DNA of 64,000 nucleotides from Methylobacterium sp. (GTDB lineage: Bacteria > Pseudomonadota > Alphaproteobacteria > Rhizobiales > Beijerinckiaceae), in the NCBI GenBank assembly GCA_020253445.1, contig JADCBP010000008.1, forward strand, positions 75,787 to 139,786. The letters run 5' to 3'. Of this stretch, positions 1 to 64,000 are shown one piece after another. A model generated the notes under the pieces. It was not told where the DNA came from and did no database searches. It saw nothing but the letters and a program-made list of their open reading frames with translations. Within the stretch, counting starts at the first letter, position 1; each line of letters starts with the position of its first letter. The translations under genes and the position numbers were made by a program.

Positions 1-125
1 GAAAGGCCCGAATTCCGCCGCAAGGCTTTCAGCCGGAACCGCGCCGAATGGTCCGGTCTCGCCCATGAAAAAGCCAAGGGGGGGGGACCCATGACCTCGA
101 AAAATCGCGCTGCTGGCCTGTCGGC

Positions 126-860
126 TCAGAGCCTTATCGCGGGCGAGAACATCTTCTCGGGGACCGGCGCGCGGAATTCCACCGCGACGCCACCATCGAA
201 CACACGGACGACGCGCGCTGGCGTGGTTCCGAGCATCAGGTCATCGCCCTTCTGGAATTCGCCAGACACCGAGACACGGGCGCCGCTGAGTGAAACATCG
301 ATGACATGACCCGCGATCGTGGGCGCCAGACCATTGGACAGGTTGCGCACCATGATGCGGGGATCGCGCGGCACGATACGATCGTGGCGGCGATCTTCCG
401 GAAGGCCGAGCTGATCGCGGTTGGCGAGCCAGATGAGCTGGGCGGCGAGCTTGTCGCGCTTGCGCAGGGTGGTGGCGAGTTCCACCACGAAGCCGTCCTG
501 CGCAAGGCGCTCGACGGTGCCCTCGATGCGGCCGATCGTGTCGAAATATCCAACCACGCGCTCGCCGATCCGAACAACCGCATCGGAGCGGATTCCAAGC
601 GCCTTGATGCTCGCATCGATGGCGGTTCCGCCATGCTCGCTGCGATCCTCCAGCATGAAGCGCCCGCCGATCTCGATCTTCACGCGCAGCGGTTCCCGCC
701 TTTCGTTGCTCAAGCGAAAAAGCTGAAGCCGAGACCCGTGCGGGCTGTTTGCGGAAAGCGCATTGGAAAGCATGAGGGTGAACCTGCTGGAGGATGCAGG
801 ATAGTTTTGCCCGAAAGCCAAGAACGAAAGATTAACCCAAAGGGCAGCTTTGGACGCCAC
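126..860 (-). CDS. tandem PilZ-domain protein (c-di-GMP receptor candidate)
   Basis: 244-aa ORF with two PilZ-like modules. The first has RREPLR (RxxxR) with a loose D-x-S motif. The second has canonical RRHDR ... DVSLSG. Start is uncertain: GTG at 860 or ATG at 773. Confidence 0.65.
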   Translation of the reverse strand: MASKAALWVNLSFLAFGQNYPASSSRFTLMLSNALSANSPHGSRLQLFRLSNERREPLRVKIEIGGRFMLEDRSEHGGTAIDASIKALGIRSDAVVRIGERVVGYFDTIGRIEGTVERLAQDGFVVELATTLRKRDKLAAQLIWLANRDQLGLPEDRRHDRIVPRDPRIMVRNLSNGLAPTIAGHVIDVSLSGARVSVSGEFQKGDDLMLGTTPARVVRVFDGGVAVEFRAPVPEKMFSPAIRL

Positions 861-874
861 ACGTTGCTTTCAGC

Positions 875-1552
875 CTATTCTGCCTTGCCGCCGCGCAGAA
901 TCGCAAGATGGCCATGGCGCGCCAGCACCTCGCCGCTGCGCGCGCCGGGGACGAGGCCGATTGGCGCCCGCAGCTGCGATTGCCGGCCGAGCAGGCGCGT
1001 GCCGGTGATCGACAGCTCGATCGGGTGCTTGCGGGGCAATTGCGGCGGCTCGAAAAGCGCGATGATGCCGATCATGCGCGCACCCAGCCTGCCGCGATGC
1101 GTCAGCGGCAGGAGAATCATCTCGCCTTGCCCTTCGAAGGCGCGGCGACGTTCCTGCGCGGGTGGAGCGTTCTCTGGCCGGCGCAGCAGGCGCTCGAACG
1201 GGGCAGGTGCCGGAGCCGGACGTGGCAGGCCGAGGCTTGCGTCACGCAGGCTCAACAGCACGGGTTCGCCTTCCTGCGTCGCCTGGTCGAGCATTTCGTT
1301 CGCGGTCGCGAGCGAGGAAGTTTCGAAAATGGAGAGGTAGCCACTGCCGGTCACATCGCGGCCCAGGGCATGGACCAGCCGCGAGCCCGCCAGCCGGAAC
1401 GCGAAATTCTCCGTATCGCCATCGAGAATGAAGAGATCGCCGAGTTCCCTGGTGATCGTCTTCGGATCGATCTCCGATCGCGCGGGCGCAACCCGGCCCG
1501 CGGCGAGCGCAAGCCAGGTGCGATAGAATGCGCGGATGCTGTCATGTCGCAT
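875..1552 (-). CDS. PAS_5 (DUF1457) domain protein
   Basis: From ATG 1552: MRHDSIRAFYRTWLALAAGRVAPARSEIDPKTITRELGDLFILD...FRLAGSRLVHALGRDVTGSGYL. This fits the alphaproteobacterial PAS_5 family pattern. The longer track ORF (to 1687) has a non-protein-like N-terminus. Confidence 0.65.
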   Translation of the reverse strand: MRHDSIRAFYRTWLALAAGRVAPARSEIDPKTITRELGDLFILDGDTENFAFRLAGSRLVHALGRDVTGSGYLSIFETSSLATANEMLDQATQEGEPVLLSLRDASLGLPRPAPAPAPFERLLRRPENAPPAQERRRAFEGQGEMILLPLTHRGRLGARMIGIIALFEPPQLPRKHPIELSITGTRLLGRQSQLRAPIGLVPGARSGEVLARHGHLAILRGGKAE

Positions 1553-1939
1553 GGCGTCTGTCCCTGTCTGGTTCAAATCCGTGCCGGCCTGCGACGCTTG
1601 GCAGCGCTTCGGAGGGCCGACAGGGCAGGGACTGCGATTGGCGTGCCGCAAATTGGTTACCGGGCGACCACGGTTAACGCTTTGCAAAGGTAAGGTTAAG
1701 ATTGAAGGCCGCTTGATCGGGACCGGGCCCTGTGCGACCGTTCGATCGCTCCGAAGGTTTCAGCACCGCGCCCCGCTCCGGCGCGGTGTTTTCTTTTGCG
1801 CGACCCTTTCCGGTGCCGATCCCTCGCATGGCTGCCCGACCCCATTGCGCTGACACCGCATTTGCGGAAAACTTCCTTCAAAACGATGGTTCAGAACCGG
1901 CGTCGGCCTGCCGATCGCTTCAACCACAGGAGGAAAGCC

Positions 1940-2371
1940 ATGAGTGTCGGACGACTTCTGGACGGCAAGGGCCATGCCGTCATCACCGCGCGGGCGGATC
2001 AGACGTTGCGCGAGGCGAGCCGTCTTCTGGCCGAGTATCGGATCGGTGCGGTGGTGATCGGCGGCGAGGGTGGCTCCGTGGCCGGCATCCTCTCCGAGCG
2101 GGATATCGTGCGCGCCCTGGCTCAGCATGGCGCGGAGGCGCTGAACCATCCCGTCAGCCAGCACATGACGCGCAAGGTCGTCACCTGCACGGTCGCCATG
2201 GCGCTGCAGGAAGTGCTGGAGATCATGACCGCCGGCAAGTTCCGCCATTTGCCGGTGCTCAAGGATGGCCGTCTCGATGGCATGATCTCGATCGGCGATG
2301 TTGTGAAATATCGCCTCGCGCAGCTCGAGAACGAGAGCCGATCGCTGCGCGATTACATCGCCGCCAATTGA
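1940..2371 (+). CDS. CBS-pair domain protein
   Basis: ATG 1940 is preceded by AGGAGGAAAG. The 143-aa product has two CBS repeats (GAVVI...GILSERDIVRAL; FRHLPVLKDGRLDGMISIGDVVK). Confidence 0.85.
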   Translation: MSVGRLLDGKGHAVITARADQTLREASRLLAEYRIGAVVIGGEGGSVAGILSERDIVRALAQHGAEALNHPVSQHMTRKVVTCTVAMALQEVLEIMTAGKFRHLPVLKDGRLDGMISIGDVVKYRLAQLENESRSLRDYIAAN

Positions 2372-2428
2372 GGCGGGCGATGTTCCGGGCCCGGTGCTCG
2401 CGCCGGGAATGCTCAGCGCGTTGCGCCG

Positions 2429-2851
2429 TTAAATCTCGGGCTGAGAAACCATGCGCAGAACAGGGCCTTCCGTGCCCTGTTCCACCACGCGGTAGAAACA
2501 GGAGCGCCGGTCGGTGTGGCAGGCCGGGCCCTGCTGCTCGACGCGGATGAGGATCGCGTCCTGATCGCAATCCACCCGCATCTCGATAACCCGCTGCGTG
2601 TTCCCGCTCGTCTCGCCCTTGCGCCAGAGCGTGTTCCGGGAACGCGAGAAATACCAGGCATCGCCGGTGGAAACGGTGCGCGCCAGCGCCTCGGCATTCA
2701 TATGCGCGAGCATCAGCACCTCGCCGGAGGCGTGATCCACCGTAATGACCGTCACGAGGCCGTCGACGTTGAATTTCGGCGTGAATTCGCTGCCTTCCTC
2801 AAGCTGCAGCTTGGTTCCGGGCGGCGCGAAGGGGGTCGAGGGCGTCCACAT
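2429..2851 (-). CDS. hisI: phosphoribosyl-AMP cyclohydrolase
   Basis: From ATG 2851: ...GLVTVITVDHASGEVLMLAHMNAEALARTVSTGDAWYFSRSRNTLWRKGETSGNTQRVIEMRVDCDQDAILIRVEQQGPACHTDRRSCFY, the HisI signature. Confidence 0.85.
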   Translation of the reverse strand: MWTPSTPFAPPGTKLQLEEGSEFTPKFNVDGLVTVITVDHASGEVLMLAHMNAEALARTVSTGDAWYFSRSRNTLWRKGETSGNTQRVIEMRVDCDQDAILIRVEQQGPACHTDRRSCFYRVVEQGTEGPVLRMVSQPEI

Positions 2852-2883
2852 GCGGCTGTTCTTGCGGCCTCGGGTCCGAAGCG

Positions 2884-3279
2884 TCAAGCGCCGGGCTTCT
2901 TCCCCGGAACCTCGATGCAGAGCCATTTCGGCGCCTTGCCCCGGTAGGAATGCGATTGCGGCACAAGGCTGTTCTTCTGGTCGATGATGCCGATGGTGAG
3001 GCAAATGTTCTCTGCGCCGTCATCCAGCGCGAAGAGGCCGGAGCCGCAATCCGGGCAGAAGCCGCGCTGCGATTTCGGGGTGGTGCGCACGAGCTTCGGT
3101 GTGCCCTGGGTCCAGTTGAGGCCGGAAAGCGGGAAATCGACCCAGCCGACCACTGGCGCGCCGGACCATTTCTGGCACATCGTGCAGGAGCAGAAATGCG
3201 GCCAATCGGGCGGACCTTCCGCGCGGAACCTGATGTTCCCGCAGAGGCACCCGCCCGTGAAGACCTTGCGCTTCGCCAA
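2884..3279 (-). CDS. GFA/CENP-V family (glutathione-dependent formaldehyde-activating-like) protein
   Basis: 131 aa with Cys motifs GGCLCGNIRF, FCSCTMCQK and FCPDCGSGLF. The start codon at 3279 is TTG; there is no upstream in-frame ATG. Confidence 0.8.
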   Translation of the reverse strand: MAKRKVFTGGCLCGNIRFRAEGPPDWPHFCSCTMCQKWSGAPVVGWVDFPLSGLNWTQGTPKLVRTTPKSQRGFCPDCGSGLFALDDGAENICLTIGIIDQKNSLVPQSHSYRGKAPKWLCIEVPGKKPGA

Positions 3280-3284
3280 GAGCC

Positions 3285-3914
3285 TTAGCCCCGCTTGCCG
3301 CTGTTCAGCAGCGTGAAGAAACGCACCTGCTCGTTGGGGTCATCCCGGAAGACGCCCGTAAACTGGCAGGTCGTGGTGGAGGCGCCCGGCTTCTGGATGC
3401 CGCGCATGGTCATGCACATATGCTCGGCCTCGATCACGACCGCGATACCGCGCGGATGCAGCGCTTCCTGGATCGACTGCGTGATCTCGGCGGTCATGGT
3501 TTCCTGCGTCTGCAGACGGCGGGCGAAGGTCTCGACCACGCGGGCAAGCTTCGAGAGGCCCACCACGCCATCCGCCGGATAATAGGCGATATGCGCATGC
3601 CCGTAGAACGGAACCATGTGGTGCTCGCAATGCGAGTGAAAGGGAATGTCCCGCACCAGCACGAGATCGTCATAGCCCTCGACCTCGCGGAAGATTTTCG
3701 CGAGCGCCTCGGAAGGGTCCATCCGGTAGCCTTCGAAGAGTTCCTCATAGGCTTTCACGACGCGTTTCGGCGTTTCGAGAAGGCCCTCGCGGCTGGGGTC
3801 ATCCCCCGCCCAGGCGATCAGCGTGCGCACGGCGGCCTCCGCCTCGGCCCGGCTGGGCCGCATGACGGTGCGAGGTTCGGATTGGGGTCGCAAGGGCTTA
3901 ACCACGGCGTCCAT
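3285..3914 (-). CDS. folE: GTP cyclohydrolase I
   Basis: 209 aa with [22 protein letters not shown] and QETMT...ITQ...[20 protein letters not shown] motifs. Confidence 0.9.
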
Positions 3915-4072
3915 GGGGCCTTCTCCTTTTTCTGTTGCCTTCTTCCTACGCCAGGACCGGCGCGGCGGATGCCTCCTGCCGGTGGATTTATTTTTCGACG
4001 TTCTGTAACCCAGCCGATGGAAATGAATGTTGGGGCCGCCTATCTTTCGTCAGGTTTACGAGGCTCAGCGCG

Positions 4073-4525
4073 ATGCTCGACGACGTCTATAACCGGCGTA
4101 TCCTGGAACTGGCGGCTGACATTCCCCGTCAGGGTCGTCTCGCGCATCCTGACGCGAGCGCCACCGCGCATTCCAGGCTTTGCGGCTCGACCGTGACCGT
4201 GGACCTCGCGATGGAGGGCGATGTCGTCACGGATTTCGCGCAGGAGGTGCAGGCCTGCGCTTTGGGGCAGGCTTCATCCTCCATCATGGCGCGGAACGTC
4301 GTGGGCTCCACCGCCGGCGAATTGCGCGAGATGCGCGATACCCTGCGGCGAATGCTCAAGGAGAACGGCGCGCCGCCCGCGGGCAAGTGGGAAGATTTGC
4401 GCGTGCTCGAGCCCGTGCGCGATTTCAAGGCGCGCCACGCCTCGACCATGCTTGCCTTCGATGCCGTGGTGGACGCGATTGCGCAGATCGAGGCAAAAAG
4501 GGCGTCCCAACGGGCGGCGGAGTGA
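4073..4525 (+). CDS. NifU/IscU-like Fe-S cluster scaffold domain protein
   Basis: From ATG 4073: MLDDVYNRRILELAADIP...SRLCGSTVTVDL...ACALGQASSSIM...HASTMLAF, an IscU/SufU-like N-terminal-domain pattern. Confidence 0.7.
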   Translation: MLDDVYNRRILELAADIPRQGRLAHPDASATAHSRLCGSTVTVDLAMEGDVVTDFAQEVQACALGQASSSIMARNVVGSTAGELREMRDTLRRMLKENGAPPAGKWEDLRVLEPVRDFKARHASTMLAFDAVVDAIAQIEAKRASQRAAE

Positions 4526-4526
4526 C

Positions 4527-4820
4527 GTGCGCCTCGCCCGCCACCTCTTTCTCGCGCCGGTCCATCTCTACCGCTACACGCTTTCCGCCTTCATGGGCCG
4601 CACCTGCCGGCACATGCCCTCCTGTTCGGAATACATGATCGAGGCGGTGGAGCGTCATGGCATCTGGCCTGGCGGCTGGATGGGTTTCGCGCGGATCTGC
4701 CGCTGCAGGCCGGGGGGAACATCGGGCCTCGATTTCGTCTGCGAGGAGATTCCGCCGGCTGCGCGCTGGTATCGGCCTTGGCGCTATGGTCTGTGGCGGC
4801 GCACCAACGCGCCCTCCTGA
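4527..4820 (+). CDS. yidD: membrane protein insertion efficiency factor YidD
   Basis: GTG 4527 lies just after the upstream stop. Sequence: YRYTLSAFMGRTCRHMPSCSEYMIEAVERHGIWPGGWMGFARICRCRPGG, the YidD signature. Confidence 0.8.
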   Translation: MRLARHLFLAPVHLYRYTLSAFMGRTCRHMPSCSEYMIEAVERHGIWPGGWMGFARICRCRPGGTSGLDFVCEEIPPAARWYRPWRYGLWRRTNAPS

Positions 4821-4878
4821 CGGGGCGGGAAATGTCATGCTCAGAAAGGCTTAAGGCTTCTCTGCCACCACATTCTCC

Positions 4879-5814
4879 ATGATTTCGACGGATAATCCGG
4901 CCTGCGCGACACCCCAAAGGCGGCTCGTCCTGTTCACGCTGACGCTGGGCATTGCCACTGTCGTGGTCACTTTCCTCTGGAACAGCCTGCACAAGACGGA
5001 CTGGATCGGCCAGCTTCTCGGCTGGAATGGCGTGCTGGCCGTGGGGATGGTCAACCTTCTCTTCGTCGCTCTGGTGGTGATCTACTCGACCGTGCGACGC
5101 GATCCGCTGATCGTCCGCTCGGTGGTCGCCTGTCTCATCCTGCCGGCCTATGCCGCGGCGGTGAATATTCTCACCTTCCATGCCGCGAGCCTTGAGATGC
5201 CGCTCTTCGATGCGACCTTCGCGCGCTGGGATGCGGCGCTCGGCCTCGATTGGCCGGCTTTCGCCCGCTGGAGCGCGGAGCAGCATGTGATCCGCACTTA
5301 TGGCATCTTTATCTATGCCTATTGGTATTTTCTGGCGCCGCTGCTGCTGATTGTGCATGCGATGGTGCGGAAGGACCTTGCGCGGCTCGAGCGGATTGTC
5401 GGCTTCATCGTGGTTTCCGGCGTTTTCACGGTGGCGATCGGCTCGCTCATGCCCGCGGCATCCGTTTTCGCGCATCACGGCATCTCCGATGAATTCGCGC
5501 GCTACCTGAATTCGGCGGTCGATGCGAATTACGCCAAGGTCTATGCGGCGATGCGCAATTCCGAGCCGATCTCGCTGATGGATGTGGCGCATGGCACGGT
5601 GACCTTCCCGTCGCATCACACGCTGATGGGGGTGGCGGCGATCCTGTTCTCGATGCATTCCCTGCGCTTCGCCCTGCTGATGGTGCCCCCGAGTCTCGCC
5701 ATGATCTTTCTTACGCCCACCATGGGCGGGCATTACTTCGTGGACCTGATCGCCGGTGCGGCCCTTGCGATCCTCTGTTTCATCGGCGTCAACCGCCTCG
5801 CCCGGGCCGGTTGA
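4879..5814 (+). CDS. PAP2-superfamily (PAP2_3-like) integral membrane protein
   Basis: 311 aa with multiple TM segments. C-terminal motifs are FPSHHT and GGHYFVDLIAG, matching the PAP2 C2/C3 boxes. Confidence 0.55.
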   Translation: MISTDNPACATPQRRLVLFTLTLGIATVVVTFLWNSLHKTDWIGQLLGWNGVLAVGMVNLLFVALVVIYSTVRRDPLIVRSVVACLILPAYAAAVNILTFHAASLEMPLFDATFARWDAALGLDWPAFARWSAEQHVIRTYGIFIYAYWYFLAPLLLIVHAMVRKDLARLERIVGFIVVSGVFTVAIGSLMPAASVFAHHGISDEFARYLNSAVDANYAKVYAAMRNSEPISLMDVAHGTVTFPSHHTLMGVAAILFSMHSLRFALLMVPPSLAMIFLTPTMGGHYFVDLIAGAALAILCFIGVNRLARAG

Positions 5815-5944
5815 TCTGGCCAGGGCGGGGATTCCCCTTTCGGCCCGGATGCGTTAATCGAAGGGCCCGCGACAGGGTGGCGCCGCGATTCCACCCATCA
5901 CCCGAAGGCCTACCCGCGATTGTTGGCGGGAGTGGGCAGGAGAA

Positions 5945-7924
5945 ATGATGATGACGATCACCGTCACGTTCCCGGACGGCGCGCAGCGCCAGTTCCCCCT
6001 CGGCATCACCGGCAAGGATATCGCAGGCGGGATTTCCCCCTCGCTCCTGAAGCGCACGGTCGCGATGGCGCTTGATGGCGCGGTGTGCGATCTCGCGGAC
6101 CCGATCGCGAGCGATGCCCGGATCGAGTTCCTCACGCGCGAGGACCCGCGCAGCCTCGAACTCATCCGCCACGATTGCGCGCATGTGCTCGCCGAAGCGG
6201 TGCAGGAACTCTGGCCCGGCACGCAGGTGACCATCGGCCCGGTGATCGAGAACGGCTTCTACTATGATTTCGCCCGCGATACGCCCTTTACGCCCGAGGA
6301 TTTCCCGGCCATCGAGAAGAAGATGCGCGAGATCATCGCGCGCGATGCCGCCTTCACCAGGGAATTCTGGAGCCGCGAGCAGGCGAAGGATTTCTTCCGC
6401 GCCAAGGGCGAGGCCTTCAAGGTGGAACTGGTGGATGCCATTCCCGCCGGCGAAGACCTGAAAATGTATGCCCAGGGCCAGTGGATCGACCTCTGCCGCG
6501 GGCCCCACATGACCTCCGTCGGCAAGGTCGGCACGGCCTTCAAGCTGATGAAGGTGGCCGGCGCCTATTGGCGGGGCGACAGCAACAATCCGATGCTCAC
6601 CCGCATCTACGGCACCGCCTTCGCGAAGCAGGAGGAACTCGACGCCTATCTCCACCGGCTCGAGGAGGCGGAGAAACGCGACCATCGCCGCCTGGGCCGC
6701 GAAATGGATCTCTTCCATTTCCAGGATGAGGGGCCAGGCACGGTCTTCTGGCATTCCAAGGGCTGGACGATGTTCCAGCAGCTCATCGCCTATATGCGTC
6801 GCCGCCTCAGGCGCGATTACGAGGAGGTGAACGCCCCGCAGGTGCTGGACAAATCGCTCTGGGAGACCTCGGGCCATTGGGGCTGGTACCAGGAGAACAT
6901 GTTCGCGGTGAAGAGCGCCCATGCCTTCATGAACCCGCTCGACCCCGAGGCCGACCAGAAGGTTTTCGCGCTGAAGCCGATGAACTGCCCCGGCCATGTG
7001 CAGCTCTTCAAACATGGGCTGAAATCCTATCGCGACTTGCCGATCCGGCTAGCCGAATTCGGCCTGGTGCATCGCTATGAGCCCTCCGGCGCGCTCCACG
7101 GGCTGATGAGGGTGCGCGGCTTCACGCAGGATGATGCGCATATCTTCTGCACCGAGGAGCAGCTTGAGGCCGAGTGCCTGAAGATCAACGAGTTGATGCT
7201 CTCGGTCTATCGCCATTTCGGCTTCGACAGCCTCGTGGTGAAGCTCTCGACCCGGCCCGAAAAGCGCGTCGGCTCGGATGAGGCGTGGGATCGCGCCGAG
7301 GACATCATGCGCCGCGTGCTCGCAAAGATCGAGCGCGAGAGCGGCGGGAAAATCCGCACCGGCATCAACCCGGGCGAGGGCGCCTTCTACGGTCCGAAAT
7401 TCGAATATACCCTGCGCGATGCCATCGGGCGCGACTGGCAATGCGGCACCACGCAGGTCGATTTCAACCTGCCGGAACGCTTCGGGGCCTTCTATATCGG
7501 CGCGGATGGCGAGAAGAAGCAGCCGGTGATGGTGCATCGCGCCATCTGCGGCTCGATGGAGCGCTTCCTCGGCATTCTCATCGAGAATTATGGCGGGCAT
7601 TTCCCGCTCTGGCTCGCGCCGGAGCAGATCGTGGTCTGCCCGATCACGTCTGAAGCCGATCCTTACGCCGAAGAGGTGGTGGAGGCCTGCTTCGCGGCTG
7701 GTTTGCGCGCCCGCGCGGACCTCCGCAACGAGAAGATCAGCTACAAGGTGCGCGAGCATTCCCTTGCCAAGGTGCCGGTGATCTTCGCGGTCGGAAAACG
7801 CGAGGCGGAGGAGAAGACGGTGACCATCCGCCGGCTCGGCAGCCAGGCGCAGGAGACGAAATCGCTGGTGGATGCGCTCGCCGCGCTGGAGGCCGAAGCG
7901 GTTCCGCCCGATGAAAAGCGGTGA
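5945..7924 (+). CDS. thrS: threonine--tRNA ligase
   Basis: 659 aa. It has a TGS-like N-terminus ([13 protein letters not shown]), editing-domain [11 protein letters not shown], class II core ([42 protein letters not shown]) and an anticodon-binding C-terminus. Confidence 0.95.
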
Positions 7925-8449
7925 GGGAGCGGCCCGGAGGCGATCAGCCGAGCAAAAACTCCCGCCGCATCGGGCAAACCCGTGCGGGGACAGGGGGGCG
8001 CGGGTCGCCCGCCGGCGGTGACCGGCTGGCACATGCGAAAGGAAGGGAGCCGGTTGAGCCGGCTTCCCGACGAGCGGACAACCCGCGCCTTCAGGATTTT
8101 GCACTGACGGGGCCGGTTACGTCCGACCCGCGGACCCCCATGGGCTGGAGGACCCCGCCAAGCGCAGCGGTTTTCCGGGAGCCCCGCGCCGCGCGATCGG
8201 CGCTGCTGCCCCGGCTGGCATGCCTGTTTTCTGGCCGGGGGGTTTCGCACGGAACCGCGTTCCGCCTCACCACCGGCCCAGACGCGCCACCGCCCGACCC
8301 TGAACCCCGCCGCGAACCCGCCCGTTCGCGTGACGGGCCGCCCTGACCGGCGAGGCGAGGGGATTATGGGGGCGGGAGCGGGGATAAGGTTGCGGGAAGA
8401 GCCTAGCCCTCCTGCTGCATAATTGGCGTCTCAATTAAGAGTGCTATTT

Positions 8450-9019
8450 TTACTTTGGAAGCACTGAATTGGCAACTTCTACCCAGTATTCTGCGTCAAA
8501 TTTTTCAATATTACCGTGATCTAATTTGGCATTTAAATCGTCGCCAACGTCGACATAAACACATCTGTGTTTCATGTCTTGGATTGCATTAGTTTGTGAC
8601 AAAGCAAAAAACCTGTTGTACCGTGAATTTGTTGCGCTGTTTGCCATCGCGTCGATGAGTTGATCTTCTAAAAAATGCATAGGAATAATTTTTTCTTTGT
8701 CCTGAATATCGGAATGTTTTTCAAGCTTCAAACCCATCTCGTCCAGATGAGATTTGATCGCTTCAAGAAATAATTCTGCCATTAGATATGATGACGCAAA
8801 TTTCTGTTTGGATCGGTGAAGATTTTTTTGTGACAATTTTTCGCCTGATTTAATAATTCGAAATTTCCCCGACTCTTCTATGGATAAAATTGAAAAATAT
8901 ACAGAACTTGGGTAAGAACCATTATTGAAAAGCAATCTTGCATCGTTCAGCAAGCGCAACGCATTGCTCTTTATTAGTTCAAGCGTTGGATCGAGTATTG
9001 CATTTTGGGAGTCAGGCAT
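8450..9019 (-). CDS. AbiV-family (HEPN-superfamily) abortive-infection protein candidate
   Basis: 189-aa ORF in sharply low-G+C DNA; two 60-nt lines hand-counted at 38% and 32% G+C. N-terminal SNALRLLNDARLLFNNGSYPSSVYFSILSIEESGKF fits my recollection of the AbiV family helix pair ending in EE.GK. It also has NLHRSKQKF and KHRCVYVDV. There is no SD, and the start is 13 bp after the upstream stop. Confidence 0.5.
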   Translation of the reverse strand: MPDSQNAILDPTLELIKSNALRLLNDARLLFNNGSYPSSVYFSILSIEESGKFRIIKSGEKLSQKNLHRSKQKFASSYLMAELFLEAIKSHLDEMGLKLEKHSDIQDKEKIIPMHFLEDQLIDAMANSATNSRYNRFFALSQTNAIQDMKHRCVYVDVGDDLNAKLDHGNIEKFDAEYWVEVANSVLPK

Positions 9020-9032
9020 TGCGTGATATTTT

Positions 9033-9269
9033 TTAAAAAGCCTTAAACGTGATCACCGTCTGCGTGTCCTGGATGCCGGGGATGACCTGCACCTTGTTGG
9101 CGACGAAATGGCCGATATCGTTCGCGTCATCGAGGTGGAACTTCGCGAGAATGTCGTAATTGCCGGCCGTGGAATAGATTTCGGAAGCGATTTCGGCATC
9201 GGCGAGGGCGGTCGCGACCTCGTAGGTCTTGCCGAGCCTGCATTTGATCTGCACAAAAAATGTTTGCAT
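9033..9269 (-). CDS. stand-alone Lrp/AsnC ligand-binding (RAM) domain protein
   Basis: From ATG 9269 (AAGGAAAG upstream): MQTFFVQIKCRLGKTYEVATALADAEIASEIYSTAGNYDILAKFHLDD...IPGIQDTQTVITFKAF. This is 78 aa with the RAM-domain pattern and no HTH. Confidence 0.7.
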   Translation of the reverse strand: MQTFFVQIKCRLGKTYEVATALADAEIASEIYSTAGNYDILAKFHLDDANDIGHFVANKVQVIPGIQDTQTVITFKAF

Positions 9270-9395
9270 TTTTTGTTTTTCTTTCCTTGTCGCTGCGCGA
9301 CGTCCGGGCTGCCGTTCCTTTTGCGCTTTCGCGCATATTCTTGCCGACGGCCCTTGGCCTTTGCCAGCGCATAAACTCGTTCGCCTTGCCGCCGC

Positions 9396-9490
9396 GTCAT
9401 GGCCGGGTTGAGCCCGGCCATCCATGACTTCCTAGCCGCTTGGCGCGCCAGAATAAAGACATGGATGGCCGAAACAAGTCCGGCCATGCC
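9396..9490. repeat. REP-like nested palindromic intergenic element
   Basis: Left arm is tcATGGCCGGGttgagCCCGGCCATCCATGac. The right arm gaCATGGATGGCCGaaacaagtCGGCCATgcc is its imperfect inverted copy, and each arm is itself a hairpin. It resembles the widespread alphaproteobacterial element whose spurious translation reads ...MAGL..AIHVF.... Confidence 0.7.
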
Positions 9491-9501
9491 GGACCGGCGG
9501 A

Positions 9502-10389
9502 TCACTCCACGATGATCTCGAAATCGCGGTTCACGCCGCCTTCCACCTTCATCTGGCCCTTGTATTCGCGGTCATTGTGCCGCGCGGTGACGGTGTAGGC
9601 ACCCTCGGCGATATCGACATTCGGGAAGGCACCGGCGGCCTCGGCGACAATATCGCCGCCGGGGGTCTCGATGGTCCATTGCGTGCCGGCAAAAGCGGCG
9701 CCGCCCACGGCGCGCACGAGCTTGAGCGTCATGGTCGCGGCGCGATGGTTGACGGCCGCTTCCGTCACCTTGCCGGTCTCGATCTTCACATCCGAGCGCA
9801 CCACCGAATTCGTGCCGGTATAGGTCGAGACGAGGTGATAGGTGCCCTCGGGCAGGCGCAGCACCGCGCCGGGGCGCAGCACGCTGGTGACCAGCCGCCC
9901 CTCGGAATTGTTCGCGGTGGGGATGAACAGGCGAAGCGCCTGCCGCGCCGGCGGCATGGGCCGCTCCGGCCCGCCGATATGGCCCGAGACGACGAGCGCG
10001 CCCGCATTGATGGGAATGACCGCGGCGGTGCCGATCTCCGTGACCGTGACCGAGCGGATGGCGGTGGCAAGCCCATGGCTCGCATGCACGGCATATTCCC
10101 CGGGCGGAAGCGAGAAATTCGGGCGGATCTCCGCGCTCTGCTGCACGAGCTGCGCATCGGTGCCGCGCACGGAATAGACGCGCCAGATGAGTTCCTCGCG
10201 GATCTCCGGCCCGCGCTCGCCGAATGTCGCTCGCAGGGTGAGCAGGCCGTTGCGTTGGGCGAAGGCCGTCGGGACGAGGTTTGGCAGGGCAAGGCTGGCC
10301 AGGCCGAGGGCCAGCAGCGCGCGCCGGCTCGCACCGCTGCGCGAGCCGCGAGGCCTGAGGCATGATTCGCGCAACCGGGCTTGCATCAT
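9502..10389 (-). CDS. secreted hypothetical protein with three beta-sandwich-like repeats
   Basis: From ATG 10389: signal peptide RRALLALGLASLALPNLVPTAFAQ. Three modules share P-x-G-x-Y...V.V..G (LPPGEYAVHA.., LPEGTYHLVS.., IAEGAYTVTA..). Confidence 0.6.
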   Translation of the reverse strand: MMQARLRESCLRPRGSRSGASRRALLALGLASLALPNLVPTAFAQRNGLLTLRATFGERGPEIREELIWRVYSVRGTDAQLVQQSAEIRPNFSLPPGEYAVHASHGLATAIRSVTVTEIGTAAVIPINAGALVVSGHIGGPERPMPPARQALRLFIPTANNSEGRLVTSVLRPGAVLRLPEGTYHLVSTYTGTNSVVRSDVKIETGKVTEAAVNHRAATMTLKLVRAVGGAAFAGTQWTIETPGGDIVAEAAGAFPNVDIAEGAYTVTARHNDREYKGQMKVEGGVNRDFEIIVE

Positions 10390-10532
10390 CGCGCCTCTTT
10401 CGCCGAAAAGCAGTATCCACGCAACCGCATGTGACTTCACAGGGAAGGCTCGTGACGGCCAAAACTGGCACGCGCATGGCGCGGGGGTGGCGGGCTTCGG
10501 GTTTGCGCCAGGCAATGGCAGGGGAGAAGGGC

Positions 10533-11138
10533 ATGTTCTACGAACCGCGTTTGAGGAATCACGGCCTCTCGCATGATCCGCTGAAGGCCCTCGTAGCTCC
10601 CCGTCCGATCGGCTGGGTGTCCACGCGCGGGGCGGATGGCGCGATCAACCTCGCCCCCTATTCCTTCTTCAACATGGTGGGAGAGCGGCCGCCTCTGGTG
10701 ATGTTCTCCTCGGATGGCCGGAAGGATTCGCTGCAGAATGTCGAGGAGACGGGCGAATTCGTCTGCAACATCGTCACGCTGGATTTCCTGCACCCGATGA
10801 ATGCAAGCTCGGCGAATTATCCGCGCGGGGTGAACGAATTCGAGAAGGCCGGCCTCGGCATGGACGCTTCCCGGCTCGTGAAGCCGCCACGCGTGAAGGG
10901 CATCGCAGCCGCCCTTGAATGCAAGGTGACCGAGATCCTGCCGCTTTCGGGTGTGGATGCCGTGCCGGGTCCCTACACCATGGTCATCGGCGAGGTGCTC
11001 GGCGTTTTCGTCGATGAAAGGATCCTGAGGGATGGCCGGGTGGATGCCGGCAATCTCGCGCTGCTCGCGCGGCTGGGATACATGGACTACACCAGCGTGG
11101 AGCGGGTTTTCGAGCTCGCGCGGCCCGTTCTCACCTGA
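10533..11138 (+). CDS. flavin reductase family protein
   Basis: ATG 10533 follows GGGGAGAAGG. Sequence: LKALVAPRPIGWVSTRGADGAINLAPYSFFNMV...PPLVMFS...KDSLQNVEETGEFVCNIV, the flavin reductase-like domain pattern. Confidence 0.85.
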   Translation: MFYEPRLRNHGLSHDPLKALVAPRPIGWVSTRGADGAINLAPYSFFNMVGERPPLVMFSSDGRKDSLQNVEETGEFVCNIVTLDFLHPMNASSANYPRGVNEFEKAGLGMDASRLVKPPRVKGIAAALECKVTEILPLSGVDAVPGPYTMVIGEVLGVFVDERILRDGRVDAGNLALLARLGYMDYTSVERVFELARPVLT

Positions 11139-11278
11139 GAAATCGACCGGCGTCCCGTTCCGGCACAGGAGGGGGGCTGCGGGCTTAAACGGCAGTTTAC
11201 CATGATCGTCAAAAGTGGCGCCTGACGAAAAGGGTGCGCGAAAGGCCTCGCGCGTTCGATTCGGGGAGCCTTTGCATC

Positions 11279-12397
11279 ATGTTTCTCTTCACCACGCCCA
11301 CTTCCACGCCAGAACCCGGCGCCAAGACGACGGGTCATCCCATCGCGCGCGTCGTGCAGCAGGCGGCGGATTCCACCGGCACTTCCTTCGATTACCTGAT
11401 GCGCACCGCCAAGCGGGAATCGGGTTTCAACCCGGCCGCGAAGGCGCAGAGCTCGTCGGCGACCGGCCTTTTCCAGTTCATCGAGCAGACCTGGCTGGGG
11501 CTTGTGAAACGCGAGGGACCGACTCTCGGCCTCGCCAACGAGGCCGAGGCAATCCAGCAGGATCGCTGGGGCCGTTACATGGTCAACGATGCCAATACCC
11601 GCAAGCAGATCCTCGATCTGCGCAAGGACCCGGCCCTGTCCTCGACGCTCGCGGGCATTTTCACCCAGAAGAACCGCGAGACCCTGAAGGAGCATCTTTC
11701 ACGCGAGCCGAACCAGGCCGAACTCTACATGGCGCATTTCCTTGGCGCGCAGGGCGCGGCGGAGCTGATCTCCCGGGCGCAATCGACGCCGGAACAATCG
11801 GCGTCCAAGGCCTTCCCGGACGCAGCTTCCGCCAATCGCTCGATCTTCTATGATGGCAGGGGCCGGGCGCGTTCCGTGCGCGAGGTCTATGCCCGGCTCT
11901 CGTCCTTCCATGTCCCCGAGGATGCGACCGCCTTGCAGGCCGCCGCCACGGAGGCTCTGCCTGCGGCGGGGTCCGCGCCCGTGCAAACCCAACTCGTGCG
12001 CGGCGGCTCGGGTTCCATTCCGCGCCTTACGACGGTTACCGGGCAGGCGCGCGCGCACAATTCGATGCATGGCCTTTTCCGGGCCGGCGGTGAATCCGAT
12101 GGCGCGCAGAACCTGCGCAAGACCTGGCTTCACGTGGCCGAGGGCCGCCTCAACCGCGATGCGCCCTCCTTCTTCCCGCGCGCCAGCACGCCCGTCGCGC
12201 AACTCGCGGCCCTCAATGCCGAGACGGTCAAGGCCCCTGCGAACGATGTCGCCGAGGCCCCGGCCACGGTGGCTGGCGCGGATCCGCCGGGCATCGAGGC
12301 ACCGGATTTGCCGGTGCCGCCGCGCCGGGGCGAGGGGCTCGCGGCGCACCGCTTTCCACTCGATCTGACCAAGTTTAGTGCGCGCAAGACGCGGTGA
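11279..12397 (+). CDS. lytic transglycosylase (SLT-like) domain protein
   Basis: FDYLMRTAKRESGFNPAAKAQSSSATGLFQFIEQTW gives the catalytic E-S motif and a GLFQF box. The C-terminal half is long, low-complexity and Ala/Pro-rich. Confidence 0.7.
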   Translation: MFLFTTPTSTPEPGAKTTGHPIARVVQQAADSTGTSFDYLMRTAKRESGFNPAAKAQSSSATGLFQFIEQTWLGLVKREGPTLGLANEAEAIQQDRWGRYMVNDANTRKQILDLRKDPALSSTLAGIFTQKNRETLKEHLSREPNQAELYMAHFLGAQGAAELISRAQSTPEQSASKAFPDAASANRSIFYDGRGRARSVREVYARLSSFHVPEDATALQAAATEALPAAGSAPVQTQLVRGGSGSIPRLTTVTGQARAHNSMHGLFRAGGESDGAQNLRKTWLHVAEGRLNRDAPSFFPRASTPVAQLAALNAETVKAPANDVAEAPATVAGADPPGIEAPDLPVPPRRGEGLAAHRFPLDLTKFSARKTR

Positions 12398-12406
12398 GGT
12401 GAAGAC

Positions 12407-13819
12407 ATGTTGGTAACGTCATTTCTCGCCTGGATTGACCGTGCCGCCCCGAAGGAGCGGGCCGAGGCGACCGATCTGCTGGCACGGGCCTATCTCAACC
12501 GGACGCTCGGCGAGGAAACCCCGGAAGCCGCCGAGGCAGCGCTGACGCTGGTGCTGGATGATCCTGCCAAGAGCGTGCGGCGTGCTCTGGCCTGCGCTCT
12601 GGCCGACCATTGGCAGGCCCCGCGCCATATCGTTCTGGCGCTGGCTGCGGACCAGCCGGAGGTCGGAGCACCGCTTCTCGCACGGTCGCCCGTCCTGCAG
12701 GAGGCCGATCTCATTGATCTCGCGGCCCATGCCGAGCCGAAGGCGCTTCTGGCCATGGCGCTCCGCCCGATCGTGACCGAGCGCAGCGCGCATGCCATCG
12801 TGATGCGCGCCGAACGCGAATCCTGCCTGGCGCTGGTACGCAACCCGCATGCCCAGATCGGCGATGGCGACCTGCTGGCGATCGCGATGCAGTTTGGCAA
12901 GGATGGCAAGCTGCGGGATGCGCTGCTCGAACGCCACCACGTGCCTCCGGCCGTGCGCCACCAGCTCATGATCGCGCTGAACGACAGCCTGCAGTCCTTT
13001 GCGGGCGAGGGCGGTTTCCTGGCCGCTGACAAGAACCGTCGCATGGTTGAGGAGGCGCTGCTGCTGGGCACCATCTCCATCGCCACCCAGGCGCGTCATC
13101 ACCTTCCGCAATTCGTGCGATACCTGCGCGAGCAGCAGAAGCTGACGCCCGGCCTGCTGCTGCGTTCCGTGCTCGGCGGAGATATCGCGCTGCTCACCGA
13201 AGCGCTGGCCGATCTCACCGGCATGACCTCCGGCCGCGTCGCCGGGCTGATGCGCGGCCGATCCGATGCCACGCTCTTGGCCCTGTTCCGGCGGGCGGGC
13301 CTGCCATCCTTCCTCGAGCAGCCGCTGATCGCTGCCGTTCGGGCCGCGCAGGAACTCGGCGCGCCCCAAGCCGATGGCGGCCTCTCTTTGTCGGTGGTCC
13401 GGGCCGCGCAGAGTGCCTGCCTTTCGATGGAGGGTGGCGAGGAGGTGCGGTTGCTGGCGCTGCTGCGCCGCTATGAGGCCGAGGCGGCCCGAGTGCAATC
13501 CCGCCGCCTCGCGGAGGATCTGCGCGTTCAGGCGCAGAGCGATTTCCCGCAACACAGGCTTACCGGCGAACGGACGCATCAGCTTGCGGTTCTTGGTGCG
13601 GATGACGAGGTGATCGATCTCGCCGAGAAGGCTGTCAACCCTGCGGAGCCGGCCTTGGCCGCGCCGGCAAAGGACGAGATACCGGACCTCAGGACCGTGA
13701 TCAACGAATGGCAGCGCGAGCGCGATTCCCGCCTGCGTGCCGTGTTCGAGCGTCCGGCCGACCCCGCCAACGGCTCCGCACCTTTCCCCGAATGGGATAT
13801 CCGCCGCAACGTCGCCTGA
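12407..13819 (+). CDS. DUF2336 domain protein
   Basis: 470 aa of helical-repeat protein with LARSPVLQEADLIDLA and VRNPHAQIGDGDLLAIA type repeats, typical of alphaproteobacterial DUF2336. Confidence 0.55.
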   Translation: MLVTSFLAWIDRAAPKERAEATDLLARAYLNRTLGEETPEAAEAALTLVLDDPAKSVRRALACALADHWQAPRHIVLALAADQPEVGAPLLARSPVLQEADLIDLAAHAEPKALLAMALRPIVTERSAHAIVMRAERESCLALVRNPHAQIGDGDLLAIAMQFGKDGKLRDALLERHHVPPAVRHQLMIALNDSLQSFAGEGGFLAADKNRRMVEEALLLGTISIATQARHHLPQFVRYLREQQKLTPGLLLRSVLGGDIALLTEALADLTGMTSGRVAGLMRGRSDATLLALFRRAGLPSFLEQPLIAAVRAAQELGAPQADGGLSLSVVRAAQSACLSMEGGEEVRLLALLRRYEAEAARVQSRRLAEDLRVQAQSDFPQHRLTGERTHQLAVLGADDEVIDLAEKAVNPAEPALAAPAKDEIPDLRTVINEWQRERDSRLRAVFERPADPANGSAPFPEWDIRRNVA

Positions 13820-13880
13820 GCGCGTCGGACGGGAAAGCCGGGCGCGAGGCCCGGCTCCTGCGGCATTGTATCGCGGAAGC

Positions 13881-14462
13881 TCAGCGCCCGCGCGCCATTT
13901 TCTGCTCTTCGGCTATCGCATTGGCGCGGGCTTCCACCAACCGGTCGATCGTCTTCTTGAGGATGTGGATGATCTGGACCGCGACCGGATTGGCGTAATC
14001 GCGGACCTGGCTGCGATAAATCGCGCGCACCGCATCCACATGATGGGCAATGAGCTGGGTGGGCAGGTAATCCGGCTCGATCTTGTCGAGGAGCTTGGTG
14101 AGGCTTCCGGCGATTTCCGCGGCCAGCGGATAGCCGAACGCGGCCGCCTGGCCGCGAATGTCATGCGCGGCGCGGAACAGGTTCGTGATGTCGCGCTCAC
14201 CCGGACCCTTGCTGCGATAATCGTCGAAGGCCGCGACGAGGCGGTTTATCTCGTCGCCCATCCAGTTCTGGAAATCACCCGAGAGGTCCTTCATCGCGCT
14301 TTCGGCCGCGGCGATCGACAGATCATCCGCGCCGCTGGTATCGGCATTGTGCACCGCGGCCTTGGCACGCAGCGTGCCGCTGACATGGATGACGCGGGTC
14401 TCGCCGAAATCCTGCTCGAACGTGGTCGGCACGTTGCTTTCGGAAGCTTGGGAACGGGTCAT
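13881..14462 (-). CDS. Hpt (histidine phosphotransfer) domain protein
   Basis: 193 aa. LFRAAHDIRGQAAAFGYPLAAEIAGSLTKLL matches the Hpt H-x-x-(K/R)-G-x-x-x-x-x-G helix motif. Confidence 0.65.
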   Translation of the reverse strand: MTRSQASESNVPTTFEQDFGETRVIHVSGTLRAKAAVHNADTSGADDLSIAAAESAMKDLSGDFQNWMGDEINRLVAAFDDYRSKGPGERDITNLFRAAHDIRGQAAAFGYPLAAEIAGSLTKLLDKIEPDYLPTQLIAHHVDAVRAIYRSQVRDYANPVAVQIIHILKKTIDRLVEARANAIAEEQKMARGR

Positions 14463-14477
14463 GATGGTGCTGATCCT

Positions 14478-14990
14478 TCAGGCCGACGGGCTCTTGAGGA
14501 GGTTCGCCGCAGCGCTGCGCCCCTTGTAGGCCTCGGCCTTGACGAGGTGCCGGCGGTCCGGCCCGAAATAGTTTTCCGTGCGGATGAAAGGGCGCGGGTT
14601 GAGCACGACCTTCGCGATGCGCAGGTAGAGCCCCTTGGCGGAAATCGGCTTCACGAGCATCTCCGAAACGCCGGCATCGCGCGCCTCGAACACGCGGCCG
14701 CGCTCGGGATAGCCGGTGATCATGATGATCGGCACGAAGGGGTTGGGGCTCGTATCCGGCTGGCGGATCATCTTGGTGAGTTCGATTCCATCGAAGACGG
14801 GCATCGACCAATCGGTGATCACGATATCGGGGAGATAAGTGGCGAAGGCTTCAAGCCCTGCCGCGCCGTCTTCCGCCTCGGTTACTTCGCGCGTGCCGAA
14901 GCCGTGCAGAAGGGAGCGGGTGATACGGCGCATGAAGCCGTTATCGTCGATGACGAGGAAGCGAAGCCGGCTGCAATCGACGCGGAACAT
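14478..14990 (-). CDS. single-domain CheY-like response regulator with Arg-containing C-terminal extension
   Basis: From ATG 14990. Receiver residues are present (VIDDN, ITDWSMP, IMITG, LVKP). The roughly 45-aa tail contains RPFIRTENYFGPDRRH. Confidence 0.85.
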   Translation of the reverse strand: MFRVDCSRLRFLVIDDNGFMRRITRSLLHGFGTREVTEAEDGAAGLEAFATYLPDIVITDWSMPVFDGIELTKMIRQPDTSPNPFVPIIMITGYPERGRVFEARDAGVSEMLVKPISAKGLYLRIAKVVLNPRPFIRTENYFGPDRRHLVKAEAYKGRSAAANLLKSPSA

Positions 14991-15164
14991 GGCGGTACCG
15001 GTCGCGTCACGGGTTTCTCCCGGCGGGCATGGCCTGTGACGCGGAACTGCGGCCAACACCCGGCAATCGCTTCTGCGATCGTGGGGCGAGACTAAACGGG
15101 TTTCGTTAACACGAGTTGAAAATGCGCGATTCGATGAACCGGCCGGCGCAACCCGGCGATGCGA

Positions 15165-15995
15165 TCAGGCGTCGAACTGCTCGCGCAGGATGCGCTCGTC
15201 AAGGCCGTGCCCGGGGTCGTGCAGCATCACCAGCGTGACCGAGTGATCCATCTCGATCTCGATATTGCGCGCATCGCGGATCTCGACATGGTCTGCGACG
15301 GCCGAAACGGGACGCTTTTCCGGTTCCAGCACGCGGATGCGCACGCGCACGCGATCCGGAAGCAATGCGCCGCGCCAGCGCCGGGGCCGGAAGGCGGAGA
15401 TCGGCGTCAGCGCCATCAGCGGGGCAGAGAGAGGCAGGATCGGGCCATTGGCTGACAGGTTGTAGGCGGTCGAACCCGTGGGGGTCGCGAGCAGCAGGCC
15501 ATCCGCGATCAATTCGGGCAGGCGCACGGTGCCATCGACCGTGATCTCGAGCTTGGCGGCCTGATGGGTCTGCCGCAGCAGCGAGACCTCATTGAAAGCG
15601 CGCGCGCGCGTCTGCGCGCCCTGCCCATCGCTCGCCACCATGTTGAGCGGATGCACGATCGAGCGCGTGGCCATGCGAATACGCTCGATCAGGTCATCTT
15701 CCCGGAACTCGTTCATCAGGAAGCCGACCGAACCGCGATTCATGCCGTAGATCGGCTTTCCGGTGCCAAGGAAGCGGTGGAGCGTCTGCAGCATCATGCC
15801 ATCGCCCCCGAGCGCCACGATCACATCGGCATCTTCCGGCTGACATTCGCCATAGAATCGGCGCAACCGCTGCAATGCGAGTTCCGCATCCGGCGCGCTG
15901 GAGGCGACAAAGGCGAGGGCCGGCCTTGCCTTTCGCCACGGCTCTTGCGTGCTGGGGGAGGGGATGGGCTGCTGCAAGGCTGTCTCGCTCCGCAA
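15165..15995 (-). CDS. nadK: NAD kinase
   Basis: [30 protein letters not shown] and [23 protein letters not shown] motifs. Confidence 0.9.
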
Positions 15996-16189
15996 GGAGG
16001 GGGATTGGGGCGTCTTCGGCCGTCTGGTCGCCCGCCGGCGTCACGGAACTGTGAAACGCGGATGGCACCCTTTGCAAGAGCTTCCGGCGCAATCGCCCTT
16101 GCCTCACCCCGGTCGCGGGCTTGATCGAGCCCCGGAAAGGCGACGGCGCCCGCGAGCGGCGCCATCCGTTTCTATTGCGCGGATTGCGC

Positions 16190-17182
16190 TCAGAGCACGC
16201 TCGACCACGGCGCCGGCACCAGCCGGTAGCCCGCGCCTTCCCGGGCGATGAAGCCGGTCGAGGGGAAGTTGCCATGGTAGAAGGAAACCTGGATCCTGTC
16301 GGTCGCCGCCATGTCGAGAATGCGCTTGCGGGTGGCAACCGCCTTTTCCGCATCCATGTCGAACATCACGCGCCATTCCGGGTTCCGCGCGAAAAGCAGC
16401 GGCGTGTTTGTGATGTCGGCGACATAGATCAGGGTCTTGCCGCCCGAGGAGATCGCGAAGGCGGTGTGGCCCGGCGTGTGGCCCGAAGCCTCGACGGCGG
16501 TGATGCCGGTGACGACTTCCTGGCCCCATGCGAAGCGCTTCACGTCCTTGGCATTCGGCTTCAGCACGCGATGCACGCCCGCGAAGGCCCCCTTCATCGC
16601 ATCGGGCGCTGCGGCCATGCGGGCATCGTCCATCCAGAAGACCCACTCGCTCTCCGGCGCCATGATCTCGGCATTCGGATAGACAAGCTTGCCATCCTTC
16701 GCGCGCGCGCCTTGCAGGTGGTCGCCATGAAAATGGCTGAGCAGCACGACATCGATCTGCGACGGCTCGATGCCCAGCGACTTCAACTGCGCCACGGTGC
16801 GGCCATTCGTGGGGCCGCCATTATCCGCAAAGCCCGTATCGATCAGCACGAGTTTCGAGCCGTTATTCACGAGCAGGGTGGTGAAGGAAATGTTCAGCGT
16901 GTCAGTGGGAAGGAAGTTCTCCGCCAGCACGGCCTGAACATCCTTGAGTTCGGCGTTGCGCACGAAGCTCGCATCGAGCGGGCGCGTGGCGATGCCGTCA
17001 TGCAGCGCCGTCACCTCGATGGCGCCGACCTTGAAGCGGAACGCGGCGGCGCTCGGGTTGCCGGCGAGCGGGGCGGCCGCCTGCGCCGTTCCAAGACCAC
17101 CGGGAAGGGACCCGGCGCCGCCCATCCATGCCGCACCGAAGCCGGCCCCCGCGGCGAGAATTTGCCTGCGCTGCAAAGACAT
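16190..17182 (-). CDS. Tat-exported MBL-fold metallo-hydrolase
   Basis: From ATG 17182: MSLQRRQILAAGAGFGAAW (twin-Arg signal). It has the HFHGDH zinc motif plus GHTPGHTAF. Confidence 0.85.
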   Translation of the reverse strand: MSLQRRQILAAGAGFGAAWMGGAGSLPGGLGTAQAAAPLAGNPSAAAFRFKVGAIEVTALHDGIATRPLDASFVRNAELKDVQAVLAENFLPTDTLNISFTTLLVNNGSKLVLIDTGFADNGGPTNGRTVAQLKSLGIEPSQIDVVLLSHFHGDHLQGARAKDGKLVYPNAEIMAPESEWVFWMDDARMAAAPDAMKGAFAGVHRVLKPNAKDVKRFAWGQEVVTGITAVEASGHTPGHTAFAISSGGKTLIYVADITNTPLLFARNPEWRVMFDMDAEKAVATRKRILDMAATDRIQVSFYHGNFPSTGFIAREGAGYRLVPAPWSSVL

Positions 17183-17470
17183 TCCGTTTCTCCCTTTTGG
17201 CGTCCTGCGCATCATGGCGCGTCGCTTGTCTGATCCTCGATACATCGTGCACCAGCGCATCATCGCCAGCGCCGGGAGACCCATTCCATCTTGCGGTTTT
17301 TCATGATCACATCGGCGTGAACGCGATCAATCCACGTTTCCGGCAGAGGCAGTTTGCCCTCACTTTGCTCGTTGGCAAGGAAAATGCGCGGCGCTTCACC
17401 ATTCCTCAAGGTTTGGGTGCAAGTTTCGGACACATTAACCATGCCATATCCCAGCCGGACGAGAATCGTC

Positions 17471-19483
17471 ATGAAGTTTCCACTTCCCCGCTTTTCCATG
17501 CAGGGCTTGTCCTTCCGCCGCATTTTTTCTTCGGTCAGGTGGAAAATCGCCGTCATCGCGATCGGTCCGGTCGTGGGCGTCTCCCTGACGATCGGCCTCG
17601 GCCGATATGCGGAGCACCAGCGCCGCGATGCGGAGCAGGCCTTCACGCGGGCGCAAGCTGAACTGCAGGAGGTGGAGAGCCTTGTCGGGGGCCTGAGCAT
17701 CCTGCAGAGTCAGGCTTCGAGCTTCCTCGATGATCGCTCCGAGCGCGTCCAGGGCGAAATCCTCTACGGCCTGAATGTCTCGCGCGAGATCATCACCAGG
17801 ATGAAGAACAGCTCGGATGAGCGCATGCGCGAGGCGGCGACCGCCGCCGAAGCCCGCCACGCCATGCTGAGCCGCTCCTTGAACGCGCTGCGCGATGCCG
17901 TGATCAAGGTCGGCCGCTCCGCGACCGATGGCCTGACGGAAGATCTCGACCGCACCACGGAAATCCTCGGTGTCGTGTTCCAGGGCTCGAAGGCGAATGA
18001 CGAGCGTTTCAACATGGCCGCGCAGGCCTTTTCCGAGCTGGTGGGCGTGGAAATGCGCTATCGTTGGAAACGCGACGAAACGCTGGCCCCTCGCCTTGAT
18101 TTCCTGCGTTCGAGCCTTGTGGGCCTGCTGGAGCGTTCCGAATGGGACAGGAAGCAGGCCGAGATGCTCATCGAGAACCTGAGGCAGCAGGGCGAGACCT
18201 TCGCAGCCTGGCGTGACGCCGTCGCGGCAGAGCGCGCCGCGCGCGACGAGGCCGTGACCCATGCCCGCCGCATGCTGGCGGCCACCGCCGCCTTGCGTGA
18301 GCACGCCGATTCCCGCATGGTCGATGCGCGCACCCGCAGCTCCGACGCGATCCGCTTGGCCGAACAGTTCGCCTGGGGTTCGGCCGTGCTGGCCGCGTTG
18401 ATCTGCATCGCCCTCGTGCTGCTGGTCGGTCGCTCGCTCAGCAATGCGCTGTCTCATCTCGCCGAAGTAATGCGCAAGGTGGCCGATGGCGATACCGGCG
18501 TTGCGATTCCCTTCGAGAAGCGCTCCGACGAGATTGGCGGCATGGCCCGTGCGCTCATGGTGTTCCGCGAATCGATCATCGAGCGCGAGCGCCTCGCGGC
18601 CGCCGCCGAGCAGGAAGCGCGCGACCGCCTGCGCCGTGCCGAGAAGGTGGAGCAGTCCGTCACCGCCTTTGGCAATGCGATGGACCGCGCGCTCAAGACC
18701 CTCCACGGGGCGTCTGACGCCATGCGCCATGCCTCGAAGGCCCTGGAAGCCGATTCGCACGCGCTGACCGCGCAGACGCAGGTGGCCGAGAAGGCCACGG
18801 GCTCGGCCTCCCGCGAGGTCTCGTCGGTAGCCGTTGCGACCGAGCAGCTCTCGAAATCGGTGGATGATGTGTCCCGCCAGGCCTTGCGCTCGACGGAAGT
18901 GGCGAACCGCGCGGTCCAGCAATCCCAGCACGCGACCACGATGATGACCGAGCTCGCCCGCGAGGCCGAGCGCATCGGCGACGTGGTCGAGCTCATCCGC
19001 TCCATCGCCGGCCAGACCAACCTGCTGGCGCTCAACGCCACGATCGAGGCGGCGCGCGCGGGCGAGGCGGGCCGCGGTTTCGCGGTGGTCGCATCGGAGG
19101 TGAAATCGCTTGCTGGCCAGACTGCGAAAGCGACCGAGGAGATCGTCAACAAGATTACCTCGATCCAGTCGGCCTCGTCGGATGTCTCGAACGCCATCGG
19201 TCTCATCGGGGGCATTCTCTCGGAGATGTCCTCCATCGCGGCCTCGGTGGCGGCGGCGGTGGAAGAGCAGTCGAGCGCGCTCGGCACGATCTCCGGCAAC
19301 GTCAACGAGGCGGCCCGCTCCTCGACGGAAGGCGTGACCGCGATCAAGGACGCGGAGAGCCGCGCGGTCTCCTCGCGCGCGACAGCCGGAGACGTGGCCC
19401 GGGCCGCAACGAACATCTCGGAGGAGGCGGATGCGCTGGAGGGCGTGGTCTCGACCTTCCTCGATGAAGTGCGGGCGGCATAA
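17471..19483 (+). CDS. methyl-accepting chemotaxis protein
   Basis: It has an N-terminal TM segment, a HAMP region ([22 protein letters not shown]) and the highly conserved signalling hairpin [37 protein letters not shown]. The start could be 17471 or 17498. Confidence 0.9.
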
Positions 19484-19503
19484 CGGCCCGCATTCTCGGT
19501 GGC

Positions 19504-19537
19504 AAAAGCGCGCGGGTTCTGGGTCCCGCGCGTTTTT
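19504..19537. terminator. bidirectional intrinsic terminator between convergent genes
   Basis: aaaaG-CGCGCGGG-ttctgggt-CCCGCGCG-ttttt: a perfect 8-bp GC stem flanked by an A-run and a T-run. It lies between the MCP stop (19483) and the minus-strand stop at 19626. Confidence 0.8.
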
Positions 19538-19625
19538 CGTTTCAGCCGTTGGTTCTTCACGTTTTTACGACGAGAACGGGTATCCGCTTCGTTTGAAACT
19601 GTTCCAGCCTGGAAACCGCTGCGCT

Positions 19626-21722
19626 CTATCCTGAAAACAGCAGGTCCTGGGTCATCTCCGGAACCGCCGAGAGGGATTTCAGGGCCTCCTTCAGCGCTTC
19701 CCGCTGCTCCGGGCCGAGGCTCGAGACCTCGACTCGGCTCGAAGGCGGCTGCCCCTTCCCGATATCCGCGAGTTGCTGGTCGAGAATGCATTCCATCAGC
19801 ACGGCCTGCGCACGCTGCATCGCGGAAAGATCGCTATCCGCGCCGATCTTTCCCGCGCGCAGGGCCGCGAGCCGCTCCGCCGTGTTGCGGGCCGGAATGC
19901 CATGGCTCAGCGCGAGGCAGCGCGCCGAAGCGACGATGGGGAACAGCCCGCCCTTCTTGAGATCGACCCGGCCGTCCTCCTCCGTGCGGAAACGGCCGAA
20001 CAGGCCCAGGGGCGGCGACCAATGGCCGAGCTGCTCCGCCAGCAGCTTCACCATCGCCCGCGAGCCATGGGCGCGGCTGCGCGCTTCCGAGGCCAGCGCT
20101 GCGGCAAGCCCGGCATCGCCATGGACCGCGCGGAAATCGTAGAAGATGTCGACCGCGAGGAGATCATCCGGCGTCGTGGTCTCGGTCCAGCTGCGGATGC
20201 GGTTCGACCAGGCTTCGGCATGGCCGTTCCACGCCGGGTTGCTGGCCATCACGCCGCCCTTGCAGAGCGGGATGCCGATTTCGTGAAGCAGCTCCGTCAT
20301 CGCCACGCCATGGGCGAGGAACCAGGCCTCGTTCTCCTCCATGCCCGCATGGATGGTCGCATTGTCCTGGTCGGGCACGAGCAGGCTCTCTCCGCGTCCG
20401 GCCGAGCCAAGCACGAGGATGGCATAGCGGGCCGGGGCAGGGCCCAGACCACGCGATTCCAGCCGCTTCTCGGCCTCGAGGGCGGCCCTGCGGGTCAGCG
20501 CGCCGATCTCGCGGCTGATGACGCCCGCGCAATCCGTGGCGCTCACGCCCTCCACGCGCAGCCGCGCGATCACGCCGGGCAGGCGCCCCCAGGCGCGGGC
20601 GAGATCGGCCGGCGTGTTGGCGGTGTCGATCGCATCGCCGAGCGCAAGCGCGTCGGAGGCCCGGAGGCGCAGGAGATCGCGCGCGGAAAGCGCGCCCACG
20701 AGCCGGCCCTCCTCATCCACCACGCCGAGATGGCGGATCTGCCGCCGCTCCATGCGGCCGATGGCGCGATAGATGAAGGCCTCGGCCGGCACCGTGAGGA
20801 GCGGGCGCGTCGCGATAATCGAGAGGGGTTTCGCAAGCGTGGCCGGGCCGTTGGTGCCGATCTGGCGGATGACGTCACGCTCCGTGACGATGCCCGTCTC
20901 GCCCCCCTCGAAGCCGACGAAGACCGAGGAGATGCCCTGTTTCGCCATGCGCTCTGTGGCGTCGCCGAGGGTCGCGGTCGAGGGCAGGATGACCGGCGAA
21001 AGGCTCGCAATCTCCTTCACGCGATGGCGGAAGGGGTAGGCGTCGATGCGGGCGAGCGCGCCTTCGCTCACGGTGGGGCGCACCGGCTCCACCCAGCCCG
21101 CGCGGGCATAGCCCTCCAGTGCATGGGTGAGCTGGCGGCAGGCGGCCTCGGCCTCGCCGAAGGTGCGGATGCTCTTCTCCCGCAGGGTGGGCAGCAGGGC
21201 GAGGAACAGCCGGGCGGTCAGCCTTGCATCGGCCAGCGCGTCATGCCGACCGGTCACCGCCAGGCCGAGATGGCTCGCCAGGGCATCCAGCGTGAAACCG
21301 CCGAGGCGAGGAAAACAGAATTCCGCGAGCAGGCGCGTATCGAGCACGCGGTTGGCGGGGGGAGGCAGGCCGGCAAGCTTGCCCTCCCGCGCGAGGATCG
21401 CGAGATCGAAGCCGATATTGTGGCCGATGAGCACGGCCTCCCCGGCAAAGGCCCGGAAACCGGCATAGGCCTCGGGGAAAGCGGGGGCATCGGCCACATC
21501 GGAATCGCGGAGGCCGTGGATGGCCGAGGAAGCCGGCGGGATGGGCGCGCCAGGGTTCACCTTGATCTCGAACGGCGCATCCTCATCCGGATGGCCCGCG
21601 ACGAGCCGCACCGCGCCGATCTGCAGCAGACGGGCCTGCGCCGGGTCAAGTCCGGTCGTCTCGGTATCGAAGACGACGGCATCGAGCGCAAGCAGCGGAT
21701 CATTCGTGATCAGGGCCGGCAT
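19626..21722 (-). CDS. fusion protein: DEDDh 3'-5' exonuclease + CBS pair + DUF294 nucleotidyltransferase + DUF294_C
   Basis: 698 aa. Exonuclease motifs are VVFDTETTGLD, GHNIGFDLAIL and HDALADARL. The CBS pair follows (ISSVFVG...GIVTERDVIRQI; IRHLGVVDEEGRLVGALSARDLLR), then the NTase motif LVLGSAGRGESLLVPDQDNA and a C-terminal helical domain. Confidence 0.8.
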   Translation of the reverse strand: MPALITNDPLLALDAVVFDTETTGLDPAQARLLQIGAVRLVAGHPDEDAPFEIKVNPGAPIPPASSAIHGLRDSDVADAPAFPEAYAGFRAFAGEAVLIGHNIGFDLAILAREGKLAGLPPPANRVLDTRLLAEFCFPRLGGFTLDALASHLGLAVTGRHDALADARLTARLFLALLPTLREKSIRTFGEAEAACRQLTHALEGYARAGWVEPVRPTVSEGALARIDAYPFRHRVKEIASLSPVILPSTATLGDATERMAKQGISSVFVGFEGGETGIVTERDVIRQIGTNGPATLAKPLSIIATRPLLTVPAEAFIYRAIGRMERRQIRHLGVVDEEGRLVGALSARDLLRLRASDALALGDAIDTANTPADLARAWGRLPGVIARLRVEGVSATDCAGVISREIGALTRRAALEAEKRLESRGLGPAPARYAILVLGSAGRGESLLVPDQDNATIHAGMEENEAWFLAHGVAMTELLHEIGIPLCKGGVMASNPAWNGHAEAWSNRIRSWTETTTPDDLLAVDIFYDFRAVHGDAGLAAALASEARSRAHGSRAMVKLLAEQLGHWSPPLGLFGRFRTEEDGRVDLKKGGLFPIVASARCLALSHGIPARNTAERLAALRAGKIGADSDLSAMQRAQAVLMECILDQQLADIGKGQPPSSRVEVSSLGPEQREALKEALKSLSAVPEMTQDLLFSG

Positions 21723-21821
21723 GGCCTCAGCCTCCTCCCGTTGGCAAGAACCCGGCGCTGAGGCCGGTCATGCGAAAACGGTAGCGGCAACGTGGCCGAA
21801 GCGCCATGCGCTGGCGCAAGC

Positions 21822-22178
21822 TCAGCCGTTGCCGCTCACAAGCCCCATCAGGCTTGGAAGGGTGATGAGGAAAATGGCACCGAGCCACAGGGCCATCGAA
21901 GTGGAATCGCTCTGCCGGCGTCCCGTGAGGCGCTCGAAAATCGCAACGGGAATCCCCGCGACCATCACGCTGCCCACCGCCACGATCAGCGAGGCGAGAT
22001 AGAAGGTGATGACCGGTGAGGTGATGCCGTATTCCCGGAGGATCGGCCCGAAGGGAATGGCGACGAAGCTGAAATAGGGCGAGAAATGCATCCCGTTCAG
22101 CAGCGACAGGGACGCGATACCCAGGATATAGCCATCCTGCTTCAGCAGCGCCTCGCGGCGTTCCATCTCCGACATCAC
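21822..22178 (-). CDS. small hypothetical membrane protein
   Basis: 118 aa with about 3 hydrophobic segments. Its start overlaps the YggT stop by 4 nt. I recognise no family. Confidence 0.45.
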   Translation of the reverse strand: MMSEMERREALLKQDGYILGIASLSLLNGMHFSPYFSFVAIPFGPILREYGITSPVITFYLASLIVAVGSVMVAGIPVAIFERLTGRRQSDSTSMALWLGAIFLITLPSLMGLVSGNG

Positions 22179-22480
22179 TGCGCTCCCACTTGTGGCAGAA
22201 AGCCATACATCACCGCAAGAAGCAGCCAGCAGATGCGCAGGATGATCAGCCAGAAGACGGCGAAGATCATCACGAGGCCCGGCGCCACGATGCGCGGGGT
22301 GATGGCCTGCACGGCGTGGAGAACGGGGTCCGTCACCTGGCAGAAGACGCGCCAGATCACGAGTTCGCTCTGCGGCCGGAAAACGAGCGAGAGCAGGTAT
22401 CGTCCCAGCAGCGTGTAGAGCAGGATCGAGAGCAGCATGTTCGGCCCGTTATAGAGCCAGAACGCGGCATTGGCGGACAT
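22175..22480 (-). CDS. YggT family membrane protein
   Basis: From ATG 22480: 101 aa, LLSILLYTLLGRYLLSLVF...VTDPVLHAVQAITPRI..., the YggT pattern. The longer track ORF would run into the symporter gene. Confidence 0.65.
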   Translation of the reverse strand: MSANAAFWLYNGPNMLLSILLYTLLGRYLLSLVFRPQSELVIWRVFCQVTDPVLHAVQAITPRIVAPGLVMIFAVFWLIILRICWLLLAVMYGFLPQVGAQ

Positions 22481-22553
22481 GCGCGAAACCTCGTCATCAT
22501 GCGGCAAGGGCGCCGCCTGGAGCCAGTTATGGGGTGTTGCGGGGTGAAGAAAA

Positions 22554-22587
22554 GGGGCGGGAGATCGCTCCCCCGCCCCGATTTTTT
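22554..22587. terminator. GC-rich hairpin with T6 on the + strand and T4 on the - strand
   Basis: aaaa-GGGGCGGG-agatcgctcc-CCCGCCCC-ga-tttttt, located between the symporter stop (22603) and the yggT start (22480). Confidence 0.5.
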
Positions 22588-22602
22588 GCTTCTCCGATGG
22601 CG

Positions 22603-24606
22603 TCAGTGCGCCGCCACGAGGCCGCTCTTCTCTTCCATCAGGGTCTTGCCCTTCGGACGGCGGCAATCGTCGATGAACTGCTGGAGTTCCTTCGACGGGG
22701 CCGGCGTCATCAGCGACACCACAACCATCACCAGGAAGCCGACGGGCAGGCCGAAGGCAGCCGAGGAGATGTTGTTGATGTTGAACCAGCCCACGCGGCT
22801 CTGGAGCGGATGGCTCGCGAGCACCGGGCCATCGAGCAGCGCCGGGTTCGAGAGCGCCGCCTTCATGGCATCCGCCGAGATGAGCGGAGCGCCCGTGACC
22901 GGGTTCAGGTTCGACACCATGCCGAAATACTCGACACCGACATGCGGCCAGTAGCGGGTGATGACGAGGTAGAACAAGGTCACGAAGAAGCCCGCGAGCA
23001 TGCCCGCAATCGCACCCTGCTTGGTCGTCCGCTTCCACCACACCCCGAGAACCAGGGCAGGGAAGAGGCCGCCGGCCGCGAGGCTGAATGCCCAGGCGAC
23101 CATCGCGACGATGTCCGTGGGCCGCGTCGAGGCCGTCCAGGCCGCCAGAACCGCGACCACCACCAGCAGCGCGCGGCTGATGACGAGGCGCTGCTTGGTC
23201 GGCGCGTTCGGGTTGATCATCTTGTAGTAGATGTCATGCGACAGCGCGTTGGCGAGCGCGAGCAGCAGGCCATCCGCCGTGGAGAGCGCGGCGGCGAGAC
23301 CGCCGGCGGCCACGAGGCCCGTGATCACGTAAGGCAGGCCCGCGATTTCAGGCGTCGAGATCACCACCACATCGGTGTTGATCGAGAAATCCTGAAGGCG
23401 CAGCACGCCCGCATGGCCGGCAACGGCCTTGCACGATTCAGCAACCACTGCCGCGGAGGCTGCCGCCTTGCCGCAGATGTTGATGAGGCCAAGCTTGCCC
23501 CAATTATAGACCCACATCGGCATATCCGCGAGGTTCTTGCCGATCAGGGTCGAGTAGACCTCGAGCTTGGAGAACGCCGCATAGGCCGGAGCGGTGAAGT
23601 AGAGGATGAAGATGAAGAGCAGCGACCAGGCCACGGACTGGCGGGCTTCCTTCACCGACGGGGTGGTGAAGTAGCGCATCAGGACGTGCGGGAGCGACGC
23701 CGTGCCGACCATCAGGCAGAAGATCAGCCAGAAATAGTTCGCGGGCGAATAGCGCGAGAACGGCGCGGTATGCGACGTGGCAAGCGAGTTTGCGGGCGCG
23801 AGGCCCTTCTGGACGAATTCCTGCTCGAGCGTGGCGATCTGCTGCAGCGCCTGACCATAAGTCAGCTGCGGCAGCGGGATGCCGAACTTCTTCGCCGACA
23901 TCCAGATCACGGGGATCAGGTAGGCGACGATGAGCACGATGTACTGGGCGACCTGCGTCCAGGTCACGGCCTTCATGCCACCGAGCATCGAGCAGACCAG
24001 AATACCCATCAGGCCGACGAAGCAGGCGAGTTCGAAGTTCATGTCAAGGAAGCGCTGTGCGATGAGGCCCGTGCCGAAGATCTGCGCCACCACATAGGTG
24101 AAGGAGCAGGCCAGAAGCACGAGAACGCCGCAGAGGCGCGCCGCGTTGCCGCCATAGCGCGCGGCGAGGAAGTCTGGCACCGTGTAGGCACCGAACTTGC
24201 GCAGGAACGGCGCGATCAGCACCGCCACCAGCACGTAGCCGCCGGTCCAGCCCAGAATGAAGGCGAGGCCATCATAACCCAGGAGGAAGAGCGTGCCGGC
24301 CATGCCGATGAACGAGGCGGCGGACATCCAGTCCGAGCCGGTCGCCATGCCGTTATAGAAGGCCGGAACGGTGCGGCCCGCCACGTAATATTCACCCACA
24401 TCCGACGTGCGCGAGACAATGCCGATGAAGGCGTAGACCAGGATGGTCAGGCCCATGAACATGTAGCCGAGATATCTCTGCTGCACGCCGAGCTGCTCGA
24501 GAATGCCGACCAGAATGATGAAGCCGAAGAAGCCGCCCGTATAGAGCGCGTAGATGCGGCCGAGATTGTTGAGGAAGCCACCTTTGCCTACGATCGAATC
24601 TGCCAT
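22603..24606 (-). CDS. sodium:solute symporter, large subunit (VC_2705-type SSS family)
   Basis: 667 aa with about 13-14 TM segments and SSF motifs (YYVAGRTVPAFYNGMATGSDWMSAASFIGMAG, GGMKAVTWTQVAQY). It is paired with an upstream DUF4212 gene rather than the DUF485/YjcH that accompanies E. coli ActP. Confidence 0.85.
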   Translation of the reverse strand: MADSIVGKGGFLNNLGRIYALYTGGFFGFIILVGILEQLGVQQRYLGYMFMGLTILVYAFIGIVSRTSDVGEYYVAGRTVPAFYNGMATGSDWMSAASFIGMAGTLFLLGYDGLAFILGWTGGYVLVAVLIAPFLRKFGAYTVPDFLAARYGGNAARLCGVLVLLACSFTYVVAQIFGTGLIAQRFLDMNFELACFVGLMGILVCSMLGGMKAVTWTQVAQYIVLIVAYLIPVIWMSAKKFGIPLPQLTYGQALQQIATLEQEFVQKGLAPANSLATSHTAPFSRYSPANYFWLIFCLMVGTASLPHVLMRYFTTPSVKEARQSVAWSLLFIFILYFTAPAYAAFSKLEVYSTLIGKNLADMPMWVYNWGKLGLINICGKAAASAAVVAESCKAVAGHAGVLRLQDFSINTDVVVISTPEIAGLPYVITGLVAAGGLAAALSTADGLLLALANALSHDIYYKMINPNAPTKQRLVISRALLVVVAVLAAWTASTRPTDIVAMVAWAFSLAAGGLFPALVLGVWWKRTTKQGAIAGMLAGFFVTLFYLVITRYWPHVGVEYFGMVSNLNPVTGAPLISADAMKAALSNPALLDGPVLASHPLQSRVGWFNINNISSAAFGLPVGFLVMVVVSLMTPAPSKELQQFIDDCRRPKGKTLMEEKSGLVAAH

Positions 24607-24618
24607 GGTTGCCTCCCC

Positions 24619-24876
24619 TTACTCTTCTTCGGCCACGCCGCATTCGCGGTCGATCCTGTCCTGCGCTTTCGCGAACCAGAACAGCATGATCACGAAGATG
24701 GTGATCGAGCCCTGCGCGGCCATGTAGAAGCCGAGCGGGAAGCCGAGGATCTTGATGCCGTTCAGCGGCACCACGAACATATGCACGATGAAGCCGAAGA
24801 AGACCCAAAGGGCCATCATGATCTTCATCAGGCGACTGGTCTTTTGCCAGTAGATTTCATCGGTATTGTTAGCCAT
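24619..24876 (-). CDS. DUF4212 small subunit of solute:sodium symporter
   Basis: From ATG 24876: 85 aa, YWQKTSRLMKIMMALWVFFGFIV...ILGFPLGFYMAAQGSITIFVIMLFWF, the DUF4212 pattern. It ends 12 nt before the symporter start. Confidence 0.8.
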   Translation of the reverse strand: MANNTDEIYWQKTSRLMKIMMALWVFFGFIVHMFVVPLNGIKILGFPLGFYMAAQGSITIFVIMLFWFAKAQDRIDRECGVAEEE

Positions 24877-25491
24877 TCGCTTTTTCCTCCCTTGCCGCAT
24901 TTCACAAGCGGCGTTGAACGGGGGGAACGGAGGCCCCGGTTTGATCCATCGCAATGAAGCCCGAAATGCGCCACGCAAAAGACCGATGCCCACTCTCCCA
25001 TCTGGCAAAATGGAGAAGTTCCAGCTTTCGTCATTAAGACTTTCGGCTAATACTTTTTAAACCATTGATATCGCCTGTGAAAAAAGTTTTTTTTCGGCTG
25101 ACACCCATGTGCTCCGCCATCCCGGGGCTCACGGAATCGTGATCAAGGCCCCGCAGATCACGGATCTGGCTCTTGGCGGAGGATGCGGCGGAGGGGGGCG
25201 AGCCCCTGACCTCCGCCCGACAAAACGCGCGACCCGGCGCTGATCCGGCGCCGCTCATCGCAAATCATTTGCTCCCTGACAGTTCCCTTCGCGACATCAT
25301 CGCCGATTGAAAGCCCGTCTTGAGCGATCGTCTTTCAGGGCTGGTAGCAGCGCCCTGTTGATCTTGGACTTGGGTCGGCGCATCACGCCGGTTGCCGTCG
25401 TCTGGCCGCTCTGGTGCGGATTTGCGCGGCGACGCTTGCTGCCGGGCATCGACGGTCGCTCTGAACGAAAGGGGGCCCAAGAGGTCTATAT

Positions 25492-25621
25492 TGTGGACCA
25501 ATGCAGTGGATGAATTGCTGACGGTTTTTGAGACTGCATTGCACCGGGAATTTTTTTGGCTACGATGCTCTCGTCTGCGGTTTGATCGCTCCATGATGTG
25601 GACCTTGGATGTGGACCTTGC
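25492..25621 (+). promoter_or_regulatory. candidate regulator-binding array (three TGTGGACC boxes) upstream of the TRAP operon
   Basis: TGTGGACC occurs at 25492-25499, 25597-25604 and 25610-25617. The last two sit inside a perfect 12/13 tandem ATGTGGACCTTG(G/C). This is a lower-G+C patch 120-250 bp upstream of ATG 25741. Confidence 0.35.
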
Positions 25622-25740
25622 TGTAGATCGCGGGGCCGGGGCGTTCGCCGGAACCGGGTCCGCCGGTCTTGCGGAATAGTCGGGCTTCCGGCCTCACGGG
25701 GCGGGCAACCGGCAAGGGAATGGTCTGGCAGGGTGGAAGC

Positions 25741-27606
25741 ATGACGGAATTGTCCCAGGCGGTCGCCGCGCCGGTGATCGATCAGGCGGACGCCCAAAGG
25801 CATCGCGCGCCGTTCATCTGGCCGCTTGAGGTCGTGGCGGCGGGTCTTCTGGTAGCGATCATCCTGCTTCTGCTGACCGGTGTCACCTCGCGCTATGTCT
25901 TTTCCCTCCCCATCGTCTGGATCGACGAGGCGACTTCGACATCCTTCCTGTGGCTCGCGATGCTGGGCGCGGCCCTCGCGATCGACCGGAACGAGCACCT
26001 GAGGCTCACGCTTTTCATCGGCATGTTCCCGTCGCGCCCTCGCGCTGTCGTCGAGGCCTTTGCCCTGGTTGCCGCCGCCGTCTTCCTCGCTGCGATGCTC
26101 TACCCGGCCATCGATTACACGATGGAGGAATCATACGTTTCGACGCCCGCGCTGAACATTGCGAACAGCTGGCGCGTTTCGGCCATTCCCTTCGGCATCG
26201 CGACGATGCTGCTGCTCACCTTGCGCTATGCGCTGCGCATCTGCGCCCCGCGCGATCTCTTGCTGGCTGCCCTTGCGATTGGCGCGAGCGCTGTCGTGTT
26301 CTGGTTGATGATGCCGGTGTTCAAGGGGCTCGGCTACGGCAATATCGCGGTATTTCTCGTCGGTGTGGTGGTGGTGTGCCTCGTCGCGGGTGTGCCCATC
26401 GCCTTCTGCTTCGGCCTCGGCACGCTCTGCTTTCTCACCTTCACCACCACCGTTCCGACCCTGGTGATGATCGGTCGCATGGATGAGGGAATGTCGAGCC
26501 TCATCCTGCTGTCGGTGCCGGTTTTCGTGCTGCTCGGCTGTATCCTCGACGCAACCGGGATGGGTCGGGCGATCGTCGATTTCCTTGGCTCCCTGCTCGG
26601 GCATATCCGGGCGGGGCTGTCCTATGTGCTGCTGGGTTCGCTCTTCCTCGTTTCCGGCATTTCCGGTTCCAAGGTGTCGGACATGGCGACCGTCGCCCCC
26701 GCACTTTTCCCGGAGATGAAGAGGCGCGGCTACAAGCCCAAGGAACTCATCGCGCTGCTCGCGACGGGCGCGGCCATGGCCGAGACCGTGCCGCCGAGCA
26801 TCGTGCTCATCGTGCTCGGCTCGGTGGCGGGCGTGTCCATCGCGGGCCTCTTCACCAGCGGCTTCCTGGTGGCGATGGTGCTGCTGCTGGTTCTTGCGAT
26901 CCTCGCGCGCTGGCGTGCCCGCGGCGAGTTGCTGGAAGCCGTGCAGCGCGCGCCGCTCTCGGTCATCGGCAAGACCGCGCTGGTCGCGGCACCCGCTCTG
27001 GTGCTGCCCTTCATCATCCGCAGCGCGGTGGGTGGAGGCGTGGCCACCGCGACCGAGGTTTCAACCATCGCGGTGCTCTATGCGATGGTCGTCGGCATCG
27101 TGCTTTACGGCGGGATCGGCTGGCGCACCTTCTATGGCATGCTGGTGGAAACGGCCGCACTTTCCGGCGCCATCCTGATGATCCTCGGCACTGCGCTCGC
27201 CATGGCCTGGGCGCTGACCCAGACCGGCTTTGCGAACCAGCTCGCGCTCTGGATGCAGAGCCTGCCGGGCGGCTGGATCAGCTTCATGGCCATCACGATC
27301 GTGGTTTTCGTGATTCTCGGCTGCTTCCTCGAAGGGTTGCCGGCCATCGTGCTGATGGCGCCGCTGATGTTCCCGATCGCGAAGAAGCTCGGCATCCATG
27401 ATGTGCATTACGCCATGGTGGTGGTCACCTCGATGAATATCGGGCTGATGGCACCGCCCATCGGCATCGGCTTCTATATCGCCTGCAAGATCGGCAACGT
27501 ATCACCGGATGAGGCGATGGGCGCGATCTGGCCCTACCTGCTGGCGCTGATCATCGGCCTCATCGTGATTGCGGCCGTCCCTGCCATTTCCACCGTCCTG
27601 CTCTGA
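25741..27606 (+). CDS. TRAP transporter fused small/large permease (DctQ-DctM fusion)
   Basis: 621 aa from ATG 25741. The N-terminal roughly 170 aa are DctQ-like (4 TM) and the rest is DctM-like (GIPIAF.., LSVPVFVLLG, SGSKVSDMATV..). Confidence 0.85.
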   Translation: MTELSQAVAAPVIDQADAQRHRAPFIWPLEVVAAGLLVAIILLLLTGVTSRYVFSLPIVWIDEATSTSFLWLAMLGAALAIDRNEHLRLTLFIGMFPSRPRAVVEAFALVAAAVFLAAMLYPAIDYTMEESYVSTPALNIANSWRVSAIPFGIATMLLLTLRYALRICAPRDLLLAALAIGASAVVFWLMMPVFKGLGYGNIAVFLVGVVVVCLVAGVPIAFCFGLGTLCFLTFTTTVPTLVMIGRMDEGMSSLILLSVPVFVLLGCILDATGMGRAIVDFLGSLLGHIRAGLSYVLLGSLFLVSGISGSKVSDMATVAPALFPEMKRRGYKPKELIALLATGAAMAETVPPSIVLIVLGSVAGVSIAGLFTSGFLVAMVLLLVLAILARWRARGELLEAVQRAPLSVIGKTALVAAPALVLPFIIRSAVGGGVATATEVSTIAVLYAMVVGIVLYGGIGWRTFYGMLVETAALSGAILMILGTALAMAWALTQTGFANQLALWMQSLPGGWISFMAITIVVFVILGCFLEGLPAIVLMAPLMFPIAKKLGIHDVHYAMVVVTSMNIGLMAPPIGIGFYIACKIGNVSPDEAMGAIWPYLLALIIGLIVIAAVPAISTVLL

Positions 27607-27655
27607 GGGAAGGAGCAGCACCGCGCCGCCAGATTGCCGTTTCAACCAAGAAGAC

Positions 27656-27707
27656 AAAGCTACCCCAGAAAGCTACCCCAGAAAGCTACCCCAGAAAGCT
27701 ACCCGAG
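27656..27707. repeat. 13-bp tandem repeat x4 in the DctQM-DctP intercistronic spacer
   Basis: AAAGCTACCCCAG appears three times perfectly, followed by AAAGCTACCCGAG. The array ends 2 nt before the GAGGAGGAAACC ATG of dctP. Confidence 0.95.
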
Positions 27708-27716
27708 GAGGAAACC

Positions 27717-28736
27717 ATGACCCTTTCCCGTCGCACCCTGCTTCAGGCCAGCGCCACCGGCGCCGCTCTGGGCACCTTCCATATCGGTCTTGGCAAGGCC
27801 CAGACCGCGGAATTCACCTACAAATATGCGCATAACCTGCAGGTGACCCACCCGGTCCATATCCGCGCCACCGAAGCGGCCGAGAAGATCAGGCAGGAGA
27901 CCAACGGCCGGATGGTCATCCAGATCTTCCCGGCGAGCCAGCTTGGCTCGGATACCGACATGCTGAGCCAGGTGCGCTCGGGCGGCGTCGAGTTCTTCAC
28001 GCTCTCGCCGTTGATCCTCTCGACCCTCGTGCCCAATGCATCGCTCAACGGCATCGGCTTCGCCTTCCCCAACTACGATGCCGTGTGGAAGGCGATGGAT
28101 GGTGAACTCGGCACCTATGTGCGCGGGCAGATCGGCAAGGCCAACCTCGTCGTCATGGACAAGATCTGGGATAACGGCTTCCGCCAGATGACCAGCTCCA
28201 AAGGGCCCATCAACACCCCGGATGACCTCAAGGGTTTCAAGATCCGCGTGCCGGTGAGCCCGCTCTGGACCTCGATGTTCAACGCCTTCCAGTCGGCGCC
28301 GGCCAGCATCAACTTCGCGGATGTCTACACCGCGCTGCAGACCCGGGTGGTGGACGGGCAGGAAAACCCGCTCGCAATCATCGCCACGGCCAAGCTCTTC
28401 GAGGTGCAGAAATTCTGCTCCGTGACGAACCACATGTGGGACGGCTTCTGGTTCCTCGGCAATCGCCGCGCCTGGGAGCGCCTGCCGGAGGATGTGCGGA
28501 CGGTGGTCGCACGCAATCTCAACGCCGCTGCCACCCTCCAGCGCGCCGATGTCGAAAAGCTGAACGCGACCCTGCGCACGGAACTCACCGCCAAGGGAAT
28601 GGTTTTCAATGATACCCAGGCCGGGCCCTTCCGCGAGGCCTTGCGCAAGGCCGGTTTCTACGCCGAATGGCAGAAAAAATTCGGCGACGAGGCCTGGGCC
28701 ATCCTCCATAGGGCAACGGGCGGCAATCTGGGCTGA
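27717..28736 (+). CDS. TRAP transporter substrate-binding protein (DctP family)
   Basis: Tat-like signal MTLSRRTLLQASATGAALG. DctP-family core: IQIFPASQLGSDTDMLSQVRSGGVEFF, FKIRVP, VVDGQENPL. Confidence 0.9.
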   Translation: MTLSRRTLLQASATGAALGTFHIGLGKAQTAEFTYKYAHNLQVTHPVHIRATEAAEKIRQETNGRMVIQIFPASQLGSDTDMLSQVRSGGVEFFTLSPLILSTLVPNASLNGIGFAFPNYDAVWKAMDGELGTYVRGQIGKANLVVMDKIWDNGFRQMTSSKGPINTPDDLKGFKIRVPVSPLWTSMFNAFQSAPASINFADVYTALQTRVVDGQENPLAIIATAKLFEVQKFCSVTNHMWDGFWFLGNRRAWERLPEDVRTVVARNLNAAATLQRADVEKLNATLRTELTAKGMVFNDTQAGPFREALRKAGFYAEWQKKFGDEAWAILHRATGGNLG

Positions 28737-28742
28737 GAGCGA

Positions 28743-29579
28743 TCAGCCGCGCATGGTTTCGCTCTGCCCGCCATCCACGGGCAGGGTGACACCGGTAATG
28801 AAGCGTGCCTCATCCGAGGCGAGGAACAGGGACGCGGCCGCGACATCATAGGCCGTGCCCATCTGCCCGGTCGGCACCGCGTTGTTGCGCTTCGCGATCA
28901 ATGTCTCGACATCGCCGAACACCCCCGCGATCTGTCGATGGACGAGAGGGGTGTCGATCAGGCCAGGCAGCACGGCATTCGCCCGGATGTTCTGACCGGC
29001 ATATTGCAGCGCGATCGCCTTGGTGGCCTGCACCACGGCGACCTTGGCCGCGGAATAGACAAAATAGGGATAGCCGGTCCAGCGAATGCCGGCGATCGAG
29101 GCAATGTTGACGAAAACGCCGCCGCCTTGTTCCAGAAATCGGGGAAGCAGCACCTTCGCGCTGCGCCAGACCGGACCGAGATTGAGATCGATGCCGCGCT
29201 GGAAGCTTTCCTCCGTGAGGTCTGTCGGCCCGCCGGGCACGACGACACCCACATTGTTGTGCGCAACGTCGATCCGCCCGAACCGCGCGATTGTCGCCTC
29301 CACCGCGCGATTGATCGCGTCGAGTTGCGTCACATCGGCGGCAAGCGCCAGCGCTTCACCCCCTTCGGCGCGGATGATCTCCGCCGTTTCCTCGGCGGCC
29401 GCCTCATGGATGTCGATACAGGCGATGCGCGCCCCCTCGCGCGCATACAGCACCGCCGCAGCCTTGCCATTGCCCCAGCCGGGACCGGAAGAGCCTGCGC
29501 CGAGGACGAGCACGACCTTGCCGGCCATGCGCGTGCCCGGATGGAAGGGCGGCATGGGGTTGCGGACTGCCTGGTTCAT
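28743..29579 (-). CDS. SDR family oxidoreductase
   Basis: From ATG 29579: GKVVLVLGAGSSGPGWGNGKA (Rossmann), NNVG, and the catalytic YSAAK in FVYSAAKVAVV. The track ORF extends further upstream without support. Confidence 0.85.
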   Translation of the reverse strand: MNQAVRNPMPPFHPGTRMAGKVVLVLGAGSSGPGWGNGKAAAVLYAREGARIACIDIHEAAAEETAEIIRAEGGEALALAADVTQLDAINRAVEATIARFGRIDVAHNNVGVVVPGGPTDLTEESFQRGIDLNLGPVWRSAKVLLPRFLEQGGGVFVNIASIAGIRWTGYPYFVYSAAKVAVVQATKAIALQYAGQNIRANAVLPGLIDTPLVHRQIAGVFGDVETLIAKRNNAVPTGQMGTAYDVAAASLFLASDEARFITGVTLPVDGGQSETMRG

Positions 29580-29760
29580 GTCATCTCTCCCTCGTGGCAG
29601 AGGCGAAGCCGGTCGATGGACTTCCTCGCACATGGTCCATGATGTAGACCATTTTTTCCGGAACGCGGATTGTTTTGATGAAAAATCTCCAATAATCACG
29701 GAATTCCATGCGTTTCCTGCGAATTTCAATTCTATATCGTGGACTGATGGATCAAGGCTC

Positions 29761-30594
29761 ATGACCGGTTCCGCGTCTGTCGAGCGGCTTGGCGCCCAAA
29801 GCCCGGTCAGGACCCTGCGCCTGCTGCGGCAGCTGGGGGAAGCCGGCGCGCGCGGCGCCTCGCTCGGCGCTCTGGTGCGCGCCTCGGGGCTCGTGAAACC
29901 CACCTGCCGCCGGATGTTGATCGCGCTGATGCAGGAAGGAATGGTGGTGCAGGACCCTGCCACCCGCACCTACTTCCTGGGCCGCGAGATCTACCTGCTC
30001 GGCATGCTCGCGGCGGAGCGTTACGGCATTCATCGCGTGGCGCTCGATAGCGTCGCAAGGCTCGCGCAGGAAACAGGCGATGCCGCCTTCCTCCAGGTGA
30101 GACACGGGCAGGAAGTGGTTTGCCTCACGCGCGAGGATGGCGGTTATCCCCTCCGCTCGCATGTGCTGAAGGCGGGAGATCGCCACCTTCTCGGCGCGGG
30201 TGCCGGGCCGCTCGCCATTCTCGGCGCGATGCCGGAGGCGGAGGCGGAGGCCTATCTCGCGGCCTGTCATTCTGCTCTGGCGCAGCGTTATCCCATGCTC
30301 TGGCCCCTTCTGCCGGATCTCGTGAAGGAAAGCCGCGCGCGGGGCTACAGCCTCAATCGCGGTGTTCTCTTCCCCGGTTCCTGGGGCATGGGCATGGCCA
30401 TCCGCGAGCCTTCCGGCCAGGTGGTCGCGTGCCTTTCCCTCGCTGCGGTCGAGAGCCGAATGCAGCCTGATCGCGAGCCTGAGCTTGTCGCCCTTCTTGC
30501 CCGGGAAGTTGAGCTCGTGGAGCAGCGCCTGGCGGGTGATGCCATGCCGCAACCTCAAATCGCCCCTGCCGCGCTCAAAAGGACCCAGCCATGA
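29761..30594 (+). CDS. IclR family transcriptional regulator
   Basis: From ATG 29761. It has a winged HTH (LGALVRASGLVKPTCRRMLIALMQEGMV) and an IclR effector domain (GAGPLAILGAMPEAE.., GYSLN..). Its stop overlaps the next start (ATGA). Confidence 0.85.
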   Translation: MTGSASVERLGAQSPVRTLRLLRQLGEAGARGASLGALVRASGLVKPTCRRMLIALMQEGMVVQDPATRTYFLGREIYLLGMLAAERYGIHRVALDSVARLAQETGDAAFLQVRHGQEVVCLTREDGGYPLRSHVLKAGDRHLLGAGAGPLAILGAMPEAEAEAYLAACHSALAQRYPMLWPLLPDLVKESRARGYSLNRGVLFPGSWGMGMAIREPSGQVVACLSLAAVESRMQPDREPELVALLAREVELVEQRLAGDAMPQPQIAPAALKRTQP

Positions 30595-31775
30595 CCGAGA
30601 CCTTCCGCCGGAACGCCGCCATTGTTGGCTGGTGCCATTCGCCCTTCGGCAAGCTCGACATCCCCGATATCGAGGGGCTGATCGGCGCAGTGGCCGAGGG
30701 CGCGTTGGATGATGCGGGCGTGAGCGCCGCCGAGATCGATTTCGTGACCGTGGGCGTGCTGAATTGCGGTTTCTCGAAGCAGGGCTTCGAGGCGGGCCTC
30801 GTCAGCGTCGCGATGCCGGCACTCGCCCATACCCGGGCCATGCATGTCGAGAATGCCTGCGCGACCGGCTCGGCGGCCATCCATGCCGCGATGGATTTCA
30901 TCGAAAGCGGGCGCGGCCGGATCGCGCTCGTGATCGGTGCCGAGAAAATGACCGCGACGCCCGCCGCCGAAGTGGGGGATATTCTTCTTTCGGGCAGCTA
31001 TCGCAAGGAAGAGGACCGGGTCGAGGCCGGGTTTGCAGGCATTTTCGGGCAGATCGCCAGCAGCTATTTCCAGCGCCACGGGGATCGGTCCGAGGAACTG
31101 GCGATGATCGCGGCCAAGAACCACGTTCACGGCCTCGCGAACCCCTATGCCCATATGCGCAAGGATTTCGGCTTCGCCTTCTGCAACACGGTCTCGGAGA
31201 AGAATCCGCGTGTCGCCGGCCCGCTCCGCCGCACGGATTGTTCGCTGGTTTCGGATGGAGCGGCCGCCCTCGTTCTGGCCGATGCGGAAGTCGCGGCCAC
31301 ATTGCGCCGCGCCGTCACGTTCCGGGCGCGCGAGCATGTGAATGATTTCATGCCGCTCTCGCGCCGCGACATGATTGCCTTCGAGGGCGCGCGCCGGGCC
31401 TGGAGCCAGGCGAAGGAGCGCGCGGGCATCACCCTCGACGATCTCGATCTCGTCGAGACGCATGATTGCTTCACCATGGCCGAGATGATCGAATACGAGG
31501 CGATGGGCCTCGCCAGGCCCGGCGAGGGCTGGAAGGTGGTGCGCGAGGGTGTGACAAGCCGGGGCGGTCGCCTGCCGGTCAACCTGTCGGGCGGACTCAA
31601 GTCGCGCGGGCATCCCATTGGCGCCACCGGGGTTTCCCAGCACGTGATGGCCGCGATGCAGCTTTGCGGCGAGGCCGGCGAGATGCAGTTGCCCGGCGCG
31701 GGCCTCGCGGGCGTGTTCAACATGGGTGGCGCGGCCGTCGCCAATTATGTGTCGATCCTGGAGCGCCTGAAATGA
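30591..31775 (+). CDS. thiolase-like (SCP-x/lipid-transfer type) protein
   Basis: 394 aa with VENACATGSAAIHAA (nucleophile Cys), ETHDCFT and GGLKSRGHPIGATG. There is no classical C-terminal CxG. Confidence 0.8.
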   Translation: MTETFRRNAAIVGWCHSPFGKLDIPDIEGLIGAVAEGALDDAGVSAAEIDFVTVGVLNCGFSKQGFEAGLVSVAMPALAHTRAMHVENACATGSAAIHAAMDFIESGRGRIALVIGAEKMTATPAAEVGDILLSGSYRKEEDRVEAGFAGIFGQIASSYFQRHGDRSEELAMIAAKNHVHGLANPYAHMRKDFGFAFCNTVSEKNPRVAGPLRRTDCSLVSDGAAALVLADAEVAATLRRAVTFRAREHVNDFMPLSRRDMIAFEGARRAWSQAKERAGITLDDLDLVETHDCFTMAEMIEYEAMGLARPGEGWKVVREGVTSRGGRLPVNLSGGLKSRGHPIGATGVSQHVMAAMQLCGEAGEMQLPGAGLAGVFNMGGAAVANYVSILERLK

Positions 31776-33400
31776 CCGCCCACCATCCCGAGGGCGGGCT
31801 TGCCCGCTGTTCGAACCGGGTGATGAACCTCGCCCATGTGCTGCGGCAGAATGCGAGGCGCTTTGCCGATCGGCATGGCCTTGTCTGGGGCGAGAGGAGC
31901 TGGACATGGCTGGAGGTGGAGCGCGAGGTGAACGCGCTGGCCGCCGCGCTGCAGGCCCGTGGCCTCGGCAAGGGCGACCGGCTGATCGTGCATTCGAAGA
32001 ACACCGCGCAGATGTTCTTCTCGCTTTTCGCGGCCTTCAGGCTCGGCGCGGTCTGGGTGCCGACGAATTTCCGCCTGATGCCGGAGGAAGTGATCTATCT
32101 GGCGGAATTTTCCGGCGCGAAGGGCTTTCTCTGCCATGGGGATTACCCCGATCACGCGGCAAGCGTGGCACAGAATGTGCCGGGCGTGGAATTCATCTGG
32201 CGGCTTGACGAGCAGGCACGCGACACGCGTTTCGGGGAGGCGGATGTCTCCGGGCGCATGGCCGCCTTCCGGGGTCGAACCGTGCCGGATGCGCCCGTGG
32301 AGCATAATGATCCCTGCTGGTTCTTCTTCACCTCGGGCACCACGGGCCGCTCGAAGGCTGCGGTGCTGACGCATGGCCAGATGGCCTTCGTCCTCACCAA
32401 CCATCTCTGCGATCTGCTGCCGGGCGCGACGGAAGCGGATTCCTCGCTCGTGGTGGCGCCGCTGAGCCACGGGGCGGGGGTGCACCAGCTCAACATCGTA
32501 GCGCGCGGCGCGACGACGATCCTCCTGCCGACCGAGAAATTCGACATCGAGGAAGCCTGGCGGCTGGTGGAAAAACACCGCGTCACCAACCTGTTCACGG
32601 TGCCGACCATCCTGAAGATGCTGGTGGAGCACCCTTCGGTGGATCGCTTTGACCATTCCTCGCTGCGCTCGGTCATCTATGCCGGGGCGCCCATGTATCG
32701 GGAGGATCAGAAATTCGCGCTTGCGAAGCTCGGGCCGGTCATCACGCAGTATTTCGGCCTCGGCGAAGTCACGGGCAACATCACGGTGCTGCCGCCCGCC
32801 CTGCATGATCCCGAGGACCGCGCGAACACCAAGTTCGGCACCTGCGGTTTCGAACGCACGGGCATGCAGGTCTCGATCCAGAATGATGCCGGCGAGGAGC
32901 TGAAACCCTTTGAAACCGGCGAGATCTGCGTCATCGGTCCGGCCGTCTTCGCCGGCTACTACAACAACCCCGAAGCCAATGCGAAAGCCTTCCGCGATGG
33001 CTGGTTCCGCACGGGCGATCTCGGCCACATGGATGAGCAGGGCTTCGTCTACATCACGGGCCGCGCCTCCGACATGTATATCTCCGGCGGCTCGAACATC
33101 TATCCGCGCGAGATCGAGGAGAAGATCCTGACCCATCCGGCGCTGGTCGAGGTGGCGGTTCTGGGCGTGCCGGACAAGCTCTGGGGGGAAGTGGGCGTTG
33201 CAGTCTGCGTGACGCGCGAGCCGGTGGAAGAAGCCGCGCTCGCCGAGTTCCTGAGTTCGAAAATCCCGCGCTACAAGCTGCCGAAGCGCTTCTTCTTCTG
33301 GGAGGCGCTGCCAAAATCCGGCTATGGCAAGGTGCCGAAGCGCCTGGTGAAGGACGAACTCGTCGCGCGTGGGCTGATCGATGGCGACGGGCTCGTCTGA
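31772..33400 (+). CDS. AMP-dependent acyl-CoA synthetase/ligase
   Basis: ATG 31772 overlaps the thiolase stop (ATGA). Motifs: FFFTSGTTGRSKAAVLTHG (A3), YGLGEV-like QYFGLGEVTG, TGDLGHMDEQGFVYITGRASDMYISGGSNIYPREIE, and GKVPKR at the C-terminus. Confidence 0.85.
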   Translation: MTAHHPEGGLARCSNRVMNLAHVLRQNARRFADRHGLVWGERSWTWLEVEREVNALAAALQARGLGKGDRLIVHSKNTAQMFFSLFAAFRLGAVWVPTNFRLMPEEVIYLAEFSGAKGFLCHGDYPDHAASVAQNVPGVEFIWRLDEQARDTRFGEADVSGRMAAFRGRTVPDAPVEHNDPCWFFFTSGTTGRSKAAVLTHGQMAFVLTNHLCDLLPGATEADSSLVVAPLSHGAGVHQLNIVARGATTILLPTEKFDIEEAWRLVEKHRVTNLFTVPTILKMLVEHPSVDRFDHSSLRSVIYAGAPMYREDQKFALAKLGPVITQYFGLGEVTGNITVLPPALHDPEDRANTKFGTCGFERTGMQVSIQNDAGEELKPFETGEICVIGPAVFAGYYNNPEANAKAFRDGWFRTGDLGHMDEQGFVYITGRASDMYISGGSNIYPREIEEKILTHPALVEVAVLGVPDKLWGEVGVAVCVTREPVEEAALAEFLSSKIPRYKLPKRFFFWEALPKSGYGKVPKRLVKDELVARGLIDGDGLV

Positions 33401-33401
33401 T

Positions 33402-34265
33402 ATGGCGCGCCCCTCCTTCATCCGGCAGCCCGGCCCGGCTCTGTCCCCGCGCGTGGTCGCGGTGGAAGGGCGCGGCCGCGCCTTTCCGATGCGGCTCGAG
33501 GCGGGCCTCTCTTTGCTGGAGGCCGTGCGGCAAGGCTTCGCCGCCGCCGGATTTGCCAGCGGAACGCTGAATTTCGGCCCGCTGGCGCTATCGCCCTTCG
33601 CCTATGTGATGCCGGCTCTGAGCCGCGACGGCCAGAACGCGGCCTTCTATTCGGAGACCTTCCGCCCCTCCGGCATCAGCCGGCTGGAATGCGGTGCGCT
33701 GACCTTCGGCCGGCGCGATGGCGGGCCCTTCTTCCATTGCCACGCAATCTGGCGCGAGGCCGATGGCAAGCGCTCTGGCGGGCATATCCTGCCGGATGAA
33801 ACCATGCTTGCGGAGGACGCGACCGCCTCGGCCGTCGGGATCGATGGCGCGCTCTTCGAGGCGAACCCTGATCCGGAAACGAACTTCAAGCTCTTCGGCC
33901 CCGTTTCCTCAGCGACAAGAACGACCGATGGCGCGCTCGCCTTCGCCCTGCGGCTGCGGCCCAACCAGTGTTTTCATGCGGCACTCGAAGGTTTCTGCCG
34001 CGAGCAGGGCCTTGCCCGCGCGGTGATCCATGGCGGGGTCGGCTCGCTGATCGGCTCCGCCTTCGAGGATGGGCGCGTGACCGAAGCCTTCGCGACGGAA
34101 GTGTGCATCACGCGCGGGCTTGTCGAACCGGACGCGGATGGCGTGTTGCGGGCGCGGATCGATGCCGCGCTGGTCGATCTCACCGGCGACCTTGCCGAGG
34201 GCCGCCTCAAGCGCGGCGCAAACCCCGTGCTGATGACCTTCGAGCTCATTCTCGCCGAGGCCTGA
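33402..34265 (+). CDS. tandem DUF296/PPC-domain protein (hypothetical)
   Basis: ATG 33402 is 1 nt after the ligase stop. The first half keeps FFHCHAIWREADGKRSGGHILPDE (H-x-H...GGH, as in PPC/DUF296). The second half is a degenerate copy (VIHGGVGSLIGSAFEDG...ARIDAALVDLTGDLAEGRL) lacking the His residues. Confidence 0.5.
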   Translation: MARPSFIRQPGPALSPRVVAVEGRGRAFPMRLEAGLSLLEAVRQGFAAAGFASGTLNFGPLALSPFAYVMPALSRDGQNAAFYSETFRPSGISRLECGALTFGRRDGGPFFHCHAIWREADGKRSGGHILPDETMLAEDATASAVGIDGALFEANPDPETNFKLFGPVSSATRTTDGALAFALRLRPNQCFHAALEGFCREQGLARAVIHGGVGSLIGSAFEDGRVTEAFATEVCITRGLVEPDADGVLRARIDAALVDLTGDLAEGRLKRGANPVLMTFELILAEA

Positions 34266-34486
34266 ACCGGCCAAGCCCTGGCGGGCGCAACGCCGGCTGG
34301 CTCTGGCTCTCCCGCGATCCGCCGAAGATGCCCGACGATCGCTTCGGCCAGCATGCGGGAGAGGGCGGGGTTCATCATCACCGGAAGCCCCCGGAAAGCG
34401 CTTGCTTGTCAATTTTATACAATCTACGAAATATTCACATTCAATGCCTGCTTGGCCTCCGGGTGGCAGGAGAAGGAAAGCAAGCC

Positions 34487-35437
34487 ATGTCCCAAGCCAT
34501 GTCCAAAGACGTCTTTTCCGGCGTGATGCCGGCCCTCATGACCCCCTGCAAGCCGGACCGGACACCGGATTTCGATGCGCTCGTGCGCATGGGGCAGCAC
34601 CTTGCGGGGCAGGGCATGTCCGGCGTGATCTATGCCGGCTCGATGGGTGATTGGCCGTTGCTCACCGACGAGCAGCGCATGGAGGGCGTGGAGCGTCTGG
34701 TGAAGGCCGGCATCAAGGTGATCGTCGGCACGGGCGCGCAGAACCCGATGCGCGCGGCAGCGCTCGCGGCGCATGCGAAGAAGGTGGGTGCGGCAGGGCT
34801 GATGGTCATCCCGCGCGTGCTCTCGCGCGGCACCTCGCCGGCTGCGCAATTCGCGCATTTCTCGGGCATTCTCGAAGCGGCGGCGGACCTGCCCTCGGTC
34901 ATCTACAACAGCCCGTATTATGGTTTCGAGACCAAGGCCGATCTCTTCTTCGCCCTGCATGAGCGCTATCCGCATCTCGTGGGATTCAAGGAATTCGGCA
35001 GCGCCAGGGCGATGTCCTACGCGGCCGAGCATATCGTGAACCGCTCCGAGAAACTCACGCTCATGGTTGGCGTCGATACCGAGGTCTTCCATGGCTATGT
35101 GAATTGTGGCGCGACCGGCGCGATCACCGGTGTCGGCAATGCGTTGCCGAAGGAGGTTCTGCACCTCGCGCGGCTCTGCGAGGCGGCGCAGAAGGGCGAT
35201 CCGGTCGCGCGGCGGCAGGCGCAAGAGCTGGAAGGCGCGCTGAAAGTGCTCTCGACCTTCGATGAGGGGGCGGATCTGGTGCTCTTCTACAAGCACCTGA
35301 TGGTGCTGGAAGGGCACCCGGAATATGCGCTGCATTTCAACCCGACGGATGCGCTCTCGCCCAGCCAGAAGGGCTTCCTCGAGGCGCAGCACAAGCTCTT
35401 CAAGGCATGGTACGCCGCCTGGAGCAGGCAGGGCTGA
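34487..35437 (+). CDS. dihydrodipicolinate synthase/N-acetylneuraminate lyase family protein (class I aldolase/dehydratase)
   Basis: ATG 34487 follows GGAGAAGGAAAG. Sequence: GVMPALMTPC, GVIYAGSMGDWPLLTDEQR, VIVGTGA, NSPYYG, GFKEFG (Schiff-base Lys). Confidence 0.85.
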   Translation: MSQAMSKDVFSGVMPALMTPCKPDRTPDFDALVRMGQHLAGQGMSGVIYAGSMGDWPLLTDEQRMEGVERLVKAGIKVIVGTGAQNPMRAAALAAHAKKVGAAGLMVIPRVLSRGTSPAAQFAHFSGILEAAADLPSVIYNSPYYGFETKADLFFALHERYPHLVGFKEFGSARAMSYAAEHIVNRSEKLTLMVGVDTEVFHGYVNCGATGAITGVGNALPKEVLHLARLCEAAQKGDPVARRQAQELEGALKVLSTFDEGADLVLFYKHLMVLEGHPEYALHFNPTDALSPSQKGFLEAQHKLFKAWYAAWSRQG

Positions 35438-35571
35438 TCTCGCGAAGGCCAGCCTGTGCTGCTCCCCCTTGCGGCCGGAAGCAGCAGACCCACATCCTTG
35501 GGCGACGGCTTTTCGAGCCGGCGCCCCGCCCCGTTGCAATGACGCCGGGCTGCTTGTCGCAGGAGCATGGC

Positions 35572-36042
35572 ATGCGCAAACTGGTGAAGTTTCTCCACAC
35601 CGTTGCGGCTTGTGGCCTCGTGGGGGCGTTGACAGCCTACATCGTGGTGCTGGCCTTCGCGCCCCAGGCCACCCCGCAATCCTATGCCGAGATGCGCCAG
35701 ACGCTGAGCGCTCTGTCGAATTACATGCTCTTTCCGTCTCTGGGCGTGGGGCTCGTCTCCGGGATCGTGGCGATGATGGTGCACCGGCCGTTCCAGGATC
35801 CGCGCTGGGTATGGGCCAAGGCGCTCCTCGGGTTCAGCATGTTCGAGGGCACGCTCGCCATCGTCCAGGCCAGGGCGAATTCGGCGGCGGAGGAGGCACA
35901 GAGGATCGCGAGCGGCAGCGGCGATGCGCAGGCTCTGGCGGGCATCATCGCGAATGAATGGATGGCGCTGGGCGCCATCCTCGCGCTTTCTGCCGCGCAG
36001 ATCGGGCTTGGCGTCTGGCGACCACGCCTCGGAAGCCGCTGA
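35572..36042 (+). CDS. hypothetical 4-TM membrane protein (DUF2269-like)
   Basis: ATG 35572 follows AGGAG. 156 aa with four hydrophobic helices. The family call is tentative. Confidence 0.5.
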   Translation: MRKLVKFLHTVAACGLVGALTAYIVVLAFAPQATPQSYAEMRQTLSALSNYMLFPSLGVGLVSGIVAMMVHRPFQDPRWVWAKALLGFSMFEGTLAIVQARANSAAEEAQRIASGSGDAQALAGIIANEWMALGAILALSAAQIGLGVWRPRLGSR

Positions 36043-36075
36043 GCCGGCTGCCGCAGGTTTGATTGCGCTGTTCCC

Positions 36076-36528
36076 TCAGCCTTCGAGGGCGGAGATCATC
36101 GCCACGCGATCGGCATGGCGACCACCTTCGAATTCCGCCTCGAGGAACGCATCGACAATCGCCAGCGCAAGGCCTTCCCCCACCACGCGCGCGCCGAGCG
36201 AAAGCATGTTGGCATCGTTATGCTCGCGGATCATCCGGGCGGAATAGGGTTCGAGGCAGACGCCGCAGCGAATGCCCTTCACCTTGTTCGCGGCCATCAT
36301 GATGCCCTGGCCCGTGCCGCACAGGATGATGCCGAAGCGGCAATCCCCCGAGGCCACATGGCGCGCGGCGGCCTCGGCCTGGTGTGGGTAAGGCGTGCTT
36401 TCCGGCGTCACCGGCCCGATATCCACGGCAATCCAGCCCCTGGCCGCGATATGGGCGGCAATGGCCCGCCGGAGCGGGATCGCCGCGTGATCGCTGGAGA
36501 GGACAATGCGCTTCTGGGTCATGCGCAT
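36076..36528 (-). CDS. rpiB: ribose-5-phosphate isomerase B
   Basis: 150 aa with IVLSSDHAA, GIILCGTGQGIMMAANKVKGIRCGVC and REHNDANMLSLGARVVG. Confidence 0.85.
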   Translation of the reverse strand: MRMTQKRIVLSSDHAAIPLRRAIAAHIAARGWIAVDIGPVTPESTPYPHQAEAAARHVASGDCRFGIILCGTGQGIMMAANKVKGIRCGVCLEPYSARMIREHNDANMLSLGARVVGEGLALAIVDAFLEAEFEGGRHADRVAMISALEG

Positions 36529-36716
36529 CGGTTAGCGCCAGAAGGCGACGGATTCCAGACCTTTCTGTCGAATCCCCCGTGTTTCTGGACTGGGAAGTCG
36601 CCAGCCGGTGAAACAGACCGCGCTTCACCGGCTGACAGGATTGCCCTCGGCGGTTATTCCATGCAACGGGGCCTCGCGACCGGAATAGCCGGCGCGACCC
36701 GCGAAGGGAAAGTCGC

Positions 36717-37580
36717 ATGCCAGGACGGGACCAGGCCGTTCCGCGTTGTCTTGCCGCACTGGCGATGCTGCTGGCGGCACCCGTGGCAGCGCAGGATCGG
36801 CAGCCGGAGCGCGTGGTCTCTCTCAACCTGTGCACGGACCAGCTTCTGCTGGATCTCGCGCCGCGCGAGCGGATCGCCGGTTTGAGCCCCTTCGTCGCCG
36901 ATGCCGCGCAGTCCTTCCTTGCGGGGCGGGTGCAGGGGCTGCCGATCCTCTCCGGCACGGCGGAGGAAGTGATGGTGATCAGGCCTGATCTTGTGGTCTC
37001 CGGCACCTTCACGAAACGTGCGACGCGCGAATTCATCCGTCGGCAGGGCATCCCCATCGAGGAGTTTCCGCCTGCGCGCACGCTCGCGGAAACCCGCGCG
37101 CAGATCGCCCGCTTCGGCGAGATAGCGGGAGCGCGCGAGAAAGCCGCGATCCGCATTGGCGAGATCGACCTTGCGATCCGGGAATTGCGGGCGGCGGCAT
37201 CGCCTGGCAAGCTGCGCATTCTGCCGCTTGCCCGTCGCGGCTGGGTTTCCGGCGCGGATTCGCTGATCAGCGAGCTTCTGGCCGAAGCGGGCCTTGTGAA
37301 TGCCGCAGGCGAACTGGGCCTCGCGGCAGGTGGAATGGTCCGTCTCGAACAGGTGATCGCCTTGCGCCCGGATGCCATCCTCCTCGCGGGCGAGGATGAC
37401 CATCCCGAGGACCAGGGCCGCGCCATGCTGCTGCACCCGGCCCTTCAGGCCATGTTTCCGGCCGAGCGCCGTCTTGTCGTGCCGGAGCGTCTCACGGTCT
37501 GCGGCGGGCCGATGCTGGGCGAGGCCATGCGGAGCCTCGCGCGGCAGGTGAGCCGCCTCAAGCCGCGCGATGCGGATTGA
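36717..37580 (+). CDS. orphan periplasmic binding protein (BtuF/FhuD-type, PF01497-like)
   Basis: Signal peptide CLAALAMLLAAPVAAQD. Also VVSLNLCTDQLLLDLAP, PDLVVSG and LRPDAILLAG. No cognate permease or ATPase gene is adjacent. Confidence 0.7.
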   Translation: MPGRDQAVPRCLAALAMLLAAPVAAQDRQPERVVSLNLCTDQLLLDLAPRERIAGLSPFVADAAQSFLAGRVQGLPILSGTAEEVMVIRPDLVVSGTFTKRATREFIRRQGIPIEEFPPARTLAETRAQIARFGEIAGAREKAAIRIGEIDLAIRELRAAASPGKLRILPLARRGWVSGADSLISELLAEAGLVNAAGELGLAAGGMVRLEQVIALRPDAILLAGEDDHPEDQGRAMLLHPALQAMFPAERRLVVPERLTVCGGPMLGEAMRSLARQVSRLKPRDAD

Positions 37581-37747
37581 ACCCTCTCCGCTTTCCGTTC
37601 GGCCCACGCCCGAAGGCGGATGCCGCCACTTCCCTCGCTTGGATCGCGATCCGGGCCAGCCTGTCGAAGGAAGCTGACGCCAAGCTGCGCGCAGGGATCA
37701 AGGGCGGGCCGCCTCCCGGGGCAGATTCCGCGGGTCCACGAGTCTTC

Positions 37748-38977
37748 TCAAGGCGCAAGCGCGGCCGAACGGGCGGGATCATGCGCGAGCAAGGGCGCAG
37801 CCGACACAGGCGGCGCGACGGGTGCTGCCGCCGGAGCCGGCCCCTTCGGTGGCAGCAGCGTGCCGCGCCAGAAATCCGGCCGGCGCGCTCGATCATGCCC
37901 CAGCGCATACATCGCCTGCATGTAGGGTATATCGAAATCGATGGGGGAGACGCCGGGCCGGTCGGTATCGAGATAGGCCATGCCGAAGCGGATGCCATTC
38001 TCCCGCGACTTCTGCTGCGCGGTTTCGAGGGCCAGCATCAGATTCGATTTGATGATGCTCGCCACCGCCCAACTGCCGATTGTGCCGATGCTCGCCGGGA
38101 TCTCGCGCGCCTCCGGGTAGAGCTTGTTGTGAATGATCACGTAGAGAGCGCATGGCTGACGCCTGCTCGCGCAGCCGCGCCCCTCGCCGGGGAAGAGTTC
38201 CAGCCCTGAATAGAAGCCGCGCAGCACGCCGGCATCTGCGTGCAATTCATTGGGCCGCGCGCCGGGCAGCGGCACGGGAGGGAACAGGACAGGGACACTG
38301 ATCGCGGCCGTGAGCACGTCCCGGAACAACGTCAGCCGGTCAGGCCGCTCGGAAGCGGCCAGCGCACCGAGATTCCAGACGGTGACGCGCTGCGCATCAA
38401 GGCTGCTGGTGGCGATCAGCAGGCGGCGCCCCTTGCGATGTTCGCCTGCGATGCGCACAAGCAGATCGTCGGTGACATGCTCGTCTATGAGCGCGCGCAG
38501 TGGCTCATGTCGGTAGAGGCCAGGCTGCCAGACGAGATTGCCGACGCCGCCGTTGAGAAGCCCCGCGATCTTCGGCCCGGTATAGAGCCCTGCGATCAAC
38601 TCGTCATAATCCCGGCCCAGAAAGGCGAAGGGTGCCATGAGCGCCCCCGTGCTGACGCCGGTGACGACATCGAAGGCCGGCCGCGTTCCCGCATTCGACC
38701 AGCCCGCCAGCGCGCCGACGCCATAGGCACCGTCCGGCCCACCGCCCGAAAGCGCCAGCACCGTGTGGCGGTCGCCGGCACGGCGCTTGGGAACCAGATC
38801 GGACGGAGGTGAATCGGCGAAGTAGCGAATCGCGGCGAGGTCGGAAGCCGGAAGCGACGACGAGGCCTGCGCGGCGGTCTGTTCGGTCGTCATGCACCCC
38901 GTGGCCGGCAAAGCCAGCGCGAGAGCGGCAGCCAATCCAAAGGCCCGCCTTTGCCAGCGCAGCACCCTCATGGACAT
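37748..38977 (-). CDS. patatin-like phospholipase lipoprotein
   Basis: From ATG 38977 there is a lipobox (LALPATGC). Also LALSGGGPDGAYGVGALAGW (oxyanion G-G-G-x) and GVSTGALMA (G-x-S-x-G nucleophile). Confidence 0.8.
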   Translation of the reverse strand: MSMRVLRWQRRAFGLAAALALALPATGCMTTEQTAAQASSSLPASDLAAIRYFADSPPSDLVPKRRAGDRHTVLALSGGGPDGAYGVGALAGWSNAGTRPAFDVVTGVSTGALMAPFAFLGRDYDELIAGLYTGPKIAGLLNGGVGNLVWQPGLYRHEPLRALIDEHVTDDLLVRIAGEHRKGRRLLIATSSLDAQRVTVWNLGALAASERPDRLTLFRDVLTAAISVPVLFPPVPLPGARPNELHADAGVLRGFYSGLELFPGEGRGCASRRQPCALYVIIHNKLYPEAREIPASIGTIGSWAVASIIKSNLMLALETAQQKSRENGIRFGMAYLDTDRPGVSPIDFDIPYMQAMYALGHDRARRPDFWRGTLLPPKGPAPAAAPVAPPVSAAPLLAHDPARSAALAP

Positions 38978-39204
38978 GGCGGGCTTGTTCCAGCCGATTT
39001 CTGTGTTCGCCGCGGCGACCGTCATTCCCGAATCCCCGCCTTGAACACCATGTTCGACCGGAACAGTCGAAATGCCATATCCGAATGGACCGGATTCGCC
39101 AAGCGTCACGGGGTATCCGCCAGCGGGAAGAAGCCGCGATGCGCACCCCGATGCGCAGGCAACGGATGCTCTGCGATGCCGCGTGCGCCGCGCTGGCGCC
39201 TGGG

Positions 39205-40758
39205 CTACATCGTCGCGCCGATCTGCCAGGGAACGAACTCGGCATCGCCATAGCCGAGAAGCTCGCTCTTCGTGCGCTCCCCCGAAGCGATGGCGAGCAG
39301 GCGTTCGAAGATCTCCTGCCCCTTCCCGGCGATGCTCGCGCCATCGAGGATATCCCCGCAATTGATGTCCATGTCATCGATCATGCGGTGGAAGATCTCG
39401 CTGTTCGTCGCGAGCTTCATCGAGGGTGTGGGTTTGCAGCCATAGGCCGAGCCGCGGCCCGTGGTGAAGGCCAGCAGGTTCGCGCCGCCCGCGACCTGCC
39501 CGGTGGCGGCTACGGGGTCATAGCCCGGCGTGTCCATATAGACGAACCCCTTCTCCGTGACGGGCTCCGCATAGCGATAGACGGCGTTCAGCGTCGTGGT
39601 GCCGCCCTTCGCCGCCGCGCCGAGGGATTTCTCGAGAATGGTGGTGAGCCCGCCCGCCTTGTTGCCGGGGGAGGGGTTGTTGTTCATGCTCATGCGGTTG
39701 CGCGAGGTGTAATCCTCCCACCAGTGGATGATCTCCACGAGTTTCTCGCCCACCGCCAGGTTGCGCGCGCGCCGCGTGAGAAGATGCTCCGCGCCATAGA
39801 TTTCCGGTGTTTCGGAAAGAATGGCCGTGCCGCCATGCTTCACGAGGATATCCACCGCCGCGCCCAGGGCCACATTTGCCGTGATGCCCGAATAGCCATC
39901 CGAGCCGCCGCATTGCAGCGCGAGCATCAGCGCGCTGGCATGCGCTGTCTCGCGCTGCACGCGGTTGGCGGCGGGCAGCATCTCGCGGATCGCCGCGATG
40001 CCCGCCTCGACGGTTTTTCGCGTGCCGCCGGTCTCCTGAATGGCCAGCGTGCGGAAGCGATCGCCTTCCGAAAGCCCGTAGGCTTCCTTGAACTTTCCGA
40101 TCTGGAAAGCCTCGCAGCCGAGGCCCACGAGGATTGACGCGCCCATGTTCGGGTTCGCGGCATAGCCGAAGGTGGTGCGCTTCAGAACATCGATTGCCTC
40201 GCCCTTGTCGGCGATGCCGCAGCCTGTGGAATGTACCAGCGGGATGACGCCCTCGATGTTCGGAAAATCACGCAGGAGCCCCGAGCGGTTGATCTCCTCC
40301 GCGATGAACTTCGCGACCGAAGCCGAGCAATTCACGCTCGTGAGGATGCCCACATAGTTGCGCGTGCCCACGGTGCCATTGGCGCGGCGATAGCCCTGGA
40401 AGGTCGCCTGCGCCTCGAGCGGCAGGATATCGGGCTCGCGGCCATCCTCCGCGTGGCGATAGTCCCGCGCAAAAGCGGCGAAGGCGCAGTTATGCTCGTG
40501 AATCCAGTCACCCGGCTCGATCGGAGCCGAGGCAAAGCCGATGATCTGGCCGAATTTCAGCACTGCTTCGCCTGGCGCGATGCCCTTCATCGCAAGCTTG
40601 TGGCCGCGCGGGATGCGCACCTTCACCCGCACGCCCTCGATGATCTGTCCCTCCGGCAGCACATCCACGGCGATCACCACATTGTCGCTTGCGTGAAGCC
40701 GCAGGCTGCGCGGGGCGAGAGGGGGCGGGGCGAGAGGGGGCGGGACGGGTGCGTTCAT
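39205..40758 (-). CDS. UxaA-family hydro-lyase (altronate/galactarate dehydratase type)
   Basis: ATG 40758 has GGAGG 5 nt upstream; the track start at 40776 is TTG. It has an N-terminal SAF-like domain (HASDNVVIAV...IPRGHKLA) and a UxaA C-domain (GYRRANGTVGTRNYVGILTSVNCS, QCGGSDGYSG). Confidence 0.85.
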   Translation of the reverse strand: MNAPVPPPLAPPPLAPRSLRLHASDNVVIAVDVLPEGQIIEGVRVKVRIPRGHKLAMKGIAPGEAVLKFGQIIGFASAPIEPGDWIHEHNCAFAAFARDYRHAEDGREPDILPLEAQATFQGYRRANGTVGTRNYVGILTSVNCSASVAKFIAEEINRSGLLRDFPNIEGVIPLVHSTGCGIADKGEAIDVLKRTTFGYAANPNMGASILVGLGCEAFQIGKFKEAYGLSEGDRFRTLAIQETGGTRKTVEAGIAAIREMLPAANRVQRETAHASALMLALQCGGSDGYSGITANVALGAAVDILVKHGGTAILSETPEIYGAEHLLTRRARNLAVGEKLVEIIHWWEDYTSRNRMSMNNNPSPGNKAGGLTTILEKSLGAAAKGGTTTLNAVYRYAEPVTEKGFVYMDTPGYDPVAATGQVAGGANLLAFTTGRGSAYGCKPTPSMKLATNSEIFHRMIDDMDINCGDILDGASIAGKGQEIFERLLAIASGERTKSELLGYGDAEFVPWQIGATM

Positions 40759-40772
40759 GGGGGCCTCCGAGT

Positions 40773-41972
40773 TCAATGAAGCGGGCGATGTTCCAGCTGG
40801 CTCACGGCCTGCATCACGCCGCGCAGTTCCGCGAGCCCGCGCAAGCGCCCGATCAAAGGATAGCCAGGGTGAGTCTTGCGACCCACGTCTTCCAGCAATT
40901 CATGGCCATGGTCGGGCCGGAAGGGAATGCGCCAGTCTTCGCGCCCCTCATCCTTCCGCCTGTGCTGCTCGGCCAGCAGCACCTGCATCAGCGCGACCAT
41001 GTTGGTATCTCCGCCAAGGTGCTCCGCTTCCATGAAGGAGCCGTCGGCGTCCTTCGCCACGTTCCTGAGATGCGCGAAATGGATGAGCGGTGCAAACCGC
41101 CTGGCCAGCGCCGGCACATCGTTCATCGGTCCGGCCCCCAGTGAGCCCGAGCAGAAAGTGACGCCATTGGCCTGCGAGGGCACCGCACCGGTGATGAAGG
41201 CCAGATCCTCGCCATTGGAAACGATGCGCGGCAGGCCGAAGAGCGAGCGGGGCGGATCATCCGGATGCACCGCGAACCGCATTCCCAGTTCCTCCGCGAG
41301 AGGGATGATCTCGCGCAGGAAACGCGCGAAATGCGCGCGGAGTTCCTCCCGCCCGATGCCCTTGTAGCGATCGAGGATGCGGCGGAAGCCGGGAATGTCG
41401 TAGCGCTCGTAAGCGCCGGGCAGGCCTGCATTGATGTTGACGAGAAGCGCTGATTTCTCGCTCTCGCTGGCAGCATCATGCCAGGTCCTGGCCTCAGCGA
41501 TCAGTTCCGGCGCGTGGTCAGCCTCCGCGTTCGGGCGCTGAAGCATGAAGCAATCGAAGGCGCAGAACTTCACGGCATCGAACCGGAGGGCACGCCCGCC
41601 ACCAGCGATGGGGTAGGCGAGATCGGTGCGCGTCCAGTCGAGGATCGGCATGAAATTGTAGCAGATCGTGCGGATGCCGCAGGCCGCGAGGTTCCGCATC
41701 GATTGCCGGTAGGCATCGAAATGCTGGTCGAGCGGCCCTTGACCCAGCTTGATATCCTCGTGCAGCGGTAGGCTTTCCACCACGTTCCAGCGCAAGCCGA
41801 GGCCCGGCTCGGCCGCGATCAGCGCCTTCCGCTTTTCGATTTCCTCCACGCTCCAGACCACGCCATAGGGGATGTGATGGAGCGCCGTGACGATGCCGGT
41901 GGCGCCCGCCTGCCGGATTTGCGGCAGCGTGATGGGGTCATCGGGGCCAAACCAGCGCCAGCTCTGTTCCAT
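40773..41972 (-). CDS. uxuA: mannonate dehydratase
   Basis: From ATG 41972: MEQSWRWFGPDDPITLPQIRQAGATGIVTALHHIP...ICYNFMPILDWTRTDL...HFAHLRNV. Confidence 0.9.
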   Translation of the reverse strand: MEQSWRWFGPDDPITLPQIRQAGATGIVTALHHIPYGVVWSVEEIEKRKALIAAEPGLGLRWNVVESLPLHEDIKLGQGPLDQHFDAYRQSMRNLAACGIRTICYNFMPILDWTRTDLAYPIAGGGRALRFDAVKFCAFDCFMLQRPNAEADHAPELIAEARTWHDAASESEKSALLVNINAGLPGAYERYDIPGFRRILDRYKGIGREELRAHFARFLREIIPLAEELGMRFAVHPDDPPRSLFGLPRIVSNGEDLAFITGAVPSQANGVTFCSGSLGAGPMNDVPALARRFAPLIHFAHLRNVAKDADGSFMEAEHLGGDTNMVALMQVLLAEQHRRKDEGREDWRIPFRPDHGHELLEDVGRKTHPGYPLIGRLRGLAELRGVMQAVSQLEHRPLH

Positions 41973-41982
41973 GGATATGCCT

Positions 41983-43023
41983 TCAGATGTTGGCCGTGAG
42001 GATGACCTTGACCTGCCGGCTGCGATCAAACGCAAGCCGCAGGCCCCGAGGCGCCTCGCTCAACGGCAGTTCGGCGGTGATCAGGTTTTCGACCGGCACC
42101 TTGCCTTCGGAAATCAGACGGACGGCATCCATGAATTCCGTGCCGAAGCGGAACGTGCCACGCAGGTCGATTTCCTTCGACATGACCTGATTGGCGGGAA
42201 AGGGGATGTCGCCGGAGGGTTGATTGCCAATCTGCACAACGATGCCTCCCTTTTTCGCCGCACCGATGGCCGAGGCAAGGCCCTGGGGGGAACCGCTGGC
42301 CTCGAAGACAACATCGCAGAACGCGCCGTTGCGCTTCAGCGCCTCCGGATCGGCCGAGAGATCGAAGGTTTCCTGCGCGCCGAGCTTTGCCGCGAGCGCC
42401 AGCGGAGCGGCGGCGAGATCGGCCACCGCGAGGCTTCCCGCACCGGCGGCTTTCGCGCCAAGCAGCGTGAGAAGGCCGATGGGCCCCGCCCCGATCACCA
42501 GCGTCGAGCGCCCCTTGAGGTCACCGCCGCGCTTCACCGCGTGAAGGCAGACGGCCAACGGCTCGGCGAGGGCCGCCGCGCGGAAACTCACATGGTCGGG
42601 AATGGGCACGCATTGCGCCGGCACCGCATCAAAGCGCGTCGCGAAGCCGCCCTGCATATGCGGCGTCTTCGAGGCCGAGCCCATGAAATAGATGTTCTCG
42701 CAATGGTTTTCGCGGCCCGCCTTGCAGGCCGGACAGGTGCCGCACCAGCGCGAGGGGTTCACCGCCACGCGCTGGCCGACCTTCAGGTTCGTCTCGGCGT
42801 TGATCTCCAGCACCGTGCCGGCGATCTCGTGGCCGAGAATGAGCGGCGCGGTCATCTTGAAATCGCCCGACCGGGCATGGCGGAAATAGTGCATGTCCGA
42901 ACCGCAGATGCCGGCCGCGCCAAATTCAACGCGCACCATGCCTGGCGCCAGAGGACCGGGATCATGGGCCACGTAGCGCAGGTCTTCCGGGCCGAACAGG
43001 GTGGCGGCGAAGGCCGAATTCAT
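41983..43023 (-). CDS. Zn-dependent alcohol/polyol dehydrogenase (L-idonate 5-dehydrogenase/sorbitol dehydrogenase-like)
   Basis: From ATG 43023, which overlaps the DctM stop by 4 nt. Motifs: GICGSDMHYF, GHEIAGTV, structural-Zn CGTCPACKAGRENHC, and Rossmann LVIGAGPIGL. Confidence 0.85.
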   Translation of the reverse strand: MNSAFAATLFGPEDLRYVAHDPGPLAPGMVRVEFGAAGICGSDMHYFRHARSGDFKMTAPLILGHEIAGTVLEINAETNLKVGQRVAVNPSRWCGTCPACKAGRENHCENIYFMGSASKTPHMQGGFATRFDAVPAQCVPIPDHVSFRAAALAEPLAVCLHAVKRGGDLKGRSTLVIGAGPIGLLTLLGAKAAGAGSLAVADLAAAPLALAAKLGAQETFDLSADPEALKRNGAFCDVVFEASGSPQGLASAIGAAKKGGIVVQIGNQPSGDIPFPANQVMSKEIDLRGTFRFGTEFMDAVRLISEGKVPVENLITAELPLSEAPRGLRLAFDRSRQVKVILTANI

Positions 43024-44426
43024 TTGATCATTCCCAGATAACGCGGCAGCCAGAGGCTGATATCCGGAATGAAGGTGATCAGCAGCAGCGCCACGAAAAG
43101 CGGCGCAAGCCAGGGCAGGATCGCCATGGTCGTGCGCTCCACCGAGAGCTTCGCCACGCGGCTCAGCACGAACAACACCATGCCGAGCGGAGGGTGCAGC
43201 AGGCCGATCATCAGGTTCAGCACCATGATGAGGCCGAAATGCACGGGGTCGATGCCCATCTTCAGCACGATCGGCATCAGGATCGGCACAAGGATGGTGA
43301 TGGCCGCGATGGTGTCGAGGAAGCAGCCGACGAACAGCATCAGGAGGTTCACGAGGATCAGGAACACCCACTTGTTGTCGGTGATCGCGAAGATCAGCCC
43401 CGACAGCGCCTGCGCCGCCTGCGATACCGTGAGGAGCCAGGCGAAGATGGAGGCGGCCGTGACGATGAACAGCACCGAAGCCGTGGTTTCAATCGTGTCG
43501 AAGGTCGCCTTCGCGAGGCTGCGCATGGTCATCGACCGATAGCGCACGAGCCCGAGGAAGAGCGACCACATCACCGCGGCCACGGCCGCTTCCGTGGGGG
43601 TGAACCAGCCCAGCACCATGCCGCCGATCAGGATGACCGGCGTCATCAGCGCCATCACGGCGGAAAACTTGAAGATGTAATCGAGCAGCAGCACCACGCC
43701 GAGTGCGCTGAAAATCGCCCCGTTTTGCGACATTCCGGCATATTCCAGCCCGATCACGGCCGCGGGGAACATGAAGACCACCGCGACCTCGATCATCGCG
43801 CCGCCAATCTTGGCGAGCGCGAAGGGCGCATCCGATCCCCAGCCCCGCATGCGGGCAAAGACCGCGACCGTCGCCATCATCAGCAGCGTCATCAGCGCGC
43901 CCGGCAGGATGCCCGCGAGGAAAAGCGAGCCGATCGAGACATTCGCCATCATCCCGTAGATGACGAAGGGCAGGGAGGGCGGGATGATGGGCCCCAGCGT
44001 GGCCGATGCCGCAGTCACGCCCACGGCCACCTCGACGGGATAGCCATGTTCCTTCATCGCCTTGATCTCGATGGTGCCGATGCCGGCCGCATCGGCAATC
44101 GCCGTGCCCGACATGCCCGAGAAGATCACCGAGCCGATGATGTTCACCTGCGCGAGCCCTCCGCGCATCCAGCCCACGAGATCGACCGCGAACTTGTAGA
44201 TGCGGCCCGTGACGCCCGCGATGTTCATGAGGTTGCCGGCGAGGATGAAGAACGGCACGGCGAGAAGCGGGAAACTTTCAACGCCCGCGATCATGCGCTG
44301 CGCCACGATCACGTCGGGCGCGACACCGTAGACCGCGATATAGGCGAGCGAGGCCATGACCATCGAGACGGCGACCGGCACGCCCAGGATCATCAGCAGG
44401 ATGAACCCCCCCATCAGAAGCAGCAT
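43020..44426 (-). CDS. TRAP transporter large permease (DctM), system 1
   Basis: 468 aa, polytopic, with a DctM pattern (GVPVAVSM, AVPFFILAGNLMN, FSGMSGTAIADAAGIG). Confidence 0.9.
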   Translation of the reverse strand: MLLLMGGFILLMILGVPVAVSMVMASLAYIAVYGVAPDVIVAQRMIAGVESFPLLAVPFFILAGNLMNIAGVTGRIYKFAVDLVGWMRGGLAQVNIIGSVIFSGMSGTAIADAAGIGTIEIKAMKEHGYPVEVAVGVTAASATLGPIIPPSLPFVIYGMMANVSIGSLFLAGILPGALMTLLMMATVAVFARMRGWGSDAPFALAKIGGAMIEVAVVFMFPAAVIGLEYAGMSQNGAIFSALGVVLLLDYIFKFSAVMALMTPVILIGGMVLGWFTPTEAAVAAVMWSLFLGLVRYRSMTMRSLAKATFDTIETTASVLFIVTAASIFAWLLTVSQAAQALSGLIFAITDNKWVFLILVNLLMLFVGCFLDTIAAITILVPILMPIVLKMGIDPVHFGLIMVLNLMIGLLHPPLGMVLFVLSRVAKLSVERTTMAILPWLAPLFVALLLITFIPDISLWLPRYLGMIK

Positions 44427-44429
44427 GGG

Positions 44430-45014
44430 TCAGCCCTCCTGCGAGCCGTCGAAGGCGCCGGGCCGTTCGAGCACGGAATAGCCGCGCCGGATATTCGCGA
44501 TCAGAACCTGCACGCCGCGCAGTGCCATCAGCACGAAACTGGCGAAAACCAGCAGGAAAACCGGAGATTTCGGGAAATCAATCGTGGTCATGCGCTCATC
44601 ATGGATCAGCGCGGAATAGCGCCAGACGAGAAGCGCGAGATAGGCGAAGACCACGATCCGTGCGATGTCCACCAGCGTCGCCATCACCCGGCCAGCGGGG
44701 GGCGAGATCATCCGGTAGAGAAAATCCACATGGATGTGCCGTGTCTGCCGCACGCAGCCGACGGAACCGAGAAACACGACCGCCACGAGGCAGTAGATCG
44801 CGATTTCCTCCGTCCAGGCGAAGGAGTTGTTGAGCACGTAGCGCGTGAAGAATTGCAGGAAAACCGCCCCGCACATCATCCAGAAGATGGCCAGCGTCAC
44901 CCAGTCCTCGAGGCCATGGCCGGAAAGATCAACCGGCGCCTCCGCTTCCTCGAAGGTGCGGGCGATTTCTTCGCTGCTGACGGGCATATGCGTTTCGACA
45001 GTCTCGCGGGACAT
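44430..45014 (-). CDS. TRAP transporter small permease (DctQ), system 1
   Basis: 194 aa with 4 TM segments, ending 3 nt before the dctM start. Confidence 0.8.
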   Translation of the reverse strand: MSRETVETHMPVSSEEIARTFEEAEAPVDLSGHGLEDWVTLAIFWMMCGAVFLQFFTRYVLNNSFAWTEEIAIYCLVAVVFLGSVGCVRQTRHIHVDFLYRMISPPAGRVMATLVDIARIVVFAYLALLVWRYSALIHDERMTTIDFPKSPVFLLVFASFVLMALRGVQVLIANIRRGYSVLERPGAFDGSQEG

Positions 45015-45044
45015 GGATCGGGAAATCCTCGGCCTTCGGGGCGG

Positions 45045-45082
45045 GGAGAAGGAAAACGGCGCGCTTGCCGGAAAGCGCGCCG
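45045..45082 (-). terminator. intra-operon hairpin/partial terminator after dctP (system 1)
   Basis: Perfect 10-bp stem CGGCGCGCTT/AAGCGCGCCG (45057-45066 / 45073-45082). On the minus strand it is followed by TTTTCCTTCTCC. It lies between the dctP stop (45097) and the dctQ start (45014). Confidence 0.6.
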
Positions 45083-45096
45083 CTGGAAGGAAGGTC

Positions 45097-46080
45097 TCAG
45101 AACTTCACAGCCTGAATGCGATCCCAATCGGCCTTGCGATAGCCGAACTGTTCGAAGGTCACGCCCTTGGCAACCGCATCGAGGAATTCCTGGCGGTTGA
45201 TCTCGGTGACGGTCAGACCCTTGTCCTTGAAGAACTGCACGAGCTTCTGCTCATCGGCCTTGATCTGCTTGGTCGCGCGCGCGGCGGCTTCCTGGCTGAT
45301 CTCGATGAAGAGCTTCTTCTCGTCATCCGTGAACTTCGCCCAGGTGCCCTTCGCCACGACGGTGTTGAGGTGATCGACAATATGCCCGGTGAGAACGATA
45401 TGCTTCTGCACTTCGTAGAATTTCTTGGCCTCGATCGTCGTCAGCGGGTTTTCCTGTGCTTCCACCGTGCCGTTCTGCAACGCGAGATAAACTTCCGCGA
45501 AGGCGATCGGCGTGGTGTTCGCCCCGCAGGAGCGGGGCATGGCGAGATAGGCGGGCACATCCGGCACGCGCATCTTCAGGCCCTTCATGTCGGAGCAATT
45601 CTTGATCGGCCGGTTCGAGGTGGTGTGCCGCGTGCCGTAATAGGTGGTCGCGGTGATCACGTGGCCGGTCTTCTCCTCGTAGCCCTTGGTCAGCTCCTTG
45701 TATATGTCCGACTTGGTGTAGGCGAGCAGGTGCTCGGGGCTCTGGAAGGTGAAGGGGTAATAGGTCACGCCGATCGGCGGATGCGAGCGGGCGGCGAAGC
45801 TCGATCCGGAGATGATGATATCCACCGAGCCGAGTGTCAGGCCCTGGTTGATGTCGGTTTCCTTGCCGAGCTGCGAGGCCGGGAAGACCTCGATCTGGTA
45901 CTTGTTGTTGGTGCGCCGGGCGAATTCCTGCGCGGCCCAGACGGACTCGGTGTGGAACGCTTCGGATGTCTCGTAGACATGCGCCCATTTCAGCTTGGTC
46001 TGGGCGAGGGCGGGTGCTGAAGCCAGACCGACGCTCAGGAGAGCGGCGCCGGCAAGGCACAAGTCGCGGCGGGTGATCAT
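45097..46080 (-). CDS. TRAP transporter substrate-binding protein (DctP), system 1
   Basis: From ATG 46080: MITRRDLCLAGAALLSVGLASAPALAQ. DctP core: IEVFPASQLGKETDINQGLTLGSVDII, LKMRVP, TVEAQENPL. Confidence 0.9.
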   Translation of the reverse strand: MITRRDLCLAGAALLSVGLASAPALAQTKLKWAHVYETSEAFHTESVWAAQEFARRTNNKYQIEVFPASQLGKETDINQGLTLGSVDIIISGSSFAARSHPPIGVTYYPFTFQSPEHLLAYTKSDIYKELTKGYEEKTGHVITATTYYGTRHTTSNRPIKNCSDMKGLKMRVPDVPAYLAMPRSCGANTTPIAFAEVYLALQNGTVEAQENPLTTIEAKKFYEVQKHIVLTGHIVDHLNTVVAKGTWAKFTDDEKKLFIEISQEAAARATKQIKADEQKLVQFFKDKGLTVTEINRQEFLDAVAKGVTFEQFGYRKADWDRIQAVKF

Positions 46081-46121
46081 GAATTTTCCTCCTTGGTTTT
46101 TCGTTCTTGCCTCGGCCCTTA

Positions 46122-47642
46122 TCATGCACCGGACCGTTGGTTGCTGGCCCCCGCATTGGGCGACCAATTCAGAAAATGCGCAAGGGTCTCGTGGGCACCA
46201 TGCGAGAGAAGGGTGCCCAGGCTCGCGGTGAGTGCCCTGCGCAAATCGTCGCGTGCCGGAAGATCGCCGCCGAAGATGCTCTCGATGCGCATGAAGCCAT
46301 CGACCAGGGCGGCGGGATCATCGCCGGCCGCGCTCGCGATCGCCGCAAAACGGGCGGCGAGCGGGTCGCGCACGTCGATGGCCTCTCCCCTTTCGTCCTG
46401 CCCGGCGGCATAGCGCATCCAGCCCGCGATCCCCAGCAGGATGGCGGGGCAGGGATGCCCGCGCTCCAGCCGCCAGCGCAGGGTGCCGAGCAGGCGCTGC
46501 GGCAGCTTCTGCGAACCATCCATGGCGATCTGCCAGGTGCGATGGCGGATGGCAGGGTTGCGAAACCGCTCCAGCAGGCGGCGGGCATAATCCGCGAGGT
46601 CCACGCCCGGCGGGGCCGGCACGGTGGGGATGATCTCCGCCCAGAGCCGTTCGAGGAACGCCGCGATCAGCGGATCGGCTGTTGCGTCCGCCACGGTCTC
46701 ATGGCCTGCGAGATATCCGAGATAGGCAAGGCTCGAATGCGCCCCATTGAGCATCCTGAGCTTCATGAATTCATAGGGCGCGACCTCCGCCACCATCTCG
46801 GCCCCGGCCATTTCCCAGGCGGGACGACCGGAGATGAAATGGTCCTCGATCGCCCATTGCCGGAAGGGTTCACTCATCACCGGGCTCGCATCATGGAGAC
46901 CGATGGCCGCGGCAGTCTCGGCGATATCCGAAGCCGTCGTGGCCGGAACGATGCGATCGACCATGCAACATGGAAAGCTCGCCGTTTCCTCGATCCAGGC
47001 GGCGAGCGCATGATCGAGTTTTGCGGCGAATTCCAGCACCAGCCCATGCAGGACCCGCCCGTTCGAGGGAAGGTTGTCGCAGCTCAGCAGCGTGAAGGGC
47101 GGAAGACCCAGCGCGCGGCGCTTCGCGAGCCCCGCCACCAGGAAACCCGGTGCCGAGCGTGGCGTCTCCGGGTGGGCCAGATCATGCCCGATATCCGGGT
47201 GCTCGAGGTTCAGCCGGCCTGTCGCGGGGAGGTGGCAATAGCCCTTCTCGGTCACCGTGAGGGTGACGATCCGGGTTGCGGCATCCGCGAGAATATCCAC
47301 CACCGCCGCCGGGTTTTCCGGCGCGACCAGCACATCGGTCACCACGTCGAGGAGCTCGAAGATCGGGCCTTCCGGCGCGCGGGTCACCAGGGTGTAAAGC
47401 CCACCTTGCGGCTTCAGCGCATCGCGCATGTCCGGCCGCTGGAGGCTCACGCCGACGATCTGCCAGGTGGTTCCGGCCTTCGCATTGGCTTCCTGCGTAT
47501 AGGCCGCGAGATGGGCGCGGGCGAAGGCGCCGAGCCCGAGATGCACGATGCGGGGACCGGCCGGGCGCGCCCCCGCCGGACGGGCGACCGAGGGCGGAAG
47601 CGTGGCGAGGGTGGCGGGGGAAAGCCGTTCCATGGCCATCAC
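46122..47642 (-). CDS. mannitol dehydrogenase family oxidoreductase (fructuronate/tagaturonate reductase candidate, UxuB-like)
   Basis: 506 aa with IVHLGLGAFARAHLAAYT (Rossmann), VTLTVTEKGY and CCMVDRIVP. The GTG start overlaps the upstream dctM stop by 4 nt. Confidence 0.8.
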   Translation of the reverse strand: MMAMERLSPATLATLPPSVARPAGARPAGPRIVHLGLGAFARAHLAAYTQEANAKAGTTWQIVGVSLQRPDMRDALKPQGGLYTLVTRAPEGPIFELLDVVTDVLVAPENPAAVVDILADAATRIVTLTVTEKGYCHLPATGRLNLEHPDIGHDLAHPETPRSAPGFLVAGLAKRRALGLPPFTLLSCDNLPSNGRVLHGLVLEFAAKLDHALAAWIEETASFPCCMVDRIVPATTASDIAETAAAIGLHDASPVMSEPFRQWAIEDHFISGRPAWEMAGAEMVAEVAPYEFMKLRMLNGAHSSLAYLGYLAGHETVADATADPLIAAFLERLWAEIIPTVPAPPGVDLADYARRLLERFRNPAIRHRTWQIAMDGSQKLPQRLLGTLRWRLERGHPCPAILLGIAGWMRYAAGQDERGEAIDVRDPLAARFAAIASAAGDDPAALVDGFMRIESIFGGDLPARDDLRRALTASLGTLLSHGAHETLAHFLNWSPNAGASNQRSGA

Positions 47643-48919
47643 CTGAAGAGCGCGGGCAGCCAGAGCGAGAAGCCCGGCACATAGGTTACCAGCATCAGCA
47701 CCGCGACGCTCGCGCCATAGAAGGGCCAGATCGTGCGCATGCTCTCGCTGATCGAGACCTTGCCGATCGCACAGGCCACGAATTGCACCGAGCCGACCGG
47801 CGGGGTGTTGAGCCCGATGCCCGCATTGAGGATCAGGATCACGCCGAAATGCACGGGGTCCACGCCGATGGCCTTCACCACGGGCAGGAAGATTGGCGTG
47901 CAGATGATGATCATCGGCGCCATGTCCATGAAGGTGCCGAGCACCAGCAGGATGATGTTGACCATCAGCAGGATCACCAGCGGATTATCAGAGATCGACT
48001 TCATCAGGCTGATCGTCGCCGCAGGCACCTGCAGGAAGGCCATCAGCCAGCCGAAGGAGGAGGCGGCGCCGATCACCAGCAGCACCATCGCGGTGGTGCG
48101 CACCGCGCCGAGCGTCGCCTGCACGAAGCCTTCAAGGCTCAGGCTGCGATAGACGAAGATCGTGACCAGCAGCGCATAGACCACCGCCACGCAGGAGGAT
48201 TCGGTGGCCGTGAACACTCCCGAACGCACACCGCCGAAGATGATGCCGATGAGCAGGATGCCCGGCATGGCAGCCACGAAATAGCGCATCACCGTGAACC
48301 AGCCGGGGAAGATATCGGCGGGGTAGCCGCGCTTCACGGCCACCAGCCACGCGGCGATCATCAACGCCCCTGCCAGCAGCAAACCGGGAATGACGCCCGC
48401 CGTGAACAAATCGGCGATCGAGATCGTGCCGCCTGCCGCGAGCGAATAGATGATCATGTTGTGCGAAGGCGGGATCAGCAGCGCGATGATCGCGGCATTC
48501 GCGGTCACGTTCACCGCGTAATCCGGGGCGTAGCCGCGCTTCACCATCTGCGGGATCATGATGCCGCCCACCGCGCTGGCATCGGCCACCGCCGAGCCCG
48601 AAATGCCGCCGAACAGGGTGCAGGTGATGACATTCACCTGCCCGAGGCCGCCGCGCAGATGCCCGACGAGGCCCGCCGCGAACTGGATGAGCCGGTCGGC
48701 GATGCCGCCACGGATCATCAGGTCGCCGGAATAGATGAAGAAGGGGATCGCGAGCATCGCGAAGGCGTTCATGCCGGTCGAGAGCTGCTGGAACACCACC
48801 ACCGGCGGAATGCCCATGTAGAGCACGGTCGTGAGCGAGGAGAGCCCGAGACAGAAGGCCACGGGAATGCCCATCAGCAGCATGATCGCGAAGGTGCCGA
48901 AGAGGATCGTGATTTCCAT
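47639..48919 (-). CDS. TRAP transporter large permease (DctM), system 2
   Basis: 426 aa with GIPVAFCLG, AIPFFIYSGDLM and FGGISGSAVADASAVG. Confidence 0.9.
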   Translation of the reverse strand: MEITILFGTFAIMLLMGIPVAFCLGLSSLTTVLYMGIPPVVVFQQLSTGMNAFAMLAIPFFIYSGDLMIRGGIADRLIQFAAGLVGHLRGGLGQVNVITCTLFGGISGSAVADASAVGGIMIPQMVKRGYAPDYAVNVTANAAIIALLIPPSHNMIIYSLAAGGTISIADLFTAGVIPGLLLAGALMIAAWLVAVKRGYPADIFPGWFTVMRYFVAAMPGILLIGIIFGGVRSGVFTATESSCVAVVYALLVTIFVYRSLSLEGFVQATLGAVRTTAMVLLVIGAASSFGWLMAFLQVPAATISLMKSISDNPLVILLMVNIILLVLGTFMDMAPMIIICTPIFLPVVKAIGVDPVHFGVILILNAGIGLNTPPVGSVQFVACAIGKVSISESMRTIWPFYGASVAVLMLVTYVPGFSLWLPALFR

Positions 48920-48922
48920 GGC

Positions 48923-49456
48923 TCAGACCTCCGAACCATGGCGGCCGGAGACCAGCGGCATGGGCTGGAGCCGTTCCCCGCTGGCCTGAAGCAGGAGTTT
49001 TTCGAGCGAGAACAGCAGGATCAGCGCGCCGCCGGCGATGATGGGCACGTAATCCCAGCCCTTGGAAATGCCGATCATCGGCAGGCGGTCGCTCCAGACC
49101 TTGGCGGCGAGCTGGCTGCCATAGAGCATCATGGCGCCGCCGAAGATCGCCACCAGAATTTCGTTCACCACCACGAGCGCCGCGCGCCATTTGCCCTGCG
49201 CATGGAAGAGCAGCACGTCGAAACCCATATGATCGAGCTCGCGCACGCCCACGGCACCTCCGAGCAGGATGAACCAGAGCATCAGGAAAAGGGAGGCGGG
49301 TTCGCCCCAGGTGGGCGTGGCATTGAGCACATAGCGGCCGAAGACGGTCCACGCGACAATGGACGTCATCAGCACGAGCCCGGTGCCCGCCGCGACAAGA
49401 CAGAGAAGACTGAGCCGCGCGGCGAAGCGGGAATAGGCGTTTGCAAAGGCCTTCAT
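48923..49456 (-). CDS. TRAP transporter small permease (DctQ), system 2
   Basis: From ATG 49456: 177 aa with 4 TM segments, ending 3 nt before the dctM start. Confidence 0.8.
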   Translation of the reverse strand: MKAFANAYSRFAARLSLLCLVAAGTGLVLMTSIVAWTVFGRYVLNATPTWGEPASLFLMLWFILLGGAVGVRELDHMGFDVLLFHAQGKWRAALVVVNEILVAIFGGAMMLYGSQLAAKVWSDRLPMIGISKGWDYVPIIAGGALILLFSLEKLLLQASGERLQPMPLVSGRHGSEV

Positions 49457-49523
49457 GATGCGCCCCCGGGCAGCAGAATCAACGAATACGGCTCCGGACG
49501 GCGCGAGCGAAGCGGTGCCCCGC

Positions 49524-49561
49524 CGGAAAAAAGAGACGGAGGCGGCCAAAGGCCGCCTCCG
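49524..49561 (-). terminator. intrinsic terminator directly after dctP (system 2)
   Basis: Perfect 11-bp stem CGGAGGCGGCC-aaa-GGCCGCCTCCG (49537-49561). On the minus strand it is followed by TCTCTTTTTTCC. It starts 15 nt after the dctP stop. Confidence 0.8.
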
Positions 49562-49575
49562 CCGGGAGAAAATCG

Positions 49576-50556
49576 TTATTTCGCCGCCTGGATGCGGGCG
49601 ACGAGCGCCTTCAGGGCCGGATCCGTCACGAAGCGATCATAGACAGGCTTCATCGCATCGATGAAGGGCTGCTTCTCGACCGTGTTGATCACCGCGCCGC
49701 CGGCGCGGACCTTGGCTTCCGAGGCTTTCTCGCGCGCATCCCAGAGCTCGCGCATCTTCGCCACGCTCTCCTTCGCGGCGGCTTTCACCAGCGCCTGATC
49801 TTCCTTCGAGAGCTTGTCCCAGGACTTCTTCGACATCACCAGCACTTCCGGGCTCAGCGAATGCTCGGTGAGCGAATAGAATTTCGAAACCTCGAAATGC
49901 TTCGTGGATTCGTAGGACGGCCAGTTATTCTCCGCGCCGTCGATCACGCCGGTCTGGAGCGCCGAATAGACTTCACCGAAGGCCATCGGGGTCGCGTTCG
50001 CGCCGAGCGCCGAGACGAGCGCCACGAACATGTCCGATTGCTGCACGCGGATCTTCATGCCCTTCATGTCATCGGGCTTCGTGATCGGGCGCTTGGAATT
50101 GTAGAAGGAGCGCGAGCCGGAATCATAGAAGGCGAGGCCCACGAGGTCGTGCTTCTCGAATTCCTTCAGGATGTCATCGCCGATCGGGCCGTCCATCACG
50201 TTCCTCATATGCGCGACCGAGCGGAAGATGAAGGGCAGCGAGGGCACGTTGGTCGCCGGGATCAGGTTGTTGAACGGCGCCATGTTGATGCGGTTGATAT
50301 CAATCACACCGAAGCGGGTCTGCTCGATCGTGTCCTTCTCGTTGCCGAGCTGGGCCGAGTGGAAGACGTTGATCTTGAGGCGCCCGTTGGTGCGCTGATC
50401 GAGAAGCTGACCCATGAAGCGCACCGCTTCCACCGTGGGGTAATCCGTCGGGTGAATGTCGGTCGAGCGCAGCACGGTCTGCGCGCTGGCAGGGCTCGCG
50501 AGAAGGCCGGCGGCGAGGGCCGAGGCCATGAGGCTGAACTGGCGGCGGGTGGTCAT
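49576..50556 (-). CDS. TRAP transporter substrate-binding protein (DctP), system 2
   Basis: MTTRRQFSLMASALAAGLLASPASAQ signal. DctP core: INVFHSAQLGNEKDTIEQTRFGVIDI, MKIRVQ, VIDGAENN. Confidence 0.9.
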   Translation of the reverse strand: MTTRRQFSLMASALAAGLLASPASAQTVLRSTDIHPTDYPTVEAVRFMGQLLDQRTNGRLKINVFHSAQLGNEKDTIEQTRFGVIDINRINMAPFNNLIPATNVPSLPFIFRSVAHMRNVMDGPIGDDILKEFEKHDLVGLAFYDSGSRSFYNSKRPITKPDDMKGMKIRVQQSDMFVALVSALGANATPMAFGEVYSALQTGVIDGAENNWPSYESTKHFEVSKFYSLTEHSLSPEVLVMSKKSWDKLSKEDQALVKAAAKESVAKMRELWDAREKASEAKVRAGGAVINTVEKQPFIDAMKPVYDRFVTDPALKALVARIQAAK

Positions 50557-50639
50557 TTGTGGTTTCCTCCGGTTGTTTTCCCCGGTTCAGGCCGGGGTAT
50601 TCGGGTCGTCGAAATCGTCTCTTTGGCAGGCGAAAGGCA

Positions 50640-51011
50640 TCAGGAAGGACGAATGAACTCCTCCCGCATGGGGTTGAAGGCGTCGATCAGGCAGCCCGCT
50701 TCCAGCGCTTTCGCGCCGTGCAGCATGTTTCCGGGCACGTAGAAGCTGTCACCCTGCACCAGCGTGCGGGTTTCCCCCGCTATCGTGATCTCGAAGCGGC
50801 CGCTCTCGACATAGGAATTCTGGGCGTGCGGGTGCTTGTGCTCCGGGCCCACGGCGTCGGGTTCGAACACCACGCGCACCAGCATCAGATCGCGCCCATG
50901 CGCGAGGATCTGGCGTTTCACGCCCGGATCGGTCGGCTCCCACAGGCTCTCGGCCGTATGCGCGAAAGGCGAGCCGGTCTTCGGCTGGCGGAGGGTGATG
51001 CTGCTGCTCAT
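50640..51011 (-). CDS. cupin-domain protein, KdgF-like
   Basis: Cupin motifs GPEHKHPHAQNSYVESG and GDSFYVPGNMLHG. Its position between TRAP system 2 and kduD/kduI suggests KdgF-type unsaturated-uronate processing. ATG 51011 overlaps the kduD stop (ATGA); ATG 51023 is an alternative start. Confidence 0.6.
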   Translation of the reverse strand: MSSSITLRQPKTGSPFAHTAESLWEPTDPGVKRQILAHGRDLMLVRVVFEPDAVGPEHKHPHAQNSYVESGRFEITIAGETRTLVQGDSFYVPGNMLHGAKALEAGCLIDAFNPMREEFIRPS

Positions 51012-51784
51012 CTTGCGAGCCATCCTCCATCCACCGGCAGGATCGCGCCATGAATGTAATCCGCGGCGGCGCTAGCGAGGAACACTGCCGCGCCGCCGAT
51101 ATCCGCCGGGTTTGCCCACCGCCCCGCGGGAATGCGCGCGAGGATCGCCGCATTGCGATCCGGGTCGGCGCGCAGGGCTTGCGTGTTGTTCGAGACGACA
51201 TAGCCCGGAGCGATGGCGTTCACGTTGAGGCCCTTCGCCGCCCATTCGCAGGCGAGAAGCCGCGTGATGCCCGCCACGCCGCCCTTGCTCGCGGTGTAGG
51301 AAGCGACGCGGATGCCGCCCTGGAAGGAGAGCAGCGAGGCGATGTTGATGATCTTGCCCGTGCTCCCACGCGCCAGCACATGCTTCGCGAAGCTCTGCGC
51401 GAGGAAGAACACGGCCTTGAGATTGAGGTCCATCACCTCATCCCAATCCTGCTCCGAGAATTCGAGCGCATCCGCGCGGCGGATGATGCCTGCATTGTTC
51501 ACAAGGATGTCGAGCGGCCCGAAAGCACCGGCGGCCTGCTCGATCAGCGCCTGTCGCTGATCCGCCTGGCCGAGATCAGCCTTCAGCGACCGGCAATGCC
51601 CGCCGACCTGCCGGATCAGCGCCTCGGTCTCGGCCATCGACGAGCGCGCGACGCCGATCACCTCCGCCCCGGCCTCCGCGAGCGCAATCGCGATGCCCTG
51701 GCCGATGCCGGTATTCGCGCCGGTGACGAGCGCGCGCCTGCCTTCAAGGCGGAAGGAATTGGCGAGGCGGGCAGGCTGGGCCAT
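51008..51784 (-). CDS. kduD: 2-dehydro-3-deoxy-D-gluconate 5-dehydrogenase
   Basis: 258-aa SDR with LVTGANTGIGQGIA, NNAGI and YTASKGGVAGITR. It is adjacent to and overlapping kduI. Confidence 0.8.
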   Translation of the reverse strand: MAQPARLANSFRLEGRRALVTGANTGIGQGIAIALAEAGAEVIGVARSSMAETEALIRQVGGHCRSLKADLGQADQRQALIEQAAGAFGPLDILVNNAGIIRRADALEFSEQDWDEVMDLNLKAVFFLAQSFAKHVLARGSTGKIINIASLLSFQGGIRVASYTASKGGVAGITRLLACEWAAKGLNVNAIAPGYVVSNNTQALRADPDRNAAILARIPAGRWANPADIGGAAVFLASAAADYIHGAILPVDGGWLAR

Positions 51785-52629
51785 CAGCGCAGCTCCGCCA
51801 TGGCCACCGGGTCCATGTCGGTGAATTCCACGTTGTCCCCGCCCATGCCCCAGATGAAGCTGTAACTTGACGTGCCGCAGCCCGAATGGATCGACCAGTT
51901 CGGCGAGAGGATCGCCTGCTCGTTGGCCACCACGAGATGACGCGTCTCGCCGGGCTCGCCCATGAGGTGGATGACGCGCGCATCCGGTCCGAGATCGAAA
52001 TAGAGATAGGCTTCCGAGCGCCGGTCATGCGTATGCGCGGGCATGGTGTTCCAGACCGAGCCGGTCGCAAGATGCGTGAGGCCCATCACGAGCTGGTTCG
52101 TGTCGCACAATGCAGGAACGATATACTGGTAGATCATGCGCTGGTTCGAGGTCTCGGGGGAGCCGAGTTCGATCCTCCTTGCCTCCGCCTGGCGGATGAG
52201 CTTTGCCACGGTCACGCGCGTGCCCGGCATCGAGAGAAGATAGAACTTCGCCGGATGGCTTGCTTCGATGCTGGCGAAGGACACCGCGGTCGAGCCCGGC
52301 GGCAGATAGAGCGCGTCGAGCCGCGCCAGCGGATAGGCGTGGCCGCTCGCAAAGACCATGCCCGGTCCGCCGACATTGATGATCCCGACCTCGCGCCGCG
52401 CGAGGAAATCCGGCGTGCCCGTCGGCTTGTAGGGGGCGAGTGCGACCGGTGCCCCCACCGGCATCGCGCCGCCCACGATCATGCGATCGAGATGGCTGAA
52501 GGTGAGGCGCAGCCTGCCGGCCTCGAACAGGCTCTCGATGAGGAAATCCGCCCGCAGCTGGCTGGTATCATAGCGCTTCACATCACGCGGATGGGCGGCC
52601 TGGCGCATGTCGATGGCGTGGGCATTCAT
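51784..52629 (-). CDS. kduI: 5-dehydro-4-deoxy-D-glucuronate isomerase
   Basis: 281 aa with LRADFLIESLF, REVGIINVGG and MPAHTHDRRSEAYLYFDL...IHSGCGTSSYSFIWGMGGDN, the KduI signature. Confidence 0.9.
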   Translation of the reverse strand: MNAHAIDMRQAAHPRDVKRYDTSQLRADFLIESLFEAGRLRLTFSHLDRMIVGGAMPVGAPVALAPYKPTGTPDFLARREVGIINVGGPGMVFASGHAYPLARLDALYLPPGSTAVSFASIEASHPAKFYLLSMPGTRVTVAKLIRQAEARRIELGSPETSNQRMIYQYIVPALCDTNQLVMGLTHLATGSVWNTMPAHTHDRRSEAYLYFDLGPDARVIHLMGEPGETRHLVVANEQAILSPNWSIHSGCGTSSYSFIWGMGGDNVEFTDMDPVAMAELR

Positions 52630-54029
52630 AGCCGATACGCCTCCCTGGCGAGCCGGTAGGCAAGGTCATGCGCGAGTTCGGCCGCATCATCCTCTTCAAG
52701 GCGATGTTCCGCCACGAGGCGGGCGAGATAGGCGCAGTCGCAGCGCCGCGCGACATCATGGCGCGCGGGGATCGAGAGATAGGCCCGGGTGTCGTCGTTG
52801 AAGCCGACCGTGTTGTAGAAACCGGCGGTTTCGGTGGTCGCCTCGCGGAAGCGGCGGATGCCTTCGACTGAATCGAAGAACCACCAGGGCGGGCCGAGCT
52901 TCAGCGCCGGATAATGCCCGGCGAGCGGCGCCAATTCGCGCGAATAGGTTGTTTCGTCCAGCGTGAAAAGGATGATCGTCAGGTTCGGCTCGTTGCCCAC
53001 CGCATCGAGCAGCGGCTTCAAAGCGCCCACATAATCGGTCCGCGAGGGGATATCCGCGCCCATGTCGCGCCCGAAATCATGGAAGATCCCGGTATTGTGG
53101 TTGCGCCAGGAACCGGGATGGATCTGCAGGACAAGCCCGTCATCGAGGCTCATCTTCGCCATTTCCGTCAGCATCTGGCCACGGAAGAGATCGGCTTCGG
53201 CGGGTGTCACTTGGCCGCGCACCACCTTGCCGAACAGGGCCTCGGCCTCCTGCGGGGAAAGGTTCGCGGTTGTCGCGCGGGCATGGCCATGGTCGCTCGC
53301 GGTTGTGCCCCGGGCCTTGAAGAAGGCGCGACGCTTGCGATGCGCGGCGAGATAGCCGCGCCATGTCATCACGTCCTCGCCGGTCAATTGCCCCAGCTTG
53401 ACGATATTGCTGTGAAAACCCTCGAATTCCGGGTCCACCACATGATCCGGCCGGTAGGTCGGGATGACGCGGCCCTTCCAGCCGGATTTCAGGATCGCAT
53501 CGTGATGTTCGAGGTTGTCCAGCGCGCTGTCGGTGGTCGCGATCACCTCGATGTTGAACTGCTCGTAGAGCGCACGTGGCCGCAGCGCCGGGGATGCGAG
53601 CTTTTCCGACATCACGTCGTAGAAATGGTCGGCGTTCTTCGTGTTCGGCGGATCGGCGAGGCCGAAGACGGTCTCGAGCGTGTGCTCCATCCAGATCTGG
53701 CTTGGCGTGCCGCGAAACAGATGCCAGTTCGCCGCGAAGAGACGCCAGATCGTGCGCCCGTCCGTCTCCACCGGGCCGCCATCCCTGCGCTTCACGCCCA
53801 GGCGCTCCAGCGGAATACCTCGCGAATAGAGCATGCGGAAAATGTAGTGATCCGGCTTGATCAGCAGGGTCGCGGGGTCGGGGAAGGCGGCGTTGTTGGC
53901 ATACCAGGCCGGGTCGGTATGGCCATGTGGCGAGACGATCGGCAGCCGCTCGATGGCGGCGAAGAGCCGCCGCGCGATCCCGCGCATGGCGGTCTCGCCC
54001 GGGAAAAGCCGATCCTCATGCAGAGCCAT
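52626..54029 (-). CDS. uxaC: glucuronate isomerase
   Basis: From ATG 54029: LPIVSPHGHTDPAWYANN, DHYIFRMLYSRGI, FNIEVIATTDS, LQIHPG and GHYPALKLGPPWWF. Confidence 0.9.
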   Translation of the reverse strand: MALHEDRLFPGETAMRGIARRLFAAIERLPIVSPHGHTDPAWYANNAAFPDPATLLIKPDHYIFRMLYSRGIPLERLGVKRRDGGPVETDGRTIWRLFAANWHLFRGTPSQIWMEHTLETVFGLADPPNTKNADHFYDVMSEKLASPALRPRALYEQFNIEVIATTDSALDNLEHHDAILKSGWKGRVIPTYRPDHVVDPEFEGFHSNIVKLGQLTGEDVMTWRGYLAAHRKRRAFFKARGTTASDHGHARATTANLSPQEAEALFGKVVRGQVTPAEADLFRGQMLTEMAKMSLDDGLVLQIHPGSWRNHNTGIFHDFGRDMGADIPSRTDYVGALKPLLDAVGNEPNLTIILFTLDETTYSRELAPLAGHYPALKLGPPWWFFDSVEGIRRFREATTETAGFYNTVGFNDDTRAYLSIPARHDVARRCDCAYLARLVAEHRLEEDDAAELAHDLAYRLAREAYRL

Positions 54030-54114
54030 GCTGTTAGGTTCCCGACGCCCAAATCCCCTGACAGTCTTCTTGAATCTCCCGCCGGCATGGCCGGCTTGCT
54101 GTCTTGGCATTAGC

Positions 54115-54130
54115 GATATACTAATATATC
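54115..54130. promoter_or_regulatory. perfect AT-rich palindrome, candidate GntR operator in the uxaC/gntR divergent region
   Basis: GATATA-ctaa-TATATC. It is the only AT-rich patch in the 143-bp gap between uxaC (start 54029, -) and the GntR gene (start 54173, +). Confidence 0.5.
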
Positions 54131-54172
54131 AGTCTGTCAATCACGGCACGGCGCAACGAGGCTGCGAGGGCG

Positions 54173-54937
54173 ATGGGGGAAGGCACGAGGCATGGCCCGG
54201 CGGTGGAACCGCCGAATCTCGCGCTGTCGCCGGGGCGCCGGGTCGGCCGGCGTCCGGGCCCGCCGCTGGTTGCGCGCCCGGCCCGCGCCAGCGCGTCGAG
54301 CCTTGTCGAGAACGAACTCCGGCAGGCCATCATCGCGATGCGCCTCAAGCCGGGCGAGGCGCTCAACGAAAAGGAGATCGCGGCACGGTTCGGGCTGAGC
54401 CGCACGCCCGTGCGCGAAGCAATGCTGCGCCTGAAGGATGACGAGCTGATCGAGATATTCCCGCAATCCGGCACCTTCGTCGCGCGAATCCCGATCGGTA
54501 AAATTCCCGAGGCGGTGGTGATCCGACAGGCGCTGGAGGCGATGGCGGCGGAGCAGGCGGCAAGGCGCCGGGACGAGACCATGTTCCGGCGTCTGCGCGA
54601 AATCATCGGCGAACAGGAAAGGGCTGCGCGCGAAGCTGATCCCGGCCGTTTTCACGAGGCGGACGAAGCCTTCCATGCGCTGATTTCCGATGCCGCGGGC
54701 TTCCCCGGCATCTGGCGCATGGCGCAGACGGTGAAGGCACAGGTCGATCGCTGCCGTCGTCTGACTTTGCCGGTTCCCGGCCGCATGGCACGTGTGATCC
54801 TGGAGCACCAGCGCATTCTCGGCGCGATCATGGACGGCGATGAGGCCGGCGCGCGCCAGGCGCTGACCCGGCATCTCGAAACGGTTCTCCCCGATCTCGA
54901 GGAGCTTCGCCGCGAGAACCCGGATTACTTCGTCTAG
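54173..54937 (+). CDS. GntR family (FadR/FCD-type) transcriptional regulator
   Basis: Winged HTH LNEKEIAARFGLSRTPVREAMLRLKDDELIEI plus an all-helical FCD-like C-domain (FHEADEAFHALI, EHQRILGAIMDGD). The roughly 40 aa at the N-terminus are low complexity, so the true start may be later. Confidence 0.85.
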   Translation: MGEGTRHGPAVEPPNLALSPGRRVGRRPGPPLVARPARASASSLVENELRQAIIAMRLKPGEALNEKEIAARFGLSRTPVREAMLRLKDDELIEIFPQSGTFVARIPIGKIPEAVVIRQALEAMAAEQAARRRDETMFRRLREIIGEQERAAREADPGRFHEADEAFHALISDAAGFPGIWRMAQTVKAQVDRCRRLTLPVPGRMARVILEHQRILGAIMDGDEAGARQALTRHLETVLPDLEELRRENPDYFV

Positions 54938-55108
54938 AGCGCAAACCGATCTGATTGAAAGAGATCCGGCGCTCACTCTTCTTGTTTTCGCATCCGCTTT
55001 TTTTCGCCAACCTTTATCCACTTGGCGGGCGGATGCTCTAGAAGTTGCCCGTGCCGGTGCCCTCTTCCGGGAGGAAAAACTCCTTCTCGCGGGATGTCCC
55101 TGATGCGC

Positions 55109-55183
55109 GAGGGAGGGTGGAGAGAGGGAGGGTGGAGAGAGGGAGGGTGAAGAGAGGGAGGGTGAAGAGAGGGAGGGCGGAGA
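55109..55183. repeat. 15-bp G-rich tandem repeat x5 (G-quadruplex-capable)
   Basis: GAGGGAGGGTGGAGA x2, GAGGGAGGGTGAAGA x2, GAGGGAGGGCGGAGA x1. This gives ten GGG tracts on the + strand, in the intergenic region between gntR and the ABC operon. Confidence 0.95.
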
Positions 55184-55529
55184 ACTGGCCAATCGGCCCG
55201 GGTTCCGCGACCGGCCTTGCGCCGGAGCTTCGCCAGGCGCGGCGTGGATCGAGCCGGGTTCGTCCGCCGCAATGCCCTAAGGACCGATCGCGGGTGCCGG
55301 ACGCGGTCGGATCCCCGGTTGCGCGGGGCCGGGTTTTCGGCGCCGTTTCGCCATGGGATGGCTCGGTGCCTGTGCCCGTGGGTCGGATGCCCCGGCTTGC
55401 CGGATGTGCACTGGCATGGCTCTATTCCGGCGGGGCTTCATTTTCGGCTTGAGCTGGTCAGAAATGTTGACCTAACTTGGTTCCAGAAAACGATCCGCGC
55501 CCAAAGATTGCGGAAAGTTGGGGGGCAAC

Positions 55530-56336
55530 ATGACAACGGCCGTGCACCTCGCGGGTGTCTCGGTGGCCTATGGTCTGGCCGGGGGCGGGCGCTACGAGGC
55601 GGTTCAGCCGGTCGATCTTTCGGTGCGCGATGGCGAGTTCGTCGCGCTGCTGGGACCCACCGGCTGCGGAAAATCCACGCTTCTGAACATCGCCGCCGGG
55701 CTGATGCCGCCTTCCGGCGGTCGATGCGAGATTTTCGGCCAGAAACTCTCGGGGTTGAACGCCAAGGCCGGTTACCTCTTCCAGCAGGATGCGCTGATGC
55801 CGTGGAAGACGGCGCAGGATAACGTCTCGATCGGCCTTGAGGTTAAGGGTGTGTCGCGTGCAGAAGCGCTGGCGCGCTCAAAGGCGATGCTCGCGAAAGT
55901 GGGCCTTGGTGCCTTCGGCGATCGCTACCCGCACCAGCTCTCCGGCGGGCAGAAGAAGCGCGTGGCCCTCGCGCAGGTGCTGATCCGTGAGCCGAAAATC
56001 CTGTTGATGGACGAGCCCTTCGGCCCGCTCGACGCCCAGACCCGCCTCATCATGAGCGAATTGCTGCTCGATCTGTGGCAGCAGGATCGCAAGGCGGTGA
56101 TGTTCGTGACCCATGATCTCGATGAAGCCATCGCGCTTTCGGATCGTGTGATGGTCATGTCCGCCGGGCCGCAATCGCGCTTCATCGGCGAGTTCATCGT
56201 GAACCTTCCGCGCCCGCGCGACATCGCGGAGGTGCGCTCCGAGCCGGCCTTCCACAAGCTGCACGCGGAGATCTGGTCGTGCCTGCGCGAGGAAGTGCGC
56301 AAGACCTATGGCCTGGCCGGAAAAGGGGCCGCCTGA
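55530..56336 (+). CDS. ABC transporter ATP-binding protein (NitT/TauT family)
   Basis: Walker A GPTGCGKST, signature LSGGQKKRVALA, Walker B ILLMDEPF. Confidence 0.9.
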   Translation: MTTAVHLAGVSVAYGLAGGGRYEAVQPVDLSVRDGEFVALLGPTGCGKSTLLNIAAGLMPPSGGRCEIFGQKLSGLNAKAGYLFQQDALMPWKTAQDNVSIGLEVKGVSRAEALARSKAMLAKVGLGAFGDRYPHQLSGGQKKRVALAQVLIREPKILLMDEPFGPLDAQTRLIMSELLLDLWQQDRKAVMFVTHDLDEAIALSDRVMVMSAGPQSRFIGEFIVNLPRPRDIAEVRSEPAFHKLHAEIWSCLREEVRKTYGLAGKGAA

Positions 56337-57127
56337 TGCCGATTTCCCGCCTCAAATTGCTGTTTCTGCAGGTATTCGTCGCCATCGGCGCGATCGTCTT
56401 CTGGCACATCGTCACGAATTACCCCGTGATTTCCGATGTGAAGACGATGAAGTTCTTCTTCTCGACGCCGATCGACGTCTTCACCCGCGTCGTCAGGATG
56501 TTCGCCGATGGCTCGGTTTACAGGCATCTCTGGATCACGCTGGTCGAGACCATCCTTGCCTTCGTGATTGGTGCCAGCCTCGGCATCATCATTGGCTTCT
56601 GGTTCGCGCGCAAGCCGCTCGTGGCCGCCGTTTTCGACCCCTACGTCAAGATGATGAACGCGCTGCCGCGCGTGGTGCTGGCACCAATCTTCGCGCTCTG
56701 GTTCGGCCTTGGCATCTGGTCGAAGGTGTGGCTGGGGGTCACGCTGGTTTTCTTCATCGTGTTCTTCAACGTCTATCAGGGCGTGCGCGAGGTGCCGCAG
56801 GTGGTGCTCGCCAATGCCCGCATGCTCGGAATGAACGAGCGGCAATTGCTGCGGCATGTCTATTGGCCGGCTGCCCTTGCCTGGGTCTTCTCCTCGCTGC
56901 ACACTTCCGTGGGATTTGCGGTGGTGGGCGCGGTGGTGGGTGAGTATCTCGGTTCGGCGGCTGGCCTGGGCTACCTCATCCACCAGGCGGAAGGGGTGTT
57001 CGATGTCACGGGCGTCTTCGCGGGCATGGTGATCCTCATGATGTTCGTGATGCTGATCGACGCCGTCGTGACCGTGATCGAAAAGCCGCTGCTCGTCTGG
57101 AAGCCGGGCGAGACGCGGACTGTCTGA
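56336..57127 (+). CDS. ABC transporter permease (NitT/TauT family)
   Basis: The start overlaps the ATPase stop (TGATG). 263 aa with 6 TM segments and an EAA-like loop (YQGVREVPQVVLANARMLG). Confidence 0.85.
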   Translation: MPISRLKLLFLQVFVAIGAIVFWHIVTNYPVISDVKTMKFFFSTPIDVFTRVVRMFADGSVYRHLWITLVETILAFVIGASLGIIIGFWFARKPLVAAVFDPYVKMMNALPRVVLAPIFALWFGLGIWSKVWLGVTLVFFIVFFNVYQGVREVPQVVLANARMLGMNERQLLRHVYWPAALAWVFSSLHTSVGFAVVGAVVGEYLGSAAGLGYLIHQAEGVFDVTGVFAGMVILMMFVMLIDAVVTVIEKPLLVWKPGETRTV

Positions 57128-57160
57128 ACCGTTCCAAAGACAAGAAAACCGGAGGAAAAC

Positions 57161-58198
57161 ATGGATCGCCGTCAACTCCTTTCGCTGGTCGGCGCAGGCG
57201 CCAGCCTGCCGCTGCTGAATGCGCTTCCCGCCCGCGCGCAGGGTGCGCCCGAGAAGCCGAAGCTCACGCTCGGCGTGGGCGGCAAGGCGCTGCTCTATTA
57301 TCTCCCGCTGACGATCGCGGAGAGGCAGGGCCACTTCAGGGATTTCGGCCTCGACGTCGAGATCAACGACTTCGCCGGCGGCGCGCGCTCGCTGCAGGCG
57401 CTGGTAGGCGGTTCCGTCGATCTCGTCACCGGCGCCTACGAGCACACGATCCGCATGCAGGCGAAGGGGCAGGATATCCGCTCCACCCTCGAACTCCTGC
57501 GCTTCCCGACGATCGTCATCGCGGTGCGCAAGGATCTCGCCGGCAAGGTGAAGAGCGCGGCGGATCTCAAGGGCCTGAAGATCGGCGTCACCGCGCCGGG
57601 TTCCTCCACGCATATCACGGCCGTGCATGCCCTGGTGAAGGCGGGCCTGAAGCCGACCGATGCGAGCTTCATCGGCGTCGGCGCGGGCGCGAGCGGTGTG
57701 GCGGCGATGAAGAAGGGCGAGATCGACGCGATCTCCCATCTCGAGCCGGTCATCTCGAAGCTCGAATCCGATGGCGACATCGTCGTGATGATCGATACCC
57801 GCACGGAAGCGGGCACCCGCGCGCTGTTCGGCGCGACGAACCCCGCAGCCTGCCTCTATCTGAGGCAGGATTTCATCGAGAAGAACCCGAACACCACGCA
57901 GGCCGCCGTCAACGCGCTCTACAAGGCCCTGCGCTGGGTGGACAAGGCAAGCCCCGAGCAGATCGCCGACGCGGTGCCGGAGCAGTTCCATCTCGGAGAC
58001 AAGGCGCTCTATATCCGCGCGGTGAAGGCCTCGAAGGATGCCTATTCGAAAACCGGCATCATGCAGCAGGATGGCATGTGGGCCGTGGCCAACATGCTGA
58101 AATCACTCGATCCGGAGCTCGCAAACCTCGAAAGCGGGCTGGTGCCGAAGACCTTCGAGGCGCGCTTCGCCGCGAAGGCCGCGACGACGGTGAGTTGA
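57161..58198 (+). CDS. ABC transporter substrate-binding protein (NMT1/THI5-like, Tat signal)
   Basis: MDRRQLLSLVGAGASLPLLNALPARAQG. A type-2 PBP pattern follows (KLTLGVGGKALLYYLPLTIAE, LKGLKIGVTAPGSSTH). Confidence 0.85.
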   Translation: MDRRQLLSLVGAGASLPLLNALPARAQGAPEKPKLTLGVGGKALLYYLPLTIAERQGHFRDFGLDVEINDFAGGARSLQALVGGSVDLVTGAYEHTIRMQAKGQDIRSTLELLRFPTIVIAVRKDLAGKVKSAADLKGLKIGVTAPGSSTHITAVHALVKAGLKPTDASFIGVGAGASGVAAMKKGEIDAISHLEPVISKLESDGDIVVMIDTRTEAGTRALFGATNPAACLYLRQDFIEKNPNTTQAAVNALYKALRWVDKASPEQIADAVPEQFHLGDKALYIRAVKASKDAYSKTGIMQQDGMWAVANMLKSLDPELANLESGLVPKTFEARFAAKAATTVS

Positions 58199-58278
58199 TG
58201 GCAGCCCTCGGCGGCCGGAAGCCTTGACCTTCCGGCTACCCTCGGCATAGAGCGCGGGCCAGAGAGAAGGATTTCGCC

Positions 58279-58722
58279 ATGCCATCCGCCGTCGCCGCCA
58301 TTCCCGCAGCCCCGGCCGCCGAGGCCGAGGCGCATTTCGCGGCCGAATTCACCTTCGAGACCGATTGCTGGGATGTGCATTCGGCTTTCGCCTCGGGTGA
58401 GGTCGATTTCGTGCTGCTCGATGTCCGGAGCCCCGCGCTCTACGCCAAGGGCCATGTGCCGGGCGCGATCAACCTGCCGCATGGCAAGATCATCGCTTCC
58501 AGGATGGAAGCTTGGCCGGCAGGGACGCTTTTCGTCACCTATTGCGCCGGCCCGCATTGCAACGGCGCGGCGCGCGGCGCCCTGCGGCTCGCGAAGCTCG
58601 GTCGGCCGGTGAAGATCATGGCCGGGGGCGTCACCGGCTGGCTGGACGAGGGATTTTCCCTCGCAAGCGCATTTTCCGCTGAAGTGGGTGCCGGTTCAGC
58701 GAAAGAAAATGCGCAAACGTAG
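58279..58722 (+). CDS. rhodanese-like domain protein
   Basis: LLDVRSPALYAKGHVPGAINLP and the active-site loop YCAGPHCNGA. Confidence 0.8.
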   Translation: MPSAVAAIPAAPAAEAEAHFAAEFTFETDCWDVHSAFASGEVDFVLLDVRSPALYAKGHVPGAINLPHGKIIASRMEAWPAGTLFVTYCAGPHCNGAARGALRLAKLGRPVKIMAGGVTGWLDEGFSLASAFSAEVGAGSAKENAQT

Positions 58723-58732
58723 CTTTGCGGAA

Positions 58733-58754
58733 AGCGCCGCCTGAAAGCGGCGCT
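58733..58754. terminator. GC hairpin between convergent rhodanese and dabA genes
   Basis: AGCGCCGC-ctgaaa-GCGGCGCT, a perfect 8-bp stem in the 40-bp convergent gap. It has no T-run on either side. Confidence 0.4.
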
Positions 58755-58762
58755 CCCGGTCC

Positions 58763-61207
58763 TTACGCCGCGAGCTTTGCCGTGCCCTTGGCCGCGCCCG
58801 GCCCTTCGGCTTCCCAGGCGAGGTTGCCGATATAGCGCCGGTCGAACTGTCCATCCGATCCAAGTGCGATGAGGTGCAGCCAGCGCTGGTCGAAGAGCGC
58901 CCGCACGCCCTCGTGCTTTGCGAGGATCGCGGTGATCGCCTCGACCGGCGCTTCCACGCCGACCGTAAGGCGCAAAGGCTCGTGGCGGAAACTCTCGCCA
59001 TCATGCACCGATTGCCGGGGCAGGCCGGTGCGCATCGGCCCGCCATTGCCTTCGAGCACGCCGATGCCGCCGACCACGTTGTGCAGGAGCTTGTTGCCGC
59101 CGCCATAGACCTCCGGCGCGACGGTCGAGCCGTAATATTGCAGGCTGATCCAGCTTGCGACCACCACCGGCGCGGTGAGGATGAGTTCCAGCACCGGGTA
59201 ACCGTTCTTCGCATCGGCCTGCCAATCATAATCATGCAGGAAGGCGCGGCCCTCCAGCGCCTTGCCCGCCGTGCGGTTGCGGGGTGCGGCGAGGAAGGCC
59301 TGGCAGCCGGCCAGACCCCATTCCGGGCGCAGCTCGGCCCAGTTCCGGGCGCGGGCGATGATGTCCGCATCGCTCCTGGCGCCCGGCAGCTTCGGCGCGC
59401 GCTCGGTCCGCGCGATGATCGCCGCGCGTGCCAGGCTCGCCCTGAGCGTGGCGATCTCCGCGGCATGAGCCGGGGAGGGGGTGTCGGTGTCGTAAAGGGT
59501 CACGGCATCGGTCGTGGTGTCGTGCAGCGCGCCGAGGAAGAGCGTGTCCTCCGGCACCTCGATACCCCTTGCCTTCAGACCCTGCCGCGCCTCGGCATCG
59601 TTCAGGAGATGCGCGAGAAGCCGCGCATTCACTTCTCCCGAGAAGCCGCCGCAGGCGCCGCAATGCAGGGCGCTGGCATAGGGGTTATTCACGACATTGG
59701 CGCCATGGCCGGCCAGCAGCACGATGCGCCCGAAATTCTCGGTGAGCGCCATCGCGCGCAGAACCATCTCGGCGGATTTCACCTTGGTTTCCGCGTCGAG
59801 GCCCGCGCCGAAACGCGGGGGAGGATCGTTCGGCACCGGGGTTTTCGTGAGGCCGAGCCCATCCTTCAGGAGCTTGCCGAGATAAACCGGTCCCGTCGCT
59901 TCCACGAAGGCGAAGGAGGAGACGGCCGCCCGCTTGAACCGGCCCCAGGCCCGCCTGGCCCGCGCCGCGTAGCGCGCCTTGCGCTCGGTGTCGCTGTCCG
60001 CCTGAAGCGTGCAGGTGAAGACCGTGGGGTTCAGCAGCACCGGCAGCCGCTTCTCGCCGACATCCGAACCGAACCTCCTGTGCTGCGCGAAGACACCGAA
60101 GAAACCCGCGAAACCCTTGGTGCGGATGGTGGGATCGGCCTCCTCCAGCGCCCGCCGGAACACTTCCGAGCGCACATCGATGCAGAAGGCGGCCTGCACG
60201 GCCGGCCGGGTCTCGGCTGTGGCCGGGGCTGGCGCGGCGAGGATATGCGCGAGGTTGCGCTGGCCCGCCCGCTCGGCGGCTTCCTGCAGGATGGCGTCGA
60301 TGATCAGGCTCTCGCTGGCGGCGACCGGCTTGGCATGCTCGGCGATGATTGGTGTCCAGAGTGCCCTGATCGGCCCTTCATATTGCGCGAAGAGCGTGAT
60401 TTCGAAGGCGAGGCGGATCGCCAGCATGTCGAGCGTCGCGGCGTCGGTCTCGCCCGCGAGTTCCGCCTGCCAGAGCCGGTAGCGCGCGGTCTGCGACCAG
60501 CCCAGCAGACCATGCAGCATCTGATGGAAGTAGCTGGTGAGAGCCTCGGCCGGCAGATCGAGCGCGGATTGCGCCTCGGCGATCACGGCGAGCGGATCAT
60601 CCGGCCAGTCCTGCGCGCGGGCGGCGAAGCCCGTGAGGCCATGCAGCTCGGGTGTCAGATCCTGCGTCGCGAAAGCGCGCCAGGCCGTAAACGGCCGCTT
60701 GCCCCTGGGCGCCGCCCAGAGTGCCTGCCCCTCATCGAAGTAACCCGCGGCCCAGAAGCCGATCCGGTCGGCGATCAGCGCCGGCCAATCGAGGCCCGAG
60801 ATCTCGGCCGCGAGATCGGCGATGCTCGGCAAGGCGGACGGGGCGGGGGCTTGCGTCGCGATCTTCGCCTTCAGGGCCGCGAGATCGGCGGGCTTGACGA
60901 AATGCGGGCTCGCGGCAAGCGCGGCTTCGAGATCGGCATCGCTGATCGCACCCGTGGTGATCCGCTCGCGATACCAGTTGCGCGGCATGGTCGTCTTCAC
61001 GCCGGCGATCCGGCCGAGGCGCGCGCCGACGGTCGCGAGATCATCCCCGGTCTGGCCGAGGAAGGGGTTCACGGCCACCGTCGCGGCGAGCGGCCATGCC
61101 GGCGGGATCAGCCGGATCGCGGCTTCGGCATGGGAAAGCAAGGTGTCTCGGGAAAGCAAGGTTTCGCGGGAAAGCGGCGTCTCGTGGTTGAGGGTGTTCA
61201 GGGTCAT
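58763..61207 (-). CDS. dabA: DUF2309/UPF0753 protein, DabA-type inorganic carbon pump subunit
   Basis: 814 aa with [21 protein letters not shown]. The beta-carbonic-anhydrase-like ligand set is present: FCIDVRSE (C-x-D) and [22 protein letters not shown] (H-x14-C). GGGAG lies 8 nt before the ATG. Confidence 0.85.
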
Positions 61208-61249
61208 CGGAGGCTCCCGTTCGGGGCTGAAAATGGGGGGGGAGAAGCG

Positions 61250-62809
61250 TCAGGCGGAGGGGGTTCGCTTCCAGCCGCCCAGCCAGCGATCGAAGACCGC
61301 GTTCGCGTAGAGCCCGTTGGCGAGATGCACGCGCAGACCCGCCGCCGCAGGATGATCCGACCAGAGCGGGAAGGTCGCCTGCGCGAAGGCCACGAGGCCG
61401 AAGCTCACCATTGCGAGGGCCACGAGGCCCCATTCGAGCGGTCCCGGCGAGGGCGTGACGGGCAGGGCACCGGCCGTAAGCGCTTCCGCGATCCGCTGGA
61501 GCGCGAAGTAGCTGACCGAAGCGAGCCCCGCGAGGAGGCTCGTCCGCCAGGTCAGCGCGCGCGGAGCGGCATCCGCGAGGCCTTGCGCGAGGAGATAGGC
61601 CACGCCGAGGATCAGGATCGCGCCCAGCGCAATCGCCTGCGGGGACTTGCCGTCAAGACCGAAGGCCAGCGCGATACCCGCATAGATCGCCAGCGCCAGC
61701 ACGAAGGCACGGCCCACCGCCTTGAGGTTGGGCACCGCCACCGGGCCGGGCCGCCGGCCAGAGGCCACGACCTCCACCGCTGTGCCGGAAGCGAGGAATG
61801 CATGCGCCTTGTAGAGCGAATGCGCGATGATGTGCAGAAGCGCGAGCGGAAAGAGCGCAAGGCCGCATTGCAGGATCATGAACCCCATCTGCGCCACGGT
61901 GGACCAGGCGAGCGCGGTCTTCACCGAAGATTGCGCGAGCATCACGAGGCCGCCGAAGAGCGCGGTGAAGCCGCCGACCATCACCAGAAGGGCAAGCACG
62001 CCGGGCGCGGCCAGCAGCACATCCGCGAGACGGATCAGCAGGAAACCGCCGGCATTGATCACGCCGGCATGAAGCAGAGCGGAAACCGGCGTCGGCGTTT
62101 CCATCACCTCGGTGAGCCAGCCATGGGTGGGGAACTGCGCGCTCTTGAGCAGGGCGCCCAGCGCGATCAGCGTCGCGGCCATCACCACCATCAGCCCGTT
62201 CTGGCCGGATTTCAGCGCCGCCATCACGCTGGCGAGATCGCTGGTGCCGGTGCGGGCAATGAGGAGGACCACCGCGCCGATCATCGCGGCATCACCGAGC
62301 CGCGCGAAGAGGAACTTCTTGCGCGCGGCGCGCCGGGCGGCGGCCCGCTCGGGGTAGAAAAGCAGCAGCTTGTGCAGGAACAGGCTGGTGAGCACCCAGG
62401 TGACCGCGAGCTGGACGAGGTTGCCGGAAACCACGAAGAGCAGCACGGCCGAAAGCGTCGCGGCCATCCAGCCGATGAACTCGCCCTGACGCGCCTCGCC
62501 ATCGAGGGAGCGCGCCGAGTAGCGCAGCACGATCCAGCCGATGAAGGCGACCAGCGCGAGCATGCTGACCGACACCGAATCGAGCCGCACGCTGAGGCCG
62601 AAGAGACCCGCGCCGAGAAGCGGGCTCGTCTGCGCGCCCTGGCCGATCAGCAGCGCGAGGCTGGCGATGGCCACGCCCAGCGCCGCCAGCGCCGCGCTCT
62701 CCGCGACGATCAGCAGGCCGCGCGGGCGACGGCCGGGCATGGCGATTGCGAGGAAGGCGGGGACGAGAAGCGCGGCCGGGGCGAGCAGCGGCAGAAGGGC
62801 GGTGGACAT
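61250..62809 (-). CDS. dabB: NuoL/MnhA-like proton-conducting membrane subunit, DabB-type
   Basis: 519 aa, polytopic, with the PF00361 pattern (SALLHAGVINAGGFLLIR, WSTVAQMGFMILQCG, HIIAHSLYKAHAFL). It lies directly upstream of dabA. Confidence 0.85.
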   Translation of the reverse strand: MSTALLPLLAPAALLVPAFLAIAMPGRRPRGLLIVAESAALAALGVAIASLALLIGQGAQTSPLLGAGLFGLSVRLDSVSVSMLALVAFIGWIVLRYSARSLDGEARQGEFIGWMAATLSAVLLFVVSGNLVQLAVTWVLTSLFLHKLLLFYPERAAARRAARKKFLFARLGDAAMIGAVVLLIARTGTSDLASVMAALKSGQNGLMVVMAATLIALGALLKSAQFPTHGWLTEVMETPTPVSALLHAGVINAGGFLLIRLADVLLAAPGVLALLVMVGGFTALFGGLVMLAQSSVKTALAWSTVAQMGFMILQCGLALFPLALLHIIAHSLYKAHAFLASGTAVEVVASGRRPGPVAVPNLKAVGRAFVLALAIYAGIALAFGLDGKSPQAIALGAILILGVAYLLAQGLADAAPRALTWRTSLLAGLASVSYFALQRIAEALTAGALPVTPSPGPLEWGLVALAMVSFGLVAFAQATFPLWSDHPAAAGLRVHLANGLYANAVFDRWLGGWKRTPSA

Positions 62810-62881
62810 GAAAGGCCTCGTGGAAAAACGGTCGCAGGCTGCCTAACCCAGGCGAATGATCCATAAAAATAGATTGATTGG

Positions 62882-62900
62882 AATATTTCATTCTGATATT
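62882..62900. promoter_or_regulatory. candidate LysR-type T-N11-A box in the dabB/lysR divergent region
   Basis: AATAT-ttcattctg-ATATT, inside the AT-rich 100-bp gap between dabB (start 62809, -) and the LysR gene (start 62910, +). Confidence 0.35.
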
Positions 62901-62909
62901 TAGAACGAA

Positions 62910-63797
62910 ATGGATCTCAATTATCACCATCTCCGCTATTTCCAGGTCGTCGCGCATGAGGGAAACCTTACGCGCGCCGCCGAGCGGCTGAACGTGGCGC
63001 AATCCGCGCTCTCCTCCCAGATCCGCCAGCTGGAACAGCGTCTTGGGCAGCAATTGTTCGAGCGTCGCGGCAGGGCCTTGCACCTCACGGAAGCGGGGCG
63101 GATCGCGCTGGATCATGCCGATTCCATCTTCTCCACCGGGCGCGAACTGGTGGAAACCTTGCGGCAGGTCAGCCATGCGCGGCGCGTGCTGCGCGTCGGC
63201 GCGATGGCCACGCTCTCCCGCAATTTCCAGCTGCAATTCCTCAGGCCGCTGCTGGGCCGTGCGGATGTCGAGGTCGTCCTGCGCTCGGCCGGGGCGGAGG
63301 AACTGATTCTCGGGCTCGAGGGCCTGCAACTCGATCTCGTGCTCACCAACCAGCTGCCGGCGGGGGATGGCCTGACATCCTTCGTGGTGCACCGGCTCGA
63401 CGAGCAGCCGGTGAGCCTCATCGGCGCGCCAGCTTTCGCCGAGCCCGGGCTTCCCCTCCGTGAGCGGCTCGCGCGGCACCCGCTCGTTTTGCCGGGTCGC
63501 TCCAGTGGTGTCCGGCTCGGGTTCGAAGCGCTGACGGACAGCCTCGGTGTTTTCCCGCAGATCGCGGCGGAGGTGGATGACATGGCGATGATGCGCCTGC
63601 TCGTGCGTGAAGGGGCAGGGCTCGCGGTCATTCCGCCCATCGTCGTGCGCGACGAACTCGCAAGCGGCGCGCTGATCGAGATCGAGAAGCTGCCCGGCTT
63701 GCGCGAGGCCTTCTATGGCGTGCATATCCAGCGCCGCTTCCCCAATCCGTTGCTGCGCGAATTGCTCGATCATGCGACCGAAATCGCCTCCGCGTGA
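62910..63797 (+). CDS. LysR family transcriptional regulator (NhaR-like N-terminus)
   Basis: MDLNYHHLRYFQVVAHEGNLTRAAERLNVAQSALSSQIRQLEQRLG: the HTH opens like NhaR (NYNHLYYF). A LysR substrate-binding domain follows. Confidence 0.9.
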   Translation: MDLNYHHLRYFQVVAHEGNLTRAAERLNVAQSALSSQIRQLEQRLGQQLFERRGRALHLTEAGRIALDHADSIFSTGRELVETLRQVSHARRVLRVGAMATLSRNFQLQFLRPLLGRADVEVVLRSAGAEELILGLEGLQLDLVLTNQLPAGDGLTSFVVHRLDEQPVSLIGAPAFAEPGLPLRERLARHPLVLPGRSSGVRLGFEALTDSLGVFPQIAAEVDDMAMMRLLVREGAGLAVIPPIVVRDELASGALIEIEKLPGLREAFYGVHIQRRFPNPLLRELLDHATEIASA

Positions 63798-63878
63798 GGC
63801 CGCTTCAACAGGCTTGATTTCCTCTTGATTTCCTTTTGTCGTTCGGTTTAACAAACAAAACGAAGGAAAAATCGAACG

Positions 63879-64000
63879 ATGCCCGCCCCGATCGAAAGCC
63901 TGTTGCCCGATCTCCATGAGGATACGCAGCTCGTGCATGCCGGCACGTTGCGCTCGCAATTCGGGGAAACCTCCGAGGCGCTTTTCCTCACGCAGGGCCA
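63879..64000 (+). CDS. metZ: O-succinylhomoserine sulfhydrylase / Cys-Met PLP family enzyme (5' fragment, runs off the window)
   Basis: My own translation from ATG 63879: MPAPIESLLPDLHEDTQLVHAGTLRSQFGETSEALFLTQG. The ...RSQFGETSEAL.LT.G stretch is typical of the MetZ N-terminus. AAGGA lies 12 nt upstream. Confidence 0.55.
   Translation, partial: MPAPIESLLPDLHEDTQLVHAGTLRSQFGETSEALFLTQG

Follow-up and report, generated by a model that had tools for sequence, protein, structure and literature searches.

Among described systems, the closest to the locus reported here is AbiV of Lactococcus cremoris MG1363, which consists of the AbiV1 protein and the abiV2 RNA and for which crystal structures are available (PDB 9bj5, 9bj6 and 9bj7; Zhu et al. 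bioRxiv 10.1101/2024.05.05.592566). RNase activity is lost in the R91A and R91A/H97A variants of this protein and also when 14 or 23 N-terminal residues are removed, and defence requires the upstream abiV2 RNA. The AbiV-type active site has been described as an alternative histidine together with a basic residue, the canonical motif being missing, and AF0298 has the same arrangement (Anantharaman et al. 2013). The length of the N-terminus differs among members of the AbiV family.

Here we describe an AbiV-like gene in an alphaproteobacterium, found in a 64-kb stretch of DNA that was analysed as a whole (hereafter the window). The host genomes are metagenome-assembled genomes (MAGs) labelled 'Methylobacterium sp.' by NCBI; among named relatives, Rhabdaerophilum and Beijerinckiaceae MAGs are nearest to them. 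The host is a soil and water organism, a single Hyphomicrobiales species with about 65% G+C.

The predicted protein and Lactococcus AbiV belong to the same Pfam and NCBIfam family, have the same fold neighbours and are of comparable length (189 aa here, 201 aa there). The NAxRLLxDA helix and the IEExGK dimer-interface motif are conserved between them, as are the HxxK residues (H68/K71 here, H93/K96 there). Both genes are chromosomal and low in G+C, and both start 12-13 nt past an upstream element of about 180-240 nt. However, the two proteins are only 15-20% identical in structural alignments, Lactococcus R91 and H97 are replaced by N66 and Q72, and the N-terminus is about 18 residues shorter here. 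Whereas abiV2 is a non-coding RNA, the upstream element in the present locus is a conserved host protein-coding gene, and the host is a 65% G+C alphaproteobacterium.

The AF0298-type HEPN-T protein (2hsb), TT1696 (1ufb) and ST0689 (1wol) share a four-helix HEPN core with the AbiV ORF, but they have no significant sequence similarity to the 189-aa protein. HEPN genes of this type are often paired with an MNT antitoxin gene, whereas none is adjacent here: the neighbours are a RAM-domain gene and thrS, with no nucleotidyltransferase gene. Uncharacterised AbiV-family proteins from metagenomes (P0004, P0006, P0002 and others) can be aligned over their full length and have the same invariant residues; most of them also have Q at the H97 position. 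Their identity to the 189-aa protein is at most 32-33%. P0002 likewise adjoins its upstream gene, with overlapping start and stop.

Results

In 200-nt windows, G+C content falls from 0.73-0.745 at positions 8000-8399 to 0.34-0.395 at 8400-8999, and recovers to 0.57-0.63 by 9200-9500. The abrupt drop claimed in the initial annotation of this DNA is thus confirmed by measurement, with values of 0.34-0.40 across about 8400-9000. The G+C content is 37.0% in the AbiV ORF and 36.9% in the interval 8415-9032, compared with 64.7% in the whole window. Among all 570-nt windows (mean 0.648, sd 0.037), the lowest (0.363) starts at 8431 and lies about 7.7 sd under the mean, and the AbiV patch is the sole region below 50% G+C in the 64 kb. 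GC3 is 0.35 in the AbiV ORF, versus 0.76 in the adjoining RAM gene. As first reported, the patch holds only one ORF of at least 60 aa, the 189-aa frame, with the N-terminus originally quoted (Table 1).

Table 1. Features of the AbiV islet and its flanks, in window coordinates
Feature	Position	Strand	Description
thrS	5945..7924	+	Convergent with AbiV; ORF, Pfam domains; its stop codon is the other segment border
Co-acquired DNA, 525 bp	7925..8449	.	70.5% G+C; restricted to filled loci
Terminator-like hairpin followed by AGTTTTTGCT	7961..7978	-	Consensus scan only; about 470 nt past the AbiV stop, just before the thrS end
Second terminator-like hairpin	8048..8064	-	AbiV strand; consensus scan only
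Direct repeat copy 1, 11 nt	8441..8451	.	Minus strand AAAAATAGCAC; overlaps AbiV stop codon
AbiV-family (HEPN) ORF	8450..9019	-	189 aa, 37% G+C; Pfam, NCBIfam and PADLOC HMMs, Foldseek
A-rich gap, RAM stop to AbiV ATG, 13 nt	9020..9032	-	AAAATATCACGCA on the minus strand
Direct repeat copy 2, 11 nt	9023..9033	.	Minus strand AAAAATATCAC; right after RAM stop codon
RAM-domain gene (Lrp/AsnC ligand-binding), 78 aa	9033..9269	-	PF01037 at 49 bits

Three independent HMM libraries call the protein AbiV, and curated cut-offs are exceeded in two of them. Pfam PF18728 (HEPN_AbiV) matches residues 15-186 at 62.8 bits (cut-off 27.1; model positions 8-153 of 155), NCBIfam TIGR04498 (AbiV_defense) scores 58.8 bits (curated cut-off 27), and the PADLOC AbiV match (E 4e-10) covers residues 21-79 only. 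The NCBI annotation of the protein is already "AbiV family abortive infection protein". A profile built from 50 relatives and compared with the PDB matched AbiV (9bj5/9bj7) at E 6e-14, and a search of PHROGs gave no match. The AlphaFold model (pLDDT 81, pTM 0.72) is a helical bundle with a beta-hairpin. When this model was searched with Foldseek, the Lactococcus AbiV crystal structures were returned first: chains of 9bj5, 9bj6 and 9bj7 occupy ranks 1-20 and 22-25 with probabilities of 0.99-1.0. The ranking supports AbiV membership, though the scores are modest (E-values 0.009-0.2; TMq/TMt TM-scores 0.36-0.60). Rank 21 goes to the HEPN protein 2hsb, 1ufb and 1wol come later, and these three match the structural neighbours reported for Lactococcus AbiV. 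The AbiV/HEPN reading first made from the letters alone thus holds at the level of both profiles and fold.

Across 143 relatives, residues E48, E49, K52, H68 and K71 show little or no variation, and they align with Lactococcus E66/E67/K70 and H93/K96; E49 and K52 correspond to the dimer-interface residues E67 and K70. The canonical Rx4-6H motif is absent, the sequence being 66-NLHRSKQ-72 here versus 91-RNHKSKH-97 in Lactococcus, and Q occupies the H97-equivalent position in 124 of the 143 relatives. Given that absence of Rx4-6H is usual in the AbiV family, it does not exclude membership, but it weakens any direct transfer of the Lactococcus mechanism. The constancy of the H93/K96 equivalents, together with the prevalence of Q in place of H97, suggests that the catalytic assignment in AbiV may deserve re-examination. 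Only 18 residues precede the NAxRLL helix, versus about 36 in Lactococcus AbiV, and in the predicted model a helix starts at residue 11.

It had been proposed that the protein might be a diverged HEPN effector rather than a true AbiV. The equivalents of R91 and H97 are indeed missing, but the HMMs identify a bona fide family member. By sequence, the 189-aa protein belongs to the known AbiV (HEPN) family but has diverged from it strongly. Among about 15 billion proteins, and leaving the species' own alleles aside, the closest full-length relative shares 32-33% identity. The family thereby gains a representative in a high-G+C alphaproteobacterium, one that matches nothing else on record at more than 33% identity.

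Comparison of the thrS-RAM interval among conspecific genomes revealed empty sites, which carry a 161-bp spacer instead of the AbiV segment. In filled alleles this spacer is replaced from stop codon to stop codon. The acquired segment is therefore not the 0.6-kb fragment initially supposed: it spans 1,108 bp between the RAM and thrS stop codons (about 7925-9040) and consists of the AbiV gene and 525 bp of 70% G+C DNA, of which roughly 35 nt (8415-8449) form an AT-rich tail. The border at the thrS end lies within 0-3 nt of the thrS stop codon, and the 525-bp segment cannot be aligned to the ancestral spacer. The RAM protein is identical at empty sites, although the 3' end of its gene reads AAG GCT TTT TAA in the filled allele and AAA GCG TTT TGA in empty alleles; the junction includes the last codons of the gene and its stop codon. 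The exact AbiV protein was found in 25 blocks of the sequence collection and the RAM protein in 89, a block being the unit counted by the look-up index of that collection. We conclude that the 1.1-kb segment is horizontally acquired and strain-variable, and that it took the place of the ancestral spacer instead of merely inserting.

An assembly artefact is ruled out by the recovery of the same junctions in independent NCBI, Logan, ENA and JGI assemblies. Import of the islet on a divergent homologous-recombination tract was also rejected, there being no SNP cluster private to filled alleles beside the junctions. A single, clonal and very recent acquisition is ruled out by alleles that are 96-97% identical in protein and occupy the same site on different flanking haplotypes.

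Searches for a donor were negative: plasmids and phages gave nothing by blastn or tblastn, IMG/VR contained no match, and a 24-mer from the 525-bp DNA was absent from JGI metagenomes. No homologues of the 525-bp segment were found outside filled loci, tblastx matches being G+C-rich noise. The initial annotation had listed neither mobility genes nor tRNA nor flanking direct repeats. No integrase or transposase is present among the called genes within 10 kb on each side, and no tRNA in positions 1-25000, but an imperfect direct repeat of 11 nt does flank the ORF: its two copies bracket AbiV and match at 10 of 11 positions (shuffle p of about 0.002-0.007, in a post hoc test).

The spacing of 13 nt after the RAM TAA and the missing Shine-Dalgarno sequence, both pointed out at the outset, are seen in the sequence: there is no GGAG-like element in the gap at 9020-9032. 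Folding around the AbiV start codon is nothing unusual (z 0.06). The palindrome said to overlap the RAM stop codon is likewise present, as TTTTTAAAAA at 9030-9039, which overlaps the TAA at 9033-9035. In a consensus scan, neither a terminator-like site between RAM and AbiV nor a minus-strand sigma-70-like site upstream of AbiV was found. With no recognisable promoter or Shine-Dalgarno of its own and no terminator ahead, AbiV is probably co-transcribed with the RAM gene. The initial description of the locus was accurate: a low-G+C islet with a single gene, which lies 13 nt behind a core gene and encodes an AbiV/HEPN-like protein.

Discussion

We are nearly certain that the gene both belongs to the AbiV family and was acquired horizontally. 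The account that we lean towards, by a modest degree, is that of an acquired AbiV islet, expressed by read-through, whose product is a HEPN RNase that aborts phage infection. In this scenario, the RAM-gene mRNA would probably include AbiV as its second cistron. The protein may, by homology with its Lactococcus counterpart, form a HEPN dimer via the invariant E48/E49/K52 interface, and its active site would be of the family-typical 'alternative histidine' type (invariant H68 and K71) and not the canonical Rx4-6H. Upon phage infection, it could act as a metal-independent RNase (rRNA is the target in Lactococcus), which by analogy would halt translation and thus abort the infection.

For active phage defence as such, we see an even chance. 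In its favour are the excess of nonsynonymous changes among the AbiV alleles and the location of more distant relatives among toxin-antitoxin and HEPN genes. The N66 and Q72 replacements count against it. The shortened N-terminus may also do so, as may the surroundings of the gene: the 13 nt ahead of AbiV adjoin a host gene, and the co-acquired DNA gave no sign of a structured RNA. Given that filled and empty alleles of one locus occur in one population, they constitute a natural experiment, which could be used to test whether a lone AbiV with neither a dedicated upstream RNA nor the R91/H97 equivalents provides defence against phages.

The alternative that survives best, although we think it unlikely, is that the ORF is a genuine AbiV gene, recently captured, that is unexpressed or inactive and is drifting to loss as a silent passenger. 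The four AbiV alleles differ by nine nonsynonymous changes and one synonymous change, a ratio unlike that of thrS (16:47, p 0.0002). For AbiV, an omega of 0.2 or less is rejected (p 0.003) and an omega of 1 is compatible (p 0.36). A gene drifting without constraint would also show this 9:1 ratio. Two alleles carry changes at near-invariant positions (R22H and A27V), and in one 527-bp scaffold AbiV is interrupted after codon 67. The gene has no recognisable promoter, Shine-Dalgarno or antitoxin RNA of its own, N66 and Q72 stand where Lactococcus has R91 and H97, and even the native chromosomal abiV of Lactococcus yields no detectable AbiV protein without cloning. In addition, MucR typically silences AT-rich foreign genes in alphaproteobacteria (PMC9410896).

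However, the 189-codon frame is intact in four alleles, and the probability of such a frame staying open by chance in AT-rich DNA is about 1e-6 (an estimate from base composition). The Q at the H97 position is the norm of the subfamily, and thus Q72 is no sign of decay. The nonsynonymous rate of AbiV is 3.3-fold that of neutral sites (neighbouring non-coding and synonymous sites; p 0.048), a sign of diversifying selection more than of drift. In addition, several lineages with differing flanking haplotypes have kept the islet.

Less probable still is that the gene encodes the toxin of an addiction module, a HEPN RNase held in check by a putative antitoxin; such a module would chiefly secure its own persistence in the chromosome. 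Candidate antitoxins would be an RNA from the 525-bp DNA, the RAM mRNA or a factor encoded elsewhere. Lactococcus AbiV is itself a type III toxin-antitoxin pair whose RNA gene lies 12 nt ahead of that for the toxin, and a 237-nt gene is in the equivalent position here, 13 nt upstream of AbiV. The same gap holds a ParE/Phd pair in a related species (L033), and relatives of the protein are found in toxin-antitoxin clusters. Against this, the RAM gene, a conserved gene of the host, occurs at empty sites too. The flanks gave no tandem repeats or repeat array and no Rfam family, and folding of the 525-bp segment is not unusually stable (z-scores -0.7 and -0.3). Since toxin-antitoxin function and abortive infection are compatible, the addiction reading is more a refinement of the defence account than its rival.

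That AbiV is ancestral at the locus and was deleted in most strains is hardly credible: the islet does occur in several lineages with about 1% internal divergence, and the segment borders do coincide with gene ends, but the 161 bp at empty sites are unrelated to the islet and no deletion product of it, with their first 42 nt conserved in other species (L025, L027), AbiV is present in none of 17 related species with RAM-thrS synteny, its G+C and GC3 are distant from host values, and its synonymous divergence between the same lineages is about 12-fold below that of thrS (0.009 versus 0.105).

Returning to the acquired islet, the site that it occupies is of interest in its own right. Other small, low-G+C genes are found at the same RAM-thrS spot in related species, where the cargo includes the ParE/Phd pair, small AT-rich orphan genes, Lrp with RidA, and DUF1330. 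That small AT-rich genes recur behind one core gene may point to a capture site, either permissive or targeted. In its most speculative form, for which we hold little expectation, the RAM 3' end would be a family-wide landing pad for promoterless, AT-rich, single-gene cassettes, with the TAAAAATAnCAC repeat as its footprint. Cassettes would be captured 5-15 nt after the RAM stop by an unrecognised targeted mechanism and expressed from the host promoter, the cargo being AbiV here and, in six or more sister species, unrelated orphan genes. As a variant of this idea, the RAM mRNA may have been co-opted as the RNA partner of AbiV.

The locus resembles known defence hot spots in its presence/absence polymorphism between the same two core genes, its varied cargo and its lack of mobility genes. 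Unlike them, it has just one small gene as cargo, located 5-15 nt past the stop codon of one and the same core gene upstream. AbiV is the only recognised defence gene among the cargoes seen at this locus.

An AbiV-family gene in a low-G+C patch

The islet between the RAM-domain gene and thrS is a strain-variable, horizontally acquired, single-gene unit of the AbiV family, and composition, HMM matches and an empty site uphold the initial annotation in both its observation and its main interpretation. In 200-nt windows, G+C content falls from 0.73-0.745 at 8000-8399 to 0.34-0.395 at 8400-8999, and about 0.6 is regained by 9300. Over the whole 64-kb window (mean G+C 64.7%), 570-nt windows have a mean of 0.648 (sd 0.037) and a minimum of 0.363 at 8431, so that the abrupt drop described earlier is real, and the AbiV patch is the sole part below 50%. 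GC3 is 0.76 in the RAM gene vs 0.35 in the AbiV ORF. An ORF search of the patch finds one frame of at least 60 aa, with the length of 189 aa and the N-terminus originally quoted.

The layout is also as first read from the sequence. The AbiV ATG follows the RAM stop codon TAA after 13 nt that contain no Shine-Dalgarno sequence, and TTTTTAAAAA overlaps that stop; AbiV is probably expressed from the host RAM promoter. Mobility genes are absent within 10 kb of the islet, as are tRNA genes from window positions 1-25000. Four sigma-70-like promoter matches lie antisense in the AT-rich AbiV gene (window 8660-8857, plus strand), and the region as a whole has 5 such sites vs 0.7 expected from shuffles. 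AT-rich foreign DNA in a G+C-rich host commonly shows such an excess, and the antisense sites could lead to antisense transcription into the RAM gene.

The proposed AbiV/HEPN-like identity is confirmed by Pfam HEPN_AbiV PF18728 (62.8 bits, cut-off 27.1, almost end to end), by NCBIfam AbiV_defense TIGR04498 (58.8 bits, cut-off 27) and by a PADLOC AbiV match in the N-terminal third of the protein (E 4e-10). In several MAGs the exact protein carries the NCBI name "AbiV family abortive infection protein", and we regard it as a divergent addition to a known family with its label already in place. A word-indexed search of 5.8 billion protein clusters returned its own cluster and one 29% identical protein, and nothing else. 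Exhaustive HMMER searching gave 142 relatives among 1.84 billion cluster representatives, the closest full-length one being 32-33% identical once P0003 is set aside (an 83-aa fragment of the allele of this very species, with 97% identity over residues 1-68). By these scores and identities, the protein truly belongs to the family and sits on a long, isolated branch of it.

The AlphaFold model, computed from 40 family sequences (pLDDT 81, pTM 0.72), shows a bundle of helices and a short beta-hairpin. Nearly all of its 25 best Foldseek matches in the PDB are chains of Lactococcus AbiV (9bj5, 9bj6, 9bj7), with modest values (E 0.009-0.2, TM-scores 0.36-0.60). Other matches are the HEPN proteins 2hsb, 1ufb and 1wol, structural neighbours also given by the authors of the AbiV structure (bioRxiv 10.1101/2024.05.05.592566).

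Replacement of the RAM-thrS spacer

The look-up index counts blocks of the sequence collection and lists 25 for the exact AbiV protein, at loci that all have the order RAM, 13 nt, AbiV, 525 bp, convergent thrS. The identical RAM protein occurs in 89 blocks, and at many of these loci thrS lies merely 161 bp past the RAM stop, which provides the empty site. In alignment, the 1,108 bp between the stop codons of filled loci share nothing with the empty 161 bp; the filled state is a replacement of the spacer. The low-G+C gene of the 0.6-kb islet first described stands, and the acquired stretch is 1,108 bp. On the RAM side the border falls within the last codons (AAG GCT TTT TAA when filled vs AAA GCG TTT TGA when empty, encoding the same amino acids), and on the thrS side divergence starts at most 3 nt from the stop codon. 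The 525 bp between AbiV and thrS have 70.5% G+C, are found in filled loci only, and have no detectable relatives in any collection searched.

The empty spacer, which varies between strains (95-100% identity), is the ancestral state. Its first 42 nt recur behind the RAM gene in other species as the element CGCCAMGCGATCAATCGCRGGCTTCTGCAAGGCGTTTTGAGG, which was lost through the replacement. In the predicted fold this element pairs with the last RAM codons, and it may be a RAM terminator or regulatory hairpin.

Contrary to the initial annotation, which saw no flanking direct repeat, imperfect 11-nt copies bracket the AbiV ORF (read on the minus strand, AAAAATATCAC behind the RAM stop codon and AAAAATAGCAC behind that of AbiV; post hoc shuffle test, p 0.002-0.007). 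Because the empty site lacks the repeat, duplication of this target does not account for it.

Features of the islet and of the RAM-thrS gap in comparison loci
Feature	Locus	Position	Strand	Remarks
AbiV-family ORF	window	8450..9019	-	189 aa; 37.0% G+C; GC3 0.35
RAM gene	window	9033..9269	-	stand-alone Lrp/AsnC ligand-binding domain; 78 aa
11-nt direct repeat	window	8441-8451 and 9023-9033		10/11 matching; brackets 582-bp unit
Conserved ~42-nt element after RAM stop	L011; also L016, L025, L027	L011:6238-6279		missing from window 9020-9032
Lrp + RidA	L025 (same contig as L015)			gap cargo
ParE toxin + Phd/YefM antitoxin	L033	6455-6983		gap cargo; 94 aa and 84 aa
DUF1330	L032, L037			gap cargo
DUF2332	L040			gap cargo
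DUF1554-like secreted protein	several loci			gap cargo
Small ORF behind RAM	L027	6287-6766	RAM strand
Small ORF behind RAM	L031	3525-3764	RAM strand
Small ORF behind RAM	L034	6234-6731	RAM strand
Small ORF behind RAM	L036	6253-6690	RAM strand
Small ORF behind RAM	L038	2960-3286	RAM strand
Small ORF behind RAM	L040	6245-6532	RAM strand

Allelic variation

The loci retrieved first are clonal, with 100% identity across the insert and 4 kb of flank in either direction. The 90% protein cluster also includes alleles of 96-97% protein identity that occupy this site in other MAGs and samples, with markedly different flanks. Between the window and comparison locus L108 the insert differs by about 1% and thrS by about 4.8%, with the switch right at the insert edge, and synonymous divergence is 0.105 in thrS vs 0.009 in AbiV. 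This pattern is compatible with an insert younger than its flanking haplotypes, and also with flanking recombination with the empty-site majority, forced to end at the edge of homology. The thrS haplotypes (window 5945-7924 compared with L108:7100-9073 and L011:6399-8372) are deeply diverged for an apparent single species (dS 0.105, omega 0.1).

Four AbiV alleles differ by nine nonsynonymous changes (R22H, A27V, S63P, F116L, T130I, A145E, H168Y, V180I and V182I) and one synonymous change. Values of omega up to 0.2 are rejected (p 0.003), the ratio is unlike the one for thrS, with its 16 nonsynonymous and 47 synonymous changes (p 0.0002), and the nonsynonymous rate is 3.3-fold that of synonymous and spacer sites (p 0.048). 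These substitutions reflect either diversifying selection, which conflict with phages would lead one to expect, or a release from constraint. The AbiV allele on L112, a 527-bp ENA scaffold, matches exactly up to and including codon 67 and then gives way, where the codon for the invariant H68 would stand, to unrelated sequence of about 48% G+C; the allele is interrupted or else the scaffold is an assembly chimera.

Comparison with Lactococcus AbiV

Lactococcus AbiV is a dimer with metal-independent RNase activity, is able to degrade rRNA in vitro, and requires residues 1-23 for activity; its HEPN motif was assigned to 91-RNHKSKH-97, R91A and R91A/H97A being inactive and H97A having been assayed only in combination with R91A (bioRxiv 10.1101/2024.05.05.592566). 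The non-coding RNA gene abiV2 lies upstream of the protein gene and ends 12 nt before it (same source). Alignment of the 9bj5 sequence with a profile built from 50 of the window protein's relatives places H68, K71, Q72 and N66 on H93, K96, H97 and R91. Across 143 relatives, E48, E49, K52, H68 and K71 are fully or almost fully conserved; at the H97 position 124 have Q and 13 have H, and the R91 column is variable. This pattern agrees with the HEPN survey of Anantharaman et al. 2013, in which AbiV lacks the canonical Rx4-6H and uses an alternative conserved histidine that precedes a basic residue; as that survey implied, the catalytic histidine conserved in AbiV may be H93.

Unlike Lactococcus AbiV, the window protein has neither tested residue (R91, H97), although it keeps the family signature; its N-terminus is also shorter by about 18 residues, and there is no space upstream for a dedicated RNA gene. 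Given these differences, transfer of the Lactococcus mechanism is plausible but not secure. The co-acquired 525 bp show no Rfam match, repeats or unusual folding. The gene could encode an active abortive-infection RNase or a toxin with an unseen partner, or it could be a silent passenger; we give active phage defence a roughly even chance. In P0002 (L021:767-1866), among the nearest relatives (29-33% identical), the ATG and the stop of the preceding dCMP/cytidine deaminase gene overlap, which again leaves an upstream RNA gene no space.

The RAM-thrS gap in related species

Scanning GTDB species genomes with the RAM protein identified 17 related species with RAM and thrS as convergent neighbours, namely Rhabdaerophilum and MAGs with Beijerinckiaceae or Hyphomicrobiales labels. 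The gap spans 259-2,832 bp and its cargo changes by species; AbiV is thereby one among several alternatives carried at a spot that is used time and again. Six species have a small ORF behind the RAM gene and on its strand, starting 5-15 nt past the RAM stop, or 49 nt in L027. Five of these ORFs (all except that of L031) were measured at 0.33-0.48 G+C vs 0.61-0.65 for the whole locus, and the same five have no match above Pfam or NCBIfam cut-offs and none in PADLOC; those of L038 and L040 are mutually homologous.

At NCBI, the MAGs GCA_0202530xx-0202533xx and comparison loci L025 and L015 (PERO01000019.1) are 'Methylobacterium sp.', and one protein record is 'Rhodobacter sp.'. Judged by similarity in RAM and thrS, their closest named relatives are Rhabdaerophilum and Beijerinckiaceae/Hyphomicrobiales MAGs; their own G+C is about 64-65%, and the genus label looks doubtful.
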